This document shows, piece by piece, positions 1 through 64,000 of a stretch of DNA of 64,000 nt (positions are counted from its first letter, which is position 1; each line of letters starts with the position of its first letter). Source of the stretch: Octopus sinensis. Lineage: Eukaryota. The notes below the pieces were generated by a model that worked only from the letters and a program-made list of their open reading frames with translations, searched no databases and was not told where the DNA came from. Location: the NCBI RefSeq assembly GCF_006345805.1, contig NC_042999.1, positions 57,226,001 to 57,290,000 of the forward strand. The letters run 5' to 3'. Position numbers and translations under genes: made by a program.

Positions 1-127
1 ATACATATATATATATATATATATAATATATATATTCATGCATACAATATATTACATGCATACATATATATACATACATATAATATATACATGCATCATA
101 TATATACATACATATATATTATACATG

Positions 128-158
<31 letters not shown>

Positions 159-163
159 ACATG

Positions 164-194
<31 letters not shown>

Positions 195-852
195 ATACAT
201 GCATACATATATATACATACATATATATATACATACATACATATATATACATGCATACATATATATTACATCATATATATATATACATACATATATATAT
301 ACATACAATACATATATATATATATATATTACATATATATATATATTTATCTATACATACATATAATATATATTATATATACATAATATATATAATCATA
401 CATACATATAGATATATATGTATATATACATACATATATATATACATACATACATATATATATATACATACATATATATGTATATATATGTATATATACA
501 TACATAATATATATACATACATACATATATTATTATACATACTATATAATACAGATATATATATATACATATATATATACATATATATATATATACATAC
601 ATATATATATACATATATATATATATACCTATATATATATATATATACATACATATATATATACATATATATAACATATATATATACATACATATATATA
701 TACAATATTATATACATATATATATAATACATACATATATATATACATACATATATATATACATACATATATATATACATATATATATACATATATTATA
801 ATAATACATATATATAACATATATATATACATATATAATATATATATATATA

Positions 853-883
<31 letters not shown>

Positions 884-990
884 CATATATACATATATAC
901 ATACATATATATATACATATATATATATACATATATACATACATATATAATATATATATATATATATATATAATATATATTATATATAAT
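1..990. repeat. AT-rich compound microsatellite (TA/TACA/TATACA)n
   Basis: Low-complexity TA/CA alternation throughout; the Y/I/H/T-rich ORFs here are artefacts. Confidence 0.97.
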
Positions 991-1790
991 GAAATAAAGC
1001 TAAAGATGTGTTATAAAAGACCGTGAGAGATATGGTGGTGCGAAGAAAGAGGGAAAACAGGTGAGAAAAGAAAGTAAAAGTAGAAGAGAAAAATAATTTA
1101 GGAATATTATGAAGAGAAAAGAGTTGATGAAAGGGTAAGAGGAGAGAAATGAACGGAAAGGAGGTCGAAGTAAAGGTTGGAAGAGCAGAAAGAATTATAA
1201 GGCAGGACGAGGAGAAATAGTAACAATAAAAGGAGATTAGGTGGGGGAGAAGAGGAAGAGAGGAAAGTGAGGGAGAGAAGAGGAAGACAATACCTCAGAA
1301 GACCAATTTCTCGATGTGCAGTAGCCTCTAAAATAGAGCATAAGGCCTAAGTTTCGTGTAAGTATATAATATAATACAATATATAATATAATATAATATG
1401 ATATATATATATATAATATTTTATATATATAATATATATATATTATATATATATACACACATGCATCACAACAGACGCAAAGCAGATTCTCAACTTCAAA
1501 CAAGTGTCATCATCTCACTTCTAATCCGATTATAAAACCGATTCTCTGGTAGCTACTATAATAGGAAAAAACAAGCTTAATTATATAGAACGTTCTTATG
1601 TTTACAAATATATGAATGAACAAGAAGTTTAAAACGCTTTCATTAGTCATTGAAACCATTTCCTTCCAGGACTAAGACATTCAAAAAGTTTATTATCATA
1701 ATTCTTACCCTACATCATTCTTCTTTGTGTCCTTCTACAGAAACGAATCAGTTGTACCTTTGATGTGCGTGAATATATATGTATTTTATG

Positions 1791-1850
<60 letters not shown>

Positions 1851-1868
1851 TACACGTGTGTGTGTGTT

Positions 1869-1913
<45 letters not shown>

Positions 1914-2230
1914 GTAGGTAGATATGTAGGTTGAGCTTGATAGGTAGTCTACAAAGAGACAACTTACTAAATTCAATCAGTATCTGACTTTCTCCTCTAA
2001 CAAATATGGCCTCTCCTACTTATTACAAACGTAATTGTTCAATGTAGATTTTAAAAGGTACGCGAAGAATTTTGATATCAGAAGCTATCTTTTTCAACTT
2101 TCTGGCTGTCGACATAAATTGTCCTTATCATGTATAGGTATACAGTAGAGAATCCAGGTTTGTATCTTGACCGACTAACGGCCAACAAATTTAGTGGCTT
2201 AGCTTGGTAGACTACCACTAAAACACGATA

Positions 2231-2321
<91 letters not shown>

Positions 2322-2862
2322 GAGAGAGAAAATAAGAGATAAAGTAAATGCGACTCTCTCGGTTTCGACGATGATTATTGCAGGTGTTCGATCGACGGGA
2401 CTAGCTACTCATTAAATTATACTATAAAGGTCTGTGTATTTCATTGACATTTGTACCTTCAACGTAAATTGTCAGACAGAATCAGCGTAGCATAGTGTAA
2501 CAAGCCTGGGTCTTTGAATAAGATGTAGTCCAGCCGACGAGCTTTTGTACAGTTTAACCGCTACCCAGGTTTCACTTCAGAAGACTTGAGGGAAAGAGGG
2601 AGGTGTGTGTGTGTGGGGAGATCAACTCAAGGGTATGGTGAAAAATATATCGTTCATTATGCCACACAGTGGGATCGAACTCCGGACCTCTTGTCTTGAC
2701 TGTGAATCGAGCTTGTTCAAATCCCAACCACACACATATACACACACACATATATATATATATACACACACACACATATATATATATACACACACATATA
2801 TATATATATATAATATACACACACACATACACACATATATATATATACACACACACATAAAC

Positions 2863-2893
<31 letters not shown>

Positions 2894-3568
2894 TAAACAT
2901 ATATACATACACACATATATATAGACATGAATTTACACGCACACACACACACACAGAATCTGTATATCTAAATGGCCAAGAGAGGGAGGAAAAAAGCATG
3001 CAGCTTGTTTCTTACAAGCCGTAATGATGGTGATACCTGAATTTTATTTTGTTTATTCCTTAATAAAAATTATATTTGAAGGAGAACAAGAAGAGGTGAC
3101 ATACATTCGTGAAGTGAAACCAATCGAACGATCACCTGAGAATCGAAATCGGATCACTGGCTCGTTACGCCTTGATGGCATCCGCTAGAGGATGGTTCTT
3201 TAGTAGTAGTAGTAGTAGTAGTAGTAGTAATGGTGGTGGTAGTAAACAAGTTGTCTATTCTACATGAGGCCATTCATTATTTGTAAGGATGACTTAGTCC
3301 AGATTGCTGATCCGATACTGAATGAATCGTCGTCACTCCACTCTGGTAATCAAATAGTAATAGTAATGATGTCTTGCATCGGTCACAAGAAACGAAACCA
3401 TCGCTGTTATTGACAATACAAGGACAAAAGACAAAATCAACGTGGTGGTGGGGGAGTTTACATCAAATAAAAAAAGCGTGGGAAATCGGTGACAAATAAG
3501 AAATAACAATACATAATAAAAACAATAAAAGAGAAAAGCAAGAAGGAATCCTTGAAATGGTGGGAAAG

Positions 3569-3623
<55 letters not shown>

Positions 3624-3631
3624 CAACTTAC

Positions 3632-4129
3632 CACACAGTGTGTACACCTCCATATAACCGAGTACTTTTCCTTGCAGTCGAATTTATTGACAATGTTTAG
3701 AAAGAAGCTGTTTTTTTTACATACAGATTCATCTAAATTTTTAATCCCATCCAAGATTGATACACACTGTTCATAATCCCCTTGAACGCTTTTCACTACA
3801 TCCGATATAACAGAATCCAAAGTATACAACGTGCAAAACTTCAATCGTGTTTCGCGCATTTTGATCCTACGTTCTGTAGCAGAGAGATTACAGATTTCTT
3901 TTGTAATATTCCAACCTTCCAAAAGGCACTGGTTTGGTGTGCAGAAGGGTGTCAGGTAATCCGGGCCGTTGTCATCGGCTGGGGTTAAACCCGATACAAA
4001 TCCAGAAACCACGCACAACAACAGAGTTGCCAGACATTGACGGAACCACCTCCTTTGTAGAATAATGGTGGGTAACGGCGTTTTATCCCATAACGGTGAC
4101 ACTTCTCCATGGTTGAATAATAATATCAT
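3632..4129 (-). CDS. NALF1: First coding exon of NALCN channel auxiliary factor (NALF/FAM155/Mid1/NLF-1 family); downstream exons lie outside the window
   Basis: ATG at 4129, 166 codons. N-terminal hydrophobic segment (CLATLLLCVVSGFVSG). Cys-rich domain with RLKFCTLYTL (cf. vertebrate LSFCNSYTL) and KFDCKEKYSVIWRCTHCV (cf. Mid1/NLF-1 xxDCxxxYSVxxxCxxC). Ends at a canonical GTG|GTAAGT donor (phase 0) just before a (TTA)n tract. Family recognised from memory of motifs, no search run. Confidence 0.75.
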
Positions 4130-5374
4130 AGTTCGGTAGTTGACCAACAGTTGAATCCCGACGAGAAAAACATTTAAAAATCCAACGGTTCAACATTTAA
4201 GCATGTACACTACACACACAGAGAAACTCACCTTCGACTATACATACCACATTCAGAAAAGGAAACATTCACATTATACTAAATATATATTGTATTTTTA
4301 TAAGTACGTGTATATAGTAATACTAATAATAATTACAATCAGTTTCTTTCATTCACAGACAAAACAAACTCTATAGATGGAAAAAAACCGAGGGGACGCA
4401 AATAATGATTGCAGACTTGTAAAGTTGGGGGATTCAACAAGTCAAAATAATGTTGGATACGGATTGAGAGAAAGAAATAATACGAGTAAACGGCAATAAA
4501 GAATAACGAGAGGAAAATCAGCAACAGTCGAAGACGGAAGAAACGTTACATATACACACACACACACAGATACATATAGAAAGAACAGAATGATAACGAA
4601 GACGAAAGAAGGAAGACGAAAGCGGAGGAATGAGCACGGCAAAAAAAAGAAAGAAAAGGGGGGGAAAGGAAGTATGAAGGAAAGTGGGAGGAATGAAGAT
4701 GTATAAGGGTGGCTGACAGTGGTTTGAGGTGGAAGAAACGATACGATGGTTTTGGTTCACAAGAATACTGTTGACAACGAACGTCGATTCTACGCGAATG
4801 AATAGAATAAATAAATATAGTGTATCATTAGATTATTGCTGGTGCTTACAGACACTGACTGCGTTGCGGAGGGGGAGTTATTGCAGTTTTTACAGTGCGT
4901 CACCGGCAAAAACTAAAAAAATGTGAGAGAGAATTTTATAATAAAGGAAACAAGATAGAAATATTGGGAAAAAAGAAAAAGGCGACCAGCATCAGCTATC
5001 ATGAATTTTCCCGTATTTTTGTATGGTCGCTGCTTCTGGTGAAAGCCGAGTGTGAAATTGCTTCTCTCCCAAAGTAGTAGTCGAAGACGCCACAAGACTG
5101 ACAGTAAGAATAATATGAACAATAACAGCAGCACAGCGAGCGAGCTCAGCACCAACAGGCACCCCGCCTCCAAGAGAGGCCGTCAACAACATGGTTCGTG
5201 GGCCAGAATCGAGCTGCATCTGACAGCAGCCAAAAAAAAAAAAAAGAAAAGCTTACAGAAATTTGAAAGCGCTCAGCTTCTGATCGATAGTGGCAGAACT
5301 TGAAGCCCGGTATCTATTCTGAGAGTCGGGCACATGTTGATTGAATGAATAAGTGGCGTGGTGGACACAGACGG

Positions 5375-5480
5375 ACTCCTAACGCCATGTTTGAAGGTTG
5401 AAACAGCTCAGTTTGGCGTCGCGCATGCTCACCTCAAAATCTAACTGGACTTCTTGGATGTTTTTCTTATTGGTTTCAAT
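5375..5480 (-). promoter_or_regulatory. Putative core promoter of the NALF-like gene
   Basis: Repeat-free, CpG-containing stretch with a YY1-type AAACATGGCG on the minus strand (~5383-5392), NRF1-like GCGCATGC (5421-5428) and CCAAT on the minus strand (5469-5473), ordered as expected for a minus-strand TSS near 5400. Confidence 0.4.
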
Positions 5481-5792
5481 CTGTGTATCGTCTCTTCAAT
5501 ATCCGTTCCATCACTAGTGATTATCGGAAAATAAGGAATTCGACAGACAACGAAGAATCCCAAATTTTTGGAATGTAATTCTTTTCGAAAAGTGAATATC
5601 TAAAAATGTTCAAAGATTTCTCAAATTTTGACATGAGGAAATTTTAAACGTATTCCTTAGGTGCGTCTATAGACTCTAATACTGTACACTTTGTATATAT
5701 AGGTATGAAAGAAACCAATCAATAGATCGATATGACATGAAATGTGTTTCCGTGTGAATATGTTGCGGTGCTGTGACATACACACGCACATA

Positions 5793-5835
<43 letters not shown>

Positions 5836-5949
5836 GTTAGAATTATAGAATGAAATTAACCGTTAAATAATAAAAATATTTTTTACCGTTTCTATAAATA
5901 TATACTCACAGGCGCACGCAAATAAACAAATATGTATGTATATATATAT

Positions 5950-6006
<57 letters not shown>

Positions 6007-6489
6007 AATATATATCTGTCTTACAGTGGAGAAATAAAACAGAAAAATCGAAAATGAAAACCAACAACAATAACAACAAATAATGGTAATAAAAAATAAC
6101 AAAGTAAAAGAAATGCCAGATATGATGTAAAAATAGTCAAAGAGATGTAAAATATCCAAGTAATTTGGTTTTAAAATCTTGAATCTGTTCCTATAAGAAA
6201 GGAAGTGTGTCGCCTGCTGGATTTCTAAGATAAATCTAACAATTAGTCAAGATTAATGTGGCTTGTTAGCATACAACAAATACCTCCTCCGAGAATTATG
6301 AAAGAAGCGGGGGCTGGAGAACTACAACAGCATCAACCGTTATACAAACGACAGCTGTAGCTTGGATGGAATCACTGGCTAGTAGCAGCAGAAGCAGCGA
6401 TAGTTCTCTAGTGACAGTTTGTACTGGAAGGTGAAGAAGAAGGAATGTCAACAACAGCATCATCATCAACAACAACAAATGTACTACTG

Positions 6490-7545
6490 ACTGTTCAACC
6501 TGCTAGAAATGGCAGCAAAATCCACACCGAAATCACACTCCATTGTCTTGAAAAGAAAGGACACATTACATAATGTAGTTCTAATTTTACTGTCTATAAA
6601 AATTTTTTTTTTTAAATACGGTTAATCATAGGTCCGCTCAATCTGCCAACCAAGGGCTAAAGAACAACAACTTAACATGGGCCAACGTGCGAGAGAAAGG
6701 GAGAGGGAGAGAGAGAGGAAGAGAGAGAGAAAGGAGGGGAAGAGCTTTCACGTAATAACACAATCTGCTAGAAATAGTAACCAAGTCTCTTTCAGATCAT
6801 ATCCAAACGTCTTGGGTGGGGGAAGCTATAACGGATAATGTAGAGCTGGATGAATAAAAAATGGCGTAATGGTCATGGCTGGATTGCTTCCTGATGCCTA
6901 ACCTAGGGCCAAACAACATCAACAATAATAATTTATTCAATTATTCTTGTTTCTCTGTTTTTAAAGGAGAAACAGCGGAATAAACCGTTTCCAGTACATA
7001 ACTGGTATTTTTTTTTGTACACCCCAGAGAGTACCAAGCCGTGTCGATATAAGCATGGTTCGAACTCAAAACTTATAAGGTGAAGCTAAATGTTGTAAGG
7101 CTCGTTTCCATAATATTATACACGGTTACAGATTTACACAAAGCAAATATAATAGGAATCAAGCCGTTCTTGTGACTGACGTAAAGTTAATTGCTAAGGT
7201 CAGGAATCGAAACCACTACCTGGAGTTTACCTTGACAGAAACACGACACATTTTATTTATTTTGTCGTGGTTTGAAGTGAATTTTGTTGAGGAAGTTGGA
7301 TGGGATGCTGTCTGTTTACTTGACCATAGTGTATTACTGGTATATTTTACGTGCTGATGAGGGAAGAATTGCAGCTAAATCGCCCTTAAATATCATTCTA
7401 ACTTCTGGCTTAAAAAAAGCAGCGCGACACGTTGGGCTATATATTCTAGTTACAAGATGTCTGAATGAAAAGTAAGATGGTCATGGATAGTATGCCTTCG
7501 ATCACAGAACTGATCGAAGGCTGACCCAAGGTTAAGCAAAAACTA
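6490..7545 (+). mobile_element. Cluster of degenerate copies of a short interspersed repeat (CTAGAAATAGCAGCCAAATCTC...GGTCATGGCTGG...(CAA)n tail)
   Basis: Similar ~180-bp units at ~6490-6670, 6760-6925 and 7360-7545; further copies at 17430-17815 and inverted at ~25420-25500 and ~27080-27170. Confidence 0.6.
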
Positions 7546-7642
7546 GTATATATTATTAAGGGAATGGAATACTCGGTCGAACAGACCACAGCATATGATT
7601 GTTACACACACGCACTCACACGCGCGCACACACACACACGCG

Positions 7643-7683
<41 letters not shown>

Positions 7684-7746
7684 GTATGTACGTACGTACG
7701 TACGTATGTATGTATGTATGTATGTATGTATGTATGTATGTATGTA

Positions 7747-7792
<46 letters not shown>

Positions 7793-7794
7793 CA

Positions 7795-8959
7795 CAGGTT
7801 ACGATGGGTAAATTGTCACTATTTTATTTTTTTCGTGCACGCACATTGCTTGTTTTTGATTTTGTCGACTACACAGTACAGTAGGGTCAGTTGGGTACCG
7901 TCTGTGAGAAAAGCAACACCATGACACAATTGACTCTGCCAGAAATTTGGAAACGGCATGCTGTACTACTTGGCATTCTCGCCGGAAACTCCAATAAGAA
8001 CATTCCAGAGAGTTTGGGTGTCAATCTGAGGACAGTGAAGAGGATTCGGAAAGAGTTGGATGAGTCTAATTGTGATAACAAAGGTATGGCAGCTCGGAAA
8101 ACTCTCTCTGATCGTTCTGATAAGAAAAGAATTCCTGGATTTGTTGGTGAGATCTAGGCCATGATTAACAACGATCCCTCCAAGTCAATCAAGTTCATCG
8201 CCAGGGACATTGGGAGTGTCTGAGTTTCTTATCAGGCAGGTAGTGCAGGAAGACATTTGAGGGTCAACTTTTATCCCAAGCCATCAAGGACAAGAGAAAA
8301 GACCGCGCTACGAAGCTTTTGAACAAACTCAAGCATCCCCTCCATTCGAACATGCTTTGGTCTTTCGCAGACGAGAAAAATCTCTGCCAGGATCAGATGG
8401 TGAACACACAGAACAACCATTGGCTTGCCGTGTCCTCAAAACATGTACCGAGAGTAATAAAAACCAAACAGTCAACATCATAGTGTTTGGTGTGGTCACT
8501 AGTGATAACGACGTTATGCCTCCATTCATCTTCCCACACGGCCTCAGACTCAACACGGAGGCCTACATCAAGTGCTTGTATCAAGAGGGTGGCTGCTGGA
8601 AGACCCTGTCTGGCAACAGGACTCTGCACCATGCCACACAAACAGAAGAACCCAGTCATGACTGTCAGACAATTTCAACGACCACATCACCCCTAACATC
8701 TGGTAACCCCCTTGATTATTATGAAGGCGCAACCCCCTTCTAACAACAAAATGAACTGAAGACAATGCGTTGCAGGAAATTCCGAAGTTTTCTAGAGGCC
8801 GTGGTTGAAGCCAATTGCGATTTTATTGAATAAACTTACTCTTTAGTATTTCAAGATATTTTTATGTAATTTTGGTAAATATATCTGTTGAAATGAGATA
8901 TCAGTATTATTATTTTTATTTTTGAGTAATTTAGACGACAATTTATTCACTGCACCCTG
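7795..8959 (+). mobile_element. Decayed Tc1/mariner transposon, maT (DD37D)-like
   Basis: Imperfect TIRs (CAGGTTACGATGGGTAAATTGTC / GACAATTTATTCACTGCACCCTG followed by TA). HTH N-terminus (7921-8157). Catalytic remnants VFGVVTSDNDVMPPFIFPHGLRLNTEAYIKCL, WQQDSAPCH and NPLDYY, frameshifted. Confidence 0.85.
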
Positions 8960-8968
8960 TATATACTT

Positions 8969-9008
<40 letters not shown>

Positions 9009-9378
9009 ATAGATATTTTCTACACTTGTAGAATATACATTGAAGGTAAGGTTGACAAGGGGAAGAGAAGAGAGTATATCTAGAATACAAAAGGTCCAAA
9101 AGATAAAAGATATTTATAAAAGTGGTGATGAAAGCGAATGAGATTTGAAGATCCTATTCATATGGACCAAATACTAGCACTTGGGCTTTATGCCTTGGTT
9201 TTGATTTTATGAATCTTATATTTACTATTTGCATGTATTATAATCCTATAATTATGTATATTTTTTTCTCAAATATTTCTTTAATTAATCTTTTTTCATA
9301 TTCTATATTCGAGGTCTTTTTCGTTTGTTTACCTTGTATAGGTACACTTTTACAAGTTACAATGTATGCGGATAGGCA

Positions 9379-9412
<34 letters not shown>

Positions 9413-9893
9413 CGTATATGCGATTCAACCATACAATCATGTATGACAGGATCTTCAGCTACTAAACCGAAATATACAAGCTTGCGTGGTGATGAGAAAT
9501 GGTTGAAATCTAGCAGAATAATGCCAGTCAAAAGAACAGTGTGATCCTGTGTAGAATCAACGATTATCTAGTAATAGCGAGATGACTTAGAAAGAAAATC
9601 CAGTTTGGTGTGTAGCGTGCTGTAAAATCAATGGAAATATGGTACCCCTTAGTTTCCTTTAAAATATGTCTCTAGGAGAAGATTACTTCGTTGTAAAACT
9701 CACTGGTCATTTTATAGGCCTTTGGTGCCAGCTGAAGGTCATGACGTTAACACACACCGAGTCTGTGATCTTTATTGACACCAAGTATCTTCGTTTTGTA
9801 CCGGGACTCTGCCAATAGGTTGGAGAAGGTAAATAAGGTACTGTTAAACCTTTATCGGATTTAGAAAGACTTAGGAAACCTCTCCCTCCCCCC

Positions 9894-9976
<83 letters not shown>

Positions 9977-10104
9977 AAAATATATATAAAAATACAAAAT
10001 GGGACAAGAACGCAAATCATTCAAATAGACGACACAAAAAACGGACGGGTCATTCGAAGCCTCTAATCTTCAGTCAAGAACCGGATCATCCTCACAATTT
10101 CGGT

Positions 10105-10189
<85 letters not shown>

Positions 10190-10236
10190 ATATATACATA
10201 TATATACACTCATTCATACATACACATAAATTTTAA

Positions 10237-11700
10237 CCTACCAAACATCTTTGAAAATGTGTAAAAGTAGTCAACTTCCTTAACATCAGTCTTAATTCGG
10301 AACTATATTACCCTTGCCACAAACCTGACGAGAGTTTCCACTATGGGCATCAACTCTCTACTGACCCTAGGTCCGTTATTTAATAGCTTAGAGAAAATGT
10401 ATTGACTAAAATTTCGATCCTTTCGGCCAATACGCAAATCTTTAAAGATAATGCAGAATGAAACCTTATGCAGGAGTGGTTATAAAGAAAATTATATATA
10501 TGACAGATATTAAATTGCATTGCACTCTTAATACATGTAAAATTAACGATATAATAAATAACAACTATATGAAAATGTAAATTACGTTTCTTCTATTACT
10601 AGTAATTCTAATGACTTACAAATTCTACTCACTAATGAGGGATGGAAAACTCGCTTGTTAAGTAAGGTCAGAAAACAATTAAACGATGAACAGACCAGTA
10701 CAATGATAATCCACCATACAATGGTAGAATGTCTGGAATACCTGAAGCCTTAGATAACAAAATAAATTTTGATAGTACACGTACGAGTAAAAGTGTTTAA
10801 GTGGTAAAACTAATAATAGAACAAATAATTATGAAACTTTGAATACGCTGAATGAAAACTTTGTACAAGTTCAGATTCTCGAATTTAACATCCGAAATAT
10901 ATGGTTTCGATCTCTTTGTTGATAAACAAGTACAAGATAATAAAGTAAATAGAAAAAATATTATCAGGTATAAGTCACTCTTCTGTAATAAGGTGATAAT
11001 ATCAGTTCTAAATATTTTTGATATACTTAGAAAGATTTTTCTCCATAAGATAGCTATCAAAATGTACTTAAGAAACATACGATAAAACTGTTATATTCGG
11101 CTACCCCGAATCCAGTAGCAATAATAGCAGTTTCAGATATATCCAAACTATATAGGGAAGGTAATGCTTGACATAGGATTAAAGATTGGTAAATGGGGTA
11201 ATATAAATCCTAGAAAGCAATCTAATGCACATAATAATAGCCAGAAATCTTTAAATGTTGATAATAAAGATACATATGGTTGTAATCGAAGCCCTCCTAA
11301 TAATTGTTCATTATGCAGTGATTACATACGTAGTTGTGTAGTTTATAAATGTATACTAAAAACGTATTTTAGCTATAGGTATTACGTTAGATCGACAAGT
11401 CTTGTCAAAATACGCATATGAATGTATAATCACCTCATATTCACTCCTCTGATAATCCTCAACTCAGGTTTTCTACATCTCTTGCAGAATATATAATTAG
11501 TTTAAAATCTAAAAGAGCAAAAGTTTAGACGTATTGGAGCATTGTTAATTCTGCCGAGCCATGTCATGGAGAGAGGCAGGTTTTGCCATTTACATACATG
11601 GAAACCAATTAAATTCTTTGACAGATTATTATAACCATCTAAGAAATAATTATTTGATAGCTAAGTGAAGTAAATTGTAATTAATTGTAAAAAAAAATCT
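10237..11700 (+). mobile_element. Decayed Penelope-like retroelement (RT C-terminus + GIY-YIG endonuclease)
   Basis: Remnants VNFLNISLN...YYPCHKP (RT thumb) and GCNRSPPNNCSLC...VVYKC...YYVRSTS...MYNH (Cys motif + GIY-YIG); many stops. Confidence 0.6.
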
Positions 11701-11947
11701 AAACGGACCTTTAAAAACTACCTAAAGGGGCATAATTCCATTAACTGATACGAGTATATACCTTAAAACGTATGTAATAATTTTCTCCTTTCTGTTTTTT
11801 CTTTCTCCTTTTTCTCATTGTAATTGCGATGATCATGAAAAGCATTTGAACTGAATTACGCATGCGATGGATGGAATATTGATAAGTGGTCAATAACCAA
11901 TGTATAGTGTCATTAATCATACATGTTATAATGCTATAACTGCTACA

Positions 11948-12391
11948 TCTTTTGTTTGTTTCAGTTATTTGACTCCGACCATGTTGGGGCACCACCTTGG
12001 AGGACTTTAATTGAACAAATCGACCCCAGGACTTATTTTTTAAGTCTAGTACTTATTCTATCGGTTTCTTTTGCCGAACCGCAAAACACGGAGACGTAAA
12101 CACACCAACACGAGTTGTTAAGCGGTCGTGGGGGGCAAACACAAACACGAAGACGCGCGCGCACGTGCAAACACACACACACACATACTTACACGCGCAC
12201 ACGCACACATACACGCGCACGCACACACACATAAACGACGAGTTTCTTTCAGTTTCCGTCTACGAAATCCACTCACGAGGCTTTGGTCAGCTCGAGGCTT
12301 TAGTAGAAGAGACTTGCCCAAGGTGCCACACAGTGGGACTGAACCTGGAAGCATGTGGTCGGGAGGCAAGCTTCTTACCACACAACCACTA
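11948..12391 (-). mobile_element. tRNA-derived SINE family 1 (internal CA/TA microsatellite)
   Basis: Matches copies at 13617, 21857 and 57803; head with A-box TGGCTGTGTGG and B-box GGTTCAGTCCC. Confidence 0.85.
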
Positions 12392-13464
12392 CATTTTATA
12401 AATGCTTGTGTAAGAGAACATGTCTGGACAAATTGTATTAAATGAAAACACATGCCTTGTAACCAGAATTGTCTCTATGAAATGTCTTATTTTCCAATTG
12501 CTTTTTATGATTATCATTTACCTTCCTTCCATTTTTTATGTCATTAATATTGTTAATTATTTATTATTACTTAAAACATAAAATAACAGACTTAATGTAT
12601 TTCATACCATTATGATCTCAGTGTACCATTGTAATATTTATTTATTTTGTAAGTGGATTATGTAGTTAATCAATGTAGGTTTGTCAGATGTATGTAAAAT
12701 TTAGTATCGATTATTTGGTTTACTTTACTGTTTTGTCTGTTAAGTATTTGTCTTATATGTTATTTTATAGTTTGTTTATAGATTTTGTGCACTGGGCTGT
12801 ATAAAATCGCCATACTTTGCGTGTCTAATTGAAATTTGTAAATATTTTGATGAGTACATACCCTTTAGATTTTTATACCCTATAGAATTATATCTTTATA
12901 TTTATATATATTTAGGTAGCATGAAGGCTAAGAGAAACCACAGTGTGTTCTTTTTCATAAAACATTGTCCAATGAAAGTATGGAACCAGTCAAACTTTGC
13001 CGACATTTAGATACAAAACATAAAATAAACATAAACAAGCCTGTTGAATATTTTCGAAAAAGATACAAAACTCAACAGAAAACAAAATAACTGATCTTGA
13101 TAACAAAATTGCTGTGTTTACATTGCATGATGTGTCTCTTTTCGTAGTAAGGTGTGCAAAACCATGCACAGCAGTGGAAGAACTGATTCTGCCTACTAAT
13201 GAAGTAATCACCTCTAGAATGTAAGGAGGCAAAGTAACAAAGAATTATGACATAACTCTATTAGCTCCCCCACCCAAAATCTACGAAGCGGCAAATAGAA
13301 GATATGACTGATAAAGTTGGAAATAAGTGAAAAGAATGCAAGAAAATGAATTCTCGTCCTCACAATCAAATGGAAGTACGGATATTTGTTGCATTCATAC
13401 GGTATGAATTTAATGCTGCAATGAAAGGAGATTTTCTGTTTTCCAATCATTGCCTAGTCTAGAC

Positions 13465-14107
13465 CCGTGGTTCTCAACCACTTTTTTCTTTTGCCTATGG
13501 GATTCTTTGATTCTTATTTTACTCAACATGACATCCATAGCCATTCGATGTTTAAATACTAATCCTATAATATTTTCATAATTGAATATCATTAGAAATT
13601 GTATAAAAATATTGTTGGAGCAGGCATGGCTGTGTGGTAAGAAGCTTGCTTCCTAACCACATGGTTCCAGGTTCAGTCCATTGCGTAGCACTTTGGGAAA
13701 ATGTCTTCTATTATAGCCTTGGGTCGACCAAAGCCTTGTGAGTGGACGGAAGACGGAAACTGAAAGAAGCCCGTCGTATATACATATGTATGTATATCTA
13801 TGTGTCTGTCTTTCTGTGAATGTTCCCGCCCCCCACCTCCGCTTGACAATCAGTGTTGGGATGTTTGCATTCCTGTAACTTAGCGGTTCGATAGAGTAAG
13901 TACCAGGCCTAAAGAACAAACGGTGCTGAGTTCGATTAATTCGACTAAAAATTCAAGGCGATGCTCCCACACGACCGCAGTCTAAAGACTGAAACGAATA
14001 AAGTATAAAAGTTAAATATTATATGTAACTTAGGAGTATAACCAGCTTAACAACAAAATGTTAAATGAACCCCCAAGGGACATATGGACCTCAGTTGAGA
14101 ATCAGCG
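13465..14107. mobile_element. Non-autonomous hAT/Charlie MITE containing a SINE
   Basis: TIRs CCGTGGTTCTCAAC / GTTGAGAATCAGCG; left flank GTCTAGAC (Charlie NTCTAGAN target); interior homologous to 20285-21110. Confidence 0.75.
13617..14010 (+). mobile_element. tRNA-derived SINE family 1
   Basis: GGAGCAGGCATGGCTGTGTGGTAAG...GGTTCAGTCC head; body matches other copies. Confidence 0.85.
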
Positions 14108-14339
14108 GTATAAATTGAAAATGAAATCGGGAGGTCAAAATGCGTTGGAGTCTGTATTGGTTGAGTTCTTGCAATGTCAGGAAAATACAGAGGTTCAAGG
14201 TAAATTATTCAAAGTATAATGGCAAATGTCAAATGGACTCATTGATGCATGCATCGAGGAACATTGGTTGCAAGAAACGTGCCAGAAACATTTAAGACGA
14301 TACTGGAGAAGGCAGTGAAAGCAGTTAATTTCATAATGA

Positions 14340-14598
14340 AATAAAATAAATGCGCCCTTTTAAAGCCTAGCCAGGCTCATGGGCCCGGTTCCCCGGATTA
14401 TATGGCGTATGTGTTACTCAGCTGGACGGGACGCCAGTCAATCGCAGCGTTACTCATTTCTGCCAGCTAAGTGGACTGGAGCAACGTGAAATGAAGTGTT
14501 TTGCTCAAGAACACAACGCGTCGCCCGGTCCAGGAATCGAAGCCACAATCTTACGATCATGATGCTGACACCCTAACCACTAAGCCACGCGCCTCGAC
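14340..14598 (-). mobile_element. tRNA-derived SINE family 3
   Basis: Head GAGGCGCGTGGCTTAGTGGTTAG...TTCGATTCC on the minus strand; 13-bp TSD TTAATTTCATAAT on both sides. Confidence 0.85.
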
Positions 14599-16724
14599 TT
14601 TAATTTCATAATAGCACGTCTATTTAAATCTTGTATCTTTACTTTTTTTTTTCATGTGATGGGCAGGGCCTATAAACAATTGCCATTGCCTTCTCAAATG
14701 TGTTGCCTGTTTTTCAATAAAATACTTACCCGCATACACTAGTTGTGAGACGAAGATTATTATTATTCCTTTTCTTTTTTCGGTGTGTTTGAATCTTTGC
14801 GACACTCAGTGACTTTCATGCGCGTTTGATGACAACTTCTCTGAAGAAATAAAAAAAGAAAACCTTTTCCTTTAGCATTTTCAAGATTCAAAGAACATCT
14901 TCAAGGAATGTTTCGTCTTACAAATATCCATTACATTTGGATTAAGGATCCATTTCATGTAAAAGGTTTAACTTCAGTTGAAGAAAACAGTCTTGCTGAA
15001 CTTCTATGTGACACGTCACTCAAGTTAAGTTTCATTCGGTACGCTTTAGTAGACTTTTAATCACATGTGAGAAAATGGGTACCCACAATTGACCTGCAAA
15101 ATACTTAAATATCTAATACCATTCCAAACAAGATATTTATATCAGAAGGCTTTTTCCCAGCTATTTTATTTTGAACCCAAATCCAAAAGCAGGATCAATG
15201 TGGAACCTAATCTCCGTTTAAAACTGACAACCATTATACATGAAATCCATAATGCTATCAACAAAACAGCATAAACGGATTAATTAAACCAGTAAAATAC
15301 CTTTTGATACGACCATTTATTTAATTGCATGTTTAATTACATATACCTGACAACCGAGCGCAGGAAAACGGGTTTACTATTAGTTAATAAAATCAGCTTG
15401 CTAAATCAATAGAGGTTTCAAGAGACTGGTCCTCTAGACAACTCGTTTAAATATACGAGGGTTTCTTGATAGTGAAAAGGTTGGGAGCAGTGTCTTATAG
15501 TCTAATTGAACTTCTTCAGCTGAGCGATAATCTAAAATTAATGTGTTTTTATAATTAATGTGTTTTTAATGTATTCGTAATTTGATACAGCCAAACTAGA
15601 TGCATCTTGTTATGTCAACCTGACCTATTTGATCAGATCTCAAGTAGTTTGCTATGGCTTGCATTATTTCTATTGTTTACCATTCATATTTTTAAAATTT
15701 ATTTTCATATTTTCTATTGGTTAATTGATTCTGAACATGTATTTTATCCTTATATTCTTATTTTTATCTTTATTTTTATCTTCTTGTTTGAGCATAATTT
15801 CCTGATATACTAAATCCTTGTCTTACTTTGATAAAGATTTGTTGACGAAGTGATTTTATGGGAATATAAAATTACACTGTGTAACAAAATTTTATAATTT
15901 TTTATTTTTTGTCTTTAGTCAGTAAGTGTTATTTTCTATTTGCTTCTATTTAGAAATCAAAGGAAATGACTAGTATTCCTTTCAAACTTTGCTTTTGAGA
16001 TCTGGACATCAATGTTTTGAAGCTGACCGATTTTCCATTACATTTTAGACGGATTCAGCGCTGGGTTACTGAAGCAGAAATATCATTATAGCAAATATTT
16101 TGCTCAATACCGATGACTTGCTTGTCACTTGCTTGACCATAGCCGCTTGAGCATGTCCCTTAGTGGCTGACAATATGGATATCTCTGATCACGAGCAGGA
16201 GTAGTAGAGGAGGGATTCTTTGGCTGTTTGAATAAATGTAACAAAATCAAAGTTTGAAGGAAATATTAGTCATTTTTCATACTTTCTAGGGGTAAGCAAA
16301 TAGAAAATAACAGTCGCTACCAAGAACAAAAATTGTTACACAGTGTTATTGAAACGAGCGTACAATCGAAGGCTTCAAAATGTCAATAATTTATTTTCAA
16401 TTATTCTTAAACACACGTGCGCGCGCATACACACACACACAATTTTGCATGTCTGTTATAGCTTCCTAGCTTTGTTCTTTTCATTTACAGTTTTTGTGAA
16501 CTCTACTGTCATCTCCGCCTATTTGCATTATTTCTTGGACGCGAATTTATTGTTGTTCGAAGCAAACATTTATGCAAACCTCGGTTGACTAATTTATTTT
16601 CCGTTTCAAGTATCAGAAAATTTCGATTCTGTTGCGTTCATTGATATTTATTTCCTTCATTAATTTTTGCTTTCTTTTTCAAATTGTTTTCATCTTTACT
16701 TTCAGGGTGATACAACACAACACA

Positions 16725-16795
<71 letters not shown>

Positions 16796-16941
16796 GGGCA
16801 AAACAAATAAGAATGTGCATGCACACAGACAGCACTACACACTCATATATATGCAATGCACAACAAATAAACATGCATACAGACAATTACACATGTGTAA
16901 CGAATTTCTGTTTTTACTTGACGTATCAGAAACAGTAGCCA

Positions 16942-17406
16942 CATACTCTGCTGTCTGAAACATAAGTCATACTCTGCACTCTTAAACATAAGTCATACTC
17001 TGCTGTCTTAAACATAAGTCATACTCTGCTGTCTCAAACATAAGTCATACTCTGCTGTCTCAAACATAATCATACTCTGCTGTCTGAAACATAAGTCATA
17101 CTCTGCTGTCTCAAACATAAGTCATACTCTGCTGTCTCAAACATAAGTCATACTCTGCTGTCTCAAACATAAGTCATACTCTGCTGTCTCAAACATAAGT
17201 CATACTCTGCTGTCTTAAACATAAGTCATACTCTGCTGTCTTAAACATAAGTCATACTCTGCTGTCTCAAACATAAGTCATACTCTGCTGTCTCAAACAT
17301 AAGTCATACTCTGCTGTCTTAAACATAAGTCATACTCTGCTGTCTTAAACATAAGTCATACTCTGCTGTCTTAAACATACGTCATACTCTGCTGTCTCAA
17401 ACATAA
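16942..17406. repeat. 26-bp minisatellite, ~18 copies (CATACTCTGCTGTCTCAAACATAAGT)
   Basis: Head-to-tail, near-identical units with no spacers. Confidence 0.95.
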
Positions 17407-17887
17407 ACCAACGAAAGAGATCTCTACAAGGTAGCGAAACCGACTAGAAGTAGCTGCCAAATCTCAACAAGAATGACTTGTTTGATAAGGTAGTCGTGGA
17501 TTTCCTGCAAATAGGAAAACCACGGGATGGTCTTTCTTCATGGATTTGCTGCTTTGTTAGTGATGACCTAGGGTCATAAAACAACAAGAAGAATACCAAC
17601 AAAAAAAATCATACATCACTTACACTCTAGTGGTCGCTCGATGAGCTACAAACAGTAGTCAAATTTCCACCAAATCACATCCTTCTTCCCTAAAGATACA
17701 CCCCTTGGATAATGTGGTTCTGACTTCATTCTACACGAGAAAAGAGATTGCTGGTCAAGCTGGATTGTCTTTGATCATTGGTCAACACGATCAGGTTTGC
17801 TCAGTAACAACAAATGGATTTCATCCTCTTCGCATTATTAAAACAACGCTGTTAGGCAACGAGCCGACAGAATCATTAGAACAACAA

Positions 17888-19755
17888 AATACAGGGAAAA
17901 AACGGGTAGGGTAGGAGTAAGCAGCAGAAGATGGAGAAGGAAGAAACAACAGGCCGCATACCCCCAGAACAAAGAGTGTGCTCAGCCACGCCCCGAGGTC
18001 ATGACCGTGATGGCGTTGCTGCGGAGAATGGCGAAGGACACTTGCCGCAGCAGCCACTCAATTTCGCGGGATTCATTTCTCAGACGAGCTGCAGTTATGT
18101 CGATTTGGGTAAGACAGGAAAAAATGGAAGAAATCAGCTCGTCAGATATTAGCTACACTGAGGTGTCCGATTCTGAGCAGTCGGACATTCCGTGGGCGAA
18201 CAGAAATGAAAGAAGCTACGTAAGAGTGTCTAAGGTGTCAGACTGTAGGGTAAATTTGAGAGAATGGAAGAAGTACTCCAAAATAATGAAAAAGGACAGA
18301 ACAAAGGTAGAAGTAACCGCGTCAATGGAGATAATTGATAAAATAGCGAGATGTACGGTAGTGTATAAAACACACTCAGTGGCAGAAGGAAGAATCAAAG
18401 AGATGACCACGACCCAAGTGGAGAAGGTATAAAGGCACGTATGGAAGGATATAAAGTATTTAACAAGAGGCAATAAATACGGTACAATTAAAGTCCAATT
18501 TAATGATGTAGGCAGTGCAAGTTTAAACTCGTCAATAATATTGAAGAACGAGGACGTAGCGTTGTTGCCAATATGTGGTGGTAAGAGTGCTATAAAGGTC
18601 AACGTAGTGGGAATTTGCCCCCCCCCCACCCGGGCGTCGACGCAGCCTGGACAATAGCTGCAATCTTGCTTGGTAACGAGGAATAGATGGAGGTTCTCCA
18701 GGTCACCAAAACGGAAACAAGGAACTGGAAAGGACAATCCCTAAATATGGTGACATGGGGAACGAACGATATAATAGAAGAGCTACCGAAGACAATAGTG
18801 TTTGGAGACACAACAATGGTAGTCAGGGTAGAGGGCAGGATACCCAGGTGCTACAAGTGTGGCCAGAAAGGTCACATTAGAGCAAACTGCCCTCTACAAG
18901 GAAAAAAAAGGAAGAACCAGTAAAAGAAAAGGAGGAAACAATGCCACCACCAGCAGAAACAGAAGAAGCAAGTGGAACAGAAGATGAATGGGTGACACCA
19001 GGAAAGAAAAGGAAGAGAAAAAGGAGGAACCCAGGTAAATAAATACTGAAACCTACCCCACCCAACTCCCTGAACCTACCCGCCCCCTCCAACACTGAAC
19101 CTACCCGCTCCCCTCCAGCACGAAAACAAACACAATCGGACACAAGTAATTCAACCTCCCCTACCCTGGAAAAAGGAAGAAAGGAACCTACGTAATAATG
19201 TACAATAACACAAATAAAAAATTGTGTGAAGAGATAAAAAAGTTGGAAAAACATTAGAGCGGTGGACACTCGCAGGTTCGATTACGTGCAAGGGTGGCAT
19301 TGCTGCCTGTTGTTGGACGAGAACCAAAGGGAGAAAACTTTTTAATTTAAAAAAAGGATATAAAATATGGCAAGTCGATCTAGACATTCAAAATCTGCCA
19401 GAGAATATGGAGTACATGTTCTTACTGAAGGAGTATGGAGTAGACATTTTGGAAGGCTCCGGGTTCGAAAAGAAAAAAGAACAGAGGTAAAAGGAAGTCA
19501 CTCAGAGGCGGGGCTGAGAAAACTTCATTCCATTTCTCATTTTCATTTTATCATTCATTATACGCTTTTTCTTTTATTTGTTGTGTCCCCACATGTCTTT
19601 GTGTTGTCCCCTCTGCGTTGGCCCCTTGTGGGCGATAAAGAAACAGGGCTGCAGTTATGCCGATTTTGCGGAGGAAATCGACAATGCGAGGTTCGAGAAC
19701 ACCTGAGGTCTCGACGGCGACTGGCACAAACTGATAACGGCTGATCAGGCCCCTT
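17888..19755 (-). mobile_element. 5'-truncated CRE-like (RLE-type) non-LTR retrotransposon, split by an insertion
   Basis: Joining 19667-19750 to 17982-18106 gives YQFVPVAVETSGVLEPRIVDFLRKIGITAARLRNESREIEWLLRQVSFAILRSNAITVMTSGRG*, the typical CRE-clade RLE C-terminus (FxPxAxETxG...QRxSxAIxRGNA). Confidence 0.8.
18107..19647 (+). mobile_element. ORF1-only non-autonomous Tx1/L1-type retroelement (HAL1-like), decayed
   Basis: 19-bp TSD GCTGCAGTTATG(T/C)CGATTT (18088-18106, 19648-19666). ATG at 18124. ORF1 homology including VEGRIPRCYKCGQKGHIRANC zinc knuckle. No ORF2. 3' tail TCCCCTCTGCGTTGGCCCCTTGTGGGCGATAAAGAAA like the Tx1 tail. Confidence 0.8.
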
Positions 19756-20284
19756 GTTTAGCGGCAGTTCTTCCGACTCTCTACGTTCTGAATTCAAATT
19801 TCATCGATATTAACTTCGCTTTCAACCTCCTGGGGCCGATAGAATAAAATTACAGCCAAGCACTGAGGTCAGTTTAATTGATTCTCCTTACCCATTTTCT
19901 TGCCTTATGTCAAAATTTGAAATAATCATTAACAAATACACTACATACATACATACATACATACATACATACATACATACATAAAAAGGCCGATCATGAG
20001 ATTTTGCATCCGAACTTCCTCTCCAAGTCGCAAGCCTAAGTAAGATTTTCGTGGAAAAACAGCAGTTTCCGGTGTCTACAAATCTGTCCTCTCCCTACTA
20101 CTAATAATGTCCAAGGGATAAGGCCGCCACCTTATGGGCAATACAGTTTGGTATCAGTACTGTCGCATATATTGCCATCAAAATACAAAGAGCTGGGACA
20201 GATACCGTAATGTATTTCGCTCGATGTTCTAACAGTTCTGCCACTCCACCAGCCTAAATCGCTACTTTTCTATTGCCTTTAAAC

Positions 20285-21110
20285 CAGTGATTCTCGACCA
20301 TTTTTTACCCATGGACCCCTACGATTCCTATTTTACTTAAATGGATTCTAGTAAACATTCGATGTTTTAAAAAATCCCACAATTTCATAATTGAATATTA
20401 TTAGGAATTGTATGAAATAGTTGTTAAAATATTTTGTGTGTTGTGGAAGTTTAATCAGTTGATTACATAGAAAAACTATTAGTTCTAAATCTCTGAACGA
20501 GAGGCTTGCAGCAACAGTACTTTAGAGTAAAGTTTATTTGCCAACGTAAAGTGGAAGGCCTGATTAGGACGAATGTTACTACTATTTAGCCCCAGCTGGA
20601 GAGGTGTTTCCTGGGGCTAAATAGTAGTAACATTCGTCCTAATCAGGACTACCACTTTAAGTCACTCCAAGTTGGTCACTCCAAGGGGTGCAAAATGTCA
20701 CTTTTCAGAAAATTGTCTGGATTTCTTTTTATCATGATAAAAAGAAATCCAGACAATTTTTTGAAAAGTGACATTTTGCTCCCCTTGGAGTGCCCAGCTG
20801 GGTTTGCCATTTCTAAAAGCCAAGAATCATTTACTATTGAAAGACTGACCAGCTGCAAAGATATCAACAATTTTTTTCTTCCTTCTCGCCTGCTTCTTCC
20901 TTTCCTTCTCTTTTTCTTTAACACTTCTTTCAGATACAAACACACGCGCGGGCGCACACTTTCTCTCTCATTTTCTCCCCATTCCTCACTCTAATTTATT
21001 ACACATAAATTTTAATAGCAAACTCATGTGAACTCGCAAAAACCATGTGAACCCGCAAAGGCCAAGTGGACCCGCAAAGGCCATGATAGACCCTAGTTAA
21101 GAACCCAATG
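20285..21110. mobile_element. hAT/Charlie MITE with nested palindromic inserts
   Basis: TIR CAGTGATTCTCGACC / GTTAAGAACCCAATG; 8-bp TSD CTTTAAAC / CTCTAAAC; same family as 13465-14107. Confidence 0.75.
20547..20792. repeat. Two adjacent long palindromes (hairpin MITE-like)
   Basis: 20547-20659: ~49-bp arms with a 15-nt loop. 20677-20792: 58-bp arms, no loop, 2 mismatches. Confidence 0.9.
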
Positions 21111-21463
21111 CTCTAAACGGTTGCATATGAAAATTGACTTTGGGTGGGATTTCAGATATTTGAAACAACGACTCGAAGCATTTTGTCAGAAGTACCAGCA
21201 CTTTCTATTCGCCACCCATAACCGCCCTACGACACAAAATAATACAGTTCTAGATGCTTATGGATCTCTCCCTCTCCTCCCCGATCTCTATCCCCTCCAA
21301 CCTGTTTGCTCTCTTTTTCTTTGTTTCTCTCTTCCCAATATATGCATTTTCTTTCTTTCTTTCTTTCGTTATTAATTTATTCTTTTTCTTTCCTTCTTCC
21401 TTTCTTTCTTTTAAAAACATCTGATAGGAATATAATAAATATTTCCCATAATCACCACAAATG

Positions 21464-21523
<60 letters not shown>

Positions 21524-21562
21524 TATGCATGTGTGTGTGTGTGTATGTGTGTGTGTGTGTGA

Positions 21563-21838
21563 AGGCGCGTGGTTTAGCGGTCAGGGTAATCGGCTCACGC
21601 GATTTCGATTCCCGGCGATGCATTGTGTCCCTGAACATGACACTTTATTTCACGTTACACCAGTTCACTCAACTGGTAAAAGTGAGTTGTACCTGTCATT
21701 CAAAGGGCTGGCTTTGTCACGTTCTGTGTCACGCTGAATCTTCCTGAGAACTACGTTAAGGGTATGCGTGTCAGTGGTATGCTCAGTCACTTGCACGTGA
21801 TCGACTGGAACCCTCGTCATCGTAACCGATGGAGTGCC
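21563..21838 (+). mobile_element. tRNA-derived SINE family 3 variant
   Basis: GGCGCGTGGTTTAGCGGTCAGG...TTCGATTCCC head and TGTGTCCCTGAACATGACACTT core. Confidence 0.75.
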
Positions 21839-21856
21839 ATATATATATATATATAT

Positions 21857-22018
21857 ATCTTTTACTTGTTTAAGTCATTTGACTGCGGCCATGCGGGTGC
21901 ACCACCTTTAGTCGAGCAAATCGACCCCAGAACTTATTCTTTGTTAGCCGAGTACTTATTCTATCGGTCCCTTTTGCCGAACTGCTAAGTTATGGAGACG
22001 TAAACACACCACCATCAG

Positions 22019-22097
<79 letters not shown>

Positions 22098-22259
22098 CGA
22101 CGGCCTTCTTTCAGTTTCCATCTACCAAATCCACTCACAAGGCTTTGGTCGGCCCGAGGCTATAGTAGAAGATACTTGCTCAAGGTGCCACGCAGTGGGA
22201 CTGAACCCGGAACCATGTGGTTGGTAAACAAGCTACTTACCACACACCCACTCCTGCGC
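21857..22259 (-). mobile_element. tRNA-derived SINE family 1
   Basis: Near-complete copy with internal (TA)n. Confidence 0.9.
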
Positions 22260-22441
22260 TATATTTAACTTGGTATAAGAAGAGACAAAGATTTAGATAA
22301 TCATTCTATATTTATGATTTACATCAACATAAATCAATATAATAAATACATAAATACATACATAGATATAACAGAAATTACATCAAGACATTTTATGTTA
22401 TAATTTTATGTTATATCTTTGTATTAATTTATATATTTAAT

Positions 22442-23766
22442 ACCTGTTAGTCCTGGCGTTGCTCGTGTTTTCCATGTTGAAGTTAAGCCCACTTCTGACC
22501 TTATATTGAAATCTTCTACATTCCCCGTGCAAACTATTACTCATTAAGATGTTATATCTTGTTCGGCAAGGATTTTATCCGGTTAACGCTTTCGACATAC
22601 TCCTACATACTGGACCGTCTGAAATCGCCGTCAAACTTTTGGGTGTACCTCGACCCGTTGAGAGTGATGTTTGTTTTCTCTCCCCTTAATACCACCCTCT
22701 GTACAAAATTTATCAGCGTGTCCAATCTCAGCAAAATCCGAAGAAAAGTGTTAGGGTTATCTCATAAAATAGAATCATGTGACTTTTTACATGAAAATAT
22801 CTCATTGGCTTTTAAATCCCAAGACATTATATGAATAATCGATGTTTCATATGTCGAAGTGCTCATGGGTCAATTTTCTTCAAAACCAGTTCATTATTTT
22901 ATTGTGAGTGAATTTTGACGATTTCTGCCTTTCACCAGTTTAATTGTTATTCTACTACATGACTCCGACCATAAACTTTACCTAAATGTCAAATTTCATC
23001 CAAATCGGATGAATTCTGTAAAAGTTACAGCATAAAATATTGATCCTATGGGTAATTGCATACAAAAAGTCTCTTGATTTCTTAAAACCCCCCTGCTCAG
23101 GCACAATTATCGATTTTTTGTCAACTCTTCATGCTGGCATCAATTAATGGACATGAACTGTAATCACGTGTAAAATTTCTACAAAATCAATAAGAGTATC
23201 TCTAAGGAAATGTTTATATACATTTGTGCCCTTTTACAGCCCCTTTACAGCCCTTTTGAATTAAATAAGTACCTTTACCATCTTCCCCATCACAAAGTTT
23301 ACCTAAATCTCAAATTTCATTAAAATTGAATAAAAAATATAAAAGTTACGGCCAAAAATAAAATCCCTGTGGATATTTGCAAGCAAAAAGCCTATTGATT
23401 TTATAAAACCTCTGCTCAGACGCAATTATCGATTTTGTCTCAATGCCATATACTGACATCAACTCACTGCCATGAGCCTCGTTCACTCATCGATTTTCAT
23501 CAAAATCGGACAAAAAAACAAATGCTGCAGGAAAAATAACATCGTTATGGGAATTTTCATTCAAACGCCCGATTGAGCTCACAAAAATTGATGCCAACTG
23601 AGCATTGTCTAGTTTTCGAAAAATTCCGGCCTTATTTGAACTTCAAGGCATGTGATCTACCTATGTGCCAAAAGTCATTAAAATCGGTTGGACGGTGGGG
23701 TAAGGGGGTTAGAACAACCCCAAGCACCCATACAGACAGACACCATTACACATTTATGTATATAGA
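22442..23766 (-). mobile_element. Non-autonomous Helitron-like element with ~300-bp internal subrepeats
   Basis: Minus strand starts TCTATATACATAAA...TGTCTGTCTGT and ends CGAGCAACGCCAGG hairpin; recurrent AAATTTCATCCAAATCGG motifs; subrepeats at ~22970-23200 and ~23290-23520. Confidence 0.6.
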
Positions 23767-25754
23767 TTATGTTGATGTAAATCTCAAATATAAAATGATT
23801 ATCTAAATTTTTTCTCTTATTATACCAAGCCATATAATGTCTAACGTCTCGAGTTCGACCTGAGCACTTCCAAACAATCGGGTAAAAAAGACTTTTTCGA
23901 AAGTAAAAAGCAATATTATATATATATGTAAAGTATGCATGTACGTATGTATACTTGTATATATGCATGTGTGTATGCATGTATGTATGTATGTATGTAT
24001 GTAGGTAGGTAGGTAGGTAGGTAGGTTGGTAGGTAGGTAGGTAGGTAGGTAGGTAGATATGTGCTGAGAAGCGTCGCTGGTAACATAATCCGTACCAACT
24101 ACCATTTGCGTGTACTTGTATATATAAATGCAAATGTACATGTGAGATGGCTATAACTTCTTTGAACCGTACTGTTTTTGTAGATCTAGCCTATTTATTT
24201 TTTCTTCAAGCCATTTAACATCTTCAGTGAATCTAAAGAGTGATATTCGTGTTGCACAAGTATTTTTTATAAAATTTCAGATAACGGTTCTTTTTGCATC
24301 GCATTTTACTTCCGTGCCTGTCCAGACTCCAATTCCTTAGATTCACAAGCAAACGGAAGGTCTTTCGTTGTGGCAAGCGTGGTATCATACACATCACCGA
24401 CAATGAAATATCACCAGTTCCATAATTTCCTCGTTTATGAAGTGCACACGAAACATGTATAGCTGGGACGCATACACGATTCTTTGTAACTCTGTAGGGT
24501 TACGTTCACCGCTGAAAAAGGCCGTCGGTGTCTTGAAAGTTTGTCATACAAACCCGTGACAGTAAGGTACTGCATCTTAAAAAGGAAATTGATGGGAGTG
24601 CAAAAGATAGCCACCATCTATGTTTGTCAGTGTGATATATTGTCAGTTATATCAAAATTTCTCGCAGTAGTACAATGCTGTAAGGTTTGTAGGTGGAGAG
24701 ATATAGCTTATTGAAGCTATCTCATCACTTGTGCGAATGTTTTTGCCGTTATTGTTTTCAGTTATATTTTTATTTATTGGACTGCGGCCGTTCACGCTAA
24801 TGATGGTAACGCCGATGTTGCAGTTGTCGTCGTTATCGTCGTTATTGCTGTTTAACTCTAGGTCAAGCAGACCTGTGGCCTGAATCATTATTATGTGAAC
24901 AGGCTATTATTAGAAACCGTACTTATCCTATCTTTTTAATAGCTTAATCAGAGGATAATGATCAACATCCATGGCCGTTTTTATAGTTTCCATGACTGGT
25001 AGGAGGACGGGAAAAAATATTATCCTCAGATCATAAAACCAATTTGAATGCTTCCAACAGAATGGACATTCGTAAAGGCGTTCATGACCCAGTTTAACAC
25101 CATTAGGTGTTAATCTGTGTAACGGATTAAGTCTACCAAGAACAAGGATCGTCTCTACTACGAACTTCGTTGACAAGGCTTTGCTTGACCTTAGACTAGG
25201 GTATTTAAGACTGTAGCTTTAAATTGCATAGTTGGCATTTTGCAGGCTAATCGACCACATAGAGACTTTCGTTGGTTCGTACCTCATTATTGCTGTCGGT
25301 TGAGTAATGGGCAAAGATAACCTCTAAGATCTTTGAACTCGGAACGTATATACTTCGTTATATTTATCCATCATTTTACCGTTTCTGCTACATGAATGCT
25401 CTCACGAAAAAACGATAAGTGTTGTTATTTTGTTCCTTGATTAATTCGGATTATACAGACCTATGATCAAAGAGTTCTAACTATGACCAGGCCATTCATC
25501 TTCAAAAGATCAATAAATATAAACTAGTCAAGTACTAGAATCAATTTAATCGGCTCCTCCCTTGGGTGGCTCTTCATATGCTAGTAATCATTACTAATAC
25601 AGAGAACAGCTGTAGAGTTTCGGCGCATCAGTAAAATCACTATATCGCTTTATTGACTAACTTGAGTATTCTTTTCAGTTCTCTATAGCCTTTGTTCAAA
25701 TCGCATCGAGGTCCATAAACAAAATACCAGTCCAATACTGGGATCAATCCCCCC

Positions 25755-25809
<55 letters not shown>

Positions 25810-27529
25810 CTCTCTCTCTCTCTCTCTCTCTCATTCTCTCTCTCTCTCTGTTTATGTATCTCTGAAGTGTACCAGCAATTCAAAGGTCCAGCTTTATCAT
25901 ATTGTATTACATTAATTCGACTTGATTATTGCATTAAGGACACCCACGACTTTGGAATGCTCAGCTGCTTGCATGTTCGTTTCACGAGCAGAAATCCAGA
26001 TGTTTGAACGACTCATCGTTGAGACCGACAAAGACTCAGCAACCCATCACTGTATCTGGGGTGACCTTGTCTCTTCCTCTTCTGGGGCAGTCAGGGTGGA
26101 ATTTGATGGAGATTTGGCAATCAGCCACGTACAAGTTCCTTCGTTGTTTCAGAATTAGGGATGACATCTTGTGTCGGCAGAAGGTTATACCATAAACTAT
26201 TAATGAACGGATATAAAGGAACTTAATATTCTTCAGTACATGATAGGTAATTATTTTATCGATTCTGAGGGATGAAAAGTAAAATCGGTCCCAGTGGGAT
26301 ATTTTTCTCAGAACTCGGTTCTATTAGATCAGGTCTTTACCATTTCTACCACCCCGCTACTTTGACATTATTCTTAAATTTGACTTAAGACAACATAGTT
26401 TCAAGAAGGAATTTTTATTATATCTTCATAGCTTACAGAAGGAAAGGCAATGTTCGTGACTCTTTAACGGGGCCCCAGAGATTAATGGGAAAACTGGAGG
26501 AAGTTAGATTCAAACCGAGAATCTCACCTGCCTGCTTGAAACAGATGGTGGTGGGGCTTCACTAAGGACAGTCTAGAGTAAGATGATAAACCTATCAGCC
26601 ACGATCGGGAACTGTCCCTCTGACTGGTTACAGATTCCGTCTCTCAAGTTTCCCTCACAAGACGTCGCCGGTTGATGTGAACCTACAGTAGACATTTGCC
26701 CAGTATAACATACAGTGGGATCGAACTCGAAAAGATATAGTCATAGAGTCGCGAGAAAACATATAACCTACACAACCATGTCTGCTCACTGCAGTCGATT
26801 GACAATATTACCGCTACATTTATCACTACCGCGTTATGATTTGGACTCAAAATGTACCATATTTTCCTGCGTAAAAGTTGTGTGTGTGTGTGTGTGTGTT
26901 TGCGTTTGTATTTGCGCCAGATGCTGGTTTGTCTCGGACAAAAATATCGATGGAATAACCACTAGACTTTATAAAAAATAAGTACGGTGGGCGATTTATT
27001 CGACTAAATTATTCATCTTGGTGTCCCAGCATGGGCGCAATCTAATGACTAAAACAAGTTAAAGATAAAATTTAAAAGAAGGATAGATTGACAGGCAATA
27101 CATTTAAGAATATATTATTCAAATGATCTAAGATAGTAGAGACTTGATTTGAGGGAGATTTGCTATCTTGTAGAATCACTCCGTAACACAACAGCTAAAA
27201 TATTGTTGGTCTACTTGTGTTAGTTCGGCAGGGAAGTGTTTTGCCGACTGAATTGGACATCAATGATTGATGGAAACAATATTGGTCTTTGATCAGCTGA
27301 CCTATTACGTCATTAACTGCGCTACATGATCACTTCCGCTATAGTGTGAGAAATTAACAGCTGATAAATTTCATACCTAACGATCCAATATAACTGATTA
27401 CGTCACTGGAATCTCCTCGCTTTCACAAGATTTGTTTTTTGTTTGTTATCACAATAGTAAGTCGTTGTTGCATCTGGTTATGACATCACATTGTAACCGT
27501 TAACTAGAAAACTGCATGTGTATGACTTA

Positions 27530-27970
27530 TTCCCCCCTCTCTCTCACACACTCTCTCTCAATCCTTTCTCCCACTCTATCCTTCGCTCTCTTTCACCCCC
27601 TCTCTCTATTTCCCTCCTCTCAATCACATTTTCTTTCTCCCTCTCCCTCTATTTCTCCCTTCCCTTCTCTCTCTCTCTCTTTCTCCCCCTCATTCACTCC
27701 CTTTCTGCCTCAACTCTCTTACTCTCTTTTCACTTCCCTCTTTCACTCTTTTACTCCTTCCACCTCTTTCACCAGCTTTCTCCCTCTCACTCTTTCCCTT
27801 TCTTTCTACCGCTCCCTCTATTCCTTTCTTCCTACCTCTCCGTCTCCTACTTTGAGTTTCTTTCTCCCCCATTCACTCTCATTCTCATTCTCTTTCTTTC
27901 TCCCCCCACTCTCTCTCTCTCTCTCTCTCTTTCTCCCCTCTTTTACTCTCTTACTCCCTCTCCATCCTCT
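27530..27970. repeat. Polypyrimidine (CT-rich) low-complexity tract
   Basis: Almost G-free strand; S/L/F/P ORFs are artefacts. Confidence 0.9.
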
Positions 27971-28711
27971 CGACTAGTAAATATAAATAACAAAAGGATA
28001 TTTTATTTTTTATCTTTTGCTTGTTTCAATCACTAGACTGCGGCCATGCTGGGGCACCACTCTGAAGAAACATTCTAGACTAATGAATTGACCCCACTAC
28101 TTATTTCTATGCTAAGTCTGGTACTTATTGTATTGGTCTCTTTTGCCGAACTGCTAAGTTACGGTGATGCAAACATGCCAATACCAGTTGAAAAGTGGTG
28201 TTGGAAGACAAACACACACACAAACACACAAAACATATACACTTACACACACACAAGCACACACACATAGATGTTGCACACACATTAATAAATACGCTAA
28301 ATTCATGCTTACATAGATACATACATATTTATGCAGTTTATTTAGACTGAATGTTTGTCTTACAATTCGAGTTTCATGCCACTGCAATCGCCAGGCAAGA
28401 GCGTTAACAACAGCGTGTGGCAGTTCAATTATATCCCTTAGTTTCTTGTTGGTTCTGCTCTTTGATTTGGTTTTAGCATTTATTGATTGGCTGGTGTCAT
28501 TGTTCCTCTTCATAATTTGCTTGTGACGTGGTGTTATCTATCCTTGAATTTGTTGGCGAGGCGCACGTTTTTAAATTTGTATTGTTATATTTAATTACGA
28601 AGCCAGTTTTCTGAAATCAATCTAATTAAGGCTGATTGCTTTTGGGCCGAGTTTGTTTGTCGATTGGAATGGGGGTGAATCCCTCTAGCACACCAATAGC
28701 TTGGTGTGCTT

Positions 28712-29074
28712 AAGGCAGCGAGCCGGCAGAAACGTTAGCACGCCGGGCAAAATGCTTAGCAGTATTTCGTCTGCCCCTACGTTCTGAGTTCAAATTCCGC
28801 CGAGGTCGACTTTGCCTTTCATACTTTCGGGGTCGATAAATTAAATACCAGTTACGCACTGGGGTTTATGTAATCGACTTAATCCGTTTGTCTGTCCTTC
28901 TTTGTCTCCTCTGTGTTTAGCCCTTATGGGTAGTAAAGAAACAAGTATTTCGTCTGTTATTACGTTCTGAGTTCAACCTCCGCAGAGGTCGACTTTATCT
29001 TTCATACGCACTGGGGTCGATGTCCCTGTTTGTTCCCTCTGTGTTTAGGCCTTTGTGGGAAATAAAGAAATAAG
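28712..29074 (+). mobile_element. tRNA-derived SINE family 2, dimeric form
   Basis: Exact 17-bp TSD AATAGCTTGGTGTGCTT (28695-28711, 29075-29091); B-box-like GAGTTCAAATTCC; body and tail duplicated. Confidence 0.9.
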
Positions 29075-29659
29075 AATAGCTTGGTGTGCTTGAGTGATAT
29101 TTGTTTTGTGTGTATTTTATGTTGATGGTTATTAGCTTTTGAGGATTTGCTTGTGCGTGTTGTTTTGGGAGTTAGTATTTGTTATGTAGTTTTCTTTGTT
29201 GTTATTCGCTCTAATAGATATCTGTTTTTGAATTCACCTGTTAAACTACTTAATAACATACATTCATAAAGGATGTTGTGTGCGTCATATTGTAAGTACC
29301 ATTTCATAGTTGAGTTGCTGTTATTGAGGTGTGTTTGGAATTTTCTTTCGGCTAGCATAAATTTGTCCATTGAATAATTGGACTCATTCAACCTTGCATG
29401 ATTCTTATCTTCTTTTACTTGCTTCAGTCATTTGACTGCGGCCATGCTGGAGCACCGCCTTTAAGTCGAACAAATCTACCCCAGGAGTTATTCTTTGTAA
29501 GCCTAGTACGTATTCTATCGGCATTTTTATCGAACCGGTAAGTCACGCGATGGTGGAGAGACAAACACAGATGCACAAACATATATGTGTGTGTGTGCGC
29601 GCGTGTGTGTGTGTGTGTGTGTGTGTGCGTGTGTGTGTGTGTACACATATATATATATG

Positions 29660-29697
<38 letters not shown>

Positions 29698-29708
29698 ATA
29701 TATATATA

Positions 29709-29823
<115 letters not shown>

Positions 29824-30359
29824 AAAAAAGAAGTTTGAAAACGCCACTATATTAGATAAATTTTAATTTTCTTATGAATTTTACATGTTTCGGTTCTTGA
29901 AAAAACGAACCTTATCAAAAATATTATAAAAAGTGGAAATTGAAAAGTTCATAATCGTTTCTTACTGTTCTCAATAGAATCCATGTGGTGGTGTTTTGTC
30001 GGTAGTTGGTATAATCGCTATATTACTGTTGAGTGTAGTGAAGAAGTCCATTATTGTTTCTTGCTGGTATCAAAAGGAACCGCTTTTTTGTTACCTTGTG
30101 TTCCAATGGTAGCAACAGTAGTGATTGTTGGCCGTAGTAGTTGGTCGTAATTTTGGCAACCTTGGTGGTGGTTGGGGTTAGTAGTAGAGGACTGTTGATC
30201 GTAGCAGCAATAGTGGTGGGTTCACTAGCACTGTTCACTGACGTCACATAATTCCATATATATATATATATACACGACGGGCTTCTTTCAGTTTTCGTTA
30301 AATCTTTTTATCTTAGTAGTGAATGCGCTGAAAGTTTGATGCTAGTATCACCAGCACCA

Positions 30360-30632
30360 TCATCATCATCATCATCATCACCATTACTACTACTACTCAT
30401 CATCATCATTGTTCGACCGTGGTCGAGACAATGGAATTTACTATGTTACGCCAGACTTCACGGTCCATCATAGCATTACGGGGGTCCTGTTGCTGGATGC
30501 CTGTATCCCTGGAGATTACATCAGGGTAGGAGAGTGTGCGCCCTCTGGTATTGCGAGTAGATGGCTTCCAGAGGAGAAGAGTAGAAATTACTTCTTTTTC
30601 AGCTCTACAACAATGTCCAGCAAACTGGACTC
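30360..30632 (-). mobile_element. 3' end of an RTE-clade LINE
   Basis: VQFAGHCCRAEKEVISTLLLWKP...RGRTLSYPDVISRDTG...AMMDREVWRNIV followed by a (TGA)n tail. Confidence 0.75.
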
Positions 30633-30673
30633 TCCTACTACTACTACTACTACTACTCTTCCTCCTCCTCCTC

Positions 30674-30718
<45 letters not shown>

Positions 30719-31354
30719 GCTGTGGAACAGGCACGTGGATTTCAGTTATTATTGTTGTTTTCGTCCCGTGTTACAGCTTTGCGTGCAGATTTTTGTTGTA
30801 CTAACTTGTCAATAAGAACATTATTTTCATTATTATACTCCTTACAGCAGTACCACTCCTTCTATTTATGAGGACAAGGGCCAGATAAAGAACAGAGGGG
30901 ACCGGCTATGCTTGTCACAAATAAAAACCAAAGAAAACAACTTAAAAATGCGACAGGAAAAGCCTGAAGAGTGGAACACCGCAGGTGAAAGGAAGAGCTT
31001 TCTAGTAAGGAACCAATTTCCTTTGAAAGAAGGCCTATCTTTAGTGGAGAGGAGTCTGTCTTGTGAAAGTAAGCTCACCTTAAGTGATGTAGACTTGGAA
31101 TTAATTTCACAGCTAGAAAAAAATACAATAGTGAACGAATAGGAAATGTGCAGGAATGGTTCAAACGAAGAGCTGACCGCATTGGAGTTAGGATCGAATA
31201 ACAGCAAAAACTATAACAAGAAAACTCCCAACCACGTAGTTTTGGGTTCAGTCACACTGCTTGGCAATTTGGGCATGTGTTTTCTACTATAGCCCCAAGT
31301 CGTCCAAAGTCTTGTGGATTTGGTAGACGGAAACTGTATGGAAGCCCATCGTAC

Positions 31355-31386
<32 letters not shown>

Positions 31387-31575
31387 TATTCTATGTGTGT
31401 TTGTGTGTGTGTGTGCTTGTGTCTGCCTTCCCACCACTTGACAACCGATGTTGCTTTGTTTACGTCTCTGTAACATCAGTTCGACGACAGAGGACGATAG
31501 AATAGGTACCAATCTAGAAATAAAACTAAATAATAATAATAATAATAATATATATATATATATATATAATATATA

Positions 31576-31617
<42 letters not shown>

Positions 31618-33404
31618 TATATATACACACATATAAGGATGAGATCGTTATTTAAATACCGATCTTATCAGGTGGCCAACATGGGAATAAAACCTTCAAA
31701 GGTAATAATTATTATTAAAATTATAATTTAGGGTATCTGAGAGATACCACCACGCTGGAAATAGCAGCCAAAACTTGACTCTAAAACGACATTAAATGTT
31801 CATAGATGGTAGAATCGTTTGCGCACCGGGCAAAAAATGTTATCAGCATTTCTTCCAGCCTTACGTTCTGAGTTTAAATTCTTTCATCCTTTTGAGATAG
31901 GTAAAATAAGTACCAGTTGAGTTCTAATTTCGATATAATCGACTACCCTCCACCCCACAATTTCAGGCCTTGTGCCTATAGTAGAAAGAATGTTTCTAAA
32001 AGCATAGTAGCGAGATGGCAGAATCCTTAACACGCCAGTCTAAATGCTCAGTGGCATTTCTTTGGTCGTGATTTTCTGAGTTCAAATGATGCCGAGATTG
32101 ACTTTGCCTTCCATCTTTTGGGGGTTGTTAAAATAAGTAACAGTTGGGCACTGGGGTTAATGTAGCCAACTTACCTCGTCCTCTAAAATTGCTGGCCTTA
32201 TGACATAATTTGAAGCTAATACGTTTAAAAAGCAAAGGAAACAGCACCTATGAAATCATTTAATAGTGATTTGTGGCTAACTCAGATAACACTGATTAGA
32301 ATGGATCCAGCTTTAAAAGAAATTGGTAAAAATTATTTCACAATTTCGATTTAAAGGCGACTGTTTCAATACTATTAAATACTATCAGTGAAGCATATTC
32401 AATGTAGTTGACAAGACTTAGAAGCATATATAGAAATGCAAGAAATATTGTGACAAACATTATAATTACCAGCATTGTGGCAGGGGGGAAATATTTTAGG
32501 GACGCTTATTGCATACTAAATACAAATACAATTGGGTCATACCCATTTAATGTAGCGAGCGAGTTAATAAACTTGAAAATTGAGATTATGCAAGTAATGA
32601 GTGAACAAAAGCTCTTTCCAGGGGTACTCTTTACTCCCTCTCTTTTACTTGTTTCATTCATTTGACTGTGGCCATGCCGGAGCACCGCCTTTTTTTTTTT
32701 AAAAAAAAGCAGGGAAAATAAAATCAATTTAGGTTAACTGAGCGAGATTTTTAGACAACATAGAGACAAGGGCGACGAGCTAGCAGACTCGTCAGCACGC
32801 CGATCAAAATGCTAAGCAACATTTCTTCCGACTTTACAATCTTAGTTCAAATTCTGCCGAGAACGACTTTGCCTTTCATACTTTCCGGGTCGGTGAAAAT
32901 AATCATTAGTCGAGCACTGAGGTCAATGTAATCGACTATAATAGCTCGAGATTGATAATTTTGTGTCTATAGTAGAGAGAATATAAAAGCAAGGCAGATT
33001 GGAATTGATCTGGTCTTTATCACTGATTTTACATTTGTGAAACGCTACCGTATTTAAATCATGTTTTCACTAAATTACAAGTAAACGTTGGTTCACAATA
33101 TTGGAAGTTCACTTCCAAAGTATTCCTCGACCTCTCTTGTTTCTAAGCAATTCTTTATTTCTCTAAGTTACCTTAAGCCTGGCAAGTACGAATAAAAACT
33201 ATGCTTCGCTGAAAAGGAATGAGGGTATACTAAATAACTTATATGGAAAATTCTCTGTTGAAATTATCTCCGTTTCCAAGAGACGGTAGACAATCGCTTA
33301 ATGGCAATTGGAACCAACTCCAGATGGGAAGAGAAGAAGGTCCTAGGGAGCCAGGGTACTCCAAAATTGACATGCCATTAGAAAAAAACACTACAACCAA
33401 GTTG

Positions 33405-33814
33405 TCTTATTTCTTTATTGTCTACAAGGGGCTACACACTGAGGGAACAAACGACAGACAAACGGATTAAGTCGATTATATCGATCCCAGTGCGTAACTG
33501 GTACATATTTAATCGATCCCGAAAAGCACGAAAGGAAAAGTCGACCTTGGCGGAATTTGAACTCAGAACGTAGCGGCAGACGAAATACCCATTTCTTTAT
33601 TACCCACAAGGAGCTAAACATAGAAGGGACAAACAAGGACAGACAAACGGATTAAGTCGATTACATCGACCCCAGTGCGTAACTGGTACTTAATTTATCG
33701 ACCCTGAAAAGATGAAAGGCAAAGTCGACCTCGGCGGAATTTGAACTCAGAACGTAACGGCAGACGAAATACCGCAAAGCATTTCGCCCGGCGTGCTAAC
33801 GTTTCTGCCAGCTC
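33405..33814 (-). mobile_element. tRNA-derived SINE family 2, dimeric form
   Basis: Same monomer/second-unit junction as 28712-29074. Further monomers at ~31800-32215, 32770-32980, 53230-53415, 54240-54436, 61775-61985 and 63165-63310. Confidence 0.9.
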
Positions 33815-34330
33815 TGTCTGGACAGCTGCGAACACCTGTTTTTGCCTCAATAGGCAGATGCTTAGACATACAAAAAGATCTAGTACAGAGAGACAACAGG
33901 GTAACGCCGTTAGTTGGAGAGGTTTGAAAGGTGAAAGGGGAGGGTAAAGTGTAGTGTCAGAAAGAAATAGGGGACGCTAAGCTAAGAGAAGATAATATGA
34001 GTGAGTTAAAGCACTTGTGAACATGACAGGAGTGAACACGTAGAAGACAAAGAGACAATTGAGAAACAAAAAGCCAAAACTGAAAAATGAAAGAATTGAA
34101 AGAATTGAAAATATGGAAAAAAATGACTAAAAGTTGAGATAGTGTGAAAGGGTGAGATTTTAATAGATTACATGAACTGTAAAGAGACCCTCGGAAATCG
34201 TTTAAAATTCTAGAAAGTTTTTCAGAAAATTTCAAAAATTTCTCAAAATTTTTCAAAACTTTCCCCAAAAGTCTCTGGGACAATACAAAAATTGTCACGG
34301 TCTGACGGTTTTAAGATAGATAGATAGATA

Positions 34331-34613
34331 ACTTTCTTTATGGGCCACACAAGGCTGAACACAGAGGGGACAAATACAAATGTAGAGCTATTTTTTTCGA
34401 AGACGGAAAAGAAAAAGGAAAAATAGGAAACAAATGTAAAATTCCGATCAAAAGGGATCGGAAAAAAAAGGCGATCAAAAGGGATCGTGTATCACAGAAA
34501 AAATTTTATTAAAAAGTAAGAAACAAGATTAGGTTCATCCGTGGAAAGAAAAGCCTACAGAAAAGACCACGGTAACCTCGGGCAGAGAGAAAATAAACAC
34601 ATGAGAACAAAGT

Positions 34614-34672
<59 letters not shown>

Positions 34673-34955
34673 TTTACGATTTACAGGATCATGCTCAAAG
34701 TGGTTTCGTCACTCGCACGCACCATCTTTGCTACATTCACCCACCTTTTTTGAAACTTTCACCAGACAAAACCTGCCTCTCTATACTCACCTTCCTTTTC
34801 AAGTGGCACTTGAAAAAGTTGATCAGCGATTGGCCAGAGAGGTAGGTGTTTGTCTCTAATTCTTTTGCTCGAGTCCACCACACACATTCTTTCACCAGTA
34901 CGATGTAAAGTGCCTTGCCTTCCCGGTTGAGGGAAGGGGGCAGAGCAATTTTCAC
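34331..34955 (-). mobile_element. 5'-truncated Tx1 LINE copy within (GATA)n
   Basis: Encodes the ORF2 C-terminus (KECVWWTRAKELETNTYLSGQSLINFFKCHLKRKV) plus 3'UTR; (GATA)n on both sides. Confidence 0.9.
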
Positions 34956-34972
34956 GATAGATAGATAGTTAT

Positions 34973-35037
<65 letters not shown>

Positions 35038-35189
35038 GATAGATAGATAGATAGATAGATAGGTGGATGAATACATCAGCACAAAATCAAGAGAATACTT
35101 TTAATTTATGTATTTATTTATTTATTGTATATGTCAAATTACTGTCTTTGGAAACATAATTTCAATAAATCAAGAATTTATCTCGTATT

Positions 35190-35230
<41 letters not shown>

Positions 35231-35307
35231 ACGTGTTCTGGCACGTGTTGGATACAGTGTGTAGTGAGTGTGAATATGTGGCTGAGCGTATGTTTGTATG
35301 TATGTAT

Positions 35308-35357
<50 letters not shown>

Positions 35358-35543
35358 CGGAGATGTACTCGCATAGCAAGTAATTTGATCTGAGATCGTG
35401 TGCTGAAACGAAAACAATTGCAGCGTGGAAGGTGTTTATAAGCCATTTAAGAAACACACAAAAGCCGTTCGATTCACTCCAACATTTAAGTTTAATTTGT
35501 CAAAATATTTTCGTCGCTAAAATCCGCAACCTGTTCACTGTTC

Positions 35544-35623
<80 letters not shown>

Positions 35624-35713
35624 GTCTGTCTGTCTGTCTGTCTGTCTGTCAGTCTGTCTATCAGTCTCTCTGACTGCCTGTCTGTCTGTCGATCTATCCA
35701 CCTACATAACTAC

Positions 35714-35754
<41 letters not shown>

Positions 35755-35755
35755 A

Positions 35756-35885
<130 letters not shown>

Positions 35886-36404
35886 CCATATATACATACT
35901 CAACACACGTACAACATGTAACCTATGAATGTTTATGTGTAGGTATGTAAAGAATGTAAAATGCGTATGCATGTATTATACAAGCACATGTGTGCGCATA
36001 TAAATGTTTGTACACGTGCGTGAATGTGCGTATGCGTAAATGCATGCATACATGTTTGTATATGTTTGCGCCAGTGTATGCGAATGCACGCACGTGAAAG
36101 CGCGCGCGCACACACACACACATGCATTCATCAGTTCGTGTACTGGCTGCCATTTTTCAGTAACCAATCACAGAGGATGTCTCACTGGTATCATGAGAAA
36201 ATAGAAAATAAAATGCAAGAACGAAGAACTGTTAGTTCATTGATTTGCTGTCGGATTAGTTTCTGTTAAGTCATACGGCTTAAACATTCAAATTCCGACC
36301 CACCTACCTACCTGCCTACCTGTGTACATACGCCACCTAGATGTCTATGTGTTTAGCTTATTTGATATGCATCTGTCTCTCGTTCTATCTATCTATCTAT
36401 CTAC

Positions 36405-36478
<74 letters not shown>

Positions 36479-36560
36479 GTCTGTCTGTCTGTCTGTCAGT
36501 CTGTCTATCAGTCTCTCTGACTGCCTGTCTGTCTGTCGATCTATCCACCTACCTAACTAC

Positions 36561-36645
<85 letters not shown>

Positions 36646-36844
36646 GAATGACGTGTTGTCACCTCGGCTCCGAAGGTAATCGTTTATTTTGACTATTTAT
36701 AGCCCAATTTTTGTGTACATTTTTGTAAATAAGTTGTGTAAGGCACCCAACTTTCGTTTGAGTGCTTTTCCAAGGGAGGAATTCGCCCCTAGGGGCAGTT
36801 TCAACCCCATTTCATTTCTGTAATTTTCTTCTCGACATTAGAAA

Positions 36845-38680
36845 ATGTCAAGAAATTTTATTGTAGAACGCTGGTCGCGTTCTTTTATTGACCAGCATTT
36901 TCCTAGTTTGGAAGCACTAGGAGAAAAAAAGAACGTACACACACCAAGTGCAAACATGAATATCGGTGAAATGAAAGCTGCAACCACGTGCGGTAACAGC
37001 CCTGTCACCACCGCCACCACCACCACTAACAACAGCAACCACGAGACTAATACTGCTACCACCACCACCACCTCCACCACCACCACCACCACCACTACCA
37101 CGACCAACATAAATGATAAAAATAAAACTCACACGAAAACTATTGACAAAAACAACAGCAACAACAAGAACAACAATAAAAATGAACTATCTAATAGTGA
37201 AGATGTTAATACAAAAAAATCAACAACAGTAAATTTCGCTGACACTCTTCGCCAGAAGAAGGAAATTGTAACATTTACAAATGAAGAGCTCATAGAAACA
37301 AGAGCTCTCTTTACAACCCGTGGACAAGATTTAGTGCTGCATACACCTCAACACATAAAGCAAGAAATAGAAAATAAGACAATTATAAATAAAATTATTA
37401 GAAAAAACAAAAAACTAAATGAACAGATTACAAAAACTGATGTAGAAAAATGCTTAAAAAACATAATGAAAAAAAAAGAATATATAAACTGGGGTCCCCA
37501 GTTTAACACAGTAGTGGTCCGCTTCCCTAACCAGGAAGTGGCAAAAGCTCACTCTACTGAGTCTCTGGGAAATGATGAAATCATCATGGTCCCATACTAT
37601 AAAAACCAGAGAGTGAGTCGAATCACTATTAAAAATGTACCTCCCGAGCTTCCTAACAAATGGATAACAGGGGCAATCTGTTACCATTTAAAAAATATCA
37701 ACATTTTGGAGACCGCCGTGTACCCTGGCGGCATTTGGGGTGGGAAGACAATAGTGGTGACCATACAGATTGAGGGGGCCTCTATCGAGAGCCTACCGGA
37801 TAAGATCCACTTGGAAAATGTGGCAGAAGGCAAAAAGCCTAGATGCTACAAATGTGGCAGCCCCGAACATTTAATTGCCAAGTGCGATCTGGTACAGAAA
37901 AAACAAGAAAGAACAAATCAGAAAACAAATAAAATCCCTTTGTTGCCAACACCAACACCAACACACTCAATTATAGAACAATGCCAAAAAAAAAACAACA
38001 AACCAGCAAACAAATCCCAACAACATCACCAAGAAAAGAAACAGTACCAACACAATCACCGTTGACTTCACAACCAATTAAACATGTTGAATCAACAAAA
38101 AATAGACCAACACCCACACCCAGGATGACAATTAAAAAGACAGAAAACAACACAAACACCGCACAAAACATCAACAATTTATACAAGCATACATAGTAAT
38201 GCAAATGCTTTGCCTCTACCCCATACTGATACGTCGGACGACGAAAGTTCGACGGAATTGCAAATAGCCACAGGGGGTAAAAGAAAAAGATCCAAAAAAT
38301 CCACCAAACAAGGAAGTAAAGCAGGGAGACATCTAACACAGGACAACATCCCCCTAGACAATCAAAAAAGTAATGAACCAGTAAAACCACACACACAACT
38401 AACTGCAATAGACACAGACAATAAAGAATTAATGGACTACATCACATCCAACATGGTCATCTGTGAAGATGACTTTAAGACAAACAATCATCCGCACACC
38501 ACACCACGGAAACATCAGAATTTTACACATAACACAAGCACAACACTACATACTGAAAACAATATTTCCGAATGCGGTAGGCGGGTATCAACGATACCTG
38601 TCGAAAAAACTATACAAACACCTCATCAAAAACAATACAATAGAAGAGGAAAAAATGAAACTTTTAAAATGAGTAAGTGA
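36845..38680 (+). pseudogene. Tx1 ORF1 (gag-like, CCHC zinc knuckle), frameshifted
   Basis: AEGKKPRCYKCGSPEHLIAKC; collinear with ORF1 of copy B; frameshifts and stops after ~37990. Confidence 0.85.
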
Positions 38681-38737
38681 CCTCCCTTCTTGCTTCTTGT
38701 CTCTTCTAATGTAGTGTGTAAAACACAATTTTCGTAA

Positions 38738-41700
38738 ATGTCAAGTATGCTTAAATTAGGTTGTGTGAAGGCGCGTGGCTTGGCGTCGGCTTGGAAGCAA
38801 GGTTACCTTCTAAACGACATCAAGTCACTGGACGTGGATATAGTAGCTATCAGTGAAACCAGACTCAGTAAGCCGCGGGCCCTCGAGTCCATGTTTGGCA
38901 ATCAATTTGACATTTATTTTTCTCCCTGTCTGCCGAACATGGGTGGTGGAGGTACTGCGGTGCTTTTTCGAAAGAGTCTAAAGGTAAAAGTAAGAGCAAT
39001 ATTCCTAGACCCGGAGGGTAGGCTGGTTGTCTTGGACGTGGATGGCAGAAATGGGTGTGCATTCCGTCTGATGGCAGTTTATGCACCGTCCTTAACGGGT
39101 CGGGCGGATTTCTTCAGACGTCTAGAGGTTTTCCTGGGTACGTCTAGACCTTTACTGTTAGTAGGGGATTGGAACGCTACCTTGGACACGCATCTAGATT
39201 ATGTGGGAAGGGATAGGAATAGAATGGGGTGTAAGAGCCTCAAAGACCTGCTCAGACGTTTTCATTTGTCTGACAGGTTCCGACTCGACCATCCGAACGT
39301 GCCAACGTGGACTTGGACAAACCGCGTCGGATCGTCGAGATCTTATCTAGATAGAATTCTATGCAGGACAGCGGATAGGGATAGTGTAGGATGTCCACAA
39401 TTTAAAATAGTCAGCTACACAGATCACAAATTTGTTACGTGTACGCTCGACTTAGATAAAACACATAGGCAGGGTCCCGGTTACTGGAAACTGAACACGT
39501 CGCTGTTAGCGCGACAGGTTTACAGGAACCGGATTAGCGAGTTAATTAAGAGGACGCTGACGGGAGCGGTCGTTAACAACCGCTGGTGGTACGCCTTGAG
39601 AATGACAATAAAATCGGAATCAATTAGGTTTAGCAAGGAATTAGCGATAGAACGAAATAGAGTAGAGGGAGACTTGGTTAAGAAACTAGAAGAGGCACTT
39701 ACCACTGGCAGCGCAACCAACGTGCTGGCTGCGAGGATGGCCCTCGACCAACACCTCAACGCCAAGCACGAAGGTTGCGTCGTCAGAGCTAAAATGCGTG
39801 CCTTAAGGAAGGAAGGGATCGAAGCTGCGCGAGAGGCCCGGGTAGCGGAGGCGCAGCGTGGCAACAGAGCCACCATTCGGTCTCTAATAGATCAACAGGG
39901 ATGCAGTTTACTCGAACCCGAAAGGATGTGTGAGGCCTTTCAACAGCACTTTGCTCGACTGTTTGGTGCGAGTGGTGGGTCGGAACGCGGGATGGATTTC
40001 AGTGCCTACCTGACCGACCTGCCGCGGCTCTCGGCAAGAGAAGCGGAGTGTTGTGAAAGTCCCATCACAGCCACTGACGTGTGGGATGCGATGGCGGGCT
40101 GCGCGAGGGATAAGTCGCCTGGATTGGATGGTTTACCCTACGAGCTGTATTGTCGAATGCCAGACTTGTTTGGCGACCTCTTGGCATCAGTCTACTGCAA
40201 CTGGCAACAAAACGGGAGAATCCCCGTTTCGTGAGCCGAGGTGCAGTGACGTTGCTGAAGAAAGACCCAAACAAGGGGAATTTTATAGATAATTTCAGGC
40301 CCATCACTCTGCTCAACGCAGATTTGAAAATTTTGGCCAAAGTAATAGCCGAGAGGTTGGCGCTTGTCATTGGTAAACTGGTCGACAGGGCGCAAACATG
40401 CGCCGTGCCGGGCAGAACCATACATGACAACCTCCATCTGATGCGCTACATTGTGGACAGGGTAGTTAATGATCCTGGCATGGGTGGGGCGCTGATAAAT
40501 TTGGATCAGTCTAAAGCCTTCGATAGGGTCGACCATCGGTACTTGGCGGCCGTCCTCAGGGCGGCTGGCTTCGGTCCCGTCTTCCGCGGTTGGATCGCTG
40601 CCTTGTATAGCGGCAGCCGATCGGTGATTCGGGTGAACGGTCACCTGTCGAAACCGTTTGACATCACGCGTTCGGTCCGTCAGGGGTGTCCACTGTCGGC
40701 GCTTCTGTATGTATTGACTCTCGAGCCGCTACTGCGGAAGCTGGCGACACTGAGGGGCATCCCACGGGAACTGGGTTGCGGGACGAGCGTGTCGGCATAT
40801 GCGGACGATGTCACCGTCATAGTGTCGAGCGACAAACACATCAAGATGATAGGCGAGACACTAAGAAAATACGAAACGGTGACGGGAGCAAAGATTAACC
40901 CGGAAAAGTCAGTGGGTTTGCTACTCGGCACCTGGAGAAGCAAGCCCATGCCGTCCGACTGCGGCTCAGTAGTGGGACGCTGGACGGACGGACCGGTTAA
41001 ATTGCTCGGGGTCTGGTTCAGTCCGGACCTCCAAATGGATAAGAACTGGGACGAGATCACGAGTAGAGTGGTCGCTCTCAGCCAAACATGGGCCGAGAGA
41101 AAGCTGTCTCTAAAAGGCCGGGCGGAGGTGGCGAACGCGTACATCGCATCCGTCATCGATTACCGCCTGACCGTCGTACCTTGTCCCGACGCCACCATCA
41201 CCAAACTGGAACGCATACTCTTCCGCTTCCTGTGGAAGGGTGGCGTTCCGATGGTGAGGAAGTCCATTTGCTGTCAACATCCGTTGAATGGAGGACTGGG
41301 CATGTCGTGGTTGATGATGCGCAGGCATGCGCTGAGACTGCGACATCTCTGGAAATTCATCGACGACGGTGAACAGGTGTGGGCGCCGTTTGTGAGGCGC
41401 GACTTCCCGCAGCTCGTCTCACTGACCGAACTGCAAACGTGGATCAAAAAGAGACCGAAACTGGGCGATTGGCACCGAGAGTGTCGCCAAGCTCTACAGC
41501 AGCTCTGCCGACCGGGGTCAAACTTGTGCAACTTACAAACGACTAAAGCGTTCTATAGAGGACTAGTGGAGGGGAGGTCCGACGACACACTCGGGGCAAA
41601 CCTGGGCGTCGACGAGGAATTCCTAACCCGCCTGTTCAGGACGACGTTCGGGCTGGGGCCTATGGATAACTTCCAGAAATCCCTGGCTTGGCAGTGCTAT

Positions 41701-42186
41701 CGAGACGCACTACCTGTTCGAGAGAAGAGCTACAGACACGGTTCGAAAACCATCACCGGACCGACCTGCCCGAGATGCGGTCAGAGCGACGAAACCGTTC
41801 TGCACGCACCCGTGCAGTGTCCAGATATTTCAGAGCTGTGGTCCTTCGTCGAACAGCTGTTGTCACGTGTAGGTCGGGCTCGCCTATCGGCCGAGTCTAT
41901 CGTGAATATTGTTCCACCACCTTCCTTTAAACGGGAAGGGAAAACGGTTTTCGTTACGCTGATGGCTATGGCGAAAGAATGTGTGTGATGGACGCGTTTG
42001 AAAGGACTGCAAACAAACACCTTCCTCTCTGGTCAGTCTCTCGTCAACTTTTTCAAGTACCACTTGAAAAGGAGGATGAGAATAGAGAGGAAGGCTTTGT
42101 CGAACGAATGTTTTAATAAAAAGTGGGTAAAAGTGGCAAAAATGGTCAGTATGAAAGACAACACTATTTTAAGCATAAATCTGTAA
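38738..42186 (+). pseudogene. Tx1 ORF2 (APE endonuclease, reverse transcriptase, zf-RVT), disrupted
   Basis: GDWNA/TDH APE motifs, KSPGLDG, FRPITLLN, QGCPLS, YADD, CPRC...H...C. Frameshift at ~40225 and premature TGA at 41986-41988. Confidence 0.92.
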
Positions 42187-43135
42187 CCAAAAGAGACAAC
42201 GAGAAGTAAGGCGACTTACTCATGTGTTCTTTTTCGAATTGTCTGAGGTGACCTTGGTCTTTTTTGTAGGTTTTTCTTTCCAAGGCTACACCTAAACTGT
42301 GAACCTTATATATATATATATATATTGCTTTTTTATACACCACACAACCCACAGATCCCTATTGATCAAACGTTTTTTTTTTGTGTGCCCCACCCACCCC
42401 ACCTCGAAAAGAAAAAATTCTACATTGTATTTCGTCCATTTTATTCTGTGTTTAGCCCTGTGTGGCTACAATAGAAAGTTATCTATCTAGCTATCGATCG
42501 GTCTCTCTGTCTGCCTGTCTGTCTGACGATCTGTCCACCTACTTAAGTACGTACGTACCAACCTAACTATCTACCTACCCACCTACCTATCTATATATCT
42601 ATCTATCGATTGATCGAGCTGCCTATGTATCTATGTACCTATTTACCTACATCTATACGTCTATCCATCCACGCATCCATTCAAATATCAATCTGTTAAT
42701 CTATATTCCCATTTAGGTTGATATATACATTGCATGAGAAGTATTTAGACGGTTTCTGTTGCGCTTCTGCGACCGGGTGTTAAGGTTTATTGCTCGGATC
42801 CTCTACGGTTAATCGTTGGAATTTTCCGAGCCCCCTCCCCACGCCCCCCGTTTCTCAGCGCGCTTTTTTTTCGTCATATTCCTTCAATATACGATGCCTT
42901 ACACCTGTTACACATATTTTTTTCCTTTTTTGCCACCTGGGCGTGGATCTATATATTAACCCTTTTACATGTTTAAAACTCCTTGTTGTCAAATATTTTG
43001 TTTTAATCGTTGTGCAAGTTCATTCACTAAAAAACCTGAGAATTATTCACGTAGAATTCCGCCCCTGTATGGGCGAAATTACCAGAAACTTTCAAAACTT
43101 TAGTTGGTTCTTCTTAGCCATTTTTCATTTTGAAA

Positions 43136-45110
43136 ATGGCAACTAGAAACCACGTGGCTAGCCCGCCAGTCATGCAGAACGGTAGCGAAACACTATTGCT
43201 ACCACTAGCTGCTAAACCTCGCAGCTTGAACACCGCTGTCACCACCAACACCACCACCAACAACAACAACAGCAAAACTAACGTCGCGACCGAAGACATT
43301 AACTTAGATTTCCCCCCACTCCCTACACCACTTGTCGATGATAAAAGGACGGAGAAAGGGATTTCAAAAACGAATACAGACGAAAACATGAATGCCAGCA
43401 CCACCACCATCACCACCAACAACAACAACAACGAAATGGGCACAAAGCCGCCTACCAAAGACAACACCGCCAACACCAACACCACTACTACGACTTCAAC
43501 TGCTACAACTAACCCTTCTGCTGCTAACACCGCCAACACCAACACCACTACCACGACTTCAACTGCTACAACTAACCCTTCTGCTGCTAAAACGAATTTT
43601 GCGGATGTGACAAATCAAAAACGAACAATTGGAAAATTCACCACACAGGAAATAAACCGCACAAAAGCACTCTTCACCAAAGAAGGAGACAAATTGCACC
43701 TTCACATTCCACAACACATCGTGGAAAACACACAAAAAAACAATAATTTATAAAGTAATAAACAAGAAAACAAGACGAACAGAAAATGCACCACAGGAAA
43801 AAATTGAAAAATGCCTTCGTCCTGCATGGGACTCCAAGGAATATATCAGTTGGGGAAATAAATTTGGTACAGTCCAAGTACGTTTCCTCAACGAAAATTT
43901 AGCAAAACGTTTTTCCACATTGGAGCTGCATTCGGACGACTTGGTAATGATACAAGTCTATTTAAACAAGAGAGTCACGAAAGTCCAAATAAAAAATGTA
44001 CCACTTGAAGTCGAAACACAATGGTTAGTCTCTGCCATCTGCTTTGAAATGACAGAGACAATGTCAGAGACAAACATCCTTGAACTCGCTGTTCTAGGAG
44101 AGAAAGACTATGTGGGAAAATCAATCGAATTCCTTCTTCATTTGGATGAAGCAGCAAGAGAGAAGATACCCACCACTATAGAACTGCCAGGAGGCTACAA
44201 ACTTTATGTAGTGGTAGAGGGCAGGCGACCACGCTGCTATTTGTGTGGAAGCGAAACACACTTGAAAAAGACGTGCCCAACCACTGCACACCAAGAGCAA
44301 CAACAACAACCACTACCACAACCAAAGCACTCCGGAAAAAAAGCTCTACTACCCACACCACCATCAACACAGAAGACGACAAGAGAAGCACACCAAGCTA
44401 ATCCGTCATCAACCAAAAACCACTCAACACCTGAAAAAATACCAACACCACCAACAACAGCAAGAACCAAAGGAACAGAAAAACAAAGAAAACACACAAA
44501 AACTGACCCCCCATCCCTTATACCGCACTCAACACACACAAACACTCAACAACCAACAACAACGAAAACAACAACACAACCACTTACACAGACATACATA
44601 GAAGCCTACAACATACCCCTACCCCATACTGATTCCTCAGAAATTTCGTCGGAAGACGAAACCAGTGAGGAATGGCAAATAGCTACAAAAAGAAGGAAAA
44701 TAAAGAGCAGAAACACAACCAAACCAAATGCAAACACGAACAAAGCAGGGGGAAAGACATCTCCCGAAGACATTTCAAAACCCAACACAAACAACAGCCA
44801 CACCAACACCACAAAAATATATACAGCAAACATGCTCACAGCTATAGACACCAAAAACACAAATTTGATGGAATACATCCAACCAAAAACAAACATAACA
44901 GAAGATGACATAAAAACAAACAATCACCCATACACAACACCACCAGACCACATCAAAATATTACACATCTCCAAAAGTCTACACCACACACTCAAAGGCA
45001 TTTTCCCCAGTGCGGTTGGTAAATGCCAAAAATATCTCACAAAGAAACTGTACTGGGATCTCCTCGAGGACAAACCAAAGGAGGAGAAAGCAAAAACTTT
45101 CGAGCAGTAA
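43136..45110 (+). CDS. Tx1 ORF1 protein; single frameshift in an A7 run at 43734-43740
   Basis: Both reading-frame segments are open and joined by one homopolymer indel; VEGRRPRCYLCGSETHLKKTC knuckle; T/N/P/K-rich disordered flanks. Confidence 0.8.
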
Positions 45111-45154
45111 GTAACCCTCTGTTCCTTTCACTTGTATTCTAATTCATTAGGATT

Positions 45155-48100
45155 ATGATCAAGATTGATTGTGTAAATGCGCGTGGCTTGGGGTCCCCTT
45201 GGAAACAAGGGTACCTCTTAAATGTCATAAAGTCACATAAGTTAGAAATCATAGCCATAAGTGAGACCAGACTCCACAATCCGCGGGCCCTAAAGACCAT
45301 GTTTGGCGGACAGTTCAACATTTATTTTTCCCCCTGTCTGCCGAGAATGGGCGGTAGTGGCACCGCGGTACTTTTTCGCAAGAGTCTGGATCTCAAAGTA
45401 AGGACAATATTCGTAGACCCGGAAGGTAGACTGGTCGTCCTGGATGTCGACGGCAGCAATGGGTGCGCTTTTCGACTCGTATCAGTCTACGCACCGCCCT
45501 TAACAGGTCGGGCGGATTTCTTTCAACGTCTAGAAGTATTCTTGGGAACGTCTCGTCCTTTACTCTCAGTGGGGGATTGGAATGCTACCTTGGACACGCA
45601 TGTAGACTACGTGGGTAGAGATAGGAATAGACGGGGATGCAAATGCCTCGGAGACCTGCTCAGACGCTTTCAACTGTCTGACAGGTTCCGACTAGACCAC
45701 CCGAATGCGCCAACGTGGACATGGAGCAACCACATCGGGTCGTCGAGATCGTATCTAGATAGGATACTGTGTAGGACAGTAGACAGAGATAGCATAGGAT
45801 GTCCACAATTCCACATAGTCAGCTACACGGATCACAAACTTGTGACATGTACGCTAGACTTAGGTAAGACACTTAGGCAGGGTCCCGGATACTGGAAACT
45901 AAACGCGTCTTTCCCATCGAGACAGGTTTTCAGAGACCGGATTAGCACACTAGTAAAGAGGGCTTTGACGGGAGCCATCATCAACAACAAATGGTGGTTT
46001 GCCCTCAAGAGAGCAGTAAAAGCAGAAGCGATTAGGTACAGCAAAGCACTAGCCATAGATAGAAATAGGGTAGAGGGTGAGGTAGTTAAGAAGCTAGAAG
46101 AGGCAATTAGAAGCGGCATCGCATCCGACGTTTTGGCGGCGAGGTTGGCCCTCGACCAACACTTCAACGCCAAACACGAAGGATGTGCTGTCAGAGCTAG
46201 GATGCGTGCTCTAAGGAACGAAGGTGTTGGAGCCGCGAGAGAGGCCCGGGTGGCAGAGGCGCAACAGGGCAACAAAGCCACCATTCGGTCCCTGGTAGAT
46301 GAACAGGGGCGCGAATTGCTCGAGCCAAGTAAAATGTGTGAGGCCTTTCAGCAGCATTTTTCCCGACTTTTCGGGACGAGTGGAGGGCAAGAACGTAGGG
46401 TGGACTTCAGTGCCTACCTACATAGCCTACCACGACTCTCGACAAGAAAGGCAGGGTGCTGCGAAGGTGCCATCACGGCGGCGGAAGTGCAGGACGCGAT
46501 GGCAGAATGCTCGAGGGACAAATCACCGGGTTTGGATGGTCTACCCTACGAGATTTACAATTGTATGCCAGACTTGTTTGGAGATCTCTTGGCGGCGGTG
46601 TACTGCAACTGGCAGCAAAACGGGAGCATTCCTGGTTTTGTGAGCCGAGGAGCCGTAACACTGCTGAAGAAAGACCTAAACAAGGGAAATGTAATAGATA
46701 ACTTTAGGCCCATCACTCTGCTTAATGCAGACTTGAAAATTTTGGCCAAGGTGCTAGCCAAGAGGTTGGCGCTTGTCATCGAGAAACTGGTCGACAAGGC
46801 GCAAACATGCGCCGTGCCAGGCCGGACCATCCATGACAACCTCCACCCGATGCGCTACATCATAGACAGGGTAGTTAACGAACCTGGCATGGGTGGGGTG
46901 CTGATCAATTTGGATCAATCGAAAGCTTTCGATAGGGTAGACCATCGATACTTGGAGGCGGTCCTCAGAGCGGCTGGCTTCGGTCCCGTCTTCCGCGGCT
47001 GGATAGCCGCTTTGTACAGAGGCATCCGTTCGGTAATTCGCGTGAATGGACATCTATCGAGACCCTTCGACATCGCACGTTCGGTCCGTCAGGGATGCCC
47101 CCTCTCGTCGCTTCTATACGTATTGACTCTCGAGCCATTATTGCGGAAGCTGGCAACTTTGAGGGGCATCCCGCGAGAACTGGGATGCGGGACGAGCGTG
47201 TCTGCATACGCGGATGACGTCACCGTCATAGTGTCTAGCCACAAGCACATCGAGCAGGTCGGCGAGACACTGAAAAACTACGAAGCGGTGACAGGAGTGA
47301 AAATCAACCGTGAAAAGTCAGTGGGCTTGCGACTAGGAACCTGGAGAAGCAAGCCCATGCCGTCCACCAGCGCCTCCGTCATGGGACGCTGGACCGACGG
47401 CCCGGTTGAGTTGCTCGGGGTCTGGTTTGGTCCGGACCTCCAAGTGGAGAAGAACTGGAACGAGATAACGAGTAGGGTGGTCACTCTCGCCCGGCAATGG
47501 GCCGAGAGGAAACTGTCCCTAAAAGGTCGGGCGGAGGTGGCGAACACGTACATCGCGTCCGTCATCTACTACCGCCTGACCGTCGTACCTTGTCCCGACC
47601 CTACCATCACCAAACTACAACGCATTCTCTTTCGCCTCTTATGGAAAGGATGCGTCCCGATGGTCAGGCGATCCATTTGCTGTCAACACCCGTTAAAAGG
47701 AGGGCTGGGCATGCCGTGGTTGATGATGCGCAGACACGCGCTGAGACTGCGACATCTCTGGCTCTATGTAGACGACGGTGAACAGGTGTGGTCGCCGTTT
47801 GTGAGGCACGCTTTCCCGCAGCTCGTCTCCATGGCCGAACTGCAGTCGTGGATCAAAAAGAGGCCGAGGAAGGGCAAATGGCACCGCGAGTGTCGCGTTG
47901 CTCTCAAGCAACTCTGCCGTCCTGGGTCGACCTTGAGTGACTTCAACACAACCAAAGCATTCTATAGGAGATTAGTGGAGGGGAGGTACGACGACGAGCT
48001 CGGGGCGAACCTGGACGTCGACGAGGAGTATCTGACCCGCCTGTTCAGGACGACTTTCGGGCCAGGGCCCATGGACAACTTCCAGAGATCCCTGGCCTGG

Positions 48101-48592
48101 CAGTGTTACCGAGAAGCGCTACCCGTTCGGGATAAGCTCTACAGACACGGCTCGAGAAACACGGGGCCGACCTGCCCGAGATGCGGTCAGAGCGACGAAA
48201 CCGTTCTGCACGCACTCGTGCAGTGTCCAACAATTTCCGACCTGTGGGCTTGTGTCGAACAACTGCTGTCACGTGTGGGACGAGTCGGTTTATCAGCTGA
48301 GTCTATCGTCAATATAGTCACGCCTCGTTCCTTCAAACGGGAAGGAAGAGCTATTTTCATCATCCTTGTGGCTATGGCGAAAGAATGTATCTGGTGGACG
48401 CGTCTGAAAGGATTGGAGACAAATACTTTCCTCTCTGGTCAATCTCTCATCAACTTCTTCAAGTACCACTTGAAAAGGAAAGTGAGAGTAGAGAGGCAAG
48501 TTTTGTCTAGCGAATGTTTTAAAAAAAGATGGGTGAATGTAGCAAGGATGGCACGTATGAATGACGAAGCCACCTTGAGCATAATCCTATGA
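45155..48592 (+). CDS. Tx1 ORF2 polyprotein (APE endonuclease-RT-zinc finger), intact 1145 aa
   Basis: Uninterrupted ORF with NARGL, SET, GDWNA, LDRI and TDH (APE); YADD (RT); CPRCGQSDETVLHALVQC. Confidence 0.95.
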   Translation: MIKIDCVNARGLGSPWKQGYLLNVIKSHKLEIIAISETRLHNPRALKTMFGGQFNIYFSPCLPRMGGSGTAVLFRKSLDLKVRTIFVDPEGRLVVLDVDGSNGCAFRLVSVYAPPLTGRADFFQRLEVFLGTSRPLLSVGDWNATLDTHVDYVGRDRNRRGCKCLGDLLRRFQLSDRFRLDHPNAPTWTWSNHIGSSRSYLDRILCRTVDRDSIGCPQFHIVSYTDHKLVTCTLDLGKTLRQGPGYWKLNASFPSRQVFRDRISTLVKRALTGAIINNKWWFALKRAVKAEAIRYSKALAIDRNRVEGEVVKKLEEAIRSGIASDVLAARLALDQHFNAKHEGCAVRARMRALRNEGVGAAREARVAEAQQGNKATIRSLVDEQGRELLEPSKMCEAFQQHFSRLFGTSGGQERRVDFSAYLHSLPRLSTRKAGCCEGAITAAEVQDAMAECSRDKSPGLDGLPYEIYNCMPDLFGDLLAAVYCNWQQNGSIPGFVSRGAVTLLKKDLNKGNVIDNFRPITLLNADLKILAKVLAKRLALVIEKLVDKAQTCAVPGRTIHDNLHPMRYIIDRVVNEPGMGGVLINLDQSKAFDRVDHRYLEAVLRAAGFGPVFRGWIAALYRGIRSVIRVNGHLSRPFDIARSVRQGCPLSSLLYVLTLEPLLRKLATLRGIPRELGCGTSVSAYADDVTVIVSSHKHIEQVGETLKNYEAVTGVKINREKSVGLRLGTWRSKPMPSTSASVMGRWTDGPVELLGVWFGPDLQVEKNWNEITSRVVTLARQWAERKLSLKGRAEVANTYIASVIYYRLTVVPCPDPTITKLQRILFRLLWKGCVPMVRRSICCQHPLKGGLGMPWLMMRRHALRLRHLWLYVDDGEQVWSPFVRHAFPQLVSMAELQSWIKKRPRKGKWHRECRVALKQLCRPGSTLSDFNTTKAFYRRLVEGRYDDELGANLDVDEEYLTRLFRTTFGPGPMDNFQRSLAWQCYREALPVRDKLYRHGSRNTGPTCPRCGQSDETVLHALVQCPTISDLWACVEQLLSRVGRVGLSAESIVNIVTPRSFKREGRAIFIILVAMAKECIWWTRLKGLETNTFLSGQSLINFFKYHLKRKVRVERQVLSSECFKKRWVNVARMARMNDEATLSIIL

Positions 48593-49380
48593 ACCCAGAA
48601 ATTGAAAACAGAGGGTTACCCACTTGCAAACAAATGTGGTAACATATAACAATATTGACCAAGGTTATCGTGGTCTTTTTCGTAGGCTTTTCTTCCGTCG
48701 GATAAACCTTACTTGCTTTCCCCTTTACACCATATATCATAACACTGTGATACACGATCCCTATTGATCGTTCTTTTTTTTCCTCTTCCCCTTTTTTCCC
48801 CTTTTTTCTTCTTTTTTCACTTCTCTTTTCTTTTGTTCCTTTTCCTTTTCTTTTTTTTCTTTTTATTCTTTTTATTTTTTATTTTATTTATTTATTTATT
48901 ATTATTATTATTTTTTTTGTTCTCTTCTTCCCTTTTACGATCCCTCTTGATCGAAAACCTACGCCACCCCCTTTACATTGCAAAATATTTCATTTTCCCG
49001 TCCTCTCTTTCATATATCACCTTTTCTTTCTCGAGCTCTCTCTTTTTTCGCCGTCTCTATTTATTCTACAACGAGTCTATCAATGACAGCGGCAAAAGTT
49101 TCAATATTCCTACTTCACCTCTTTCAGAAACGCAACAGATATTTTTTTTTTGCCGGGGTTAAAGCCCACTACATCCCGTCGGATTCACTCCAAAATTTAC
49201 ACCTTCTCTTTCTACCTCTAACTCCCATTCAATTTCCCTTTATCTCCATTCTTAAAGATAATTATCATCGCCACCACCACCACCACCAACACACAATCTG
49301 GACAATCTTTCTCTTATAACAAATCATGTTTACATTGCAACGACGTCTGCCACCTCTGCTGTCTCTATTTATTCTGCAAA

Positions 49381-49577
49381 TGACCAGAACTCGGGAAACT
49401 TGGTTTAGTGTTCTATGGTCTATGACCAGAACTCGGGAAACTTTGTTGAGTGTTCTACGGTCTATGACCAGAACTCGGGAAACTTGCTTGACTGTTCTAT
49501 GGTCTATGACCAGAAATCGGGAAACTTGGTTGAGTGTTCTATGGTCTATGACCAGAACTTGGGAAACTTGGTTGAGT
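49381..49577. repeat. 42-bp minisatellite, ~4.7 copies
   Basis: Unit TGACCAGAACTCGGGAAACTTGGTTGAGTGTTCTATGGTCTA. Confidence 0.92.
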
Positions 49578-50269
49578 CCTCATCTTATAAAATGTGGCCC
49601 CAGTAGACCCAAATGAAATCGGGTTATATTAACCAAAATATGAAAAGGGGTCTAAATGGGCTGGAAGGGGATTAAAATTTCAAGGAGCGAGTGTTTAGGA
49701 ATTCTCTGTTACATCAAGCTAAAAAATTTGCGCCAGCCTTTTAATCGTCAATGTGTTGCCGTCCATGATAAAGAAGTTTTGAATGCTTGCCAAGGTGAGT
49801 CTACTGTCGTGATAAAGAATCACTTCAAAACTTGGTGTTTACGAATTTTCTTTTACATCAAGTTCAAAATTTTACGCCAGCCGTTAAACTGTCAATACGT
49901 TGTTGTCCGTCGTTAAGAAATGCCAGCCATGGTGACTCTACTATCCTCAGATTCTATCCCTTCAAACTTTGGTTTCCAATATTTTATTATTTTCATTCAG
50001 CTCGCAAGTTCGTCTGTCCCTTTTAAATGTTAGCGTTTTGCTGTCTGCCTTGAAGCAGACCTTTCCGTTGCCACTGCCTGATATTTATGATTGATCTTTC
50101 AAAATATTTTATTTCTCTACTTACTCAAGATCTTTTGTTGTTTATAAATGGGAGAGAGATAGATAAAGATAGAGAGTAAGAGAAAGCGAGGGAGAGTCCG
50201 AGAGAAAGGAAGAGTAAGAGAGTGGGAAAGTGAGAGAGAAAGGAGAAAGAAACAAAGAGGGAGAATCAT

Positions 50270-50582
50270 CATCATCATCATCATCATCGTTTAACGTCCG
50301 TTTTCCGTGCTAGCACGGGTTGGACAGTTTGACAGGGGTTTGGGAAGCCAGGAGGCTGCACCAGGCTCCAGTCTGATCTGGCAGTGTTTCGACAGGTGGA
50401 TGCCCTTCCTAACGCCAACCACTCTGTGAGCGTAGTGGGTGCTTTTTTCGTGCCGCCTGCACAGGTGCCAGGGGGGCTGGCAGCGGTCACGATCGGTTGG
50501 TGCTTTTTACGTGCCACCAGCACAGAAGCCAGTCAAGGCGGCGCTGCAATCCGCCACGTTCGGATGGTGCTTTTTACGTGCT
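50270..50582 (-). mobile_element. SINE-like fragment with (GAT)n tail captured inside the Helitron (also at 52345-52585)
   Basis: GTTGGCGTTAGGAAGGGCATCCA motif on the minus strand; tail CGTTAAACGATGATGATG. Confidence 0.6.
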
Positions 50583-51475
50583 GAAAGGAAGCAACAGAAA
50601 GTAACAACCACACTCTTACCCGCGCTTAGAGCGGGTCACCTTCAGCTGGTCTCTATATATAAAACTGAAATGCGTTTTTACCGCTTGGATCGCTTTCAAT
50701 GCCACTACGTCCCGTCCGATTCGCTCCAAAATTTACAGGGACATGTAGAATGAGGTGACGATGCTCGTGGGCTACCTTAGAAATCCCCATCTTAAAAGGT
50801 GTCGTTGCTAGGGGCCATCTTCTTCACTCACGCTATTTCTTCCAATACCCTCTCACTCCTCTTCATATATAACTTTGACAATTCCACTACCGTTACTTAA
50901 AGTATCTGTCACTCTCGCTATTTCCTCTCTTTTTCACTGACTCTGTTTCCTACCTTCCCATCACTTCGGCGGCGTTCTTTTAAGTATCTGTCTGTCACCA
51001 ACAACACACGAGCATGAGAACAAATGTTATGAATCAGATATTCTTGCGTTCATTTATATGTGTGTGTATGTGTGTGTTCTATATATAAATATGTATATAT
51101 AATGTGTGTGTGTGTGTGTGTGTGTTCTATTTATAAATATGTATATATAATGTATGTGTGTGTGTGTGTTCTATATATAAATATGTATACATACAAAGTG
51201 TATATATCTGTATTTATGTATATTAAACTTTTTCATACTTTTTCATAGTTATATATATTTTTAAACAAATTATAAATTTAATTTAATAATTTTTATTTTC
51301 AATTTAAATAATTTAAATGTTTCAATTTTATATTTTATATATTTTATATATTATATTTTTTTTATGTTTTTGTTTTTGGTTTTTCACTTTTTGATTTGCC
51401 TATTAGTGGTTTTATCTCTAATTTAATTTATACAGATATATATCTCATTTATATACATTTGTATATATAATGTGT

Positions 51476-51530
<55 letters not shown>

Positions 51531-52666
51531 ATGTGTGCATTACGTAGTCGGTCGATTCAGCTGAAAATATGCACACCTATGTTAAAAGTGCTGGCAAGTT
51601 TGCATGACAACTATTTTTTTCCTCAAATGAAAGGCGTCACCTCTAGGACAAAATTCCTCATCTTATAAAATGTGGCCCCAGTAGACCCAAATGAAATCGG
51701 GTTATATTAACCAAAATATGAAAAGGGGTCTAAATGGGCTGGAAGGGGATTAAAATTTCAAGGAGCGGGTGTTTAGGAATTATCTGTTACATCAAGCTAA
51801 AAAATTTGCGCCAGCCTTTTAATCGTCAATGTGTTGCCGTCCATGATAAAGAAGTTTTGAATGCTTGCCAAGGTGAGTCTACTGTCGTGAGAAAGAATCA
51901 CTTCAAAACTTGGTGTTTACGAATTTTCTTTTACATCAAGTTCAAAATTTTACGCCAGCCGTTAAACTGTCAATACGTTGTTGTCCGTCGTTAAGAAATG
52001 CCAGCCATGGTGACTCTACTATTCTCAGATTCTATCCCTTCAAACTTTGGTTTCCAATATTTTATTATTTTCATTCAGCTCGCAAGTTCGTCTGTCCCTT
52101 TTAAATGTTAGCGTTTTGCTGTCTGCCTTGAAGCAGACCTTTCCGTTGCCACTGCCTGATATTTATGATTGATCTTTCAAAATATTTTATTTCTCTACTT
52201 ACTCAAGATCTTCTGTTGTTTATAAATGGGAGAGAGATAGATAAAGATAGAGAGTAAGAGAAAGCGAGGGAGAGTCCGAGAGAAAAGAAAAGTAAGAGAG
52301 TGGGAAAGTGAGAGAGAAAGGAGAGAGAAACAAAGACGGAGAATCATCATCATCATCATCGTTTAACGTCCGTTTTCCGTGCTAGCACGAGTTGGACAGA
52401 GTGCCCAGGGTCTGGGAAGCCAGGAGGCTGCACCAGACTCCAGTCTGATCTGGCAGTGTTTCTACAAGTGGATAACCTTCCTAACGCCAACCACTCTGTG
52501 AGTGTAGTGGGTGCTTTTTTCGTGCCGCCGGTACAGGTGCCAGGGGGGCTCGCAGCAGCAACGATCGGTTGGTGCTTTTTACGTGCTGAAAGGAAGCAAC
52601 AGAAAATAACAACCACACTCTTACCCGCGCGTAGAGTGGGTCACCTTCAGCTAGTATATATATATA

Positions 52667-52729
<63 letters not shown>

Positions 52730-52790
52730 TACATATATATATATATATAATACATATATATATATATATATATATAGATACATACATACA

Positions 52791-52826
<36 letters not shown>

Positions 52827-53423
52827 TACACACATACATATATATGAACCTACCTGTCTATCAAACCGTTATCGATCTATCTATGCATGCACGCACGAAT
52901 GAACACATTAACACACACACACACACACCACACACACACACACATACTCATACGTTCACAGGTGTACTGACTAAGGAACAAGATACACGTTAGCTAACAT
53001 TCATCAACAAGAAGAAATGAAATCTGATAACAACAAAAATAATATTGTTGATGATTATGATGATGATGATGATATTTTTAATTGACCTCAAAGGCTTTAC
53101 ACCAAGAAAAACATTGTGGGCAGCGCAAAATAAAACATTGAATGTGTGTACAGGTGTGCTGTGAGTGGGGTTGCGAATAAACAAGTTTTAACATAAAAGC
53201 TAAAAAAAAGTGTGGGGGGGGGAATTACGTAGAAGACCTGAGATTTTGGAGGAGGGGAAGTCGATTATATCGACCCCAGTGCGTAACTGGTACTTATTTC
53301 ATCAACCCCGAAAGCATGAAAGGCAAAGTCAACCGCGACGGAATTTCAACTCATAAAGACGAACGAAATGTCGTTAAGCGTTTTTCTAGGCATACAAACG
53401 GTTCAGCCAGCTCACCACTTTGA

Positions 53424-53470
<47 letters not shown>

Positions 53471-53544
53471 TAACAATAATAATAATAATAATAATAATAA
53501 TTATTATTATTATTATTATATTATTATTATTATTATTATTATCG

Positions 53545-53583
<39 letters not shown>

Positions 53584-53628
53584 TATTATTATTATCGTCA
53601 TTATTATTATTATTATATATTATTATTA

Positions 53629-53680
<52 letters not shown>

Positions 53681-53682
53681 CG

Positions 53683-53713
<31 letters not shown>

Positions 53714-53717
53714 AATT

Positions 53718-54145
53718 AAAGACATGGAAGAAAATACTTGTAGACTAATAGATGTAAGTGTTAACAGATGTAAATATATCTGTAAAGGAATTTGACAAAT
53801 TAAGTGAATATAAGGACCTGAAAATTGAAATACAAAAGATGTGACATCTTAAAGCAAGAACTAACTCTGGGATGTCAGAAACAGCTAGATAACATCCCAG
53901 GAGAACCATGTCTCTGAGAAATCCAAAAGATTGTGCTGACAAGTATTGGCCACATTCTTAGAAAAACCCCATCGATTCAAATGTCTCTAATGTATTACAT
54001 GAAGATACTTCGCAATTGTCCCTGCCACCTCCCCTCCCCAAGCTTTCAGTTATACTGTAGCATCTCTTATCCTTCACTCGCCCTAGGACGCTGAGTGTCT
54101 CGGCAAGTGATTGTAATAAACATGCTGATTAAAAGTAGATAATAA
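53718..54145 (+). mobile_element. 3' fragment of an R4/Dong-clade RLE retrotransposon next to (TAA)n
   Basis: LIDVSV...NISVKEFDKLSEYKDLKIEIQKM*HLK...IPGEPCL*EIQKIVLTSIGHILRK. Confidence 0.8.
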
Positions 54146-54160
54146 CAGTAGTAGTAGCAA

Positions 54161-54228
<68 letters not shown>

Positions 54229-54445
54229 TAGTAGTAATTTTTCCACAAGGGCAGCCTGGGGGAGGAGATTAAGTCGATTACATCAACCCCAATGTTTCAC
54301 TGGTACTTGATTTATCGACCCTGAATGATGAGAGGCAAAGTCGACCTCCACGGAATTTGAACTCAGAACGTAGCGGCAGACGAAATACCACTAAGCATTT
54401 CGCCCGACGTGCTAACGATTCTGCCAGCTCGTCGCTTTAATAATA

Positions 54446-54500
<55 letters not shown>

Positions 54501-55285
54501 CCTTTCTTTATTAGCCACAAGGGCCGACAAAAATAAGATTGGACATTACAAAACATGAAGGACAAAGTGGGGTTTACATAAAGTGTCGTGTAAAAAGTCG
54601 ATAACAGTGAAAAATGCCTAAAAGAGGCAAGCAACTTTGGGCTACTCATGGAGACTCCACGAAAAATCTACAAGCGCCCCGACCACTAGGGCAAGGGCCT
54701 TCTTCTCATCTTTCTCTCTCTCTCTCTTTCTCTCTCTCAGCGTTGGAAACTCAAAAGCGCATGCTCAAAGTAGGCCTGTTGACACGGATTACCTTCGCCA
54801 TAATCATTCACCTTTCAACAAATTTGCTGGAAGTCAACCCTCACTTTCCTTTTCCTATTGTATCTGAAAACGTTGATGAAGGGTAGGCCAAAGAGAAAGT
54901 ATCTGTCCTCAGCTCTTTCAGTCTAGACACCACACATCCTCTTTCATTTCAGCCACGGGACAGATAATAATTGCCTCCCCTTGCAGGCCAAAAGAAGGCG
55001 GCGGGGCAATCCTCATGATGGAATTAGCCGACAAGCGGATACGTCCTATACGTGGCAGCAGGTGTTTGACATAAACCCATATATCAGATATGCTCGGGCA
55101 CTGGACAAGTGCGTACAGAACGGTTTCGTCGCTCTGCGCACATTTCGGGCAGGTCCGACTGACGGTATTTCCGTGCCTGTAGAGTCTATCTCGAACAGAC
55201 AAAGCCACCGGTAGCACTGCCAGGCCAGGGATTTCTGAAAGATATCCAGAGGCCCCAGCCTGAAAGTCCTCCGGAAGAGACTAGC
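54501..55285 (-). mobile_element. 5'-truncated, diverged Tx1 LINE copy within (TAA)n
   Basis: LFRRTFRLGPLDIFQKSLAWQCYR...RTCPKCAQSDETVLYALVQCP; tail GGCCCTTGTGGCTAATAAAGAAAGG; (TAA)n on both sides. Confidence 0.85.
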
Positions 55286-55299
55286 AATAATAATAATAA

Positions 55300-56780
55300 C
55301 GAGTTTCCCGAGAATAAAAACAGCAGAGAATGTCTTCATGAGGATAAATCTACGCAGTCTTAGCTGACAATCGCCTAGAGATGGTACCACGATAAAAACA
55401 CTGGCGGTTGTGACACCTTATTAATACAGCCCTCTTTACGAGTGTAATACCAAATAAAAATCATCACGGTTACGCTTATGAGACCCAAACCTCGAGTGAA
55501 ATTCTCTGGCACGGCAACTGCTCCACTGCGCAACAGAGTGGACCTGCTCATTATCTAAATACAGTTACAAGATTTAGAGGAAATGGACTCAAAATGACAG
55601 TAAAACTAAAATGAAATAAACTATTGTAGAAAGGAGCCTACCAAAATAGCATACCGGAAAAGAATGCATAAACTTTGGACAGAGGAAGACATGTTCTGGA
55701 CCAAAAACAAAAAAATTAATCATGAAAATGCTGGAACTGGAGGAGATCTCCACAATAGTGAAGGAATGTGAACGTGACTACACAAAACCCATAGAACAGG
55801 AACTAAAACAAGAACTGGAATTAGCAGAGGGACCAATAACTCCCTACAAAAAAACAACTACCTAGATGATGATAAATACTACTTTGTGGAGGAAAAGACT
55901 GTTACAGAGGAAGCAAGAAGCTTCCTACTACACCTGAATAAAGCGTGAAATAGCGGAAGAAAGAGGCTACCAGCTCTGAGAGGAATCGAAAGAGGAAAAC
56001 GATGTAATGTGGGGGAAAAGATAGACGAACTGTTAATGAAAATCTACACCGAAAACACAGCAGATCTAAACAACCTTTTATAGTGCGTGTTCTCTGTCGC
56101 TATGCAAATTCTTAGGGCCAAAAGTGAAAGAAAAACAAAGGACAAAGCCCCATGGTAGGAATGAAGGCTTTAGAATCAAACTGAACTGCTCAAGCGAAAG
56201 CTGGGACGGATACATGCAGTCATAGAAAAGAAGTGTGTGAGGGGAAGATACAGGAATGAACTGCAAAGAAAGTAGAACGTAAGACGTAAGACATAAAGAG
56301 AACTGAAAGTAAGTAAAGAGGAACTAAGACAAAGAATCAATGCAAAGTAGGGTAAAACAAAAAAATCAGACACCAACGGAGAACAAACCAGTACCAGCAG
56401 GGTAGACTCTTTAAGAGCGATAGAAGAAGATTCTATTAACAACGAAACAAGAGGAAAATCGGGGTAATGATATGGCAGGTGCTGAAGCAGCAAAAAAATT
56501 TTGGGTAGAAATCTGGAAATCCAAAATAATGTAAAAGCAAGTTGATTACAGAAATTTAAAAGTGAAATAGAAGTTGGAGTGACAGTAAATATAACACTCA
56601 TTGAGAAGAAAGTAAAAGAGACGAATAAGAAGGCACCCGAACCAGATGGTATCCAGGGGCATAAATGAGGAGGAAATCACAAGGGAAATTAACAATTTGC
56701 GTGAGAGTTTACATAAAAGATGAAGAGAACGAAAGAGCAAACGGTGAAATGAGATAAAAGTACGCATGGTATACAGCATG
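55300..56780 (+). mobile_element. Decayed 5' portion of an R4/Dong-like retrotransposon
   Basis: RKWTQ...KEPTKIAYRKRMHKLWTEE N-terminal motif, a PW...RL motif and KAPEPDGIQG at the RT start; preceded by (TAA)n. Confidence 0.6.
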
Positions 56781-57216
56781 TGTGAACATATGAATGATGC
56801 AGTCCTGATACAAGACAAACCTCCTGGTAGTTCACGTTGGACAATGTAGATCTACTAAAAGAAGAGGTATTCACGGCAGATAAGCTTTTTGTCACACGTC
56901 CGTTCGTAACGGTCGACTTTAAACAACAACAGTTCACAACATCTCTGACAGCGAGAGTGCGGAACAAGCATCACTTGGGCCTTCGAAATCAATCAGTTTT
57001 CTTTTCATTCTCCGACGTACAATGGTACAAGTTACATACGAGTATACATTCACTCACACATGCTCTTACGCATACTACACATACATACACACACGCGCGC
57101 ACGCCCACATATAATACACGCACATACACGCGCGCGCATACACACGCACACACATACTCACACACACATATATATATATATAGTAGCTGCTTTCTTATAT
57201 AAGAGCAAAGCCATTA

Positions 57217-57414
57217 CTAGAAAGAATCATTGATGATGCAATGTGAGGCCCTTGTATGACTCTTGAGCCCGGTCAAAGATTTGCACATTCTATTGCAAAA
57301 TGCACAGCTATGCTGGCTGAGAGAGGGAACAGGTTCCACAATATGGAGACTTTTGACATACCTTTTCAATCCTCCAACTGAAAGGCAGACCCTTTCACAG
57401 AGAGAGGTCCTCAA
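57217..57414 (-). mobile_element. LINE (RTE-like) C-terminal C2H2 zinc-finger remnant
   Basis: CAFCNRMCKSLTGLKSHTRASH. Confidence 0.5.
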
Positions 57415-57802
57415 CGTCTACGGAAACTATATACACATATTTAACGGGCTTCTACACAATTTTTATTTACCAAATTTACCAAATTCGACTCCGCTGTATA
57501 CGTCAGCCTGAACCCATAGTAGAGACATTTGCAGAGGTATCACTCAATAGAATAACTGGATCCACAACTATGTGATCGTAAAGTGAATTTTTTTTTATCC
57601 GCACTGCTATGCATTGGTTGAAATGATTATAACGGTATTCTGTAGAGGTCAAGCAGGTTTATGACGGAGGAAATATATCTCATCCGTGACCAACTAATTT
57701 TTTTACGCATACGAATACTAACATAATAGCTCATTCGTTAGTCTGTGCCGTTGATACTAGTACTGTACATGAGAATTAAGTAAGAACTCTATTTTGTCTA
57801 TA

Positions 57803-58213
57803 AGCGTAGGAGTGGCTGTGTAGTAAGTAGCTTGCTTACGGATCACATGGTTCCGGGTTCAGTACCATTACGTGGCACCTTGGGTAAGTGTCTTCTACTA
57901 TAGCCTTGGGCCGACCAAAGCCTTGTGAGTGGATTTGGTAGACGGAAACTGAAAGAAGCTTGTCGTATATATATGTATATATAAATTTATGTGTGTGTAT
58001 ATATGTTTGTGTGTCTGTGTTTGTCCCCCCCCCCCCAACATCGCTTGATAACCGATGCCGGTATGTTTACGTCCCCGTAACTTAGCAGTTCGGCAAAAGA
58101 GACCGATAGAATAAGTACTAAGCTTACAAAGAATAAGTCCTGGGGTCGATTTTCTCGACTAAAGGTGGTGCTCCAGCATGGCCGCAGTCAAATGACTGAA
58201 ACAAGTAAAAGAG
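57803..58213 (+). mobile_element. tRNA-derived SINE family 1, near complete
   Basis: A/B boxes, internal TA/TG microsatellite and AAGTAAAAGAGT tail. Confidence 0.9.
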
Positions 58214-58746
58214 TATATAACAATGGATTTTACATTTTAGGTTGAGATTAGTTTTCTTTCATTAAACGGCTCTGACCATCATGTCTAGTATATTCTATTA
58301 ACTTTGTTACTGCCATGAGCTTTGTACAGTATTAATATGGCTTCTCTGACTCGCATTTTATTTAAAGGGTATTCTATACATGATATTTGCTTCCAGATTG
58401 TGATTCAATAAGTTTAGTTGCTGTGAAGAATGACAAAAACTAACGTTTTGGACACGGTTCCTTCAACAGAATGATCAAGTGATAGCTGGCAGAAGTGAAA
58501 AAGAGGTGATTGGATTAAGATGTAGAGGCAAATGTTGAAAGGTGTAATCGCAGTGAATGAGATATCTAAGCTGTGTAATGTGATGGAAGAGCGAGCGGGG
58601 CTGCGTAGTAAGTGGTTGGTATGAAAGGTTGATGGGAGAAAAAGTGGTACGCGTTAGTTAGGGAGAAAGGTGTTTGGCATGATAGGTGGTGAGAGAAATG
58701 ATTGTAAGTGTAGCGTGGGTTAGCCAGCGACGCATAGAGAAACATA

Positions 58747-60358
58747 TTAGGTCATCCCATAAAGAATGCGTTTTTTTTTCATACTTCTTTTTTTCCAAAT
58801 TAAGATAAACAAAGTTCCTTTTTAATTTAAAATATACTCTCCTTCATTTTCTGCAATGCTCTTCCATCTATCTGCTAGACTTGCGAGGCCCCTCTTCTAA
58901 AATTCATTTGCCCTTGACAAAAATACTCCTCCAGTACTGTTCTCACCTCATCTACAGAATTCATATTTTTTCCGTCCAAATGATTTTAAAGACTGCGGAA
59001 TAGATAATAATCAAATTAGGCAATGTCCAGTGAATATGGTGGGTGGGGCATCGTTTCCCATTCAAACTGCCCCAGCCTTTGGAATGTCATCCTCGCTGTA
59101 TGTGGCTGAGCATTATCCTGATGGAAGGGCGCCTGTCGTCTTGAAACCAAAAATGGTTGTTTTTCTTCTAGCACTGACTTAAGATGCTCAAGCTACTCAC
59201 ATTAGATCTCTTTTCTCATCGTTTGGTTTGAGTTTAAAAGTTCAAAGTGGACTAAACTTTCATATTCCACCAAACAGATAACAACACTTTTTGTGGGTGA
59301 AAACCTTTAGCTTGGGGTGCCGTTGTTTCTCCTTTCCTTACTAACAGTCTTCGGCGCTTGACATTTTTTATAGAGAACCCATTTCTCGTCACCAGTCACT
59401 GTTCGGTCCAAAAAAGGTTCATTCGTAGGATGTAACAGCAAAGAAGACTACACATTCACTCTCTGCGCGCAATAAGACATGGAAAGTTTGTGAGGAACCC
59501 ATTGACCCAGTTTGCTGACTTTTCCGATGGCACGCAGGTATCGATGAATGGTTTAATGACCAAATTCAGGCTTCTCTGCTAGTTCCTCAACTGTTACGAT
59601 GGAATTTTGTTCCACCAGAGTTTGCAGGACGTACTTGTCGTACTCTACAGATCTTTCAGGGCGTGGCACGTAGTCTAGTCTGTAGTTTCCGGCTCGGAAT
59701 TTCTGGAACCACCATTGACACTGGCTTACGCTTATTGTCCAATCCCCATATACTTCATTAATATTCTTCGCACTTTCTGTTGCATTGTTGCCTTTATTGA
59801 ACTCATAAAACAAAATATGCCGAATATGCTCCTTTTTCACTTCCGTCATAGCTTTCAAAAAATAACTGCTAAAATCGAACTGCACTCTTCAAACACTTGC
59901 ACTAAGAATAAGTACAAGGTAAAATTACTACCTGCTTTTACAGCAAGTTGATGCAGGTAGTTTATTCCGTCCTCCGACATTTGGAGGCGCAATGGCCCAG
60001 TGGTTAAAGCAGCGGACTCGCTGTCAGAGGATCGTGGTTTCGATTCCCAGACCGGGCGTTGTGTGTATTTATTGAGCGAAAACACCTAAAGCTCCTCGTG
60101 GCTCCGGCAGGGGGTGGTGGCGACCTCTGTTGTACTCTTTCGCTCCAACTTTCTCTCACTCTTTCTTCCTGTTTCTTGGGTGACGCTGCGATAGACTGGC
60201 GTCCCGTCTAGTTGGGATGAACACATACGCCATAGAAACCAGGAAACCGGGCCCATGAGCCTGGCTAGGCTTGAAAAAAGGCGCATAAATAAAACTAAAA
60301 ACCTTCGACATTTAGTTCATGCAATTAAAAAAAGTGCATTATTTATGGGATGACCCGA
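58747..60358 (-). mobile_element. Decayed mariner (DD34D) transposon
   Basis: TIRs TTAGGTCATCCCATAAA / TTTATGGGATGACCCGA flanked by TA; HTH KEHIRHILFYEFNKGNNATE; DNAQPH and PPYSLDIA motifs. Confidence 0.9.
59983..60301 (+). mobile_element. SINE family 3 inserted in the mariner 5' region
   Basis: tRNA head GGAGGCGCAATGGCCCAGTGGTTAAAGC...TTCGATTCCC; 12-bp TSD CCT(C/T)CGACATTT. Confidence 0.9.
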
Positions 60359-61057
60359 TACAATTAAGCACAATTACAAAAGAACAAAAAGGGCAAGAGA
60401 ATGAGACGGAAAAAATTTACAGGAATGAGTTCATAACAATATTACAGGAACTGGAGACGATTATGCATTCTACTAAGGGTAAAGTTTCTAGTTTTCCTAC
60501 ATAGTTCTTTTTTGTTTTTTGCATGCAGTACTTGTTGTTGCGCATGTAAAATATTCTAAACAAACAGTCTCATGAAGTTCATAGTTTTAATGTCTGCATC
60601 TGAATGCGTGCTGTAAATTATACGGTACACGTAATGTTTAGTCAACTGTTTGCGGGTGACTGTGCAAGAAACAAGCAAATTGCCATTTCCCCCTCTTTTT
60701 AGTTGCAACAATTTTTTTGTATTTGCTTTATAGGAAAACGATGTTTCATTTCGTCTTCTACGAAATTCATGATTCTCAGAACTATGAATAGCTGATGTAC
60801 GCAAATAAATACCCTTTTCTCTATTGAAAAATGGGACGAGCAACTGAATGCATGTATAGGCCTAAAGCCTGGAGCAATTTTCGTAATTTCATAGATATTA
60901 GATGCTTTAATATCTATAAAATTATTTTTCTTCAGTTCATTTAAATATATAGCTGCACATATATTCATATGGATTTGTTATAATATTGAATATTGTGCGA
61001 CGAGTCATTTATCTTTTGCAAATGCAGTACTGTATGCGCTACAAGGTAAAAAGTAAT

Positions 61058-61089
<32 letters not shown>

Positions 61090-63464
61090 AGACATACATA
61101 CACACATATATGCGGAGCTTCTTTTAATTTCCGTCTATCAAATCTACTCACAAGGCTTTGGTCGGCCCGAAGCTATGGTAGACGACACCGTTTGCGCCAC
61201 GCAGTGGGACTGAGCCCCGAACCATGTGATTGGGAATCAAGCCTCTTACCACACAGCTATATATATTCTCAAACGACACAGTCGCACACAGAGACTGATT
61301 CCCGTTTAACCCTTCATAATACACGATAGAAACACACTTTTCTAACCTCCAAAAGCCTGATGCGTATTACACGCAGATACGAAACCAAAATTTCTGCGCG
61401 TTGAGAGTAGCATCTCGGACTCCAGTTCCTCTCTGCGAACATTATTTCGTCAATTGGCAGCGCTGGTGTGCATCGAGAAGAAACAATGGCCTTGAATAAT
61501 CATAGGAGGCTTACTGTAAAACTGAATAACGATAAAGGACACGGAGAGAAGTTTTATGAGCACTTCACTATTCAATTTTTCTTTTCATGTTGCTTTGACA
61601 TCCTACCAGTGGCAGTGTTAGCGCACTCTTGGAAGGATGGCTGCCGTCAACGTCATCGCCTCTGCTGCTGCTGCCACTGCCGTTGTCTGCGTCTCTGCCT
61701 CCACCTCCACCTCCGTCTCCGGCGTTATATAATTTGACAACTTGTCATTACTTTTTACTTTTCAGGTGTAGTAATATCCTTTTCTACTCTAGGCACAAGA
61801 CCCGAAATTTTTGGGGCGGGGGCCAGTCGATTAGATCGATCCCAGTACGCAACTGGTATTTAATTTATCGACATCGAAAGGATGAAAGGCAAAGTCGACT
61901 TCGGCGGAATTTGAACTCAGAACGTAACGGCAGACGGAATACCGCTAAGCATTTTGCCCGGCGTGCTAATGTTTCTGCCAGCTCAAACCGCGCGTTATAT
62001 ATGGATGCATTTTTACTTTTTACTTTTTATATGGAAAAACCTATATTGTATATTATACACGGGCAAATGCGTACAAATAAGCAAACGCAGATTTGAAACG
62101 GTGACAGTACGAGAAATAAGAACCTTGTAGGGGATGCTGAGCGAAAGATTCTTATTTAGAAAATAATGGAAAATATCTTGCCATTCATTTATATTTTCTC
62201 AGCTATTCTACAGACAAATTAAAGACTTTTACCTCAGCCATGATACAGTTCGTTTCACGACTACAAAGTTTCGGGTACGACCCCATGCAACTCACTGGAC
62301 AAGCATCTGTAAAAATACCCTTGGGTTGACCGAAACTTTAGAAGTGAAATATAATTGATGGTATCCGTAAAAAAGAACCCCGTCAGAGGAACAGTTTTCG
62401 TATTCCTAGACAGTAGACGTAAACGATCACTCGATTTAATACCAGCACCTGTAATTACCTATATGTTCTTACTGGGGTTATGCTATTGAAAGGGTTCAGG
62501 CCAGGTTGCCAGCTTGAAGATAACTTCTCTCTTTACTCTCACTGTCTCAGAAGCCTTGAAAATGTCACGGCTGTAACCATTTTTTCTCTGACTGGACATT
62601 ACCGTCTCGAGTCCAAGAACTCAGAGAGCCGCTTACTCTGTTTCCATGACATTAAATGACCGAGACCGTAACATTCTTAATAGGGCGCCAGTCTGTTGTA
62701 GGGTCGCTCATTTACAACTGATTGAACTGGAGCAACGCGAAATGAAGCGTTTTGCGCAAAAAAAAAAAAAAAACACCGCACGGTTCGGGAATCGAATCAC
62801 GATCTTGCGATTGTAACACTCTAATCACAAGGCAACAAGCCCTCACCTTTGTTTAGTTAACTTATAAAAGATAAACAAATGTATCTTAGCAATGTTCTAA
62901 TTATTTCTTGATTTCATTTGTGTAATTCTCTGTTGCTATCAGTACAAACAAATTCATAACAATTCCATAAGGGGACTAGTAGCAAAACAGGATATTTTTT
63001 TTTGTCTTACATTTTTAATGTGTTTATTTATTGCATAGATACACAAAAATATCAGTCTTTTTCGGAGAAATTTTATACTTCACTGGTTCGTCTTTATCGA
63101 CATTTAGAGGATGGAATTCAGGGTTTTCAGTGCAATATTTATTAGGTTTAGTAAATGTCTTGTGGTATTTAGTTCCCATTTCAAATACCACCTAGGCTGA
63201 CATTTCATTTTGCCTTTCTGAGGTTGATGAAATACCTGTCAAGTACTAGAGTCGATGTAATCGAAAATATAGCTCCCACAAAAATTTGCTGGCTTGTCTC
63301 TAAGATATCATTATTGGGGCAGTGGGTGGTAGAAATAGGAGAAAATCAAATAAAATACCTTATGGAACAATTATTGATTATATTCGTCTCCCACAAAGGA
63401 ATGGTATCTGCACTATAATAAAGAAGGCCGCTTATTAATTCATTATGAGTAGGAATAGTTTTAG

Positions 63465-63758
63465 TGGAGGCACATGGCCTAGTGGTTAGAGCAGCAGACT
63501 CGCGGTCGAGGGATCGTGGGTTCGAATCTCAGTACCAGGCGATGTGTGTGTTTATGAGCAAAACACCTAAGCTCCACGCGGCTCCGGCAGAAGGTAATGG
63601 CGAACTTCTGCTGACTCTTTCGCCACAACTTTCTCTCACTCTTGCATCTTGCAGCTCATCTGCGACGGACTGGCGTCCCTTCCAGCTGGGGAACCTATAT
63701 GCCAAGGAAACCGGGAAACCGGCCCTTATGAGCCAGGCATGGCTCGAGAAGGAACATA
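63465..63758 (+). mobile_element. SINE family 3
   Basis: GGAGGCACATGGCCTAGTGGTTAGAGC...GGTTCGAATCTC head; body similar to 59983-60301. Confidence 0.85.
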
Positions 63759-64000
63759 CTTGAATAGTTTTGCTAAAGCAATTTTGAAATCTACACTGTC
63801 TAGCAAATTCTTATAAATTCCAATCTTAAATTTTTTTATTGTAATTTTTTTTTATTATTTAATGTAAAATGTTTTATTTAATGTAAAAAAATTACATTAT
63901 GTAATTTAATGTAAAATTTAATGTTAAAATTTGTATTATTGAAATTTAACTACACGAATCATCCAGAAAACTGATTTCTATTCATCGGGACATAGTATTT

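What the first reader, a model, noticed from the sequence alone, without database searches (positions are those of the whole stretch)
18088..19666. ORF1-only (Half-LINE, HAL1-like) Tx1 parasite that retrotransposed as a unit
Seen: a 1.54-kb segment bounded by a 19-bp TSD. It has a 17-nt leader, a decayed ORF1 homologous to the Tx1 ORF1s at 36.8 and 43.1 kb (VEGRxPRCYxCGxxxHxxxxC), no ORF2 sequence, and the Tx1-type 3' tail. Removing it and one TSD copy restores the frame of the host CRE ORF (…LRKIGITAARLRNE…), which fixes the boundaries. Known: ORF1-only non-autonomous elements exist (mammalian HAL1, Drosophila HeT-A). Inference: this is an independent ORF1-only lineage parasitising Tx1 ORF2 in a mollusc. 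Its ORF1 is divergent from copies A/B, so it is not a simple deletion of them.
Basis: partly seen in the sequence, partly recalled or inferred. Interest (0 to 1): 0.8.

Follow-up and report, generated by a model that had tools for sequence, protein, structure and literature searches.

The report
ORF1-only parasite of Tx1-type LINEs
This is one decayed copy of an old, many-branched family of "half" jumping genes in an octopus-type genome that keep only the RNA-packaging gene, likely borrow the copying enzyme from full-length LINE relatives, and may have switched between such helpers by changing their 3' tip.

Summary
Confirmed and larger than reported. The 1,541-nt insert has a 19-nt target duplication, a decayed ORF1 (two RRM-like domains, one zinc knuckle), no ORF2 and a tail shared with Tx1-type LINEs. 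Its host site is uninterrupted in 8 of 8 paralogues.

Eight other near-full-length copies (71-84% identical) lack ORF2, and several have their own duplications. The 17-nt leader is a 5' truncation: the full element is about 1.7 kb.

The copy belongs to one well-supported ORF1-only clade (100/99) that holds no full autonomous member among the 22 ORF2-bearing rows compared. ORF1 is under purifying selection between subfamilies (net dN/dS 0.11-0.24). Young copies with an intact 408-aa ORF1 exist, and an O. bimaculoides protein nests inside the clade.

Subfamilies differ in target (tRNA-like SINE, mariner, others, unspecific). The SINE-site groups carry the 3' tip of the SINE-site autonomous LINE, although their ORF1s do not group with it; helper switching is inferred. 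Window copies A and B are unlikely helpers.

ORF1-only LINEs are described from the L1, Jockey and CR1 clades. I found no Tx1 case in 8 paper searches, but Repbase and Dfam could not be checked.

The parts
18088..18106 (+). Left target-site duplication (19 nt)
   Evidence: one copy only in 8 of 8 host paralogues
18107..18123 (+). Last 17 nt of a 5'-truncated 5' UTR (about 150-195 nt in fuller copies)
18124..19490 (+). Decayed ORF1: tandem RRM-like core, CCHC knuckle, Lys/Glu/Pro-rich linker, C-terminal alpha/beta domain; broken by stops and frameshifts
   Evidence: fold of the sister copy L004 core
18846..18893 (+). CCHC zinc knuckle
   Evidence: Pfam PF00098, E 6.6e-7
19150..19490 (+). About 105-aa C-terminal ORF1 domain shared by most of the ORF1-only clade, in three frame pieces here
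   Evidence: profile hits at window 19150, 19230, 19238; predicted ferredoxin-like fold, best Z 5.2, a common arrangement
19491..19647 (+). 3' UTR and LINE-type tail; the last ~45 nt are shared with autonomous Tx1-type families and with an abundant SINE-like repeat
19648..19666 (+). Right target-site duplication
17990..18106 (-). Host repeat, downstream coding piece (C-terminus of a decayed retroelement-like ORF; CRE name unconfirmed)
19648..19760 (-). Host repeat, upstream coding piece
   Evidence: 128 matches among 150 scored
36842..42480 (+). Autonomous Tx1-type copy A (ORF1, ORF2, related tail, TCTA-microsatellite flanks); distant relative, unlikely helper
43118..48592 (+). Autonomous Tx1-type copy B (ORF2 with endonuclease, RT, zf-RVT); distant relative

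Best explanation
The insert is a 5'-truncated, decayed copy of an old ORF1-only non-LTR retrotransposon clade whose RNA is likely copied into the genome by ORF2 protein borrowed from full-length Tx1-type LINEs. Shown: unit structure, multiple copies, own target duplications, variable 5' ends, no ORF2, a shared 3' tail, purifying selection on ORF1, and sub-families with different targets. Inferred: (1) the element is transcribed from its own 5' UTR; (2) its ORF1 protein (two RRM-like domains and a knuckle, predicted) coats its own RNA, which would explain why ORF1 stays under selection; (3) a helper ORF2 binds the 3' tail, nicks the target and primes reverse transcription, giving 13-23 nt duplications; (4) the helper's endonuclease sets the target, so sub-families with different tips land in different repeats. 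For the window sub-family the likeliest helpers are the L241-like, AATTTC-site or L244-like autonomous families, which cannot be told apart by tip score.
For: Copies: 7 single-piece near-full-length matches plus L004 (two pieces) among 52 matches, 71-84% identical, on six contigs. Duplications: 5 distinct own ones of 15-23 nt and 5 at a shared mariner site among 22 loci tested. Classes: 78 ORF1-plus-tail, 25 ORF1-plus-ORF2 and 38 unclassed of 141 units. Trees: 70 of 78 ORF1-only rows form one clade at SH-aLRT 99; 98/97; 100/99 after adding more autonomous families. Selection: net dN/dS 0.11-0.24 in all 9 between-group comparisons; in window plus mariner groups shared variants are 48 synonymous to 35 non-synonymous against 57 to 144 for private ones, Fisher p 6e-6. 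Intact 408-aa ORF1 in L113, L122, L130 and about 400 aa in L090; 12 full-length matches at 88-100% to L122, itself included. Fold: pLDDT 82.7, top matches are tandem RRM proteins, E 2e-5. Tips: window sub-family scores 16.3, 15.8 and 15.1 against three autonomous families, 6.0 against A and -0.1 against the SINE-site LINE. A-to-G hyper-edited copies point to an RNA stage.
Against: Only 150 of 13,373 ORF1 candidates were scored and 90 of those fetched at first, so an autonomous member could be unsampled. 38 of 141 units are unclassed, and 10 of 22 loci showed no convincing duplication. Two clade ORF1s are joined to ORF2 pieces (L017, L253 second unit). All copies of the window's own sub-family are broken. 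The exact 3' tip search returned a SINE in 30 of 30 loci read, not a LINE. Private variants also give dN/dS 0.51-0.68, not 1, so the counting is biased low or some private changes are lineage changes. RRM TM-scores are low (0.24-0.42 of the query), probably from domain orientation.
Confidence: 0.85

Rival explanations
1. The insert is a single autonomous Tx1 copy that lost ORF2 by deletion after insertion.
For: Internally deleted autonomous copies exist in this genome (L120, L256).
Against: Eight other copies share the same ORF1-to-tail layout, several with their own duplications; the nearest autonomous ORF1 is only 41% identical.
Confidence: 0.01
2. The ORF1-only copies are repeated, short-lived deletion products of an autonomous lineage that I did not sample; selection on ORF1 acted in that parent.
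For: Sampling is capped (150 of 13,373 candidates). L017 and L253 join clade ORF1 to ORF2.
Against: No full autonomous unit lies in the clade among 22 ORF2-bearing rows outside it. L017's first ORF2 piece matches the TC-microsatellite family at 80%, and where ORF1 was found upstream of close relatives (2 of 6 fetched) it is 65-81% like that family and 35-42% like L004 over its main stretches. L253's second unit runs into the ORF1-only 3' UTR before jumping to ORF2 residue 593 of another family. Young intact ORF1-only copies at 98-99% identity sit on different chromosomes.
Confidence: 0.08
3. The family spread mostly at the DNA level, as a passenger inside mariner transposons or duplicated segments, not by retrotransposition.
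For: L009, L012, L019, L027 and L029 share mariner flanks (HTH_48 E 4.7e-17). One hyper-edited version occurs at four places with shared edits.
Against: The window copy, L002, L004, L005 and L007 have unrelated targets and their own duplications. Different sub-families and an autonomous LINE stack at the same mariner site, separated by the target sequence.
Confidence: 0.04
4. The family is real, but the tip-target match reflects drift, convergence or gene conversion within one broad helper pool, not discrete switches between helpers.
For: All these Tx1-type tails are homologous. The mariner-site group scores 14.0 to its presumed helper but 13.8 and 13.3 to others. AU p-values against grouping with the SINE-site LINE are modest (0.034, 0.019) and the groups were named after a first tree was seen.
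Against: Both SINE-site groups score 12.3 and 14.6 to the SINE-site LINE and at most 7.0 to any other. The two groups are rejected as one clade (AU p 0.0003), so the tip changed at least twice.
Confidence: 0.35

Closest known systems
HAL1 (half-L1) of mammals
   Same: Non-autonomous LINE derivative that encodes only ORF1p (PMC5753468, passage read); several independent origins there, and several ORF1-only lineages here.
   Different: HAL1 derives from the L1 clade. This family has an RRM-RRM-knuckle ORF1, a sequence-specific tail rather than a poly(A) end, and target-specific sub-families. The original HAL1 paper (PMC2923044) was not held and not read.
HeT-A (Jockey clade) and Ag-Sponge (CR1 clade)
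   Same: ORF1-present bipartite non-autonomous LINEs (PMC5786205, passage read). HeT-A also forms head-to-tail arrays with its autonomous partner (recalled).
   Different: Different LINE clades. Here the arrays are short, dispersed and built by repeated insertion into a regenerated target in a SINE, a mariner or other repeats, not at telomeres.
Tx1-Mar and SINEU of crocodilians; Tx1L in Tx1D; Kibi and Koshi
   Same: Tx1 families that target a mariner, another transposon or microsatellites, with non-autonomous riders sharing the target and forming tandem insertions around a duplication (PMC4494074, passages read).
   Different: There the rider is a non-coding SINE. Here it codes for ORF1 and one clade uses several targets. 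A Tx1-type LINE aimed at a tRNA-like SINE was not mentioned in the passages read.
SINE-LINE pairs with a common 3' tail
   Same: The same tail is used by an abundant SINE-like repeat (30 of 30 exact-tip loci read, of 336 matches).
   Different: This rider keeps a protein under purifying selection.

Membership tests
ORF1-present non-autonomous LINE (HAL1 / HeT-A / Ag-Sponge type) | Encodes ORF1 only, no ORF2 between ORF1 and tail | tested here: met
ORF1-present non-autonomous LINE (HAL1 / HeT-A / Ag-Sponge type) | Multiple independent insertions with own target duplications and variable 5' ends | tested here: met
ORF1-present non-autonomous LINE (HAL1 / HeT-A / Ag-Sponge type) | ORF1 kept functional in source elements | tested here: met
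   intact ORFs; net dN/dS 0.11-0.24
ORF1-present non-autonomous LINE (HAL1 / HeT-A / Ag-Sponge type) | 3' end shared with an autonomous LINE | tested here: met
ORF1-present non-autonomous LINE (HAL1 / HeT-A / Ag-Sponge type) | Mobilised in trans by the partner's ORF2 | not testable with these tools
   inferred from tail, target and duplication pattern
HAL1 proper | Derived from mammalian L1, with L1-type ORF1 and poly(A) end | tested here: not met
   ORF1 carries a CCHC knuckle and gave no L1 ORF1 Pfam hit; the end is a defined tail, not poly(A); the 9 relatives with species names seen are from octopods
Tx1 clade (parent and helpers) | ORF2 with APE endonuclease, RT and zf-RVT | tested here: met
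   Pfam on B and L241; this does not separate Tx1 from L1
Tx1 clade (parent and helpers) | Target preference for transposons or microsatellites in many families | tested here: met
   SINE-, mariner-, TC- and TCTA-site families; defining statement from PMC4494074
Tx1 clade (parent and helpers) | RT phylogeny with named Tx1 references | not tested
   no reference sequences were available from a tool
CRE clade (host element) | RT plus restriction-like endonuclease grouping with CRE references | tested here: inconclusive
   motif likeness is recalled; no Pfam hit, no database relative; no open frame over 218 aa among 128 matches
Described repeat in Repbase or Dfam | Match to a curated consensus | not testable with these tools
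   neither library is available here

The most novel reading that the evidence does not exclude
A single ORF1-only lineage has lived for tens of millions of years as a host-switching parasite of a Tx1 radiation: it keeps its own ORF1 under selection, swaps only its last ~25 nt to recruit different helper ORF2s, and thereby changes its genomic target (tRNA-like SINE twice, mariner, other repeats, unspecific); young intact copies and their intact helpers sit side by side, so the system can be tested directly.
Probability: 0.5. Interest if true: 0.78.

Novelty: new variant of a known kind. Interest (0 to 1): 0.63.

Why it matters
ORF1-only LINEs are few (HeT-A, HAL1, Ag-Sponge in the one review passage found), and why they keep ORF1 while SINEs do without it is open. 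This genome offers a deep, selected clade of them with young intact members, matched intact helpers and exact target sites. That allows direct tests of whether ORF1 must be supplied in cis, and of whether the 3' tip alone decides helper and target. It also warns annotators that 'truncated Tx1' and 'uncharacterized CCHC protein' entries in octopus genomes include a distinct class of element.

Tried and rejected
BLASTN of the insert against the window did not show the A/B tail; I first noted 'no match' and corrected it after reading the ends.

Exact search for the 3' tip gave 336 matches; all 30 loci read were a SINE-like repeat.

Rfam and ARAGORN did not name the target SINE; 'tRNA-like' rests on recalled A and B box motifs.

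C-terminal domain: the ESM Atlas gave no hit above 0.86; profile comparison with autonomous ORF1 ends was weak (probability 3.9%); fold matches reached only Z 5.2; one longer database protein holds it.

Expression: no RNA holder is on record. Contigs of two runs only guessed to be RNA and two of unknown kind cover much of young copy L122, none spans it; not used as evidence.

The contig look-up for the O. bimaculoides protein was closed, so its DNA context is unknown.

The host's CRE identity was not resolved.

The scan's own notes held nothing.

Rows dropped before counts: units with under 110 aligned codons; units under 140 codons, unclassed units and 12 near-identical TC-site autonomous rows; searches used hand-picked subsets of 41, 63 and 49 rows. 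L002 was mislabelled SINE-site and corrected. Trees used LG+G4 without the mixture model. No complex-prediction job was run.

Full report
1. The observation. The insert 18107-19647 is bounded by a 19-nt duplication with one mismatch. Its ORF1 starts at 18124, has stops at 18430 and 18684 and several frameshifts, carries a zinc knuckle (Pfam E 6.6e-7) and runs to about 19490. No ORF2 similarity lies inside it. A related tail ends copy A and two other Tx1-type fragments in the window; B shows none in the stretch read. The host repeat is uninterrupted in 8 of 8 paralogues examined. The host's CRE name was not confirmed.

2. It is a family. A search of the genome gave 52 matches from 40 scored of 1,069 candidates. 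Seven cover almost the whole insert in one piece and L004 does so in two; identity is 71-84%. Of 22 loci tested, 5 have distinct duplications of 15-23 nt, 5 share a mariner site, 2 are tandem repeats and 10 show none. No shuffle control was run; by my arithmetic a 12-nt exact match has about a 1 in 1,000 chance in that search space. Relatives extend 130-180 nt further upstream, so the window copy is 5' truncated and the full unit is about 1.7 kb.

3. It is one twig of a large clade. A protein search scored 150 of 13,373 candidates. From these and other loci I extracted 141 ORF1 units: 78 followed by a tail, 25 by ORF2, 38 unclassed. Seventy of 78 ORF1-only rows form one clade (SH-aLRT 99; 98/97). 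With more autonomous families added it holds at 100/99, with 22 ORF2-bearing rows outside. One row inside, the second unit of L253, has ORF2: it runs into the ORF1-only 3' UTR and then jumps to residue 593 of another family. L017 likewise joins half a window-type ORF1 to ORF2 of the TC-microsatellite family, whose own ORF1 is different. The window core is 76-79% identical to L004 and L002, at most 41% to any full autonomous ORF1, and 23% and 27% to A and B. Other ORF1-only lineages exist outside this clade.

4. ORF1 was kept working. Net dN/dS is 0.11-0.24 in all nine between-group comparisons, with dS above 2 between deep branches. Shared variants are far more often synonymous than private ones (Fisher p 6e-6, 2e-4, 1e-8 in three groups). 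Private variants give 0.51-0.68, so the method reads somewhat low. A young sub-family has open 408-aa ORF1s, and 12 full-length matches at 88-100%. The core is predicted as tandem RRM-like domains plus knuckle (pLDDT 82.7; best match IMP3 RRM12, E 2e-5, low TM-scores). A C-terminal domain of about 105 aa marks most of the clade; its link to autonomous ORF1 ends is unresolved. A protein named from O. bimaculoides nests inside the clade (100/98), so the clade's branches likely predate that species' split; its DNA context could not be seen. PMC13282606 (passages) gives 13.3-33.5 million years for the O. vulgaris / O. bimaculoides split.

5. Targets and helpers. Two ORF1-only groups insert at one site of a tRNA-like SINE, most often with a 15-nt duplication (10 of 24 units measured; others 1-19 nt by exact match). 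An autonomous family uses the same site, and the units stack in tandem. Another group and another autonomous family share a site just upstream of a mariner transposase. A further target is used by four units. The window sub-family shows unrelated targets. Over the last 26 nt, the SINE-site groups score 12.3 and 14.6 to the SINE-site LINE and at most 7.0 to seven others; the window group scores 16.3, 15.8 and 15.1 to three other families and 6.0 to A; the mariner group is not resolved (14.0 against 13.8 and 13.3) (1-4 tips per helper family). By ORF1, neither SINE-site group joins the SINE-site LINE (AU p 0.034, 0.019) and the two do not join each other (p 0.0003) (groups named after a first tree). 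So the tip changed at least twice along the ORF1 tree. Switching of helpers is the simplest reading, but it is inferred.

6. Mechanism. Shown: structure, copies, duplications, selection, tail sharing, target classes. Inferred from established LINE biology: own transcription, ORF1 protein binding its own RNA, a helper ORF2 recognising the tail, and target-primed reverse transcription. PMC4494074 (passages) states that the endonuclease mainly sets the target. An RNA stage is supported by copies in which 32-35% of A positions read G over the 5' 1 kb (against 4-6% in two controls), with few edits after G and many before G, the ADAR pattern as I recall it.

7. What is known. PMC5786205 (passage) lists HeT-A (Jockey), HAL1 (L1) and Ag-Sponge (CR1) as ORF1-present non-autonomous LINEs; PMC5753468 (passages) defines HAL1. 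PMC4494074 describes mariner-targeting Tx1 with non-coding riders. Eight paper searches and passages of PMC13282606, PMC11203168, PMC4758252 and PMC9115989 showed no ORF1-only Tx1 element. I read listings and passages only, no supplements. Repbase, Dfam and Bao and Jurka 2010 could not be seen and may hold such entries.

8. Verdict. It works like HAL1 but is not HAL1. Novelty: new variant of a known kind. Interest 0.63; 0.78 if helper switching (probability 0.5) is shown.

Noticed in passing
L170:4100-5300 (same place as L083), L082, L268, L025:900-2100: A-to-G hyper-edited genomic copies: 132 of 376, 125 of 367, 125 of 358 and 106 of 331 A positions read G, against 24 of 378 and 17 of 380 in controls; confined to the 5' 1 kb of the element; neighbour bias like ADAR (recalled); edits shared between contigs.
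   Followed up: partly
L113/L151, L148/L152, L122/L158: Autonomous Tx1-type family inserted at one site of a tRNA-like SINE; window copies of that SINE lie near 13639 and 57825.
   Followed up: partly
L130, L159, L161, L103, L122 (second units): A second, very divergent ORF1-only lineage of about 2 kb at the same SINE site (branch 1.6-1.9).
   Followed up: no
L245, L255, L253 (last unit): A third ORF1-only-looking lineage with relatives named from O. bimaculoides and O. vulgaris.
   Followed up: no
L170:5580-6030, L082: After the mariner-site duplication a 230-nt leader runs straight into the start of an ORF2 with no ORF1; may be a deleted or ORF2-only unit.
   Followed up: no
L067, L092, L127, L135: Four ORF1-only units end in front of one shared, unidentified target sequence.
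   Followed up: no
window 28720-29070, 33409-33814, 54267-54440, 61825-61984: Abundant SINE-like repeat whose last ~45 nt equal the Tx1-type tail; 336 exact tip matches genome-wide, 30 of 30 read were this repeat.
   Followed up: partly
L241-L260: Several autonomous Tx1-type families with open ORF2 of 1,128-1,132 aa, often in tandem arrays separated by a repeated target.
   Followed up: partly
L004:3380-4372: Copy L004 sits just upstream of a gag-like ORF (Pfam DUF7083), apparently inside an LTR-type element.
   Followed up: no
window 16942-17406; 49577-50151 and 51655-52229: A 26-nt minisatellite of 18 copies just upstream of the host repeat, and a 575-nt local duplication at 99% identity.
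   Followed up: no
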